From positions 210,001 through 242,000 of the forward strand of contig OZ246396.1 of NCBI GenBank assembly GCA_965230905.1: 32,000 nucleotides of DNA, in the 5' to 3' direction. Within the stretch, counting starts at the first letter, position 1. Every line of letters starts with the position of its first letter. The notes beneath the pieces are model-generated. The model made no database searches and was not told the DNA's origin. It saw only the letters and a list, made by a program, of their open reading frames with translations. This DNA is from Candidatus Saccharimonadota bacterium (GTDB lineage Bacteria > Patescibacteriota > Gracilibacteria > UBA1369 > 2-02-FULL-48-14). Positions 1 to 32,000 of the stretch are shown here, one piece after another. A program made the translations under genes and the position numbers.

Positions 1-1975
1 CGATGAAGGTTCCCAGCGGGAATTTCACATCCACGTTTTGCAAATTGTGTTCGGTGGCTCCCAAAATTTCCAGCGATTTTCCGTTTCCTTTGCGGCGTTT
101 TTTTGGCGTTGGAATTTCTTTTTTACCGGAAAGGTATTGCCCGGTGATGGAGTTTTTGTCCTTCATGATTTCCGCAGGCGTACCGGCGGCGATCACGTTT
201 CCTCCATGCTTCCCGGCGCCCGGTCCGATGTCCAAAATATAATCGGCAGCGAGCATGGTATCCACGTCGTGTTCCACCACAATCACGGTGTTGCCGATGT
301 CGCGCAAAGTTGTGAGGGTTTGAATGAGTTTTTCGTTGTCGTTTTGGTGAAGTCCAATGGAGGGTTCATCGAGCACATAGAGCACGCCCACCAGGTGGGA
401 TCCGATTTGCGTCGCGAGACGAATACGCTGCGCCTCTCCGCCAGAAAGGGTGTTGGCGGCGCGGTCGAGCGTGAGGTAAGAAACTCCCACGTGATTCAAA
501 AATCCGAGGCGAGAATAGACTTCACGCAAAATGGGCTCAGAAATCATTTTGTTCATCGCGGTGAGCTTGAGCCCTTTGAAAAATTCTTCGGCTTCGGCGA
601 TGGAAAGTGAGGTAACATCGGAGATGGAGCGCTCGTTAATAGTGACCGCAAGCATCTCGGGTTTGAGACGTTTTCCTTCACACACCGGGCAGAGTAAAAC
701 TCGCATGAATTGTTCGATTTTTCCGCGCACGTATTCGGAGTCGGTTTCTAGGAAGCGGCGTTCCAAGTTGGGGATCACTCCTTCAAATTTGGTTTGGAAT
801 TCGCCTTTGGAAAACCCGTCGCCGGAGGTCATTTTTACGGAGTATTTTTCTTCACCCGTTCCGTACATCACTTTTTGCATCTGGGCGTCGGTGAGTTTTT
901 CTACCGGCGCGTCCGCAGAGAATTTGAAACGCTTCGCCACTTCTTCCAAAATATTGTTGTACCAAGTGAGGTGCGAGCTGGTCGCGGACCAAGGCAAAAT
1001 CGCGCCTTCGGAAAGGCTGAGTTTTTTGTTGGGGATCACGAGCTCGGGGTCGATTTCAAGTTTGGTTCCAAGTCCATGACATTCTTCACACGCGCCGTGT
1101 GGGCTGTTGAACGAAAAATTCCGTGGCTCGATCTCCGTGATGCTCACTTCCGGATGGTCGTCACACGCAAAGGTCTCGGAAAATTTCTGGATTTCGCCGG
1201 TTTCATTGTCCATCACCATCATCACTCCTTCCCCATGACGCAGCGTCATTTCCACCGAGTCCGCGAGCCGCGTGAGGTCAGGATTTGGGATTTCCACTTT
1301 TTCACCGGTGGACAATTCCTTGTACATTTTTTCAAACTTTTTCACGGCCAAACGGTCCACCACGATTTCAATGTCGTGTGATTTATTTTTATCGATTTCG
1401 GGCAGTTCCACCACGGAATAAACCTCGCCGTCCACACGCACACGCACAAATCCTTCCTTCTTAATTTTTTCAAACACGGCGGTGTGTTCGCCTTTTCGTC
1501 CGTGCATCATGGGCGCGAGCAAAAGCACACGGCGTCCCTCACCCATGGCCATAATATGGTCCACAATTTGCGTCGCAGTTTGGCGCACGATGGGTTTTTT
1601 ACATTTAGGACAGTGCGGAATTCCCACACGAGCAAAGAGCAAACGCAGATGGTCGTAAATTTCCGTCACGGTTCCCACGGTTGAACGTGGATTGCGCGGC
1701 GCGGTCTTTTGATCGATAGAAATCGCTGGCGAAAGTCCTTCAATAGACTCCACATCCGGCTTTTCCATCACTCCCAAAAACTGACGAGCATAGGTCGAGA
1801 GCGATTCCACATAACGTCGTTGTCCTTCGGCGTAAATCGTGTCAAAAGCGAGGGTGGATTTTCCGGAACCCGAGAGTCCCGTGATCACCGTGAGCTTATC
1901 GCGCGGAATCTCCACATCGATGTTCTTCAAATTGTGCATCTTGGCTCCTTTGACCTTTATGCTCGTTGCTTGCAT
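1..1975 (-). CDS. uvrA: Excinuclease ABC subunit A (UvrA), N-terminal ~658 aa; the C-terminal part lies beyond the window start
   Basis: Minus-strand translation from the ATG at 1975-1973 gives [67 protein letters not shown] (Walker A). Around 330-480 it reads [27 protein letters not shown]...[13 protein letters not shown] (ABC signature plus Walker B). The frame is continuous with 1975. It is absent from the ORF track only because it runs off the edge. Confidence 0.95.
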
Positions 1976-2050
1976 GCGAAAAAAGCTAATTAATATAATT
2001 TCTCGGCCGATGGAGTTTAGCAGCAAAAAACAGATTACGCAAGGATCTTG

Positions 2051-2197
2051 ATCTAGAATTTCCTTTCCCTGTTTTGCCCTAGGCTTGTATTTCTTCAACG
2101 GGGGCGAAAGAACTCGGATCATGATCCTCGTCCTTTCTTCCTTATAGTTTATGTTTCATAAATACAAGCCTAGGACCACGGAAAGGAAATTCTAGAT
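2051..2197 (-). repeat. 147-bp nested imperfect palindrome in the prsW-uvrA intergenic region (rod-like hairpin element)
   Basis: The outer arm atctagaatttcctttcc (2051-2068) pairs perfectly with 2180-2197. The inner arm cctaggcttgtattt (2078-2092) pairs perfectly with 2160-2174. An asymmetric internal loop (9 nt vs 5 nt) separates the arms. The central region holds a further hairpin, gaaagaac-tc-GGATCATGATCC-tc-gtcctttc (2106-2137). Its only mismatch (a2111/c2132) becomes a U-G wobble on the minus strand. Confidence 0.7.
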
Positions 2198-2258
2198 TCA
2201 TAAATAGAGGAAGACTGCTTGGAGAGATTCAGCATAAAGGCTCCCGCTGAATCGAGCC

Positions 2259-3176
2259 CTACTGGTCCAAAATATTTGCCACTTCTCCCTTTATCACGGC
2301 GCGCTTTTTCATGGCGACATCCCACAGGGATTTGTGCACGTGGGCACTGGAGTTTTCGCCCACCAAGTAACCGTAGGCCTTCAAATTTTCCTTGCGTTTG
2401 AAGAGGTAGTCGAGGAAAGAATAGCCGAAGACGAGGAACGGAATCATGAAGAAAGTGAGGTTCATTTCCAGCAGAATGTTGAAGGCTCCGTGGAGCAAAA
2501 CGGCCAAGAGCAGTCCTTCCGTGATCTTTTCGCGGGCAAAGACACGGTTGCTCTTGAAGTGCATGATTTTATGGAAAAAGTCATAAATCTTGTGACGGCC
2601 CTGGCGTTGTTCTTCAGACCAAATGGGCTCGGCAAAGTAGGCAATTCCATAGTAGTAACCAAAGATTCCCGAGAATAGGATGTGGGCAAAGGTTGAAAAA
2701 ACAGACCGGAAGACAAAGGAAACCATGAAGATTTCGAGGCCCTGGTAGGTCCAAATGTAGTAAAAATAGAGAATGTTTTCTACAAAGGCGAAACCGAGGG
2801 CGGCGATGATGGAAAATTCGATCGCGTCGTCTATGTTGCGGAAAAATCCACGGTCGGTGCGGCGAACCACCAGGTGTTTCATGTACTCTTCAATCACTCC
2901 CACAAACATAAAGGCCAAGAGGGTTCCCACGGGCAAATACAGGTAAGGCGTGAAGTCGAACACGTCCATTTGGAAGTTGTTGGTGTAGTTGAACACATTG
3001 ATCTGAGGAAAGTAGTTCCAGCTCCATTTGTACAACAAAATTGGCACCACGGCAGCCATCCCCATCAGGAAGGTTTGTTTTGCTTTGGGACGGTAAACCG
3101 GATCCTTCTTATAGAAGAGGAAACCCCATATAATGGCAGGTATACACGCGAGAAGAATGGTGGCTAGGATACGCAT
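2259..3176 (-). CDS. PrsW-family intramembrane metalloprotease (polytopic membrane protein)
   Basis: The ORF has multiple TM segments and PrsW-like motifs: VIEEYMKH (EExxK), FAFVENILYF and LLHGAFNILL. The ATG at 3176 is preferred over the TTG at 3179. Confidence 0.7.
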   Translation of the reverse strand: MRILATILLACIPAIIWGFLFYKKDPVYRPKAKQTFLMGMAAVVPILLYKWSWNYFPQINVFNYTNNFQMDVFDFTPYLYLPVGTLLAFMFVGVIEEYMKHLVVRRTDRGFFRNIDDAIEFSIIAALGFAFVENILYFYYIWTYQGLEIFMVSFVFRSVFSTFAHILFSGIFGYYYGIAYFAEPIWSEEQRQGRHKIYDFFHKIMHFKSNRVFAREKITEGLLLAVLLHGAFNILLEMNLTFFMIPFLVFGYSFLDYLFKRKENLKAYGYLVGENSSAHVHKSLWDVAMKKRAVIKGEVANILDQ

Positions 3177-3205
3177 CAAGTCTGTTAGAGTGCTTCAATC
3201 TGTTA

Positions 3206-3234
3206 ATTATAACATAAAATGAGCTGCCTAACAA
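3206..3234 (-). promoter_or_regulatory. Sigma70-like promoter for the prsW-like gene
   Basis: The minus strand reads TTGTTA (3234-3229), a 17-nt spacer, then TATAAT (3211-3206). This sits about 30 nt upstream of the start at 3176. Confidence 0.45.
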
Positions 3235-3239
3235 GACTT

Positions 3240-4307
3240 CTAGACCTCGATCGCCCCCTCTTTCACCCAATAAACCCGGGCTTGTTTAAGGCCTTTTACG
3301 TGGTCCAAGGAGGTGGTGGTGAGTATGCATTGGTAGTTTTGCAATAAATCGCCCAGTTTTTCTTGGCGGCGTTCGTCCAGCTCGGAAAAAACGTCGTCCA
3401 GTAGGAGCAGCGGCTTTTCCCCGGTCATTGCCTCCATGTACTTGAGTTCGGCGATTTTGAGCACCAAAACGGCGCTGCGCTGTTCCCCGCGTGAGCCGCA
3501 TTCGGCCAATTCTTTATCTTCTAAAAACAGGGTGAAATCGTCGCGGTGCGGGCCCAGCGAGGTCGATCCACTCTGAATATCGCTGCTGCGGTGCGCGATG
3601 AGGCGTTCTTCAAAGCGCTCTTTGGTGAGCCGGGCTTCCAGGGTGAGGGTTTTGCCCGTTCCGGCTATGGAATCGTAGTTTTCTTCGAGAGTTTTTTTGA
3701 GGAAGGCCATGAAGGGCTCGCGTTTTTCCCAAATCTTTAGAGCTTCCTCCACCAATCGCGCGTCCCAGAGGTCGAGTTCCCACTCCTGGGCACGGCCAAA
3801 TTGAATGCGCTTGAGCAAGGCATTGCGGTGGTTCAGAATTCGCTGATAATTGCTGAGCGCCTCCAAATACGCCTTGTCCACTTGGATGAGCAAACGGTCC
3901 AGGTACTGGCGGCGGGCCTGAGGGCTACCGGTGACCAAATCCAGATGATCTGGCGTGAAAAGCACCGCGCGCAGCGTGCCGATGAAGTTTTTGGGACTTG
4001 TCCACTTTGACTGCTTTTTTACTTTTTTGGTGTCCGGGTCGCGCTGCAAAAAAACCTCCAGGGAGGTTTCTTTGCCTTTGCGTTCGATGCCGGCGCGGAT
4101 TCGCCCGTGCGGACGGTCCCACTTCAGGGTTTCCATGGCTTTGCTGGCACGAAAAGACTTGCCCAGTGCCAGAAAGGCGATGCTTTCGAGGAGGTTCGTT
4201 TTACCCTGGGCGTTGAGACCCACCAGCGCCGTAACGGGTGCGTCCAGCTCGAGTTCCAACGCATCGTAATTGCGAAAATGTTCGAGCTTAAGCCATTTGA
4301 GTTTCAT
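3240..4307 (-). CDS. recF: DNA replication and repair protein RecF
   Basis: MKLKWLKLEHFRNYDALELELDAPVTALVGLNAQGKTNLLESIAFLALGKSFRA matches the RecF N-terminus and Walker A. The C-terminal LLLLDDVFSELD is the Walker B. Confidence 0.93.
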   Translation of the reverse strand: MKLKWLKLEHFRNYDALELELDAPVTALVGLNAQGKTNLLESIAFLALGKSFRASKAMETLKWDRPHGRIRAGIERKGKETSLEVFLQRDPDTKKVKKQSKWTSPKNFIGTLRAVLFTPDHLDLVTGSPQARRQYLDRLLIQVDKAYLEALSNYQRILNHRNALLKRIQFGRAQEWELDLWDARLVEEALKIWEKREPFMAFLKKTLEENYDSIAGTGKTLTLEARLTKERFEERLIAHRSSDIQSGSTSLGPHRDDFTLFLEDKELAECGSRGEQRSAVLVLKIAELKYMEAMTGEKPLLLLDDVFSELDERRQEKLGDLLQNYQCILTTTSLDHVKGLKQARVYWVKEGAIEV

Positions 4308-4335
4308 GGAAGGCAGTTTAGTATATAATTAGGCT

Positions 4336-4659
4336 ATGAGTCCAAAAGAACTCAAAAAAATCCAGCCGGTCATACAGAGAATCGTAGAAGGATATGCTCC
4401 ACAAAAAATCATCCTTTTTGGTTCTCGTGCTTGGGGTAACCCAACTGAGGACAGTGATTATGATTTTGTGATTGTTAAGAAAGGAAAAACTAAACGAAAT
4501 TATTTTAGTGAGTTAATGAAAGTACGGACACTGATTGGAGGTGAAGTTGCGGTGGATGTTTTACTCTACTCCCCAAGAGAATTTGCCAGTCGTGTAAAAG
4601 AGGGTGATCTCTTCTTAAGAAATATTGTTAAAAAAGGCGCGCTGCTTTATGAACAGTAA
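4336..4659 (+). CDS. Minimal nucleotidyltransferase (MNT/MntA-like), predicted antitoxin partner of the HEPN protein
   Basis: ILFGSRAWGNPTEDSDYDFVIV carries the GS...DxD polymerase-beta-type NTase motif. The protein is 107 aa. TATAAT at 4324-4329 lies only 6 nt before the ATG, so the transcript may be leaderless. Confidence 0.75.
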   Translation: MSPKELKKIQPVIQRIVEGYAPQKIILFGSRAWGNPTEDSDYDFVIVKKGKTKRNYFSELMKVRTLIGGEVAVDVLLYSPREFASRVKEGDLFLRNIVKKGALLYEQ

Positions 4660-5032
4660 ATTTATTAAAGAATGGATAAGAAAGGCTGAGAAGGATGAAT
4701 TTGCCTTAAAACACCTTCTACCTTTGGAAAAAGCAGCAGGGCATGCTTGTTTTCTATCCCAACAAGTGGCAGAAAAATACCTAAAGGCCTATCTAACTGC
4801 GAACGAATATTTGCCACCGAAAACACATCAACTTCTTGTCCTCCTCGATCTATGTGTAGAATTTTCAAAGGATTTTTCTTGCTTGAAGGAAGAGGCTGTC
4901 TTTCTAAGTGATTTTTACATCATCACTCGCTACCCTTCTGAACGACCTGACCCTACCCTTGAAGATGCCGAAAAAGCTTTTGAGATGGCTAGAAAATTTA
5001 AGGATATGGTTTTGAAGAAGTTGACCCTCTAA
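4649..5032 (+). CDS. HEPN domain protein (HepT-like), predicted toxin partner of the MNT protein
   Basis: It has a HEPN-like helical sequence (KYLKAYL...FYIITRYPSERPDP). The ATG at 4649 overlaps the MNT stop (4657-4659) by 11 nt. The track ORF begins earlier, at 4625. Confidence 0.7.
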   Translation: MNSKFIKEWIRKAEKDEFALKHLLPLEKAAGHACFLSQQVAEKYLKAYLTANEYLPPKTHQLLVLLDLCVEFSKDFSCLKEEAVFLSDFYIITRYPSERPDPTLEDAEKAFEMARKFKDMVLKKLTL

Positions 5033-5041
5033 CAACAAATT

Positions 5042-5137
5042 ATGTCTACTACAGAAATCGAAACTATTGTCGTCACTTCTGATCTCCAGAAGAAAATGGA
5101 TGAAATCGGTGATTTACTTTTAGAAAAGAAGCTCTAG
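5042..5137 (+). pseudogene. Possible 5' remnant of a cutA-like gene (31 codons, then TAG)
   Basis: MSTTEIETIVVTSDLQKKMDEIGDLLLEKKL* resembles the CutA N-terminus (v.v.T...e.A..ia..LlEkkLAAC). It stops exactly where AAC would follow, and no continuation exists in any frame. Confidence 0.3.
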
Positions 5138-5239
5138 CCGTAATTACAATTTGTTTTTTTATGGCTTCTCGATTAGTCTAAGCCCACTATCAAGCAAGCA
5201 AGCATGTGGTGTAAGCCACAAGCTTCCCCCCCCTCCTCT

Positions 5240-7018
5240 ATGCATCAAGAACCTTCCGAAAAGCTCTCGCACATGCGGCACTCGCTCGCCCACCTTTTGG
5301 CAGCGGCCGTTATGGAAATGTGGCCAAACACTAAGCGGACCATTGGACCGGCTATTGATAACGGGTTTTATTTTGACTTTGAATTTGAGACGCCGATCAC
5401 GCAGGAGGATTTGCCAAAAATCGAGAAGAAGATGCGACAGATTCTGCCAACGTGGACGACTTTTGAACGAAGCGAGCTGAGCAAAGAAGAAGCAAAAAAA
5501 GAATTCGAAGGAAATGAATTCAAGTGCGAATTGATCGATGAATTTTCTAGCGAAGGGCAAACTTTGACGTTCTACAAATCGGGGAATTATTGGGACTTGT
5601 GCCGTGGAGGACACGTGGACAACATGAAAGCGGAGATCGATCCTAAATCGTTTAAATTGAGCAAAATCGCCGGTGCGTACTGGCGCGGGAGCGAGAAAAA
5701 TCCTCAGCTGACGCGTATTTATGGGCTCGCGTTTGAAACGCCGGAAGAGCTGGATGCGTATTTGAAAATGATGGAAGAAGCCGAAAAGCGTGACCACCGA
5801 AAACTCGGGAAGGAGTTGGAAATTTTTATGCTGAGTGAAGAAGTGGGTGCCGGCCTGCCACTATGGCTACCGAATGGAGCGATTGTGGTGGAGGAACTCG
5901 AAAAGCTGGCAAAGCAGGTGGAATTTGATGGCGATTACAAGCGCGTGCGCACGCCGCACATCACCAAGGGAAGTTTGTACCACAAGTCCGGGCATTTACC
6001 GTACTACGCGGAAACCATGTTTCCACCGATGGTGATGGACAACGAGGAGTATTACTTGAAGCCGATGAACTGCCCGCACCACCATTTGATTTATGGGAAC
6101 AAGACGCGGTCGTACCGTGACTTGCCGATTCGTCTCGCGGAATACGGGCACTGTTACCGTTACGAAGACAGTGGAGCTTTGTTCGGGCTCATGCGAGTGC
6201 GATCTTTGTGTATGAACGACGCGCATATTTATTGCCGTCCTGATCAATTTGAAGATGAGTTCATCAAAGTGATGGAACTTTATAAAAATTATTCCAAGAT
6301 TTTTGGTATCAAAAAAATGGTGATGCGACTTTCACTCCACAACGAAGAAGGGCTGGGAAAGAAATATGTGAACGAACCGGAACTCTGGATTCAAACGGAA
6401 GAACAAGTGCGCAATGCGATGATCAAAGCCGGTATCGATTTTGTGGAAGCGCCCGGTGAAGCCGCGTTTTATGGACCTAAGATTGATGTGGAAGTGTGGT
6501 CCGCCATTGGACGTGAATTCACGCTGGCCACGAACCAGCTCGACTTCGCGGTTCCTAAGCGCTTTGACCTCACCTACATAGACAGCGATGGACAAGAAAA
6601 AACTCCGCTCTGTGTGCACCGCGCGCCGCTGGGAACGCATGAACGTTTCGTAGGATTTTTGATTGAACATTTTGCCGGTGCCTTCCCCACTTGGCTCGCG
6701 CCCGTGCAGGCCATTGTGCTGCCGGTGTCCGACAAATTCTTGGACTACGCGCGTGAAGTGGAAGCCGCCCTCAAGGCCGCAAATGTGCGCGTGGAAACGG
6801 ACGACTCTGCCGAAAGCCTCGGTAAAAAAATCCGTGGCGCCGAGAAGCGTAAGATTCCTTGGATGCTGGTGGTGGGAGAACAGGAAGTGGCCGACAAAAC
6901 AGTGGCTGCCCGCAATTACCACACCAAAAAACAGGAACCCATTAAGCTGGATGCTTTTGTGCCGCAAGTGGCGGAGGAAATCCGAACACGTGCCCTGCCC
7001 GAAACGATGGAGGCTTAA
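5240..7018 (+). CDS. thrS: Threonine--tRNA ligase, short form lacking the TGS (N1) domain
   Basis: HMRHSLAHLLAAAVMEMWPNTKRTIGPAIDNGFYFDF (editing/SAD HxxxH), AGAYWRGSEKNPQLTRIYG, RDHRKLGKEL, NCPHHHLIY and the class II motifs are all present. The ATG at 5240 (MHQEPSEK) is preferred over the upstream track start at 5204. Confidence 0.95.
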   Translation: MHQEPSEKLSHMRHSLAHLLAAAVMEMWPNTKRTIGPAIDNGFYFDFEFETPITQEDLPKIEKKMRQILPTWTTFERSELSKEEAKKEFEGNEFKCELIDEFSSEGQTLTFYKSGNYWDLCRGGHVDNMKAEIDPKSFKLSKIAGAYWRGSEKNPQLTRIYGLAFETPEELDAYLKMMEEAEKRDHRKLGKELEIFMLSEEVGAGLPLWLPNGAIVVEELEKLAKQVEFDGDYKRVRTPHITKGSLYHKSGHLPYYAETMFPPMVMDNEEYYLKPMNCPHHHLIYGNKTRSYRDLPIRLAEYGHCYRYEDSGALFGLMRVRSLCMNDAHIYCRPDQFEDEFIKVMELYKNYSKIFGIKKMVMRLSLHNEEGLGKKYVNEPELWIQTEEQVRNAMIKAGIDFVEAPGEAAFYGPKIDVEVWSAIGREFTLATNQLDFAVPKRFDLTYIDSDGQEKTPLCVHRAPLGTHERFVGFLIEHFAGAFPTWLAPVQAIVLPVSDKFLDYAREVEAALKAANVRVETDDSAESLGKKIRGAEKRKIPWMLVVGEQEVADKTVAARNYHTKKQEPIKLDAFVPQVAEEIRTRALPETMEA

Positions 7019-10000
7019 TGCCCGCCGCCGTGCGTTGAGCCGTGTGAGCTTGGGCCACCTTCCGTGGGAGTGTGTCCTTCAGCGTGCGCGTCTCCGTGGC
7101 CGCCGTGGGCACCGTGACTTCCGTGAGCACCATGGTCGTCATGATGCGCGTGACCATGGTGATCTTCTACCAGTTTTCCACCTTCCATCTTCTTCGCAAA
7201 CTCCTGGCGGAAGTGTTTCATCTTGCCCTCACGTTCCTCTCGACGGGCGTGCGCGCTCTTCATCTTATCGATAGTTTCTTTGCTCTCTCCAGAAGCTATT
7301 GCAGCGGCTTTCATGGCTGCTATGTTAGCAGTGTGTTCGGCCTTCATAGTGTTGAGGTAATTTCGAATCGAAGGTTTACCATTTTTTATGGCGTAATCAA
7401 TATAGACACCGATGTTTTCATACAATTTATCCACGGTGGTGGGCAGTGGATTCTCAGCAAAAATTCCTGGGTAAGCGGCCAGCATATTCTGGGCAAAGGT
7501 GGCCGCCTCCGTATCGTTTTTAAACTCGTTGTTTATAAGTTTGCGGATCATTGGAAAGTTGCTGTCAAAATCCAACAAATGCAAATGCTGCTTCATGGTT
7601 TTTAAGTGGGCTCCTGTCGACATTTTTCCACGTCCATAGTAGAGACCGTAACCTCCAGCAGCACGAGGTTCCGCCTCACGCGTGGCGTTGCTCATGCGGT
7701 AATAATTCCCTTGGTTGGCGTAGATTCGTCCGGAGGTGATTCCATCAAAGGTCATGATGGTTTCCACTACGTTTGAAAGCGCTTTTTGTCCGGTGTCATC
7801 CGTGAATTCGTCGTAGCTTTCTGCCAGCGTATCCAGCGTGAAGAGCATACCCACCGTACCGTTTTGAACGGCGGTTTCTTGGAGTCCATATCCTTCGTTG
7901 TTGGCTTGCAACAAACGTTTAACCGTACTGCTATTGAGGTATCCGGCAAAGGCCGTGAAGTAGTCATGATCCAAACGCATACCTTGTGATTGCGCCTTCA
8001 CGAGACGTTGACGAACCTTTGGCAAGTACATCACGTGGCTGTGGAACCAATCCATGTATTCTTCTTTGTTCATCTCTGACCATTCCTGCACATCTTCCAG
8101 CACTGGTTTTTGACCACGCTTGGTGGGCGACGCAAAGATTTCAATGGCGGGATAGTTGTTGTTGAGACCGGTGAACACGGAACCACGTTCCAAGGGAAGC
8201 AGTCCTTTTCCAATTCCTTGAATGAGGTAGTAGAGCACGTCTTCGGCGTCCATTTTACCTTCCTTAATCGCGTAGAGGAGCACGGCTTCGTACTTCACCG
8301 GATCGGCGTCGGAGCCACCGTGTTTGGAAGGGTCTTCCAGATCTTTTAGGTATTCCGCCAAGATCGGTTTTATTTCGGATTCCAATCCACCCGTTTTTTC
8401 AGAAACTTCGGCGAATCGGGAACTGAATTTCCCTTTTTCACTTTCAATGGCGCTGGAGTTGCTGGTTCTCCAATTTTGGTACAAGTCTATATCTCCGTAG
8501 AGTAAGTTCACCCCTTTTTTAATGAGGTCTTCAGAACGCGCATTGTTGGACTGATGCCAGTGTCTACTGGCGGGAATAGGATAGGTGCTTTGCCATCGGT
8601 TCAATTGCAGCAAGAATCCTTCGTCGTCAAAACGCATACGTCCTTTTTTGGCCAACAATTCAATCACCGCACGGAACTCAAATTGGTTCGTGGTGTCGTG
8701 CATCACGTGAATGAGGTGGGACACTGGGGCATGATCGTGATTCTTCATCCATTCCTGGTAGTCGTTTGTTTCCGCGTGCTCCTGTTCAATGGCCATTTTT
8801 CCGGCAATTTCTTTCAAAGGCCGGAGCTGTTCTTCAAAAATCGGCGTGGGCAGTTTTTTAAGAAACTCGAAGGCCTTGCTTCCCCAAATACCCGCTTTAC
8901 GTTGGGTGTCACGATCGTAGTTTTTCTTAAATACATCCTGAATGGCGTGCGAAACGATTCCAAAGGTGGGACCGGGCGCGAGCCAGTAAATTTTGTAGCC
9001 CTTTTTTTTCTTACCTTGAGACGCCTGTTCTTCTTCAACCAGGGCGATTTTCTTAAGAATATCTGGGTATACGGTCTCTATGGATTTTTCGGCTCCGTTG
9101 ATCTGGCCTTCCAAGGCCTTGAGGGCGTCGCTGAAGCGGAACATCATGTGGTTTCGCTCGGTTTCACTGACGGGAACTTTGGAGATGAAATCCAACTGAC
9201 CTTTAAGACCCTTGGTGAGCACATGTTTGACCCCTCCATACTCCTTCCCTTCGGAGGCCGCTTCGGTGCTATTTAGAACATCGTCAATGACTGCATTGAG
9301 GTCACGGTTCTTTATAAGATGCTCTTTCAACTTTTCTATTTCCTTCACCACTTCAGGATCGGCTCCCTCGATTTGGGGCTTTATGGCTTCGATGCGGCTA
9401 AGGACTTCATCTATTTTTTGACGGTTTCTCGCCACCACTTCATCGGTGATTTTTGTCGTGCGAAGAGCTTCAATTCTCTGCAGCTCTTGCGCCAGTTTTG
9501 CTGGATTCAGACCGTGTGACTGCCCTTCTCGGTACAGATCCAGCGTGGTCTCCATGTTCCGGATTCCCTCCCACATGTTCCGTGCTTTTTCAAAAACACG
9601 AGACCCTTCAGGGAAGGCTGGATTTCTGGAATCGAAACGCTCGAGACGCTCCGATTCATCCATTATCTGTTCCGCTGCATGTATCCAATCAGCCGCTGCG
9701 GATTCATACCCAGGAGGAGGGTCCGCTTCCCATTCAACTTGAAACGCAATTAAGCGCCGTTGGAAGTCTTCAATCATCAGTTCACGAGTCACCCTGAGTG
9801 CGTCGGACCGCTTGTCCACCAGTTTTTGAATCACGTAATCTATGTCCGTCAGCACTTCGGAGGTTCGTGCTTGGTAATCGGCGGAGGTTTTTCTTTGCAG
9901 ATTTCCCCAGTCGATGTCCTGGCCTATGTTCATTCCTTGCAATCTCTCGATTTGCTGACGTCCAGCCAACATTTCTCGGTAAGCTCCTACGATTTTGTCT

Positions 10001-10368
10001 TTCAGTAAAGGCTTATCCTGCAAGTATTTAGGACTCTTGAGTTGGGTCTTTAACCTGATGAGTTTGTCGATTTCAATCTGCACCATGTTCACGGACCCCA
10101 ACTGGCTCAGCCAGTCGTCCATTACATCCTGATGTTCACCGGGCACGTACTCCGTGCGCTCGGGCACCCATTTTTTCATTTCTTTGTAAAATTCGCTCTC
10201 TCCCGGGGCATCTGCGCCACCCGAGTTGGGGCGTGGGGCCTCGGGGCCTTGAGAGGCTTGATCGGCGGTTCCATCATTTCCAGGATTGGCAAAAACCAGG
10301 ATGGACGCTCCTAGGAAGAGTTTTTTTTGGGTTTCCCGGTAATGGCTGTTGAATCCGTGGATCAGCAT
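7015..10368 (-). CDS. Orphan large secreted protein (~1117 aa) with a C-terminal His-rich tail; fifth gene of the orphan envelope cluster
   Basis: This is a long uninterrupted ORF. From the ATG at 10368 the N-terminus MLIHGFNSHYRETQKKLFLGASILVFANPG looks like a signal peptide. The track start (GTG at 10446) would add 26 aa. The body is mostly helical or coiled-coil. The tail reads HHGHAHHDDHGAHGSHGAHGGHGDAHAEGH...HGSTHGGGH. I recognise no family. Confidence 0.7.
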   Translation of the reverse strand: MLIHGFNSHYRETQKKLFLGASILVFANPGNDGTADQASQGPEAPRPNSGGADAPGESEFYKEMKKWVPERTEYVPGEHQDVMDDWLSQLGSVNMVQIEIDKLIRLKTQLKSPKYLQDKPLLKDKIVGAYREMLAGRQQIERLQGMNIGQDIDWGNLQRKTSADYQARTSEVLTDIDYVIQKLVDKRSDALRVTRELMIEDFQRRLIAFQVEWEADPPPGYESAAADWIHAAEQIMDESERLERFDSRNPAFPEGSRVFEKARNMWEGIRNMETTLDLYREGQSHGLNPAKLAQELQRIEALRTTKITDEVVARNRQKIDEVLSRIEAIKPQIEGADPEVVKEIEKLKEHLIKNRDLNAVIDDVLNSTEAASEGKEYGGVKHVLTKGLKGQLDFISKVPVSETERNHMMFRFSDALKALEGQINGAEKSIETVYPDILKKIALVEEEQASQGKKKKGYKIYWLAPGPTFGIVSHAIQDVFKKNYDRDTQRKAGIWGSKAFEFLKKLPTPIFEEQLRPLKEIAGKMAIEQEHAETNDYQEWMKNHDHAPVSHLIHVMHDTTNQFEFRAVIELLAKKGRMRFDDEGFLLQLNRWQSTYPIPASRHWHQSNNARSEDLIKKGVNLLYGDIDLYQNWRTSNSSAIESEKGKFSSRFAEVSEKTGGLESEIKPILAEYLKDLEDPSKHGGSDADPVKYEAVLLYAIKEGKMDAEDVLYYLIQGIGKGLLPLERGSVFTGLNNNYPAIEIFASPTKRGQKPVLEDVQEWSEMNKEEYMDWFHSHVMYLPKVRQRLVKAQSQGMRLDHDYFTAFAGYLNSSTVKRLLQANNEGYGLQETAVQNGTVGMLFTLDTLAESYDEFTDDTGQKALSNVVETIMTFDGITSGRIYANQGNYYRMSNATREAEPRAAGGYGLYYGRGKMSTGAHLKTMKQHLHLLDFDSNFPMIRKLINNEFKNDTEAATFAQNMLAAYPGIFAENPLPTTVDKLYENIGVYIDYAIKNGKPSIRNYLNTMKAEHTANIAAMKAAAIASGESKETIDKMKSAHARREEREGKMKHFRQEFAKKMEGGKLVEDHHGHAHHDDHGAHGSHGAHGGHGDAHAEGHTPTEGGPSSHGSTHGGGH

Positions 10369-10504
10369 AGCCGTGGGGTAAGTGATGCTGCTCCTGATTG
10401 GAGCGAGAGAGGCGAGTAGCTCAGGGGTTTCGGCTGGGCCGAACACTGGGCGGACTCACGTCTCACAATCACCTGCCTGGACGGATTGCGACCGTAGGAG
10501 GGAG

Positions 10505-10533
10505 ATTGTAACATCGTTATTTGTTTTTGTAAA
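10505..10533 (-). promoter_or_regulatory. Sigma70-like promoter for the His-tailed protein gene
   Basis: The minus strand reads TTTACA (10533-10528), a 17-nt spacer, then TACAAT (10510-10505). It lies in the ~100-180 nt gap after the upstream gene's stop (10549). Confidence 0.45.
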
Positions 10534-10548
10534 GTCATGGGGTTTTTA

Positions 10549-12798
10549 TCACATATGAGGAGCGGGCGCTGGCGGTGGGGTTGTTGTTGGAGGGGTTGTT
10601 GCTGGAGGGGTTGTTGCTGGAGGAGTTGCGGGTGGTGGCGTAACCGGAGCTGTAGGTGCTGGTGCTGCGGCGGGCGGTAAAGCTTCTACACGTGTTTTGA
10701 GAGCCTCCAAATCTCTGGTGAGTTGTGCATCGGCGGCAGCGGGTACAGCGGCAGTGGCAGCTGCCAACTGATCGGTGGCGGCTTTAAGTTGAGCAGCCGT
10801 TAGCCCTGCACCAGCCGTTTCAGCGGCGGCTACGGCACTTGTGAGAGCCGTAATACTGCCTCGCGCGGCGGTGATAGCGGCTTGAGTGGGAGGCGCTTGG
10901 ACGGTCGCGGGAGTGGTGACGACTTCTCCATTAAAGTTATTGGCGCTCTCTTTAATCGTGCTGTCTGTACTGCCGCTCAAGATTCCTAATTCTTCCCCTT
11001 TTCTATTGAGGATTGCCTTCAAAGGCTCAAAGCTTCTTTGTGAACCGTTGTCGTAACCTGTTTGGAGTTCTCTTACCTCTTTCAACAAGGCTTCTTTCTC
11101 AGAACCTTGCAAACTGGATTTCGCATCGATGGTGTTATATAGAGCCTTAGCTACGGCACTAAGGTCTGAACTCAGCATGTTACCATTGCCATCCCTTTTG
11201 GCTAAACTGTCTTCGATGGTGCGAGCATTCGTAACGGGATCCATAGTTCCTCGTGCACCACGGTCTCCCATAAGCATTTTTGCAATTGGGTTGGCGTTGG
11301 CCAGATTTTGCATCTCGGTGTCCACACCAGTTCCGTATTCAATGTTTCTCAAACCTTGATCGGCCAAACCTCTAAGCGCAGCAATGGACGTGAATTGATC
11401 TTCTCCATTTTTGACCCCAATTGGAACTGTTGGAAGCAGCGTGGGCGCTTTAACAGCGGCGTCACGGATTCGTTCTCCAAAGCCTTTAATGGCGTCGGTG
11501 GCGAAACTGGCGTAGGTGTCGCTGGCGGCGGCAAATACTCCGGTCCACACAATCACGATGCTCGCGATGGCGATGATGAATTGAGGCAGGCTGTCTATTC
11601 CGCTGATTAAGAATTCCGTAGAAATCACTTGGTCGGCCTGGAAACCTCCTCCAGCTAAGGCGGCGTTTCCGGCGAGTCCGCTCCAAGCGGCGATCATGAT
11701 GTAACCCAAGCTCATGGTCGCTCCAATGATCACGGGAGCCATGAGGTGTTTGAGAATTTTTTGAGCAAAGTCGCCTCCCCCTCCGGTCCATTCTTTAATT
11801 TGAGGAACCACATAGGTGAGCACCGCCAAAGGCGAGAGCGCCAGGGCGATCCACAGCACCACCAAACGGGTGATGAGCACAATGCCCAGCACCACATAAG
11901 AAGTGGCAAAAACCAGATACATCATTACGGAGAAAAGGAAGCTCACCGTCAACTCTTCAAAGCTGTCGATGGCGTCCGCTTTCAATATAGACAGGTTGCT
12001 GAGCCCTCCCATGTTCACCGCCATGATGAGTCCAATGTTGTTGGAATTCATATCGGTGAAGTATTTGGCGGCCAGCAGTCCATCGAGCTCGTCGTAGGTT
12101 CCAGTCTCTTCATCTTTATCACAGAACAACCTGGTATAAATGGGGACATCTTTTTCGGCGTCCACGTCGGCATCCCAGGAATCGTGGCTTCCGTCTTCAT
12201 TCAACTGTTTATAACAGACCTTCACCTGGAATTCCGTTTTCACGGCACTGAAGTCGTAGGGCGTGGCGTCGGTGGCGGCCAGCTCGGGCAGGGCAAACAC
12301 AGCGGTGGTGGCCACATTGGTGAGGTCCAAAACCACCTTTCCGGCAATGAACGTGAAGTTCACCACAACGAGTCCCAGCACGATTTTAGGCAGAGCCGTT
12401 TTGAGGGCCAAGTCCCCTTCTCCTCCTCCAATTCCGAGCACGTTGTAAAAGGCGACCACCAGGAGCACGAGCACAAATCCAATGTTCACCAGGTCACGAA
12501 CGGGGATCCAAATACCCTTCAAACGCTCCTCCATTCCCGGCCCCAAAATGAGGTCGGTGTCCATAAGGTCTCCAATAACAATGAGCACGGGCCAGAGTAG
12601 GGCGTTCAAAAATTGCATCACAACCGAGAGGAGTTCTGCAATGACTTGCACCACATCTTCCCCAGTATCAGAGGCTGCCGCTTCAGTGGCGGCTTGGGCG
12701 AGGTCTGGGATCAAGGTAGAACCCAGCGCAGCCACCAGCACCAGCATGAAAGCTTTGCTTTTGATTAAATTCAGGAATATTCGTGTGAGTATCTTCAT
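10549..12798 (-). CDS. Orphan polytopic membrane protein (~749 aa) with a signal peptide, ~8 TM segments, an Ala-rich coiled region and a Pro/Thr-rich C-terminal tail
   Basis: From the ATG at 12798: MKILTRIFLNLIKSKAFMLVLVAALGSTLIPDLAQAA is signal-like. Hydrophobic segments follow (LVNIGFVLVLLVVAF, IVLGLVVVNFTFIAG, LTVSFLFSVMMYLVFATSYVVLGIVLITRLVVLWIALAL, FIIAIASIVIVWTGVFAAA). The tail is PPAAAPAPTAPVTPPPATPPATTPPATTPPTTTPPPAPAP. The start overlaps the upstream stop as TAATG. Confidence 0.75.
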   Translation of the reverse strand: MKILTRIFLNLIKSKAFMLVLVAALGSTLIPDLAQAATEAAASDTGEDVVQVIAELLSVVMQFLNALLWPVLIVIGDLMDTDLILGPGMEERLKGIWIPVRDLVNIGFVLVLLVVAFYNVLGIGGGEGDLALKTALPKIVLGLVVVNFTFIAGKVVLDLTNVATTAVFALPELAATDATPYDFSAVKTEFQVKVCYKQLNEDGSHDSWDADVDAEKDVPIYTRLFCDKDEETGTYDELDGLLAAKYFTDMNSNNIGLIMAVNMGGLSNLSILKADAIDSFEELTVSFLFSVMMYLVFATSYVVLGIVLITRLVVLWIALALSPLAVLTYVVPQIKEWTGGGGDFAQKILKHLMAPVIIGATMSLGYIMIAAWSGLAGNAALAGGGFQADQVISTEFLISGIDSLPQFIIAIASIVIVWTGVFAAASDTYASFATDAIKGFGERIRDAAVKAPTLLPTVPIGVKNGEDQFTSIAALRGLADQGLRNIEYGTGVDTEMQNLANANPIAKMLMGDRGARGTMDPVTNARTIEDSLAKRDGNGNMLSSDLSAVAKALYNTIDAKSSLQGSEKEALLKEVRELQTGYDNGSQRSFEPLKAILNRKGEELGILSGSTDSTIKESANNFNGEVVTTPATVQAPPTQAAITAARGSITALTSAVAAAETAGAGLTAAQLKAATDQLAAATAAVPAAADAQLTRDLEALKTRVEALPPAAAPAPTAPVTPPPATPPATTPPATTPPTTTPPPAPAPHM
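10574..10633. repeat. Degenerate 15-bp tandem repeat (about 4 units) inside the Pro/Thr-tail coding region
   Basis: ggaggggttgttgct occurs at 10589-10603 and again at 10604-10618. Degenerate copies flank it: ggtggggttgttgtt (10574-10588) and ggaggagttgcgggt (10619-10633). On the minus strand these encode PATTP-type repeats. Confidence 0.6.
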
Positions 12799-14003
12799 TA
12801 TGTGAATAAGGTGACGTGAGTTACGAACAGGCTTGAACCCGTGAGGGCCGCTACTAAACCACCGATGATTCCGGCGCCGGCTCCCGCCCCTTTGGCGAGT
12901 TTCTTTTGGTCGGCGCTCCATCGAGCTTTTTTAGCTTTTTGAACATTTGCCTCTTGTTTATAAACCACTTGTTGCATGGTTTTATTTCGGGCGGCGCGGT
13001 CGGCTTCATGCTGCTGCGCTTGTTGAAGAGCCTGAGTTTGGCGCGCGAAGCGCGCTGCCATGGCTGCCTTTGCCGCCATAACATTGGGCACAGCCCCGCC
13101 TTCCCTATGCATGAGCGGTTGCTCAATGCTGGCTTGCGCTAGCGCCGCCGCTTCTCTGGCCCGTTGTTCGGGCGAAGCGTGATGCTTGGCTTCCTGCATC
13201 GCGAGCATGGTCAAACCCGTAGCCAATAAGGCTCCTGCAGCTGGGTTGTTCTTTGAAGATTGCATAACTAGACCCCGGGTCACGGCTTCTTGAGTGGGTC
13301 TTTGCAGAGATTTGTCTTCTTGCGCTTCCCCATACTCCTCAAAGAGCTGAGTTTCTGAGATGTGCTTTTCCTTTCCGTTTTTATCAATCTGTTTGTAGTC
13401 AAAAGGACGAGTGGCTTCTTGATCCACCACCACCTCATACTTCAAGTTGTTTGCATCCTCCGCCTCTACGTTGCTGGCGGTTCGGTTCACTTCCACCTGC
13501 ACCACTCCGTTTTTGAGGACAGCGTTTTTAACGGACCAAATGGTTTTTTCAGCTCCGTTCAGGGCGGTGAAATTCTCGTTCATGTTCTTCACCACATACA
13601 ATAAGGTTTGTTCTTCCACGACTTCCACCAGGTTGGTGGTGCTGTTTCGGAACGTGGGCGACTTGATTGTATAGTTGAGCGGCTGCGCTTGGCGGGCTTC
13701 TTGCAAAGTGAGGAATTGATCAAAAGTCTTTCCTTCATCCGTGCTCACCAATAAGAGTTGCTGACGCTTAGCCAAGGTGATCAGTTCTTTCTTTTTCGCT
13801 TCGTCCACTGGGCGGGCATCGATCAAAACCAGTAGTTCCTTTTCCACTTTTTTCGAGAGGTGCTCACTGAAACGCTGTGTCACTTCCTCCTTTCCCCAGG
13901 TGTAGAGCACGGCTTTATTTTCCTCCGCAAATTCAGCGTAGGCCTGCGCGTAGGGCGCTTCCAGATGCTGAGGATCGAATTGGTTTTGAGTGTCTAAAAA
14001 CAT
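12798..14003 (-). CDS. Orphan tail-anchored protein (401 aa), third gene of the cluster
   Basis: The ORF has an ATG at 14003, 3 nt after the upstream stop. It has a soluble N-terminal part, an Ala/Gln-rich helical region and a C-terminal hydrophobic anchor, GAGAGAGIIGGLVAALTGSSLFVTHVTLFT. I recognise no family. Confidence 0.7.
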   Translation of the reverse strand: MFLDTQNQFDPQHLEAPYAQAYAEFAEENKAVLYTWGKEEVTQRFSEHLSKKVEKELLVLIDARPVDEAKKKELITLAKRQQLLLVSTDEGKTFDQFLTLQEARQAQPLNYTIKSPTFRNSTTNLVEVVEEQTLLYVVKNMNENFTALNGAEKTIWSVKNAVLKNGVVQVEVNRTASNVEAEDANNLKYEVVVDQEATRPFDYKQIDKNGKEKHISETQLFEEYGEAQEDKSLQRPTQEAVTRGLVMQSSKNNPAAGALLATGLTMLAMQEAKHHASPEQRAREAAALAQASIEQPLMHREGGAVPNVMAAKAAMAARFARQTQALQQAQQHEADRAARNKTMQQVVYKQEANVQKAKKARWSADQKKLAKGAGAGAGIIGGLVAALTGSSLFVTHVTLFT

Positions 14004-14006
14004 TTT

Positions 14007-15623
14007 TTAAGCTTTGTAAATGAAGGGATCTAAGGGGGCGTAGCTCATAACGGTTTGACTCACTTCGGCACGAGCTTTTTCAATGAAGGCACGTTGAGCG
14101 GCGCCGTCTGTGGTTTTTTGTCCTCTTTCTCCCTCAATGAGGGCAAGGTCTGAAGCCCACTCAGAAATCTTGGCTTCCAGATTGTTTCGCTGTTCCCACA
14201 AAGGTCTAAAATCTGGAGGAAGGTCCTCTTTTTTGTTGATTCCAATATCGGCCAGCGTCACCGGCACGGTGGAATCCAAGAATTTCTCTTTTTTAGCCTT
14301 ATGAACCATGGCAATGCGCTCGGCAAAGTTGGCGTAAAAGTGAGATTCCTCCCAGTAATTGTTCAAATCGGCTTTCATAACCACGGTGTGCTCCGCCATG
14401 CGGTCATCGGCTTCTTCGTTGTCGTCTTTAAGCACTTTGGCACCCATGCCTTCCGGCGTAGACATCAATCCTGCAAGTCCATCGGACATTTGCAAACCGA
14501 CTCCCACTTGAGCGACTCCCAACCAGAGGGCGGGGTTCATCGGAATATCCAACGGGTCGTGGAGTCCCATCAGTACGTTGGCGACCACGGTCATTCCTCC
14601 GTTCACGGTGAGCGCCAGAGATCCAAGTCTCTCCCCGGTCATCAGTTCGCGAGCCCTGTTTTTGTGGCCCACTTGGCGGGTGCTGTAGTATTCCGAAGCA
14701 TCAGCCCGGATTTCCATAGCTATTTTTTGTGTTTTCTTCATGCTTTCTCCGTTCACGGTGGCCAGGGTTTCTTTCAGTTTTTCGGTTTCTTCGGCGAACT
14801 TTCGGTCTTCCCCGAGCTTGCTGATTCGCAGATTCAAGGCTTCCGTGGCCTGTAAAACGGTCACATAGGTAGACCCAACCATGCTCAAAACCACTTGGTC
14901 GAAATCGGGGAAAGAGGCTTCTTCCGCCATTTTAGTGAGCAGGGCGGTACGGTCGGCAGGCGTGAGCACTCCCAGCACTATCATCAAGGAGCTTTGCTCG
15001 ATGGTGTTTTGATTGCCTCCCAGCTTGCGCACTCGATCCACCAGTTCTTTCAAATCCTCTGGGCTGAGCGGCTCTTTATCTCTGATTTTTTCCAGCATGC
15101 TGTAATAATCCGGAGGGAATTGACCTCCCACGCTTTCCAGGTAACTGGCCTGCATGGGCTGAGGTAAAGCCTGAAACACCAAGTCGGAAACGTTCATGCG
15201 TTCGATCAAGGTGCTGACTTCGCGGAGTTTGGCCAACTCAGTGTCGGAGGAAACGGTTTTATCTCCCTGCAGGCTGGTTTCGTACTGCATCGCAGCGATT
15301 TCTATCATGAGCTCAGCTCGTTTCGTAATGAAGCCAAAGGCGGTTTCTTGGGCTAGCAGCAATTGGTTGCGTTCCACCTCATCCAATTCCCCCAACTGAG
15401 TGGCCACTTTGTCTCTGATTTCTCGAGTAACTTCTTCGGCCTTACTCCCCAGGGTCACCTTGATGCTGTTTTCCGCCAATTCTCCCCAATCGGAGGAAGC
15501 TCGTTCAAACCAAGCCATTTTTTGCTCAAAGGTGCTTTCCAAGCCTTTTACGGCTTTGGCTTGCTGCGCGTCTAGCTTTCGCTCAAACGCTTCTTGTGGA
15601 TCGTACTGTGGGAGTTCAGACAT
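14007..15623 (-). CDS. Orphan coiled-coil protein (538 aa) with a central hydrophobic hairpin, second gene of the cluster
   Basis: The ORF has an ATG at 15623, 2 nt after the upstream stop. The hydrophobic stretch is LGSLALTVNGGMTVVANVLMGL...ALWLGVAQVGVGLQ. I recognise no family. Confidence 0.7.
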   Translation of the reverse strand: MSELPQYDPQEAFERKLDAQQAKAVKGLESTFEQKMAWFERASSDWGELAENSIKVTLGSKAEEVTREIRDKVATQLGELDEVERNQLLLAQETAFGFITKRAELMIEIAAMQYETSLQGDKTVSSDTELAKLREVSTLIERMNVSDLVFQALPQPMQASYLESVGGQFPPDYYSMLEKIRDKEPLSPEDLKELVDRVRKLGGNQNTIEQSSLMIVLGVLTPADRTALLTKMAEEASFPDFDQVVLSMVGSTYVTVLQATEALNLRISKLGEDRKFAEETEKLKETLATVNGESMKKTQKIAMEIRADASEYYSTRQVGHKNRARELMTGERLGSLALTVNGGMTVVANVLMGLHDPLDIPMNPALWLGVAQVGVGLQMSDGLAGLMSTPEGMGAKVLKDDNEEADDRMAEHTVVMKADLNNYWEESHFYANFAERIAMVHKAKKEKFLDSTVPVTLADIGINKKEDLPPDFRPLWEQRNNLEAKISEWASDLALIEGERGQKTTDGAAQRAFIEKARAEVSQTVMSYAPLDPFIYKA

Positions 15624-15625
15624 GT

Positions 15626-16126
15626 TTAGTTCAGGCGAAGGATACGGACCAGAGCATCGAGGAAAGTGAGTTGTTTCCCTTCCTGTTCAGGAATTTGTGT
15701 AACCAGAAATTGACGAACCGTGGCTGGATTCATTCCCATCAAGGGAATCACCACTTCAGGATGCGATTTTCGATTGGTCATCAGGTGAAGTTCATCGGTC
15801 ATGGGCGGGTTGTGCAACACGGCAAAAGCCTTGAGGCTGCTGTAAGGCAAACGCAGCACGCCAAATTTCACCCCGTAAGGCGAGAAAATAACCTGCACGG
15901 CCTTGGGTTTTTTGCGGTGTTCCAGCAAAAGCACCAGCGGCAAGACGATAAACACCACCATCATGGTGATGGAACCAGTGAAAAATGCGTAGGCGACCAA
16001 GGCTCCGTTCAGCAAGATCAGGAGGGCGAACCAGAGTCGTCCACGCTCGAAGCGCATAAACTCAGGGGCCATCCATCCCAAAACCACTTCGTCGAACGCA
16101 GCAGCTGGGGTGTTTTCGTATGCCAT
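15626..16126 (-). CDS. Small membrane protein (166 aa; two N-terminal TM helices plus a C-terminal soluble domain), first gene of the cluster
   Basis: MAYENTPAAAFDEVVLGWMAPEFMRFERGRLWFALLILLNGALVAYAFFTGSITMMVVFIVLPLVLLL is followed by a beta-rich ~90 aa domain. It sits directly downstream of a promoter. Confidence 0.7.
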   Translation of the reverse strand: MAYENTPAAAFDEVVLGWMAPEFMRFERGRLWFALLILLNGALVAYAFFTGSITMMVVFIVLPLVLLLEHRKKPKAVQVIFSPYGVKFGVLRLPYSSLKAFAVLHNPPMTDELHLMTNRKSHPEVVIPLMGMNPATVRQFLVTQIPEQEGKQLTFLDALVRILRLN

Positions 16127-16155
16127 ACGGGATTTGTTTTTATTTTTATCTTATT

Positions 16156-16184
16156 ATTTTAGCACAGATGGAGCTTTTTTACAA
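16156..16184 (-). promoter_or_regulatory. Sigma70-like promoter for orphan cluster genes 1-4
   Basis: The minus strand reads TTGTAA (16184-16179), a 17-nt spacer, then TAAAAT (16161-16156). It lies between the rpsR terminator and the ATG at 16126. Confidence 0.45.
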
Positions 16185-16197
16185 CGCTCCGAGGCCA

Positions 16198-16228
16198 GCA
16201 AAAAAGACCTCCCTGCGGAGGTCTTTTA
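16198..16228 (-). terminator. Rho-independent terminator of the rpsF-ssb-rpsR operon
   Basis: The minus strand reads AAGACCUCC-GCAG-GGAGGUCUU followed by UUUUGC (stem 16204-16212 / 16217-16225, U run from 16203 down). It lies 23 nt after the rpsR stop. Confidence 0.7.
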
Positions 16229-16250
16229 ATTTGCGAATTAATCTGGGCAA

Positions 16251-16469
16251 TTAAATCTTTCTTGTGTAGGGCAAGAGTGCCATTTCACGAGCCCGTTTAA
16301 TGGCTTGAGAAAGCTGTTTTTGCTGCTTCAAGCTAATACCGGTGTAGTAGCGGGGAACGATGCGACCGAACACGGAGAGGTACGCACGGAGCGTAGCAAG
16401 ATCCTTGTAGTCGATGTACGCCGGCAGCACGGGGCGGGCGGTTTTCTGAACTTTTACTTTTTTCGTCAT
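16251..16469 (-). CDS. rpsR: 30S ribosomal protein S18
   Basis: The 72-aa product includes [50 protein letters not shown], a typical S18 sequence. It follows ssb. Confidence 0.9.
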
Positions 16470-16485
16470 GGTGTCGTTTAATTAG

Positions 16486-16980
16486 TTAAAACATATTGTC
16501 GTCGTCGATGCTTGCGGTGAGGTCACCGGAAGCAGCAGGTGCAGAAGAAGCTACAGGAGCAGATCCTTCGTCACCACCCATTGCCATTTCAGGTTCAGCA
16601 CCCATGCTGTGGCCCTCGGCATCCGGTACAAAATCATCTTCTCCATCCTTACGTTTTTCGAGGATGATCATGTCTTGGAGCACGATTTCTGTTCGGAAAC
16701 GTCGAGTTCCATCTTCCATGTCCCAGCTTCGAGTCTTGAGGTATCCCTCTACGTACACGAGCATTCCCTTTCGGAGGTGGTCGCGGCAGATTTCAGCGAG
16801 CTTAGCCCAAGCCACACATTCGTGGAACTCGGCAGAGCTGCGTTTTTCACGGCTAGAAGTCGTCCATTGACGGTTCGTTGCGAGACCAAGCGTCACAATG
16901 GATTGTCCGCTAGTGGTGGTCTTGAGTTCAGGGTCTCGGGTTAAGTTCCCGATGAGGATCACTTTATTTACGCTTCGCAT
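16486..16980 (-). CDS. ssb: Single-stranded DNA-binding protein
   Basis: MRSVNKVILIGNLTRDPELKTTTSGQSIVTLGLATNRQW is an OB fold. The C-terminus is Gly/Ala-rich and ends in the acidic tip IDDDNMF. Confidence 0.92.
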   Translation of the reverse strand: MRSVNKVILIGNLTRDPELKTTTSGQSIVTLGLATNRQWTTSSREKRSSAEFHECVAWAKLAEICRDHLRKGMLVYVEGYLKTRSWDMEDGTRRFRTEIVLQDMIILEKRKDGEDDFVPDAEGHSMGAEPEMAMGGDEGSAPVASSAPAASGDLTASIDDDNMF

Positions 16981-16998
16981 AGTACGGTAATGTTAAGG

Positions 16999-17490
16999 TT
17001 AAAGGTCTTTATCTTCGATGATGGCCTTGAGGCTTGCATCGAGTTTCTCAGTTTCTTTTGGAGCGTCTTCAGTCGCTTTAACGGACGCTTTTGCAGCAGG
17101 AGTACGAGTTGAGCTGCGCACTTTCTTGCTGAGTTCTTCTGCAGGTGTGCTGAGTTTAGCCGCGTTGCCAGTAGTCGCTAGTGGGTCATAACGCATCATC
17201 ACGTAATCGTTGGGAACTTTGCTGGCCATGTAACGCAAAAGTCCAACCTGGAGATTGAGATCCTTTTGAATTTCTGGAAGTCCAGCCGGTTCACCTTCGA
17301 AATTGTAGACAACGTAGTACGCCTTAGTGCTTCCCTTGATTGGGTAAGACATTTCGCGCATTCCCCAGAGGTCTTCATCAACAATAGCGTAACCATTCTC
17401 GGTCACGATTCCTTTGATTTCCTTGAGGTTCTTCTCGATTTCCTTGTCCGTTTGTTTAGGACTCAGAATGAGCATGAGTTCATATTTCAT
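16999..17490 (-). CDS. rpsF: 30S ribosomal protein S6 with a ~65 aa charged C-terminal extension
   Basis: From the ATG at 17490: MKYELMLILSPKQTDKEIEKNLKEIKGIVTENGYAIVDEDLWGMREMSYPIKG matches S6. The upstream track extension (to 17544) covers a hairpin and is rejected. Confidence 0.9.
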   Translation of the reverse strand: MKYELMLILSPKQTDKEIEKNLKEIKGIVTENGYAIVDEDLWGMREMSYPIKGSTKAYYVVYNFEGEPAGLPEIQKDLNLQVGLLRYMASKVPNDYVMMRYDPLATTGNAAKLSTPAEELSKKVRSSTRTPAAKASVKATEDAPKETEKLDASLKAIIEDKDL

Positions 17491-17619
17491 GGTCTGTTTG
17501 GGGTAACCCTCCAGTCCATTAGGGGAGCAAAATTTGCTCCGCATAAGGCTGAAAGACAGAATAAAAGCACGCGGAGATTAACATGAGAAAGGGCTTCAGG
17601 CAAGCGAATTTAGGCTCAC

Positions 17620-18228
17620 TCAGTTAAGCTCCACGGAGAACAAAATGTCGATCACGGCGTTTTCCACTTCGGCATTGCCTTTTTCCCAGCTGCCATAAAA
17701 GCGCAAAATGCGAGTCTCATCCACAAAAACCCACTGTTCCATCCCTACCGGATGAACCTTGGTTCCGTCATTCACCTCACCCTCGAGGATGAGCGTATAG
17801 GTGGTTCCAAACGAAGTGAATTCGAGTCCTTCGTGCAATAAGCTTGTTGCAGGGTCATTTTTAAAAAATTTTTCGTAGTAGTAATCGCTCGTTGTTTTAC
17901 GCTTTTCTGCTATCTCTTCAACCGTGGATCCCGTTCCGTCATACGAAAATCCCACCACATTAAATGCATTCAGTCCTTGGCCGCTTTCTTCGTAAATCAA
18001 GATTGAATCGTCGCCGGGAGCTTGCACCCAGCCTGCAGGCATGATGAGCGAGTAGCCTCCGCCATAAACTCGCGTGCCTTCCATAGCCGTTTCTTCAGCC
18101 ATGGGTTTCTCTTTCGTTTCACTGGTGCTGGTGGCGGGCTCGGCCGGTGGGGTGGAGGAACAGCCAGTGAACACTAGTAAAAATGCAAAAAACAAAGCTG
18201 ACAGAGCGTAGGATTTGTGGTGAGTCAT
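17620..18228 (-). CDS. Putative lipoprotein (~202 aa)
   Basis: From the ATG at 18228: MTHHKSYALSALFFAFLLVFTGCSSTPP, with lipobox LVFTGC. The remainder is a soluble beta-rich domain of unknown family. Confidence 0.65.
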   Translation of the reverse strand: MTHHKSYALSALFFAFLLVFTGCSSTPPAEPATSTSETKEKPMAEETAMEGTRVYGGGYSLIMPAGWVQAPGDDSILIYEESGQGLNAFNVVGFSYDGTGSTVEEIAEKRKTTSDYYYEKFFKNDPATSLLHEGLEFTSFGTTYTLILEGEVNDGTKVHPVGMEQWVFVDETRILRFYGSWEKGNAEVENAVIDILFSVELN

Positions 18229-18341
18229 TGAATGGGGGTTGCGTGTGAATAGATTGTAGCGGTGTTGTTGGATTTGTAACAACGCGAAATAACGGGTTAA
18301 AAGGTGAAAAATCGCCGGCGGGTGGTTCCTAAAGGGGAGAT

Positions 18342-18584
18342 GTGGATTTAACCGTGAAAGCTTTAACAACCATGAATCATTACGAACAAGCTATTTTAGT
18401 AACCAATGATGGAGATTTTCTAGCCTTACTTAACTACCTCGATTCAAAAAATAAATTGAAAGTTGTTTTATCCACACATAAATGGGATTGCTCCTTATTG
18501 ATCAAAAGAGCCTATCCCGAAAAAGTCCAATTTTTAGAAAAGGTAAAAGATAGATTGAATTACGAAGGAAGCCGCTCTTCTTAA
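18342..18584 (+). pseudogene. 5'-truncated NYN/LabA-like (PIN-like) nuclease remnant
   Basis: VDLTVKALTTMNHYEQAILVTNDGDFLALLNYLDSKNKLKVVLS matches only the C-terminal half of NYN domains (..aiLvSgDgDF.pl...l...gk.V.v). An in-frame stop at 18330-18332 leaves no room for the N-terminal catalytic half. Confidence 0.5.
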
Positions 18585-18630
18585 GGACGGAACCTTAAAA
18601 CGGACGGCTTCATCTAAATACGTTGTGATT

Positions 18631-19503
18631 CTATTGTTTTGTCGTCTTAAAGTCAACTTCTGGCAGCGTATCCCACAGCAGATTCCAAATCGAGTCGTGC
18701 ATTTGGTAAATGTAGTCGTTTTCAATGATCACGCCAATGAGGTCGTTTTCCACGTAGGTGAGGTAAGAAACCTTGCCGTCGTAAATATTCATCTCGATGG
18801 TGAAGGGGTAGAGCTGGCTGTTGATCCACTTGTACCCGGCGTGCGATTTGGGCGAGTAGCCTTGGCTCTCATAAATGGAGCGGGCGAAGGGAGTGTCCAG
18901 GAGGAGGCTGCGTTTTTTGAGAGTGGTTTTTTCACGGGCTGCCACGTACTCGTCATTGATGTCCTTCACGTGCTTGAACATGGAATCGATATTGGCGAAG
19001 TCTTTAAGATTGGTTTTTGAATTGAGCGTATCAAAAAGCACCTGATGCACGCCTGCTTTTCCCCTGTAAAATTGCACGTTTGGAATGTGACGATTGGTCT
19101 GCATCATTCCCAGGAGTTGCGGCATCACCGTCTCCAGATCGTTTGTGAGTTTTTGGAATTCATAATTCTTCTTACGTTTTTGCACTTCCAGCAATTCGAG
19201 GAGTTCTTCTGGATGAACGGCGGAATAGAGATAGGTGTTGCGATCACGAGTTTTTAAAACCAGATTCTGCTTTTCCAGACGTTCCAGGATGTGCTGAATG
19301 GTCGTGCGAGGTTGTGCCAACAGATAAGCCAGTGTGCTGGCTCGCGTGGCACCGTATTTGAGGAGACGCAGGTAAGCGGTGATTTCTTTGTCATCCAGGC
19401 CGAATTGTTGAAGCGTTGGGACGAGCACTTTTGAGTGAAATAGTGGCTGCTGCCCAAGTGTGGTGGGCAGATTTATAGTAGTTTTTAACCTGTGAAAAGT
19501 CAA
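18631..19503 (-). CDS. TrmB-family transcriptional regulator
   Basis: It has an N-terminal winged HTH, LQQFGLDDKEITAYLRLLKYGATRASTLAYLLAQPRTTIQHILERLEKQNLV, plus a TrmB-like C-terminal domain. The start is uncertain: TTG at 19503, or a GTG about 60 nt downstream. Confidence 0.8.
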   Translation of the reverse strand: MTFHRLKTTINLPTTLGQQPLFHSKVLVPTLQQFGLDDKEITAYLRLLKYGATRASTLAYLLAQPRTTIQHILERLEKQNLVLKTRDRNTYLYSAVHPEELLELLEVQKRKKNYEFQKLTNDLETVMPQLLGMMQTNRHIPNVQFYRGKAGVHQVLFDTLNSKTNLKDFANIDSMFKHVKDINDEYVAAREKTTLKKRSLLLDTPFARSIYESQGYSPKSHAGYKWINSQLYPFTIEMNIYDGKVSYLTYVENDLIGVIIENDYIYQMHDSIWNLLWDTLPEVDFKTTKQ

Positions 19504-19582
19504 GCTATGAACAATTTGGTCCTAGATACTTGATGAGTTATTGACGTTGTGACAGAATTATTTTCTTGTTTATATCCAAACT

Positions 19583-20857
19583 ATGAACTCTTCCACTGAC
19601 AATCCAGAATCTACCACTCTAGAAGAAACCATCGGGCAACTGAGTACCCTTTTGGATGGGCTGAAGGCTTTTGGCATTACGAGAAAAGTGATCGCAGAGC
19701 GTGCTCAAGTTACTCCAAGCTACGTGTCCCAATTTGCTCCCAAACGGGGCGCCGCCACCAGTAAAGTACCTTCTCATGAGGTGGTGGTGAAGCTGGCCAT
19801 CGCCTGCCATGACTTATTGAGAGACCGACACGTTGACCCAGCTGGCTTATCTGAACCTGTAAAAACGGCTTTGCTGGTACTCAGTGAGAGATACGTCCCA
19901 ACCGGCACATTTGCCGCAAGTTCCTACGAACCGGGCCAGCCTTTGCCCTACCCTCACTCCAACTATGTTGCGAGGGAGCTTGACCGACTTTTTGAGGGGA
20001 TCCTCCCCATGCCAGGCCGACTGAATCAACCTGGAGCTTGGATGCTTTCGGGTACCCATGCGTCTGGGAAACGCTCTCTGATGACAAAATTTTTGCACAA
20101 GTTCAAAGCATTTGGAGATGTATGTAAGATCAGTATCTACCCGGGAACCACACCCATGAGTGTGTTAGAACGCCTTTCTTCGGACTCGGAGCTCGCACTG
20201 CCTACCGATGGCAGTGGTTTTGACCGACAGTTTGCTCAACTGGTCAGTCGAATAACGGATAGGAACCCTAAACCTATTCTCTTTGACTTAAATGGGTTCA
20301 ACGCCGGCCCACTTGAAGTGACTCGGGGCGTTGCCGTTGGCGTACAAAGGCTCTTGCAAGGTGACGCGCGCGCTCGTCTCCACAACTCAAGTAGCATCAT
20401 TTTGACTCCGAGTTTTGCTCACTTTGAGCACTTGAATTCAGCGGCCATGGAAGCGGAACGAGAAAAACTCGGGTTTCTCCATTTTCTATCCCACTCGGGT
20501 GTACGCAGTGTGGGAACCACCTGGTTTAGCGTTGAAGAACTCGGAAAATTGGCGCAAACGCTCGGCGTTGATGCTTCCGCAATTGATCGTACTTATCGGC
20601 TCACGCACGGACAACCCCTGCTGAGTCACGCTGCTCTTTTGTGTGCCAAAGAAGGCCGTTTGACTCTCCAGGAAATCGCCAAGCAGTCTGCCGTTCAACG
20701 CTACCGAGCAGTGGTTGGGAATGCGTGGGACTTATGTAAAGACTCACCTGATTCCGGCTTAGTGAGTGCTCTTGGTTTTCATCCCGACCAAGCTGGCTAT
20801 CCTCGTGGCAAAGACGGCGAGGTAGCAGGACTTCATAAACAATGGTTTAACCGCTAA
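19583..20857 (+). CDS. HTH-fused P-loop NTPase (AAA_16/Arch_ATPase/STAND-like) with a non-canonical Walker A
   Basis: The N-terminal XRE-like HTH is FGITRKVIAERAQVTPSYVSQF. A P-loop follows (WMLSGTHASGKRSLMTKF), then candidate Walker B KPILFDLNG, sensor-like SSIILTPS, and LTHGQPLLSHAALL, which resembles the STAND G(L/x)PL helical motif. Confidence 0.7.
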   Translation: MNSSTDNPESTTLEETIGQLSTLLDGLKAFGITRKVIAERAQVTPSYVSQFAPKRGAATSKVPSHEVVVKLAIACHDLLRDRHVDPAGLSEPVKTALLVLSERYVPTGTFAASSYEPGQPLPYPHSNYVARELDRLFEGILPMPGRLNQPGAWMLSGTHASGKRSLMTKFLHKFKAFGDVCKISIYPGTTPMSVLERLSSDSELALPTDGSGFDRQFAQLVSRITDRNPKPILFDLNGFNAGPLEVTRGVAVGVQRLLQGDARARLHNSSSIILTPSFAHFEHLNSAAMEAEREKLGFLHFLSHSGVRSVGTTWFSVEELGKLAQTLGVDASAIDRTYRLTHGQPLLSHAALLCAKEGRLTLQEIAKQSAVQRYRAVVGNAWDLCKDSPDSGLVSALGFHPDQAGYPRGKDGEVAGLHKQWFNR

Positions 20858-20886
20858 CTAATCTACCACATTAACTCCTCTACCTT

Positions 20887-22074
20887 ATGAACCTCTCTAA
20901 AGGACAATCCAGTTTCCTCAGAATGGCTAGCCGACGCGGAGTCGACCCTGGTGATTTTGGCGACTATGTTCCGGAAATAAAATCCCAGGAAAAAACGCCT
21001 GATACTACCAAACCAACCATTGCTTATCTTCATACGGGTGGAACCTTAATGATGGTTCCGAGCACTGGAGATCAAGGTGCGTTGTCCTTTGAGGGTGCTA
21101 CTGATATCAATGCCGCTCTCGATATATGCAATACAGTCGCTCACGTCCGACGCCGGTACAATATTGTGGGGATTCATCTGGCTAACTTGGATTCCATTGA
21201 AGTGGGGCCAGCCCACTGGTCTGCGATGGCAGCAGCTATTCAAACCATTTATGACAAAGTGCAGGGAGTGGTGATCGGACACGGAACTCACACCGCTGAG
21301 TACTCCGCTGCGGCCTTGGCTTATGCCTTGAGAAATCCTTCTAAGCCCATCGTATTCACCGCATCCCAAATCCCTCTGATTGGTTACCCGGGTAGTGATG
21401 CGATTGGAAATTTAACAGGTGCCATGGAGATTGCTGCCAACGGCGATTTGGCCGAGGTGGTTGCTTATGCCAATGGTGTGATCCATCGAGGAACGCGCAT
21501 GAGAAAAGTGAACGACAGTCGTTTGCAGGTTTTCGATTCTCCCATCACTGGCCCGCTGGGTCACTTTGGAGCAGGAGGAATTGAGTTGGTTCCCGGCGCA
21601 CGCAAACGTGCCGGCAAAATGGACCATGACCTTAAATATTTACCTCGCTTTGCCAAACACGTTTCCACCATCAAATACACACCTGGAATGGACAGGGAAA
21701 TGATTGGAGAAAACATTGCCCAGGCTGGAAATGTGGGAATTATTTTTGAGACTCCTGGCTCCGGGGCCATTCCATCTAGCTATGTACCTATCCTTTCTGC
21801 TCACGCTGAAAAAGGGTTTGCTGTGATGCTAACCTCAGCCGCTACTCAATCCGGGATCAGCACAGGAATGGTTTTACATGACGAGGCCGCCATTCAAGCC
21901 TATAAATCAGGGGTACGAACGGCAGGAGACATGACGACGGGGGCTGCTTCAGTGAAACTCATGTCCGTGTTGGGAAACTCTCCTAATGCCTCTTTGGATG
22001 AGGTCAATCATGAAATGGTTGGGAAAAGTTACTCGGGCGAAATAAGTGTGAAAAAAGGAACGGAGGATTATTAA
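20887..22074 (+). CDS. L-asparaginase type I / GatD-family protein with an atypical HGTHT motif
   Basis: It aligns by eye to E. coli AnsA: TIAYLHTGGTLMM (TGGT), VVIGHGTHTAEYSAAALAYAL (HGTDT in AnsA), KPIVFTASQIPL (VTGSQIPL) and HRGTRMRKVNDSRLQVFDSP. Confidence 0.8.
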   Translation: MNLSKGQSSFLRMASRRGVDPGDFGDYVPEIKSQEKTPDTTKPTIAYLHTGGTLMMVPSTGDQGALSFEGATDINAALDICNTVAHVRRRYNIVGIHLANLDSIEVGPAHWSAMAAAIQTIYDKVQGVVIGHGTHTAEYSAAALAYALRNPSKPIVFTASQIPLIGYPGSDAIGNLTGAMEIAANGDLAEVVAYANGVIHRGTRMRKVNDSRLQVFDSPITGPLGHFGAGGIELVPGARKRAGKMDHDLKYLPRFAKHVSTIKYTPGMDREMIGENIAQAGNVGIIFETPGSGAIPSSYVPILSAHAEKGFAVMLTSAATQSGISTGMVLHDEAAIQAYKSGVRTAGDMTTGAASVKLMSVLGNSPNASLDEVNHEMVGKSYSGEISVKKGTEDY

Positions 22075-22080
22075 ATATTT

Positions 22081-23091
22081 ATGGCTTTGAAGTCAAAATT
22101 CACGGCGGAAACAATGAACTCTCAGAGTTTATTCGATCTTGTCCAAGCGGAGGCAGAATTGGCACAACTCACTGAGGAGTGGAGAAGAGCCAAGACCTCG
22201 GTAAATTCGGGACGCGATAAAATAGACAAATTGAACGCGATTGCGACTTTCATAGGGAAAACGGGCGAACTCTTAAAAAGAACGGTTCCTACAACTAGTG
22301 ATGGAGGTAAGTCAATGAAGTATTTACTCCAAAAACTGCATCCAGCCATTCGTATGGATTGCATAGGCCAAGTTTTTGCGGGGTGTGAATATGGGCTGGC
22401 CACCTCTTCCCAGAGTCCGTTTACTTCTGGGAACCCGATTTCCCTCGCTCGAAGAACTTTTGATAAGCATGTTTTGTCGGATGATTACCGTCGTCAGTGT
22501 GATGAAATGCAGGAAGATTTAGCCCATGTTAATGGTGCCCGACTGGCCTTTGATTTGGAGGGGGTTTTGGTTTCGACCTCCTATCGCAAACGTGGCTTCA
22601 AAGCACCCACTATCAATCTTCTGCGTCCCGGCGCGAATGAAATACTGGAGGCTCTCCACCAAAACAGATCAAATCAGACCTGGGTGTGGACTTCTGCTTC
22701 CGACGGACTAGTGACTGAGTCCATGAGTGATGGGGGTTTATCCTTGCCTGCTTCAGCAGATATCGTTGGCAGAGAAATGACGGCAAAAGCGATTGATGAA
22801 GCCACTTTAATGGTCGAGGGAAATTGGACAGATTTTTGGATACTGGACGGTCGCTGTAAAATTCCTCGTTTTTTCCCCGGCGGAGATTTAGACGTTTTAG
22901 TAGACGATAAGGTCTCTGAACACTTGGAGGGCATTGCGGAAGTTTTGGGAGAAGTTGGACGCGCTGAGGAGGCGAAAAAAATGATCCAAATCAACTCTTT
23001 TGCGCCTCGAACGGCCCAAGCGTTTAGAAGTGCTCACCTGGACACGGAGCTATTTAAACTAGCTAAAAAGTTGAGAGAAAGATTTTCGTAG
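22081..23091 (+). CDS. NIF/FCP1-like HAD-fold protein with a degenerate DxDxT motif and a coiled-coil N-terminus
   Basis: LAFDLEGVLVSTS corresponds to LVLDLDETLVHS. INLLRPGANEILEALHQN...TWVWTSAS corresponds to v.kRPgv.eFL..l...fe.vifTAs. DVLVDDKV corresponds to viivDnsp. The start lies 6 nt after the asparaginase-like gene. Confidence 0.55.
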   Translation: MALKSKFTAETMNSQSLFDLVQAEAELAQLTEEWRRAKTSVNSGRDKIDKLNAIATFIGKTGELLKRTVPTTSDGGKSMKYLLQKLHPAIRMDCIGQVFAGCEYGLATSSQSPFTSGNPISLARRTFDKHVLSDDYRRQCDEMQEDLAHVNGARLAFDLEGVLVSTSYRKRGFKAPTINLLRPGANEILEALHQNRSNQTWVWTSASDGLVTESMSDGGLSLPASADIVGREMTAKAIDEATLMVEGNWTDFWILDGRCKIPRFFPGGDLDVLVDDKVSEHLEGIAEVLGEVGRAEEAKKMIQINSFAPRTAQAFRSAHLDTELFKLAKKLRERFS

Positions 23092-23925
23092 CAAGTACTC
23101 CGTCCCTCTCGGCCCCCAAAGCTTCCGTCCCCTTTCATCCAAAACAGGCAGCGGGTACAAATTGCTGGTTTGGCGGCCCACGGTGAAGGGGGTGCCGTAG
23201 TTGCCGCAGAGGAATTCTTCGTCGTTTTCACCGGAGTTGGCTTGGTCGCCGATCACAAGGATGTCGCTGAGCGGAATGTCGAGGTGTTTGGCCCAGCGCG
23301 CGACCGCTTTTCCCTTTCCGCTTTCTTTGGGAATTATAAGGTTGCCCACGCCGGAATCCTGAATCAGCAGGTCTTTTTGGATGCCCATTTTTGCAAAGAG
23401 ATGGTGGAGTTTTTTTGCGGTGCGGCTGGAAACGAGGCGCACGAGCCGTGGAAAAAGGTAGAGCCAATCGTGAAAACGGATCACCATGGAATGCTCTTTA
23501 ATGATGAATTGGGCCGTCCAACCGAGTTTGTCTTTGATGAAGGCTTCGAGAGTGTCTTGCGTGATGACGGAGTTCGGCCAGGTGACATCTAGGAATTTTT
23601 CGTAGTCTTTTTTGCGGGGATTCCAGGTGAAGCCGGCGCCGCCGTTTTCAGATAAAATATGCCAGCGTTTTCGTTGCACGTCTTCGTCGGGGGCCTTTTT
23701 GAAAATGTGCGCGAGCTTACCCTGAATGTGCTCCATGGAGCGGCCGGTGCAGAAAGCCAGAGGAACCTCGCGCGGGAGACTGTTGAGTACTTCGCAGAGA
23801 GTTTCGGGAATGGTCCAGCGTGAAAGCTCGGTGAGCGTGCCGTCTATATCGAAAGCAACGGCTTTGTAGTGGCGTTTGAGCGCTGCGTGGGTGGCTTTTT
23901 CTTGAGCGGGCGAGAGGAAGTTCAT
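23059..23925 (-). CDS. HAD-IIB (Cof-type) sugar-phosphate phosphatase family hydrolase
   Basis: KAVAFDIDGTLTE (DxDGT), LAFCTGRS and ILVIGDQANSGENDEEF (GDxxND) are present. Its 3' end overlaps the convergent gene's 3' end by 33 nt. Confidence 0.8.
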   Translation of the reverse strand: MNFLSPAQEKATHAALKRHYKAVAFDIDGTLTELSRWTIPETLCEVLNSLPREVPLAFCTGRSMEHIQGKLAHIFKKAPDEDVQRKRWHILSENGGAGFTWNPRKKDYEKFLDVTWPNSVITQDTLEAFIKDKLGWTAQFIIKEHSMVIRFHDWLYLFPRLVRLVSSRTAKKLHHLFAKMGIQKDLLIQDSGVGNLIIPKESGKGKAVARWAKHLDIPLSDILVIGDQANSGENDEEFLCGNYGTPFTVGRQTSNLYPLPVLDERGRKLWGPRGTEYLLRKSFSQLFS

Positions 23926-23957
23926 GTGAAGCGAGTATAGCGGGAAGGTGGAGGAGA

Positions 23958-24317
23958 TTATAGCTTAGAGCTATCAAAGTTTTTATTCCTGAGATCTTCT
24001 CTCAAAATTGTTAAGTATGCGTGTAAAGTTTTTCTGAAAATGGGGTTTTTAATTGTGATATTTTGGCCGATGGCATCCTTTTTTGAACGTAAGAATAGAA
24101 AAAAGAGATCTTTAGTTTGAAGATTAACTATAAAAACTGCCCTTCTAGGGCCTATCACCGTAGTTATATAGAGTTTTCTTAGTTCTGAATTTCCGGGTAA
24201 ATCACTACCTTTGATAATTTTGTAAATTCCTTTAGAAACAGCTTTTAAAAGCCACTCCTTTTCTCCTTGACCAATCGCCTCTTTCATCAGAAGCGTGCGA
24301 GGGAAAATGATCCTCAT
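23958..24317 (-). CDS. Putative RelE/HigB(Gp49)-like toxin
   Basis: The ATG at 24317 overlaps the upstream stop as ATGA. RKLYITTVIGPRRAVFIVNLQTKDLFFLFLRSKKD resembles the RelE/HigB core (R...g..R.i......li.l.f.KK). The assignment is tentative. Confidence 0.5.
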   Translation of the reverse strand: MRIIFPRTLLMKEAIGQGEKEWLLKAVSKGIYKIIKGSDLPGNSELRKLYITTVIGPRRAVFIVNLQTKDLFFLFLRSKKDAIGQNITIKNPIFRKTLHAYLTILREDLRNKNFDSSKL

Positions 24318-24553
24318 GCGACAGATTTGTTCCATTCATCCATTACGCTATCCATCAATTCTTGAGTTTCCTGGTCCACTTCAATAGTACTTACTTGAGT
24401 CACCTCAGGCATCCGTGAACCAATCTGAATTTTACCATCCGCATAGTCATTGAGAAGGATACGGACAATCGCACTCACTGAGATTTTTTCTCTTTTTGCA
24501 CGAGTGGCCGCCCTATCACGGATTTCTTTATCTATAGAAATAGTTGTATTCAT
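24314..24553 (-). CDS. Ribbon-helix-helix (CopG/RelB-like) antitoxin
   Basis: MNTTISIDKEIRDRAATRAKREKISVSAIVRILLNDY is an RHH fold. The protein is 79 aa and sits immediately upstream of, and coupled to, the toxin-like ORF. Confidence 0.7.
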   Translation of the reverse strand: MNTTISIDKEIRDRAATRAKREKISVSAIVRILLNDYADGKIQIGSRMPEVTQVSTIEVDQETQELMDSVMDEWNKSVA

Positions 24554-24570
24554 AATTTATATAAGTTTTA

Positions 24571-24606
24571 TATGTAAATTATACATAATTCTATAATTTA
24601 AGTAAA
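24571..24606 (-). promoter_or_regulatory. Promoter of the RHH/RelE-like pair, with a palindromic operator over the -10
   Basis: The minus strand reads TTTACT (24606-24601), a 17-nt spacer, then TATAAT (24583-24578). The inverted repeat TATGTA-N5-TACATA (24571-24587) spans the -10 hexamer. Confidence 0.4.
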
Positions 24607-24609
24607 TAC

Positions 24610-27198
24610 TCAGCCCTTAATTCCTTTCAACTCATTCAGCGCATTCATCGCGTCGAGCGGGGTCATGCTGTTTAGGTCCATGGTTTTGAGACGTTCGAGT
24701 GCAGGGTGCGTGATTTTTCCAGGTTCGCGGGCGGAGGCGTGCGCACGGTTGAAGAGGTCCAGCTGATTTTCGGGGACTTTTTTGCCTGCTTGGATTTTTT
24801 CGTTTTCCAGGTTGTGCAGCAGGTCTTTGGCGCGTTCAATGAGCGCGGCTGGTAAGCCAGCCAGGCGGGCCACTTCGATTCCATAACTCTTGTCGATTCC
24901 GCCCTCTTTGATCTGGTGAAGGAAGAGCACGCCCTTGGAGGTTTCTTGCACGTCGATGCAGAAATTTTTGGCGCGAGGGAGTTTTTCCGCAAGTTGAATG
25001 AGCTCGTGGTAGTGCGTGGCGAAGAGGGTGAATCCGCGGACGGCGTCGTGGAGGTGTTCAAAAATCGCCCAGGCCAGGGACAGTCCGTCGTAGGTACTGG
25101 TTCCTCGGCCCACTTCGTCGAGGATGATTAGGCTGCGAGCCGTTGCGTGGTTGAGGATAAAGGCCGATTCCTGCATTTCCACCATGAACGTCGATTGGCC
25201 GCGCATCAGGTTGTCGCTGGCGCCCACACGAGTGAAGATACGGTCGAAAACGCGCATGTGCACGGATTCAGCTGGAACGAAGCTGCCGATTTGCGCCATG
25301 AGTACGATGAGCGCCACTTGGCGGAGGTAGGTGGATTTTCCGCTCATGTTGGGACCGGTGATGAGGTGCACTTCCTGTTCGTCGGCGCGGAAACTGGCAT
25401 TGTTGGGAACAAACGATTGTTCAAAGGTCTGTTTTTCCACCACCGGGTGGCGGCCTTTCACGATTTCGAGCGCGGCATGGTTTGTGAATTCCGGCTTTGC
25501 GTAGCGGTTGTGACGGGCGACCTTGGCGAAGGAAAGCAGCGTGTCGAGTTGGGCGAGCACGGCTGCATTTTCTTTAATGGCGCGAATGTTTTTGAGCGCT
25601 TCGTAGCGCACGTTTAGGAAGAGTTCATGCTCCAGCGCCTTGCTGCGTTCTTCGGCGGTGAGCACTTTTTCTTCGTATTCCTTGAGCTCAGGTGTGATGT
25701 AGCGCTCGCCATTCACCAAAGTTTGCTTGCGGATGTAGTGCGCGGGAACCTGGTCGAGCTTGCCTTTGCTGATCTCAATGTAGTAACCAAACACGCGGTT
25801 GAAACTGACTTTAAGCGTGTGAATTCCCGTGGCCGCAATTTCCTGTTCCTCAATGCGGCGCAGTGCGGATTTTGCGTCCTTCATCAGGTTGTGGAGTTCG
25901 TCGAGGCCCGGGTGAAAGCCGGTTTTAATCAGCCCGCCCTCGGTGAGACGCAGCGGCGGTTCTTCGGTAATGGCGGTTTGAATCAGCGCCACCAGGGAAT
26001 CGAGCGGTTCGAGGTCTTTTTGAAGGCCGAGCAAGAGAGACGCGGTGGCAGATTTTAGAAGAAATTGAATCTTGGGCAGACGCTGAAGCGCATCGGCGAG
26101 GCCAATGAGATCGCGGCCGTTTCCGGTGCTTCCGCTCAGGCGTCCCATCAGACGTTCGAGGTCGCCGAGTCCGTTCAATTCCTCCTCAAGCGGATGGCGG
26201 ATGTCTTCGTTTTGAATCAGGTTTTCCACGGCCGAGTGGCGGGCTTCGATGGCGTCTTTTTTTAGGAGCGGCTCGGCAATCCAGCGGCGCATCAAACGGC
26301 CGCCCATGGAGGTCTCCGTTTGATCCAAAATAGAAAGCAGCGTGCCGGATTCTTGCTCACCACGCAGCGTGGAAAAAAGTTCCAAATTACGGATGGTGGC
26401 TTCGTCCAGCGGCATGAAAGTTTCGCGGTGATACGCCGTTATGCGGTCAATGTGGCCGAGTCCTTCTTTTTGCGTGTCGATGAGGTAGCGAAGCAGGATT
26501 CCGGAGGCTTGAATGGCGAAGGGCAAATAGGCGATTCCAAACACTTCCAGCGTGGTTATTTTAAAGCTGCGAGTTAGGAGCGTGTGCGCCTCTTCATAAA
26601 AGTCACAGGGCGAAACGGGAACGTCGGTGAGTTCCGCGAGCAGGGTGCGAATAGAAGGGTCGTCATAGTGCTCTCGCCACAAAACGATTTCCGCTGGTTG
26701 CAGGCGCAAAAATTCCGTCTTCAAATCCTCCTCGCCTTGCAATTCCGCAGCATGAAATTCGCCCGTGCTCAAATCTGCAAATGCGAATCCGAAATAGTCT
26801 TTTTTAGGGAAGAGCGCGAACACAAATCGGCTGCGTTTTTGTTCCAAAACCTGCTCGCTGTAAGTGGTTCCCGGCGTCACGATGCGCACGATTTTTCGCT
26901 CCACAATTCCCGGTAAATTTGGGTCCGACATTTGTTCGCAAATCGCCACGCGTTTTCCGGCCTTCGTCAACCGCGCGATGTAGTTTTCAGCGCTATGGTA
27001 AGGCACTCCGCACATCGGCAGTGGGTTTTCACTTTTTTTGTCGCGTGAGGTCAGTGTGATCTCCAAAATCTTCGCCGCCTCAATCGCATCGCTGCCAAAC
27101 ATCTCGTAAAAATCCCCCAATCGAAAAAACAAAATCGCACCCGGACACTCCGCCTTTATGGCTTGGTACTGCTGCATCATGGGGGTCGGTTCGTTCAT
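24610..27198 (-). CDS. mutS: DNA mismatch repair protein MutS
   Basis: MNEPTPMMQQYQAIKAECPGAILFFRLGDFYEMFGSDA is the mismatch-binding domain. ITGPNMSGKSTYLRQ is the Walker A, followed by LIILDEVGRGTSTYDG. The protein is 862 aa. Confidence 0.95.
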   Translation of the reverse strand: MNEPTPMMQQYQAIKAECPGAILFFRLGDFYEMFGSDAIEAAKILEITLTSRDKKSENPLPMCGVPYHSAENYIARLTKAGKRVAICEQMSDPNLPGIVERKIVRIVTPGTTYSEQVLEQKRSRFVFALFPKKDYFGFAFADLSTGEFHAAELQGEEDLKTEFLRLQPAEIVLWREHYDDPSIRTLLAELTDVPVSPCDFYEEAHTLLTRSFKITTLEVFGIAYLPFAIQASGILLRYLIDTQKEGLGHIDRITAYHRETFMPLDEATIRNLELFSTLRGEQESGTLLSILDQTETSMGGRLMRRWIAEPLLKKDAIEARHSAVENLIQNEDIRHPLEEELNGLGDLERLMGRLSGSTGNGRDLIGLADALQRLPKIQFLLKSATASLLLGLQKDLEPLDSLVALIQTAITEEPPLRLTEGGLIKTGFHPGLDELHNLMKDAKSALRRIEEQEIAATGIHTLKVSFNRVFGYYIEISKGKLDQVPAHYIRKQTLVNGERYITPELKEYEEKVLTAEERSKALEHELFLNVRYEALKNIRAIKENAAVLAQLDTLLSFAKVARHNRYAKPEFTNHAALEIVKGRHPVVEKQTFEQSFVPNNASFRADEQEVHLITGPNMSGKSTYLRQVALIVLMAQIGSFVPAESVHMRVFDRIFTRVGASDNLMRGQSTFMVEMQESAFILNHATARSLIILDEVGRGTSTYDGLSLAWAIFEHLHDAVRGFTLFATHYHELIQLAEKLPRAKNFCIDVQETSKGVLFLHQIKEGGIDKSYGIEVARLAGLPAALIERAKDLLHNLENEKIQAGKKVPENQLDLFNRAHASAREPGKITHPALERLKTMDLNSMTPLDAMNALNELKGIKG

Positions 27199-27240
27199 GG
27201 ATGCATGCTAGCGAAAAGCCTTACGGACTGCAAAACTTTG

Positions 27241-27594
27241 TCAGTCATTTTTGCAAGCCGCCATTTTCATCATGATCAAGTCTCCTTCTTCGGTATTGCC
27301 CGTCACGGAGATGCTGTTATCAGAGATATAGGTGTTTACTACCGCTCCCTTTGCTACATACTTGTCCTCATCCCTCTCATAGCCTCTTCCATCAAGAACA
27401 CCACCAATGAGTAAATTAGCAGCCTGACACTCCATGGGTTCTTGGTTCGCTAATTCGCGATCATAGACCTCTTGAACAGCTGCGTGAATATCATCCATAA
27501 CTTCTGCGTCCGGCTTTGCACATCTCGTCAAAAGAAGTGGCAGGACCAGTGGGGCTAATTTTCGCAGTGGAGCAAAGCCTTCATTGTGCTTCAT
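27241..27594 (-). CDS. Small hypothetical secreted protein or lipoprotein (117 aa)
   Basis: The ORF lies directly upstream of mutS. The N-terminus LRKLAPLVLPLLLTRCAKPD is signal/lipobox-like. I recognise no family. Confidence 0.5.
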   Translation of the reverse strand: MKHNEGFAPLRKLAPLVLPLLLTRCAKPDAEVMDDIHAAVQEVYDRELANQEPMECQAANLLIGGVLDGRGYERDEDKYVAKGAVVNTYISDNSISVTGNTEEGDLIMMKMAACKND

Positions 27595-27681
27595 AAAATA
27601 TTGTTAAGCATTGATCTTATCACGAAAGCGACGGCTTGCAATATTTGAACTTCTGTCTGAAATCCACTAGAGTTCCGCAGT

Positions 27682-27756
27682 GCCCCTGTAGTTCAACGGA
27701 TAGAACAAATCCGTCCTAAGGATAAGATGGTGGTTCAATTCCGCCCGGGGGCACCA
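27682..27756 (+). tRNA. tRNA-Arg (anticodon CCT), CCA encoded
   Basis: Manual cloverleaf: acceptor GCCCCTG/CGGGGGC (one G-U pair); D arm GTTC-AACGGATA-GAAC; anticodon arm AATCC-GTCCTAA-GGATA with CCT at 27715-27717; 4-nt variable loop; T arm GGTGG-TTCAATT-CCGCC; discriminator A, then CCA. Confidence 0.9.
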
Positions 27757-27825
27757 ATATGGTTAAACACTCGATACAAGTCGATTAAGATTCACCCACG
27801 TCAAGTGAAACCCCGTAGGCGAGAC

Positions 27826-27870
27826 TTGACGGTGAGAGCGTGCTCACCTACGATGTGAGCGTACACTCAC
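27826..27870 (+). promoter_or_regulatory. lexA promoter with two GTGAG-N6-CTCAC palindromes (candidate LexA operators)
   Basis: TTGACG (27826-27831), a 17-nt spacer, then TACGAT (27849-27854). Box 1, GGTGAGAGCGTGCTCACC (27831-27848), fills the spacer. Box 2, GTGAGCGTACACTCAC (27855-27870), covers the predicted start site, 10 nt before the lexA ATG. Confidence 0.45.
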
Positions 27871-27880
27871 CCATCTACCT

Positions 27881-28492
27881 ATGATGACAGAAAAACAAGA
27901 AGCGGTGCTCAAATACATTGAGCAGTATCAAATGAAGATGGGGAAATCCCCTACGCTTCGTGAGATGCGCGAACATTTCGGTGTCAGCAGCGACAACAGT
28001 ATTTTAAAGCACCTGAAGGCTCTTGAAGAAAAAGGGTATCTTTCTAAGGATGATACGCCTCGTGGAATTGGCCTGTTGAGTTCAGTAAAAGATAAACTGG
28101 AAGCTGCCTCTAATATGGCTCGTATTCCTTTGCTGGGCATGATCCCTGCCGGAGGACCGGTGCTGAGTGAAGAACATGTGATTTCTTACTTTGAAGTGGG
28201 AAATGATTTCTTAAAACGACCCCAGGGTTCTTTTGCCCTTAAAGTTTCCGGCCTCAGCATGATAAATGCAGGTATTTTGGAAGGAGATTTTGTTATCGCT
28301 AACCGAGAAATCACGGTTAAAGACGGTGATATTGTAGTGGCCCTAGTAGACGGTAAAAATACAGTTAAGCGTTATCGCAAAAAAGACCACCAAGTGTGGC
28401 TCGAGGCAGAAAACCCTGATTATTCCGATATTCACCCGGATGAATATCTTGAAGTACAAGGCGTGGTCACGGCCGTGATACGCATGTACTGA
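27881..28492 (+). CDS. lexA: LexA repressor (S24 peptidase)
   Basis: The N-terminal winged HTH is QEAVLKYIEQYQMKMGKSPTLREMREHFGVSSDNSILKHLKALEEKGYL. The C-terminal part has LKVSGLSMINAGI (catalytic Ser) and VKRYRK (Lys). Confidence 0.93.
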   Translation: MMTEKQEAVLKYIEQYQMKMGKSPTLREMREHFGVSSDNSILKHLKALEEKGYLSKDDTPRGIGLLSSVKDKLEAASNMARIPLLGMIPAGGPVLSEEHVISYFEVGNDFLKRPQGSFALKVSGLSMINAGILEGDFVIANREITVKDGDIVVALVDGKNTVKRYRKKDHQVWLEAENPDYSDIHPDEYLEVQGVVTAVIRMY

Positions 28493-28757
28493 CACTTGCC
28501 GAAGGCCTGTGCCCCGGAGGGTGCGAACTTTCCTGTCTGTTTTAGTCGTCAGTTTTGTTGAATCCTTTTACCACCACTCTAATGTTTGTACGAAAAACTC
28601 GTAAGAAGTTTCATGTCTCTACTTCCCGCATGTATATGGCCGGAAGACGAAGCGTAGTAACCAAAATGATGCATTTTTTATTCCCCTACGCTCAAAAGGG
28701 CGTGTATCGGATGAATCCGACCAGCGCTCTTATGGCTCTTTAACAGGTGAACCCAAT

Positions 28758-29363
28758 TTAAAGCTTAGGAGCGAGCAGCACAAACTCCATTCGGTCTTCA
28801 GGAAGACTGCTGCGAGCTCCAAGAGAGAATTTTTCAACAGGTTCAGTTTGGGTCTTCCCCATCGCCTTCAAAAATTCCGCCGCTCCACCAATGTTGAGCT
28901 TGGTATCCGTCGCTGCGTAGAGCATAGGGATGACCACTCGAGGCTCAATGGCTTCCACCACTTTTTGGGCAAGCTTTCCATCCAAAACCTCAGACCCCCC
29001 TACCGGGATCATAAGCACATCCACTTCTCCAATCTGATCAATAAGCTCTTCTGTTAATTCGTGAGACAAATAGCTCAGGTGGCAGATCTTGATTCCATCC
29101 AGAGCAAAGATGAAGATGCTGAAATTTTCCCCCAAGGGACAGAGCGCTTCAATGGCCACATTGGACACTTCAAATTCTCCAGGCCAATCGAGCACTTTTG
29201 GATCTCCGTCCACTTCTGCGATTTCGCCTTCCCCACTCACGCTCACAATGTCTGCCTTCAGTTTAGGGAGTTTCACTCCGAGTCCTTCGAAGGGGTCTGT
29301 CACAATCGTGGCGTCCTTGCCCTTAATAGTGAAACAGGAGTGTCCGTGCCATGTAATATCCAT
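28758..29363 (-). CDS. MBL-fold metal-dependent hydrolase (UPF0173-like)
   Basis: MDITWHGHSCFTIKGKDATIVTDPF is the typical N-terminus of the UPF0173/YtkL-type beta-lactamase-fold hydrolases. The protein is 201 aa. Confidence 0.8.
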   Translation of the reverse strand: MDITWHGHSCFTIKGKDATIVTDPFEGLGVKLPKLKADIVSVSGEGEIAEVDGDPKVLDWPGEFEVSNVAIEALCPLGENFSIFIFALDGIKICHLSYLSHELTEELIDQIGEVDVLMIPVGGSEVLDGKLAQKVVEAIEPRVVIPMLYAATDTKLNIGGAAEFLKAMGKTQTEPVEKFSLGARSSLPEDRMEFVLLAPKL

Positions 29364-29448
29364 AATTTTTTGTTAGTGCGGGCGCATTCTAACAAAGCTT
29401 GCGCAGCGTGCCTAGTCCATGAAATAGTAGGGCCAATTTCAGCCTTAA

Positions 29449-30723
<1,275 letters not shown>

Positions 30724-30752
30724 CAGGAGCAAACTCGCCTTTGGCGAGCAAT

Positions 30753-31122
30753 CAAAAACCGACTTTTCTCTCGAGGACTCAGGCGCTAATTTCTGAGCGC
30801 TGGCCTCATGGTGAGGGAAAGGTCGGTTCTGTGAATGGTGACGAACTCCATTCTGTTTTTGTTTTTCATCTGCTGTACTTCGGTCGATTTTATGGCCGGA
30901 CCGGGGCTGTCCTTGGCGTGGATACAGGTCACTGTGCCGAAGCAGGGAGTGAAAGCAAGAACCACAGAACGATACGAGAGTCTTTCTCTCTCATGGGTGA
31001 TCTAGTCGAGACCACCAGCGTAAAGCAGAGCCGTTTAAGGTAAAGTAACTTTTGTCCCAAAGGGACCTACGTGTTTTTGTCTGAGTTTTGAATGGGCGGT
31101 GAAACGTTTTGTTTTTGCGTTT
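30753..31122 (-). ncRNA. Candidate ~370 nt minus-strand RNA, copy A (promoter to terminator; family unknown)
   Basis: Promoter TTGATA (31157-31152), 17-nt spacer, TATATT (31134-31129). Terminator: the 70-nt hairpin at 30758-30827, whose base ACCGAC/GTCGGT is followed on the minus strand by UUUU (30757-30754). No minus-strand ORF is conserved between the copies. Confidence 0.4.
30835..31005 (+). CDS. Candidate small hydrophobic peptide, copy A (56 aa; speculative)
   Basis: ATG 30835 to TAG 31005 encodes MVTNSILFLFFICCTSVDFMAGPGLSLAWIQVTVPKQGVKARTTERYESLSLSWVI. It is below the track cutoff. A 34-codon core is shared with copy B. Confidence 0.2.
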   Translation: MVTNSILFLFFICCTSVDFMAGPGLSLAWIQVTVPKQGVKARTTERYESLSLSWVI

Positions 31123-31248
31123 CATACCAATATACGTGGCGATGTACCGCTTATCAAGTTTCTGTCGTGGACATGAACACAAAATTGTTTCAGGGTAGAT
31201 TGTTTTTACCTGAAAGGGCATAGCCTTCTAGATAAACTTTCCGGACAA

Positions 31249-31639
31249 TAAAAAAACCGACTTTTCTCTCGAGGACTCAGGCGCCAATTTCGGGCGCTGG
31301 CCTCATAGTGAGGGAAAGGTCGGTTCTGTGAAAGGCGATGAACTCTTTCTATTTTTATTTTTCATCTACTGTACTTTGGTCGACTTTAGGGCCGGACCGG
31401 GGCTACTCTTGGCGTGGATACTAGTCACTGTGCCGAAGCAGGGAATGAAACGAGATCCACAGAGTGGAGGGTGAGAGTCTGAGTCTCGTGGGCAATCCAA
31501 TCAGGATCACCAGGGTAAAGTAGAAGCCGTTGAAGGTAAAAGAACTTTTTGTTTCTGTTTCGATTTTTGAATGAGCGGTGAAACGTTGCTTATTCTGTGT
31601 TGGCGCCGTCGTGTCCCGTTGGCGTCGACTTCAGCGTTT
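31249..31639 (-). ncRNA. Candidate ~390 nt minus-strand RNA, copy B
   Basis: Promoter TTGATA (31674-31669), 17-nt spacer, TATATT (31651-31646). The hexamers and spacing match copy A, while 6 of 17 spacer bases differ. Terminator hairpin at 31256-31324, followed on the minus strand by a run of U (31255-31250). Confidence 0.4.
31328..31474 (+). CDS. Candidate small hydrophobic peptide, copy B (48 aa; speculative)
   Basis: GTG 31328 to TGA 31474 encodes MKGDELFLFLFFIYCTLVDFRAGPGLLLAWILVTVPKQGMKRDPQSGG. GAGGGAAAGG lies 8 nt upstream of the GTG. Confidence 0.2.
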   Translation: MKGDELFLFLFFIYCTLVDFRAGPGLLLAWILVTVPKQGMKRDPQSGG

Positions 31640-31796
31640 CAAATCAATATACGTGCCGCGGCATGGCTTATCAAGTTTCTGTAATGGACTTGAATAAGAA
31701 ATTGTTTCAGCTTGGCTAATTTTAATCTGGAGTGGTATTTTGATTTTCTTGCTAAAAAAAGTATTTTAATTCATAATTTGGGAGCCTTAACCCGTT

Positions 31797-32000
31797 ATGA
31801 CCACCTTCTCACTCTTCGATATAGCTGGTCCAATCATGGTGGGCCCCTCCAGTTCTCATACTGCCGGGGCAGCTAAAATAGGTCAGTTTGCGAGAGCGAT
31901 TTTTGATGCAACTCCTACTAAGGTGCACTTTTTGCTGCACGGATCTTTTGGAGAAGTATATAAAGGGCATGCTACGGATCGGGCACTTTTGGGAGGCGTT
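31797..32000 (+). CDS. sdaAB: L-serine dehydratase, iron-sulfur-dependent, beta subunit (5' part; continues beyond the window)
   Basis: MTTFSLFDIAGPIMVGPSSSHTAGAAKIGQFARAIF...HGSFGEVYKGHATDRALLGG matches the SdaAB N-terminus (SVFDIIGPVMIGPSSSHTAGA...YGSFAETYKGHGTD). Confidence 0.9.
   Translation, partial: MTTFSLFDIAGPIMVGPSSSHTAGAAKIGQFARAIFDATPTKVHFLLHGSFGEVYKGHATDRALLGGV

Follow-up and report, generated by a model that had tools for sequence, protein, structure and literature searches.

An HTH-bearing STAND-like NTPase encoded beside a Patescibacteria asparaginase: a probably composite locus and an apparently undescribed gene pairing

Do three adjacent genes, predicted from the letters alone to encode a STAND-like NTPase, an asparaginase and a HAD-type phosphatase relative, form one machine? 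The question was raised by a stretch of 32,000 nucleotides (the window) from a groundwater ultra-small bacterium, in which an earlier note had described a three-gene operon with altered catalytic motifs in every product. The layout that it gave agrees with the ORF coordinates and the Pfam matches: gene 1 (19583..20857, 424 aa), gene 2 (20887..22074, 395 aa) and gene 3 (22081..23091, 336 aa, with the gene caller's start at 22114) are all on the + strand, spaced by 29 nt and 6 nt, and no terminator-like site was found on that strand between them. ORFs of 336-424 codons are far longer than chance stop-free runs at ~50% GC. A gene for a TrmB-family winged-helix regulator (18631..19503, - strand; Pfam TrmB, 7e-14) is divergent from the three and separated from gene 1 by 79 nt.

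Gene 2 belongs to the asparaginase family (Pfam Asparaginase_N, 4e-40; Asparaginase_C, 5e-14), and its alignment to known asparaginases covers both domains, from residue 43 to 387. It is predicted to be a type I/GatD-like L-asparaginase of a Patescibacteria-specific clade of ~44 proteins with 46-100% identity, after which the next asparaginases drop from E-99 to E-27. The Pfam and structure-sequence alignments bear out the loss of the triad Asp that had been noticed by eye: the HGTHT motif (21280..21294, + strand, aa 132-136) matches, residue for residue, the HGTDT of GatD (1zq1) and of archaeal asparaginases (5ot0, 1wls), with H135 in place of the Asp. The TGGT motif and the Lys K207 are intact and, like S160/Q161 and D171, invariant across the clade (alignment A1). 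Position 135 is His in 37 of the 38 clade members aligned (45-85% identity) and Asn in one, whereas the HGTxT-type motifs of outgroup asparaginase loci have Asp in 67 cases and His in 0, so that the His is a clade character and not a mark of decay. We infer a second catalytic triad of Thr-Lys-His replacing Thr-Lys-Asp in an enzyme that would be catalytically competent. The clade also has its own N-terminal extension of ~40 aa (20902..20985, + strand; consensus GQxxFLxxAxxRGVxxxLFGxxVPEIKF), which is kept throughout A1 and missing from ordinary type I asparaginases, the PDB and Pfam alignments of gene 2 beginning only at residue ~43.

The product of gene 1 begins with an XRE-type HTH, continues with an AAA_35/STAND-like NTPase and a helical GxP domain, and closes with a helical, winged-helix-like domain at its C-terminus. 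The proposed union of an XRE HTH with a STAND-like NTPase is weak when the protein is searched alone (HTH_3, 2e-4; AAA_35, 0.086) and becomes solid on three further lines. Its family, which has 7 representatives among 1.84 billion proteins, matches AAA_35 at 1e-14 and AAA_16 at 3e-6; hhalign aligns it with a canonical AAA_35 protein at a probability of 97%; and the AF2 model (pLDDT 81), submitted to Foldseek as the earlier note had suggested, matched NLR resistosomes, Cdc6/ORC, SSO1545, MalT and Avs3. Within the HTH (19673..19735, + strand, aa 31-51, GITRKVIAERAQVTPSYVSQF; HTH_3 as above), T44, S49 and Q50 do not vary among the family members, nor do G343, Q344 and P345 of the STAND-type GxP motif THGQPLL (20603..20623, + strand, aa 341-347), the region in which the AAA_35 match falls. 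The Walker A Ser/Thr coordinates Mg. In the Walker A motif of gene 1, SGTHASGKRS (20048..20077, + strand, aa 156-165), R164 replaces it, and in the Walker B region, PILFDLNGFN (20273..20302, + strand, aa 231-240), N237 occupies the acidic position. Both losses, suspected from the sequence, were confirmed against six homologues (alignment A2), all six of which have GK[ST] and a D or E at these sites, and they are unique to gene 1 in its family. Having lost the Ser/Thr of Walker A and the Asp of Walker B, gene 1 should at best bind nucleotide and not hydrolyse it.

Gene 3 has one database match, a copy 99% identical; no homologue was found outside this population, and the gene is absent from every other locus examined. 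Its N-terminal half is helical and its C-terminal half contains the HAD-like strings AFDLEGVLV, VWTSAS and LVDDKV. The earlier assignment to a NIF/FCP1 fold with DLDET changed to DLEGV was not confirmed. The whole protein has no match in Pfam, NCBIfam or PDB, the only Pfam match of the C-terminal 160 aa is to NIF at E=0.16 (12 bits vs a cut-off of 21.8), and hhalign against the neighbouring HAD-IIB family aligns motif I only (AFDLEGVLV/AFDIDGTLT; probability 1%); the NIF/FCP1 identity lacks statistical support. The single-sequence AF2 model was unusable (pLDDT 37). A 3.6-kb population variant has all 3 of its SNPs inside gene 3, one of them a premature stop codon. Altered catalytic motifs are thus found in gene 1, where they are peculiar to one protein, and in gene 2, but there as a conserved clade character; for gene 3 such motifs are not assignable.

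The conserved neighbour of the clade asparaginase is the divergent TrmB regulator, not gene 1 or gene 3. A TrmB-family gene lies directly upstream of the asparaginase and divergent from it in 12 of the 19 distinct clade loci, among them MAGs labelled Kerfeldbacteria and Saccharibacteria. The asparaginase does not need gene 1, since 15 of the other 18 clade loci have no homologue of it. In the nearest relative (L001/L006) the asparaginase is 85% identical, gene 3 is absent and the position of gene 1 is taken by an unrelated ORF of 179 aa. These observations, with the orphan state of gene 3, do not support the claim of a three-gene unit. The asparaginases of the window and L006 are 85% identical but their MutS proteins 69%, whereas L010/L011, at the same MutS distance (70%), have an asparaginase of 53% identity. 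This incongruence points to horizontal transfer of the asparaginase, and the TrmB and asparaginase genes appear, on these comparisons, to move as a two-gene module among Patescibacteria lineages.

On the other side, a HAD-IIB (Cof-type) hydrolase gene (23059..23925, - strand; TIGR01484, 2e-13) shares 33 nt with the 3' end of gene 3. With orthologues of 49-54% identity in L001, L010, L011 and L103, and a partial one in L107 (56% over 108 aa, at the contig end), it is part of the conserved Peribacteria backbone that flanks the asparaginase. It is also the extra HAD gene of the accessory context that had been proposed for the locus. Another element of that context, the NYN pseudogene, stood as well: the remnant (18342..18584, + strand) matches NYN profile positions 79-124 only, and the syntenic gene is intact, at 207 aa, in the nearest relative. 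The RHH gene is weakly supported (RHH_1, 0.007; DUF6364, 9e-5), and the supposed RelE, an ORF of 125 aa (23958-24335), has no match in Pfam, PHROGs or PDB; the two form a possible toxin-antitoxin pair. We favour, with moderate confidence, the reading of this locus as a composite of a conserved TrmB/asparaginase core, gene 1 as an add-on and gene 3 as a strain-specific insertion between the asparaginase and HAD-IIB genes that shows signs of relaxed constraint, and not as a three-gene machine.

The pairing of genes 1 and 2 looks real and undescribed; neither PADLOC nor a full-text literature search matched a STAND-asparaginase pair. A real link is supported by adjacency in Peribacteria together with a fusion in two unrelated bacteria. 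The gene 1 family adjoins the clade asparaginase in three Peribacteria loci, mutually related and so not fully independent observations, with differing gene orders: gene 1 is upstream of the asparaginase in the window, in L102 its homologue (31% identity, E 2e-50) follows the asparaginase after 5 nt, and in L018 a homologue with an in-frame TAG lies downstream of a truncated asparaginase. In L107 a homologue sits between TrmB and HAD-IIB with the asparaginase absent, so that the Peribacteria adjacency could partly reflect a shared variable slot and not function. Every distant family member, from bacteria with a GC content of 53-67%, has an AAA_35 NTPase directly after it. In L110 and L111, from unrelated bacteria, this is an AAA_35-Asparaginase_N-Asparaginase_C fusion (763 and 730 aa, respectively), followed by a further asparaginase of 505/507 aa; in L110 the homologue and the fusion gene share 4 nt, and in L111 a gap of 5 nt separates them. 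The gene that follows the homologue overlaps it by 1 nt in both L108 and L109, and in L108, where the contig then ends, that gene is homologous to the NTPase part of the fusion (E 5e-30). Searched with the gene 1 family HMM, the NTPase domains of the fusions match at 2.6e-7 to 3e-4. The census of the family comprises 8 loci, two non-CPR ones ending before any asparaginase domain could appear. Plasmids of Chlorohelix and Nostoc also carry tandem AAA_35 gene pairs, in which the C-terminal domain of the second gene varies (WD40, CHASE2). The clade asparaginase is only 27-29% identical to the asparaginases associated with these NTPases, no closer than to ordinary ones. Co-occurrence of genes 1 and 2 is thus seen in independent lineages and, with a complete asparaginase, as a fusion, and the earlier idea of a STAND NTPase paired with an enzymatic protein gained support from this recurrent adjacency.

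These observations suggest the following model. Gene 2 would be a working L-asparaginase/glutaminase-type amidohydrolase controlled by the divergently transcribed TrmB-like regulator. Gene 1 would derive from a family of HTH-bearing AAA_35/STAND nucleotide switches specifically coupled to asparaginase-family enzymes, regulating their activity or their expression. The full system, in the unrelated bacteria, would comprise an HTH-NTPase gene translationally coupled to a paralogous NTPase-asparaginase fusion, then another asparaginase. The two related NTPase modules may co-oligomerise upon nucleotide binding, and HTH-mediated DNA binding would thereby be tied to the assembly of the asparaginase domains; since the active sites of asparaginases arise solely at dimer interfaces, oligomerisation could activate the enzyme. 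In Peribacteria the system would be reduced to an HTH-NTPase and a stand-alone asparaginase, and gene 1 itself most likely serves the asparaginase operon as an HTH regulator or partner that is locked or independent of nucleotide, or else it is decaying.

Genes 1 and 2 could instead be a minimal NLR-like conflict system, anti-phage or abortive-infection, in which the STAND protein senses an invader and oligomerises and the asparaginase-family domain is the effector, arresting growth through asparagine/glutamine depletion or target deamidation. We regard this as a tentative possibility. It would suit the STAND fold with its matches to NLR resistosomes and Avs3, the arrangement of NTPase genes in tandem, the second having a C-terminal domain that can be exchanged, and the dimerisation requirement of asparaginases, established enzymology that fits activation by induced proximity. 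The gene 1 family is also extremely rare and patchily distributed, with frequent rearrangement, pseudogenisation (L018) and loss, and its neighbourhoods vary: the possible RHH-type pair and NYN remnant in the window, ORFs in L102 that resemble AbiE components by eye (no Pfam match), AAA_14/DUF4143 ATPases in L102, L013 and L003, a PLD gene in L110 with weak matches to the DrmC model and a helicase in L010. However, PADLOC matches none of the components, relatives were not found on viral contigs, and the literature search found no asparaginase link to STAND or defence. The HTH is an output typical of a regulator and no immune effector, gene 1 has a degenerate NTPase site in this genome, and the sensor-type C-terminal domains (WD40, CHASE2) of other AAA_35 pairs suggest that the asparaginase domain could equally sense amino acids. 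Moreover, the clade asparaginase occurs widely where the NTPase is missing and has a metabolic-type regulator as its partner; in Peribacteria genomes it has been interpreted as ordinary amino-acid catabolism (PMC4736985). The defence role suggested earlier thus finds no PADLOC match, and its context comes down to a weak RHH gene, a 125-aa ORF and a NYN fragment.

It is improbable that the interval from TrmB to HAD-IIB simply collects unrelated accessory ORFs, with gene 3 and an inactivated gene 1 as passengers untied to the asparaginase. Unrelated ORFans do lie beside the asparaginase in L001 (179 aa), L014 (223 aa), L103 (244 aa) and L114 (224 aa), and the homologue without an asparaginase in L107, the degenerate Walker motifs, the in-frame TAG in L018 and the stop-codon variant of the orphan gene 3 all agree with such a slot. 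Nevertheless, it fails to explain the AAA_35 NTPase after every distant family member, both complete distant cases being NTPase-asparaginase fusions followed by another asparaginase; chance adjacency to a gene family present about once per genome is very unlikely in several independent lineages, and the asparaginase linkage of the gene 1 family is already partly seen here. Least credible, to the point of being very improbable, is that gene 2 encodes the glutaminase subunit of a tRNA-dependent amidotransferase, as a bacterial GatD in housekeeping orthology. Its top PDB match is GatD (1zq1, 3e-31), the NCBIfam GatD models score 165 bits, close to the 170 of the type I asparaginase model, and L004/L005/L017 have a divergent GluRS gene beside the asparaginase, an adjacency limited to a single lineage. 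All equivalog scores for GatD and asparaginase are far under their cut-offs (165 vs 310; 159 vs 324), the match starts only at GatD profile position 52-65, the GatD N-terminal domain being missing, and a GatE-like gene is absent from all 19 neighbourhoods.

The composite reading, with its TrmB/asparaginase core and NTPase add-on, can be set against known systems. Gene 2 shares with type I L-asparaginases (AnsA, Pyrococcus PhA/TkA) and archaeal GatD the TGGT nucleophile loop, Lys207, the Ser/Gln substrate-binding pair and GSD..NL, and with GatD and the archaeal enzymes the C-terminal 'YAGEI'; it differs from AnsA/GatD in the clade-wide His of HGTHT and the N-terminal extension, from archaeal GatD in lacking that protein's N-terminal domain, and it scores under every NCBIfam cut-off. 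The strings of gene 3 resemble HAD motifs I, II and IV of the NIF/FCP1/SCP small phosphatases (PF03031), and their spacing would presumably suit a NIF-type HAD such as SCP1, but motif I is DxE and not DxD and the protein is without homologues.

Like AAA_35 (PF14516)/AAA_16 STAND-type NTPases, gene 1 has a P-loop NTPase, a helical GxP domain (GQPLL) and a C-terminal helical domain, and like the AAA_35 tandem pairs of Cyanobacteria and Chloroflexota its family occurs in tandem with a paralogous NTPase gene, the stop of the one overlapping the start of the other. It differs from those pairs by the N-terminal XRE-type HTH and by an asparaginase in the second gene in place of WD40/CHASE2; the Peribacteria version lacks the second NTPase, and gene 1 the Walker A Ser/Thr and Walker B Asp. 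Bacterial NLR-like defence proteins (Avs, bNACHT) similarly have a STAND core, with fold-level similarity of gene 1 to Avs3 and plant NLR resistosomes, and are associated with an enzymatic domain, but gene 1 has no C-terminal sensor repeats and no PADLOC match, and its output domain is an HTH. We know of no defence system that uses an asparaginase. The STAND regulators (MalT, GutR, AfsR/SARP-type) also join a DNA-binding domain to a nucleotide switch, placed N-terminally in GutR and AfsR, and MalT (8bob) was a Foldseek match; the likeness is at fold level. Gene 1 differs in stopping behind its helical domains, at 424 aa, without C-terminal TPR/sensor repeats, and its HTH is XRE-type and not LuxR or SARP. 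In Bacillus subtilis, AnsR reportedly represses the ansAB (asparaginase/aspartase) operon (Sun & Setlow 1993). We take it to be an XRE-type HTH repressor. Unlike gene 1, AnsR is small, stands alone and has no NTPase, and it is likened to gene 1 by architecture and gene position only; as an XRE-type HTH protein encoded beside an asparaginase gene, it offers a precedent for HTH control.

The three co-oriented open reading frames proposed in the earlier note were recovered at 19583-20857 (gene 1, 424 aa), 20887-22074 (gene 2, 395 aa) and 22081-23091 (gene 3, 336 aa), with the claimed gaps of 29 nt and 6 nt between them, and a TrmB-family gene (18631-19503) is, as also described, transcribed divergently from them. 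The N-terminal winged-helix domain of the TrmB protein was detected by profile search (51.8 bits, cut-off 25.6), and the equivalog models of NCBIfam scored this gene far under their cut-offs. The public gene call begins gene 3 at Met12 (325 aa), and the gap after gene 2 is then 39 nt, not 6 nt. The start context of gene 1 (19578-19591) is nearly identical to that of this Met12 of gene 3 (22109-22122), namely AAAC[T/A]ATGAACTCT with Met-Asn-Ser encoded. A consensus scan for promoters and terminators found no + strand terminator-like site between the three genes, and was uninformative, its counts being no different from the shuffled background. No mobile-element repeats flanking gene 1 or gene 3 were found. 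The TrmB gene is bracketed by the two copies of an imperfect direct repeat of 26 nt (73% identity; 18620-18645 and 19544-19569), the second of which falls in the 79-nt intergenic region between TrmB and gene 1 (19504-19582); the repeat could be an operator or a product of chance. One set of ENA assemblies also contains the DNA of the window, once on a 1.3-Mb contig (ERZ1292638 NODE_1) and again on two short contigs, which have 'Hain_H51' sample names. The NCBI label of the gene 2 asparaginase is 'Patescibacteria group bacterium', and its relatives are labelled Peribacteria.

A remnant of a NYN-domain gene (80 aa, 18342-18584) corresponds to an intact syntenic gene of 207 aa in the nearest relative (loci L001/L006). 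Part of it overlaps with a minus-strand ORF of 249 aa (17620-18369) that has no counterpart in that relative and whose N-terminal region resembles a lipoprotein signal by eye (...LLVFTGCSS). On the other side of the three genes lie an RHH/DUF6364-like gene of 79 aa and a gene of 125 aa, with an overlap of 22 nt between them (23958-24553). The label RelE once given to the 125-aa protein could not be confirmed, as it has no detectable family. This pair is missing from the nearest relative, where SLH/CAP-domain and 160-aa genes are found instead.

Asparaginases are a medically important enzyme family, and the Asp of their Thr-Lys-Asp triad is textbook knowledge. The Pfam domains Asparaginase and Asparaginase_C both score over their curated thresholds in gene 2 (137.8 bits vs 22.5 and 52.7 bits vs 34.6), with E-values of 4e-40 for Asparaginase_N and 5e-14 for Asparaginase_C. 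The first nucleophile Thr is kept (HTGGT at residues 49-53). A residue-level alignment to GatD (1zq1) and the archaeal asparaginases 5ot0 and 1wls showed that TGGT and the catalytic Lys are retained, and it agreed with the reported replacement of HGTDT by HGTHT. Since Thr134 and Lys207 are present and the Asp position is occupied by His135, gene 2 is a member of the superfamily with a variant triad. It falls within a well-delimited, Patescibacteria-wide asparaginase clade of about 44 sequences at 46-100% identity, after which the E-values drop from 1e-99 to 1e-27. The triad position is His in 37 of the 38 aligned members and Asn in the remaining one. The other catalytic and substrate-binding positions of this alignment are invariant or nearly so (in the TGGT loop G51, G52 and T53 are invariant, T50 nearly), and an N-terminal extension of about 40 residues is conserved. 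Among outgroup asparaginase loci from metagenomes and genomes, 67 motifs of the HGTxT type carry Asp and none His; when metagenomes were scanned with the asparaginase alignment, nearly all matches were generic asparaginases (about 30% identity) and one was a clade member, and these were used as an outgroup only. Judged from these alignments, His in place of the triad Asp has been selected for in the clade and is not decay; the clade offers a natural experiment on how asparaginases work.

The clade asparaginase may also have travelled between genomes. Gene 2 shares 85% identity with the asparaginase of L006, where MutS shares 69%, and 53% with those of L010/L011, two loci at the same MutS distance; a copy with 52% identity is found in a MAG labelled Kerfeldbacteria. 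This incongruence with the flanking genes suggests horizontal movement. No viral relatives of the clade were found. L-asparaginase has been listed among the few amino-acid-degrading enzymes in Peribacteria genomes (PMC4736985). In one genome a 194-aa single-domain asparaginase-N-like protein lies directly downstream of the clade asparaginase (L009, 2465-3049); it keeps TGGT and reads HGTYR for HGTDT, and is a second, different non-canonical relative.

A role of gene 2 as a GatD-type amidotransferase subunit would be in keeping with the NCBIfam search, in which the models of GatD and of type I asparaginase score it about equally. None of the cut-offs is reached, neither those of the GatD equivalogs (164.8 vs 310 and 158.9 vs 324) nor those of type I asparaginase (TIGR00519, 169.6 vs 260.5) and of the AnsA equivalog (PRK09461, 121 vs 376). 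The N-terminal domain of GatD is missing, the profile match starting at position 52-65, and no GatE-like partner was found in any examined neighbourhood of the clade asparaginases; we regard this role as very improbable. The sole hint of a tRNA-related function is a glutamyl-tRNA synthetase gene that replaces TrmB as the divergent neighbour in a single lineage (L004/L005/L017; L004 4355-5836).

Taken by itself, gene 1 gave only sub-threshold matches to HTH_3 (E=2e-4, 21.7 bits vs cut-off 23) and AAA_35 (E=0.086), and it had no match in PDB and NCBIfam searches. A word-indexed homologue search missed even the gene 1 protein itself; in an exhaustive HMMER search, run instead against 1.84 billion representatives, the family amounts to just seven proteins. 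Their alignment shows a common XRE-like HTH, P-loop and Walker B strand, with a GQP motif that never varies (G343, Q344 and P345 in gene 1, corresponding to the GxP motif). HTH_3 matches five of the seven, and AAA_35 and AAA_16 match six (best AAA_35 E-value 1.2e-14). The family alignment compared by hhalign with a canonical AAA_35 protein gave a probability of 97% (E 1e-10). The AF2 model built on the same alignment (pLDDT 81) has HTH-region helices at 34-40 and 45-49 and helical domains after the NTPase core at 317-356 and 362-422, the latter winged-helix-like, and its Foldseek matches were NLR resistosomes, Cdc6/ORC, SSO1545, MuB, Avs3 and MalT. The family matches, the hhalign comparison and the fold search together bear out the STAND-like NTPase of the first description of gene 1 and make its HTH probable. 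The protein stops at residue 424 and has no C-terminal sensor or repeat domain. Both motif changes that had been read by eye are real: the Walker A motif (GxxxxGK[ST]) ends in GKR164 with Arg at the Ser/Thr position, and the Walker B motif (hhhhD/E) has N237 at the Asp/Glu position. Gene 1 is the sole case of either change in the family, the six homologues all being canonical.

Gene 3 was proposed to be a NIF/FCP1-like HAD protein, and this was not supported. PF03031 missed its threshold (12.1 bits vs 21.8, E=0.16); this was the sole Pfam match and was obtained with the C-terminal 160 residues, the full-length protein giving none. Motif I, DxDx(T/V) with both Asp, reads D-L-E-G-V. An hhalign comparison with the neighbouring HAD-IIB family aligned locally over motif I alone with a probability of 1%. 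Among 5.8e9 proteins the only database match was a 99% identical copy; no family, PDB or PHROG match was obtained, relatives were absent from viral contigs, and phmmer detected none in any fetched locus. The single-sequence AF2 model, with no alignment depth, was unusable (pLDDT 37). The window and L105, a 3.6-kb low-coverage population contig, differ at three sites, all C>A and all inside gene 3 (window 22409 and 22442-22443; L105 3457 and 3490-3491), and one of these changes makes a premature stop at codon 121. A further gene 3 sequence, P0063, has two more amino-acid changes, G44V and D49Y. These variants reflect either relaxed selection or sequencing damage. Gene 3 is most safely regarded as an ORFan of this strain that may be decaying, its HAD identity being a lead only.

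To compare neighbourhoods, 19 distinct loci of clade asparaginases were examined. The divergent TrmB-family regulator is the recurrent neighbour, immediately upstream of the asparaginase in 12 loci and at a distance of one gene in 2 others, and the syntenic backbone in Peribacteria runs S18-SSB-S6 ... TrmB ... asparaginase ... HAD-IIB ... MutS. In the nearest relative an unrelated 179-aa ORF occupies the gene 1 slot and nothing the gene 3 slot, the asparaginase and HAD-IIB genes overlapping by 4 nt. In other genomes unrelated ORFans fill these slots. The trio as such therefore does not co-occur across these loci. The three-gene operon is not real as a system, and this negative result matters too; the operon should stay out of system catalogues. 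The slot ORFans of L001 (179 aa), L014 (223 aa) and L103 (244 aa) were considered as decayed homologues of gene 1 or gene 3 and rejected, with no BLAST or family-HMM support. In three genomes AAA_14/DUF4143 ATPase genes lie beside or near the clade asparaginase (L102 3487-4659, L013 9235-10413 and L003 12919-13233). Two upstream ORFs of L102 look like AbiEi/AbiEii by eye, neither with a Pfam hit.

The gene 1 family was found beside asparaginases in other genomes. In locus L102 a clade asparaginase of 75% identity is followed after 5 nt by P0065, a full-length homologue, the gene order being opposite to that of the window. In L018 (271-2219) TrmB abuts an asparaginase without its first ~146 residues and without TGGT and HGTHT, followed by a gene 1 homologue with a canonical Walker A (GSSYSGKSS) whose HTH is interrupted by an in-frame TAG; either the pair is decaying here or the assembly is chimeric. 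On the Peribacteria contig L107 (2115-5061) TrmB is followed by P0067, a gene 1 homologue of 430 aa, and then by a 60-aa ORF and HAD-IIB; the NTPase gene occupies the usual position of the asparaginase, which is absent.

Four distant family members lie on contigs of 53-67% GC. In two unrelated bacteria, L110 (5733-10930, 64% GC) and L111 (6001-13738, 53% GC), the HTH-NTPase gene is followed, with a 4-nt overlap and at 5 nt respectively, by a gene of 763/730 aa in which an AAA_35 NTPase is fused to a complete Asparaginase_N/C with canonical TGGT and HGTDT. A third gene encodes an asparaginase of 505/507 aa with a C-terminal extension of ~140 aa. We consider this arrangement, as read from gene order and domain content, the decisive observation for the putative association of gene 1 with asparaginases. 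In L108 and L109 the gene 1 homologue overlaps the next gene by 1 nt, and in L108 this gene is homologous to the NTPase half of the fusion up to the contig end. The gene 1 family HMM picks up the fusion NTPase domains (2.6e-7 to 3e-4), which identifies the two NTPases as paralogues. Overlapping tandem pairs are likewise formed by canonical AAA_35 genes on plasmids of Chlorohelix and Nostoc (L113 4550-10479 and L112 5403-7671), where the second member has either WD40 repeats (1493 aa) or CHASE2; the asparaginase thus fills the C-terminal slot, which is the variable one, of such a two-NTPase system. No full-length NTPase-asparaginase fusion was found on plasmids by tblastn. L111 also encodes an Asp/Glu-racemase domain protein of 462 aa and a truncated asparaginase of 138 aa (HGTNT); L110 is flanked by a GatA-like amidase and a PLD-domain gene. 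The 138-aa protein, 41% identical to gene 2 over 83 aa, was considered as a sign that the clade belongs to the full system, and was rejected because the clade HMM gives it 73 bits and ordinary asparaginases 82-91 bits.

The reading that we favour, with somewhat better than even confidence, is that TrmB and the His-variant asparaginase form a conserved module, to which a rare HTH-STAND protein, degenerate here, was added and into which an unrelated orphan was inserted, the HTH-STAND family being functionally tied to asparaginases. A bolder reading holds that an undescribed pairing is seen here in reduced form, the full form being an HTH-NTPase, an NTPase-asparaginase fusion and a long asparaginase. 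It would be an NLR-like conflict system in which nucleotide-driven oligomerisation assembles the asparaginase domains into active dimers and depletion of Asn or Gln (amide or amino-acid depletion) serves as the immune or growth-arrest output. The fold matches to NLR resistosomes and Avs3 and the operons of L110 and L111 speak for it. The defence context suspected at first was not reflected in PADLOC-DB 2.0, where genes 1-3 and the fusion and asparaginase genes of L110/L111 had no match and the gene 1 homologues of these two loci gave marginal matches alone (E above 2e-3); we hold this reading to be doubtful as a whole. Accidental adjacency in a variable slot, for which the changing ORFans at these positions speak and against which the operons of L110 and L111 stand, is less probable again, and it ranks before the GatD-type role.

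For the favoured coupling of the HTH-STAND family to asparaginases, domain architecture and the intimate dimer that asparaginases require suggest a mechanism. The paralogous NTPase modules would co-oligomerise in a nucleotide-dependent manner, and this would couple the HTH to the assembly of dimer-dependent asparaginase active sites. A functional coupling would represent a new regulation of amino-acid amide catabolism or a new depletion-type effector; if the NLR-like reading were true, STAND systems would gain a new effector chemistry, even in ultra-small CPR bacteria. Literature searches found no papers mentioning PF14516 or discussing AAA_35, and full-text searches for asparaginase with STAND NTPases or anti-phage effectors found none on an AAA_35/STAND-asparaginase association. 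What is new here is the STAND-asparaginase coupling and the clade of Thr-Lys-His asparaginases. STAND/NLR-type switches are known to govern nucleases, proteases, TIR/SIR2 NADases and transcription. An asparaginase-family enzyme has, to our knowledge, not been described as their hard-wired, here cis-fused, partner.

Follow-up and report, generated by a model that had tools for sequence, protein, structure and literature searches.

Between eno and sdaAB: two copies of a noncoding unit

What occupies the gap of about 1 kb between the genes eno and sdaAB in the 32-kb stretch of DNA analyzed here (hereafter called the window)? It consists of two copies of a unit that, as judged from sequence, very probably constitutes the gene for a transcribed, structured noncoding RNA of ~370-390 nt encoded on the minus strand (Table 1). 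A preliminary description of the locus had arrived at a candidate unclassified RNA in two diverged copies, a reading that is supported by the present analysis and extended to a lineage-wide family.

Pairwise alignment agrees with the proposed head-to-tail arrangement of one unit: the repeat unit is ~498 bp long, the two units are 83% identical over 463 aligned columns, and the motif ACCGAC starts at 30,758 and again at 31,256, as had been noted. On the + strand, the first ~200 nt of the unit are ~90% identical (near-identity had been described for ~190 nt) and are followed by an indel-rich stretch and then a conserved island, which matches the islands separated by indels seen earlier by eye. 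The two local copies have an exact repeat of 33 nt in common, and 15- and 21-mers taken from the core each occur exactly twice in the 32-kb window with an expectation of at most 0.04.

Table 1. Features of the eno-sdaAB intergenic region and its surroundings (window positions; RNA features are written in RNA sense).
Feature	Position	Strand	Remarks
eno (enolase)	29458-30723	+	convergent with RNA copy 1
RNA gene copy 1, 370 nt	30754-31123	-	predicted +1 G31123; predicted 3' end in U-tract 30754-30758
Terminator copy 1 (putative)	30754-30830	-	three-tier hairpin, basal stem 30830-30822/30763-30755, then U5
Hairpin 2 (small) copy 1	30833-30853	-	followed by TGTTTTTGTTTTT on the + strand
3' tract copy 1, (A-R-N)5	30852-30870	-	GAUG-AAAAACAAAAACAGA; invariant, single-stranded
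Structured core copy 1	30869-31029	-	RNAalifold consensus
H1 (closing helix) copy 1	31029-31020/30878-30869	-	
H2 copy 1	31016-31009/31003-30996	-	
H3 copy 1	30992-30989/30981-30978	-	
H4 copy 1	30970-30963/30918-30909	-	
H5 copy 1	30952-30948/30933-30929	-	
H6 copy 1	30944-30941/30938-30935	-	UUCG loop
H8 copy 1	30902-30899/30885-30882	-	
5' hairpin copy 1	31101-31123	-	GAAACG 31123-31118 pairs with CGUUUC 31106-31101; starts at +1
Promoter copy 1 (predicted)	31129-31157	-	-35 TTGATA 31157-31152, 17-nt spacer, -10 TATATT 31134-31129; promoter scan
Conserved upstream block copy 1	31158-31221	-	upstream of promoter; CTGAAACAATTT-N-GTTCA-N-GTCCAC-N-CAGAAAC
RNA gene copy 2, 391 nt	31250-31640	-	predicted +1 G31640; U-tract 31250-31256
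Terminator copy 2 (putative)	31250-31327	-	three-tier hairpin, then U7
Hairpin 2 copy 2	31330-31349	-	counterpart of hairpin 2 in copy 1
3' tract copy 2, (A-R-N)7	31342-31366	-	GAUG-AAAAAUAAAAAUAGAAAGAGU
Structured core copy 2	31365-31524	-	H1 31524-31515/31374-31365
5' tract copy 2, (A-R-N)5	31545-31559	-	single-stranded, AACAGAAACAAAAAG
5' hairpin copy 2	31580-31640	-	GAAACG 31640-31635 pairs with CGUUUC 31585-31580
Promoter copy 2 (predicted)	31646-31674	-	TTGATA-17-TATATT; promoter scan
Conserved upstream block copy 2	31675-31738	-	between RNA promoter and divergent sdaAB promoter
sdaAB promoter-like site	31749-31777	+	TTGCTA-17-CATAAT; divergent from RNA copy 2; promoter scan

Distribution and conservation

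By sequence comparison, the repeat unit is a member of a lineage-wide family rather than the product of a local duplication. The RNA gene was found in ~30 distinct copies, 27 of them full-length, in genomes of Candidatus Peribacteria/Peregrinibacteria (CPR). Each genome contains one or two copies, and every copy resides between eno and sdaAB and is antisense to both; one copy per genome is divergent from sdaAB, ~150 nt away from its start codon. The copies are arranged in tandem in the window and in L009, L046 and L053, while a gene separates them in some relatives. In two of the latter, L004 and L037, each copy is divergent from the start of a + strand gene, either YHYH or sdaAB. The promoter-like site in front of sdaAB belongs to the context and lies outside the RNA; it is kept in L004_B and L010. 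Enolase proteins of the family genomes are 73-100% identical, which places them in one narrow lineage, and the homologs at hand indicate that the RNA family is confined to a single locus of Peribacteria-type CPR bacteria. Pattern matches in high-GC Actinobacteria and Proteobacteria and one in L052, the latter inside a 678-aa ORF, were dismissed as chance since neither the whole unit nor the covariance model matched there.

The core of the RNA exhibits 78-91% nucleotide identity as compared to 68-79% for eno DNA (11 genomes), so that, on this comparison, the RNA is under stronger purifying selection than the neighboring eno gene. Copy 2 and the sdaAB-proximal copy of L004 are 90.5% identical over the first 295 nt of the unit on the + strand. 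These 295 nt correspond to the 3' part of the RNA; eno DNA of L004 is 78.8% identical.

Promoter, transcript bounds and terminal hairpins

The bounds given for both transcripts are predictions from the conserved promoter and terminator, and the RNAs of the family measure about 330-420 nt. The two TTGATA-17-TATATT elements of the preliminary description were both reported by a promoter scan, and a recount of the spacers again gave 6 of 17 bases differing between the copies. Conservation of the hexamers in homologs had been named as the test for the promoter call: hexamers and spacing (TTGnnn-16/17-TAnnnT) turned out to be conserved in each of the 27 full-length homologs, whereas the sequence of the spacer is scrambled. 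Near-consensus hexamers, a spacing of 16/17 nt and a spacer that is free to vary point at a sigma-70-type promoter. The conserved block upstream of it represents direct-repeat family D2; it is 75% identical between the copies, contains columns conserved across species and is a candidate regulator-binding or UP region.

The hairpin that begins at the predicted +1 occurs in nearly all copies, tolerates inserts ranging from 0 to ~60 nt (in copy 2 it encloses 49 nt with a hairpin of their own) and covaries over its whole helix between lineages (GAAUUC/GAAUUC, GAUUUC/GAAAUC). At the opposite end, the three-tier terminator hairpin of 70 nt described earlier is indeed present. A run of U4-7 follows the 9-bp basal stem in all 3'-complete copies, as would be typical of an intrinsic terminator, and the basal stem covaries (one pair, for example, is AU:13/GC:12). 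A simple terminator scan did not flag this hairpin, presumably because it is long and internally looped. The small hairpin 2 comprises 5 pairs, 2 of which show double changes, and that of copy 1 may also end eno transcripts on the + strand. Two pair swaps that had been taken from the local copies, T:A to C:G where the apical loop of the terminator is closed and T:A to A:T in hairpin 2, were found in the sequence, and the multi-species alignments show covariation at these pairs as well.

The sense strand

Since each strand's own structure prediction favors that strand, we counted on shared helices and on a 23-sequence consensus. On the minus strand, the consensus helices contain 116 G-U cells versus 10 A·C cells, which identifies the minus strand of the window as the sense strand; when the consensus is read on the + strand, the fraction of paired cells falls from 97% to 89%. 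The core covariance model matches the window on the minus strand alone, and the C(UUCG)G tetraloop on that strand is replaced by UCCG in L004_A. Single-sequence fold z-scores are -2.0 to -2.9 on both strands and exhibit no strand preference.

The preliminary description had cautioned that the + strand might fold or function, pointing to two positions of the basal terminator stem that form G-U pairs on the + strand and A·C mismatches on the minus strand. These mismatches are real and occur in most copies; + sense for the RNA as a whole was not borne out by the pair counts. At most, the mismatches suggest that this single hairpin is used on the + strand as well, e.g., for ending eno transcripts. 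A functional + strand would make the unit a 3'-UTR/terminator module of eno or an RNA of that strand, with an incidental promoter on the minus strand. It would accommodate the basal stem, the T-run that follows hairpin 2 on the + strand and the comparable z-score, but it leaves unexplained why a promoter is conserved around a scrambled spacer and why the hairpin located precisely at its +1 covaries. Furthermore, the second copies of tandem arrays are not preceded by a + strand gene, and the G+T-rich composition of the + strand by itself inflates G-U pairing there. Overall, this reading is extremely improbable.

A covarying core

RNAalifold consensus folds were made on 8, 23 and 27 sequences. 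With 27 sequences the core contains 40 pairs, 25 of them with compensatory double changes as compared to 4-9 when the partners are slid against each other; 98.4% of the cells are paired (33-48% when slid), and none of 500 shuffles reaches the observed score. The 23-sequence consensus comprises 57 pairs, 26 with double changes, and 97.3% of its cells are paired (again 33-48% after sliding, with no shuffle out of 500 reaching the score); for both consensus folds, covariation of single pairs is inflated by shared ancestry, the data set representing only ~20 species. For the core, compensatory changes go beyond what phylogeny and composition account for, as is generally found in structured noncoding RNAs. 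It had been proposed that structure rather than sequence is preserved, and the homologous loci do exhibit strong covariation and not neutral decay. A covariance model built on the core assigns 171 bits to copy 1 and 180 bits to copy 2, and in the 32-kb window it finds these two copies only.

No pseudoknot or extra helix is proposed from a search by pairwise covariation, as the 170 isolated pairs that pass the filter form no consecutive runs and mostly reflect phylogenetic hitch-hiking. A strict division into A and B paralogs was abandoned: helix 4 does come in two variants, but which of them a copy carries does not depend on its place in the locus.

Single-stranded A-R-N tracts

The 3' side of the core is flanked by a tract of 5-7 A-R-N triplets that is present in 27 of 27 RNAs and unpaired in both MFE and centroid folds. 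Its A positions are invariant in all 27; substitutions are confined to the N (C/U) and R (G/A) positions. On the 5' side, 23 of the 27 RNAs carry a tract of at least 4 triplets. Altogether, there are 1.9 A-R-N tracts per RNA versus 0.15 in shuffles. The 5' tract is dispensable, because the entire 5' linker is missing from L004_B and only a shorter ACAAAAACA is present at this position in the window's copy 1. The 3' A-tract is also the complement of a + strand T-run that possibly terminates eno, a function to which its conservation could in part be due.

Known RNAs and other identities

A search of both strands of the window with Rfam 15 (4227 models, including RNase P, tmRNA, SRP, 6S, T-box, riboswitches, CrcZ, OLE, raiA, ROOL and GOLLD) yielded no match at the gathering threshold, which agrees with the earlier failure to match the unit to RNase P, tmRNA, SRP, 6S or T-box elements. 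With the E value relaxed to 10, the window gave just two hits, sR15 at 15 bits and Xist_exon1 at 14 bits, both far below threshold; six divergent homologous loci yielded nothing relevant at E values of up to 1. In the window, ARAGORN detected no tmRNA and solely a tRNA-Arg. Neither viral contigs nor phage and plasmid collections contained a match to the unit. A literature search retrieved no match to it and no report of a noncoding RNA for Peribacteria; noncoding RNAs receive no mention in the paper on the Peribacteria genome. Literature on Hfq in CPR was searched as well and yielded nothing informative.

That the unit is a repeat or mobile element, or alternatively a small protein-coding gene, deserves hardly any credence. 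Assemblies often break inside the unit, as might be expected of a repeat, but the exact repeat of 33 nt that the two local copies share accounts for these breaks, and a multi-copy mobile element, which had been named as a finding that would speak against an RNA gene, is at variance with a single syntenic locus and with the absence from viral contigs, phages and plasmids. Concerning coding capacity, the earlier statement that no long ORF is shared, because indels shift the frame between copies, holds true; it has to be amended insofar as both strands contain short ORFs (44-59 aa) that overlap the stretch of best conservation. These ORFs are not conserved, the core, which is the most conserved stretch, has lost 1 nt at two separate positions in L008, and the shared short ORFs are best seen as by-products of high identity. 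A highly divergent RNase P RNA, tmRNA, SRP RNA or 6S RNA missed by standard models is very unlikely, even though a length of 330-420 nt and a conservation above that of enolase would be in keeping with RNase P RNA or tmRNA. Two short strings, ACAGAACCGACCUU and GAAAAGUCGG, are reminiscent of helix P4 of RNase P, whose two strands they resemble in comparison with E. coli M1 RNA. They occur in the wrong order, however, and together make up an ordinary hairpin stem with free covariation between homologs (AAAAGUCGG to AAGGGUCGG and GGAGGCCGG), and ACAGAA is not kept (ACGAAA, UCUAGA). Strings that look like SRP domain IV have the wrong order and conservation when set against E. coli sequences. The tmRNA assignment is countered by the ARAGORN result and by the lack of a conserved ORF in the RNA, and 6S RNA by a consensus fold with a multi-branched core and separate hairpins instead of a rod; two copies per genome would be unusual, and the Rfam searches at relaxed E values speak against all of them.

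A similarly slender chance applies to a long 5' leader or attenuator whose terminator hairpin gates read-through into a same-strand downstream gene. Such genes begin 19-30 nt after the U-tract in three lineages, namely GNAT in L004/L005, Mem_trans in L007 and PMSR in L051, leaving no room for a promoter of their own. Most copies, including both in the window, however, have no same-strand gene downstream, and their terminator points toward the 3' end of the convergent eno or toward the adjacent RNA copy. As for the genes downstream in the three lineages, they bear no relation to one another and look like opportunistic insertions behind a strong promoter.

Proposed architecture and function

Taken as a whole, the locus is probably best explained by a stand-alone structured noncoding RNA gene on the minus strand, whose product may have a protein-binding or scaffold role in trans. 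Transcription would start from the sigma-70-type promoter at the G of a conserved GAAAC, ~6 nt downstream. The RNA would then begin with the 5' hairpin tolerating inserts of 0-60 nt and continue with an A/C-rich single-stranded linker. The predicted core consists of a long-range closing helix and four hairpin arms, one with a UUCG tetraloop, together with invariant junction nucleotides; it would be followed by the invariant single-stranded AAAAAYAAAAAYARAA tract, a small hairpin and finally the long terminator hairpin with its U-tract. It is conceivable that the one or two (A-R-N)n tracts provide a platform for a single-strand RNA-binding protein, as in Hfq-titrating sponge RNAs, and that the folded core offers a second, specific binding surface. 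The function is our best guess from motif resemblance only, and the sponge or scaffold mechanism itself, drawn by analogy, is a tentative proposal and less likely than not.

Given its strict linkage to sdaAB, the RNA could function locally instead of in trans. Serine catabolism might be controlled by the RNA itself or by its transcription, either in cis or in the manner of a dedicated partner, via a regulatory region common to the RNA and the divergent sdaAB-sdaAA-PFOR operon or the YHYH/SLH gene. The copy divergent from sdaAB in every genome, the divergent placement of both separated copies in L004 and L037 and the conserved block between the divergent promoters are all in line with this idea. 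Synteny is, however, expected by descent in genomes of one narrow lineage, and the upstream tandem copy (in the window, L009, L046 and L053) has no adjacent operon, yet its conservation is just as strong. There is no overlap between the RNA and sdaAB, no extended complementarity to the sdaAB leader was found, and a multi-helix core of 160 nt exceeds the needs of a transcription-interference device, so that we regard a locus-specific regulator as unlikely. It is also rather doubtful, if somewhat less so, that the RNA represents a new class of large structured RNA, found in Peribacteria-type CPR and nowhere else, whose invariant, covariation-supported core does more than passively titrate protein. 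If true, it might act as the RNA component of a ribonucleoprotein specific to the lineage, as a ligand-sensing RNA connected with serine/pyruvate metabolism or as a ribozyme, with a role important enough in minimal genomes for conservation above that of enolase and for two copies in many species.

Comparison with known systems

CrcZ, CrcY and CrcX of Pseudomonas are sponge sRNAs that titrate Hfq, and CrcZ carries five or six A-rich tracts. The Peribacteria RNA resembles them in its length (~350-400 nt), the possession of its own promoter and intrinsic terminator, the occurrence of paralogous copies in some genomes and the single-stranded A-rich AAnAAnAA or (A-R-N)n motifs. There is, however, no similarity in sequence or covariance model to the three RNAs, and the Peribacteria RNA differs from CrcZ in having one or two A-rich tracts only and in carrying a large covarying multi-helix core, a feature that to our knowledge is not present in sponge RNAs. 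With RNase P RNA it has in common a similar size, a multi-helix junction, conservation above neighboring protein genes and the P4-like strings, but the latter are reversed and freely covarying, the universally conserved nucleotides are not kept, the covariance model does not match and up to two copies are present per genome. 6S RNA, ~180 nt in length and present as two paralogs in some bacteria, is a rod with a large central bubble. Like the Peribacteria RNA, it is an sRNA gene of the abundant housekeeping type with its own promoter and terminator; the Peribacteria RNA is twice as long, multi-branched and without a match to Rfam.

CPR/Patescibacteria make up a large share of bacterial diversity and have tiny genomes, and comparable large orphan RNAs have turned out to be ribozymes, ribonucleoprotein scaffolds or global regulators. 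An RNA that is better conserved than a glycolytic enzyme, adopts a complex covarying fold and stands outside 4227 Rfam families offers, with its predicted promoter, +1, terminator, fold and covariance model, a well-bounded target for metatranscriptomics, structure probing and cryo-EM, the last of which has already been applied to ROOL, GOLLD and OLE. The RNA family is new, and its mechanism may prove analogous to that of known sponge or scaffold RNAs. With raiA motif RNA, OLE, ROOL and GOLLD it has in common a long multi-helix architecture backed by covariation, invariant junction nucleotides, restriction to certain lineages and a function that is not deducible from sequence. It does not match their Rfam models, is narrower in distribution (one CPR lineage) and resides at a fixed locus, in contrast to the variable or prophage-associated context of these RNAs.

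The repeat unit and its predicted transcription signals

Comparative sequence analysis shows the repeat unit to represent a predicted family of conserved, independently promoted and terminated, highly structured noncoding RNA genes on the minus strand. The gap between eno and sdaAB (window 30724-31797) consists of two such units, arranged head to tail, and the global pairwise alignment suggested in the preliminary description yields 83% identity over 463 aligned columns. Read on the + strand, the first ~200 nt are ~90% identical and are followed by an indel-rich stretch and a conserved island at a promoter-like site. Core 15- and 21-mers occur exactly twice each in the 32-kb window (expected at most 0.04). 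All coordinates and details previously given for the tandem unit were confirmed.

The scan found the minus-strand promoter-like site TTGATA-17-TATATT in both copies, where it had been proposed. All 27 full-length copies keep a -35 element TTGnnn (TTGATA, TTGAAA, TTGCAC, TTGCAA and others) and a -10 element TAnnnT (TATATT, TACAAT, TATAAT and others) at a spacing of 16 or 17 nt. The stretch from AGAAAC through -35, spacer and -10 to GAAACGC measures exactly 47 nt in the eight closest copies, among which the spacer sequence is essentially randomised. Nearly all copies feature a hairpin starting at the predicted +1, with the stem GAAACG/CGUUUC in most, GAAUUC/GAAUUC in L022 and L029 and GAUUUC/GAAAUC in L021 and L031 (L numbers denote loci or contigs of relatives); its loop carries inserts of 0 to ~60 nt, some with hairpins of their own. 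All 3'-complete copies have a long hairpin and then U4-7 as their last elements, in agreement with the terminator proposed earlier. Predicted RNA lengths range from 329 to 417 nt, with 370 and 391 nt for the window copies. A promoter-like site for sdaAB, TTGCTA-17-CATAAT, is situated 20 nt upstream of the start codon and kept in L004 and L010; the promoters of sdaAB and the RNA gene are thus divergent and ~75 nt apart. A small hairpin, CTCGCC-TTT-GGCGAG, separates the unit from the eno stop codon. On the minus strand the U-rich UUUGCUCCUGUUAUUU comes next, and the hairpin may either serve the RNA as a back-up terminator or belong to the 3' end of eno.

Coordinates of features in the window and in loci of relatives (L numbers)
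Feature	Location	Strand	Remark
RNA copy 1	30754-31123	-	eno-proximal
RNA copy 2	31250-31640	-	sdaAB-proximal
Promoter-like site, copy 1	31157-31129	-	
Promoter-like site, copy 2	31674-31646	-	
Helix-4 variants	30970-30963/30918-30909 and 31465-31458/31414-31405	RNA strand	
Promoter-like site for sdaAB	31749-31777	+	
Small hairpin after eno	30737-30751		
lactB-like/eno spacer	29364-29457		
Perfect inverted repeat in spacer	29369-29376/29389-29396		
Five large ORFs	7015-16126	-	
HEPN-domain protein	4625-5032	+	
SLH/YHYH-domain gene	L004:7493-8902, L037:675-2081, L008:11868-12854		absent from window
GNAT acetyltransferase, Mem_trans transporter or PMSR methionine sulfoxide reductase gene	L004:6321-6893, L005:7200-7772, L007:2258-3199, L051:9331-9843	-	directly 3' of RNA terminator

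Secondary structure and sense strand

RNAalifold returned the same fold for 8, 23 and 27 sequences. The core is closed by the long-range helix H1 and comprises, in addition to hairpins H2, H3 and H8, a compound arm H4-H5-H6 with a C(UUCG)G cap; an A-rich single strand, a small hairpin (hairpin 2) and the terminator follow in this order. Double changes were found at 26 of the 57 pairs in the 23-sequence alignment (4-8 when slid) and at 25 of the 40 pairs in the 27-sequence core alignment (4-9 when slid), with 97.3% and 98.4% of cells paired, respectively (33-48% when slid in both cases) and none of 500 shuffles reaching the observed score in either. This bears out the earlier impression that structure rather than sequence is preserved. 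Because the alignments combine related sequences and paralogs, counting cells exaggerates the number of independent events; as covariation of isolated pairs is clearly inflated by phylogeny, support is taken from stacked runs of pairs and the slide control. The core was also captured in a covariance model of 163 positions. Its scores are 171 and 180 bits for the window copies and 113-184 bits across all complete homologs; it matches the RNA strand only and finds nothing further in the window.

Neither single-sequence folding, which does not discriminate between strands, nor alifold, which favours whichever strand the prediction was made on, bears on orientation. The consensus helices of 23 sequences contain 116 G-U cells that pair on the minus strand only versus 10 A·C cells that would pair on the + strand only, and paired cells drop from 97% to 89% on the + strand. 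In L004_A, one RNA copy of locus L004, the UUCG loop is changed to UCCG and thus still conforms to UNCG. Added to the evidence from promoter and +1 hairpin, these observations identify the window minus strand as sense and weigh against a + strand element. The reservation about strand in the preliminary description is justified but local, applying to two basal terminator-stem positions, which are C·A in most copies and would be G-U on the + strand. On the + strand, hairpin 2 is followed by a T-run, and we infer that the RNA 3' module may double as terminator for convergent eno.

Distribution and gene arrangement

An enolase identical to that of the window is encoded on a 1.3-Mb metagenome contig labelled Patescibacteria group bacterium at NCBI; among named relatives, Peregrinibacteria are nearest. 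The unit is present in all syntenic loci reached via enolase homologs and also in loci detected by a core pattern scan of GTDB species genomes and a degenerate pattern scan of JGI metagenomes. The latter returned only six stretches, two of them contigs already in the collection, and the family is therefore rare. Altogether, ~30 distinct copies were gathered, 27 of full length. Matches to whole-unit profile and covariance model are confined to Candidatus Peribacteria/Peregrinibacteria-type genomes; chance accounts for the pattern hits in high-GC Actinobacteria and Proteobacteria and in L052, which had neither.

The position of the unit is constant: eno and sdaAB flank it at all loci, and the predicted RNA is antisense to the two genes. 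One copy is found in L010, L018, L021, L029, L031 and L051, and in L008 upstream of a YHYH gene directly adjacent to sdaAB. Two tandem copies occur in the window, L009, L046 and L053, two copies ~190 nt apart in L050 (a closed 1.34-Mb genome) and two copies with an SLH/YHYH gene between them in L004 and L037. This gene, situated between the single copy and sdaAB in L008, is absent from the window, whose tandem arrangement therefore reflects its loss there or its gain in the others. Each window copy is closer to a different L004 copy than to its neighbor, and the duplication is thus older than these species. The helix-4 variants GUUCU/AGGAC and ACUCU/AGAGU, linked by compensatory changes, occur both across the family and inside the window and do not strictly follow position in the locus, a distribution suggestive of old paralogy combined with some gene conversion. 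Short-read assemblies break repeatedly within the unit (L005, L006, L007 and L042 end inside it, L002 and L003 ~60 bp past eno) because a 33-nt stretch is identical between the two local copies; many public contigs of the lineage consequently end just past eno.

Three lineages each have another gene on the RNA strand (GNAT in L004 and L005, Mem_trans in L007, PMSR in L051) that begins only 19-30 nt past the terminator U-tract, leaving no space for a promoter of its own. These genes look like insertions that would depend on the RNA promoter for their expression, through read-through of the terminator.

Identity and possible function

Nucleotide identity of the RNA core to that of the window is 78-91% in eleven other genomes, where eno DNA reaches 68-79% and sdaAB/sdaAA 69-83%. 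Conservation above that of enolase DNA in a noncoding stretch shows purifying selection. Coding function is contradicted by indels that shift the frame between the window copies and by two separate 1-nt deletions inside the best-conserved segment of L008, mobility by the single eno-sdaAB locus and by searches of viral contigs, phage genomes and plasmids, in which nothing resembled the unit. The evidence also weighs against a divergent housekeeping RNA. As the preliminary description had supposed, no known family is matched: Rfam 15 gave no match in the window, whether at gathering threshold or with E relaxed to 10, none of its families matches the divergent homologs, and ARAGORN found no tmRNA in the window but only a tRNA-Arg outside the unit. 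The order of the RNase P-like strings ACAGAACCGACCUU and GAAAAGUCGG does not fit P4; the two covary like any ordinary stem and are not retained in divergent copies. The fold is not 6S-like. Literature searches revealed no noncoding RNA described for the Peribacteria/Peregrinibacteria lineage. As far as Rfam 15 and the literature searched go, the element is a new RNA family of narrow distribution. Conserved promoter, terminator, covarying fold and homologs across the lineage support the minus-strand structured RNA gene originally proposed, and the evidence weighs against a leader gating read-through and a locus-specific regulator of the divergent sdaAB/YHYH operon.

Every RNA carries GAUG-AAAAAYAAAAAYARAA downstream of the core. 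Across 27 sequences, all A positions of this 3' tract are invariant, and the only substitutions, C/U at two positions and G/A at one, coincide with N and R of an (A-R-N)5-7 repeat. The tract is unpaired in MFE and centroid folds. A second tract of at least four A-R-N triplets resides in the 5' linker of 23 of the 27 RNAs, and the mean is 1.9 A-R-N tracts per RNA versus 0.15 in shuffles. Hfq binds (A-R-N)n motifs through its distal face, and CrcZ-type RNAs act as Hfq sponges via AAnAAnAA motifs. By analogy, our favoured reading is an RNA that would act in trans by binding proteins or as a scaffold: its A-R-N tracts would recruit a single-strand RNA-binding protein, and the core would offer a second specific binding surface. 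CrcZ-type sponges are the closest functional analogy and the orphan large structured RNAs raiA, OLE, ROOL and GOLLD the closest in kind, but the window RNA belongs to none of them.

Other features of the window

The short spacer separating eno from the divergent lactB-like gene shows 90-97% identity across species, above the flanking coding DNA, and contains a perfect inverted repeat, TTTGTTAG-N12-CTAACAAA, that may be an operator or leader hairpin. Five consecutive large ORFs (1143, 790, 401, 538 and 166 aa) are without Pfam match at E up to 1e-5. The window also encodes a stand-alone HEPN-domain protein of 135 aa; such proteins are often part of a toxin-antitoxin or defence pair.
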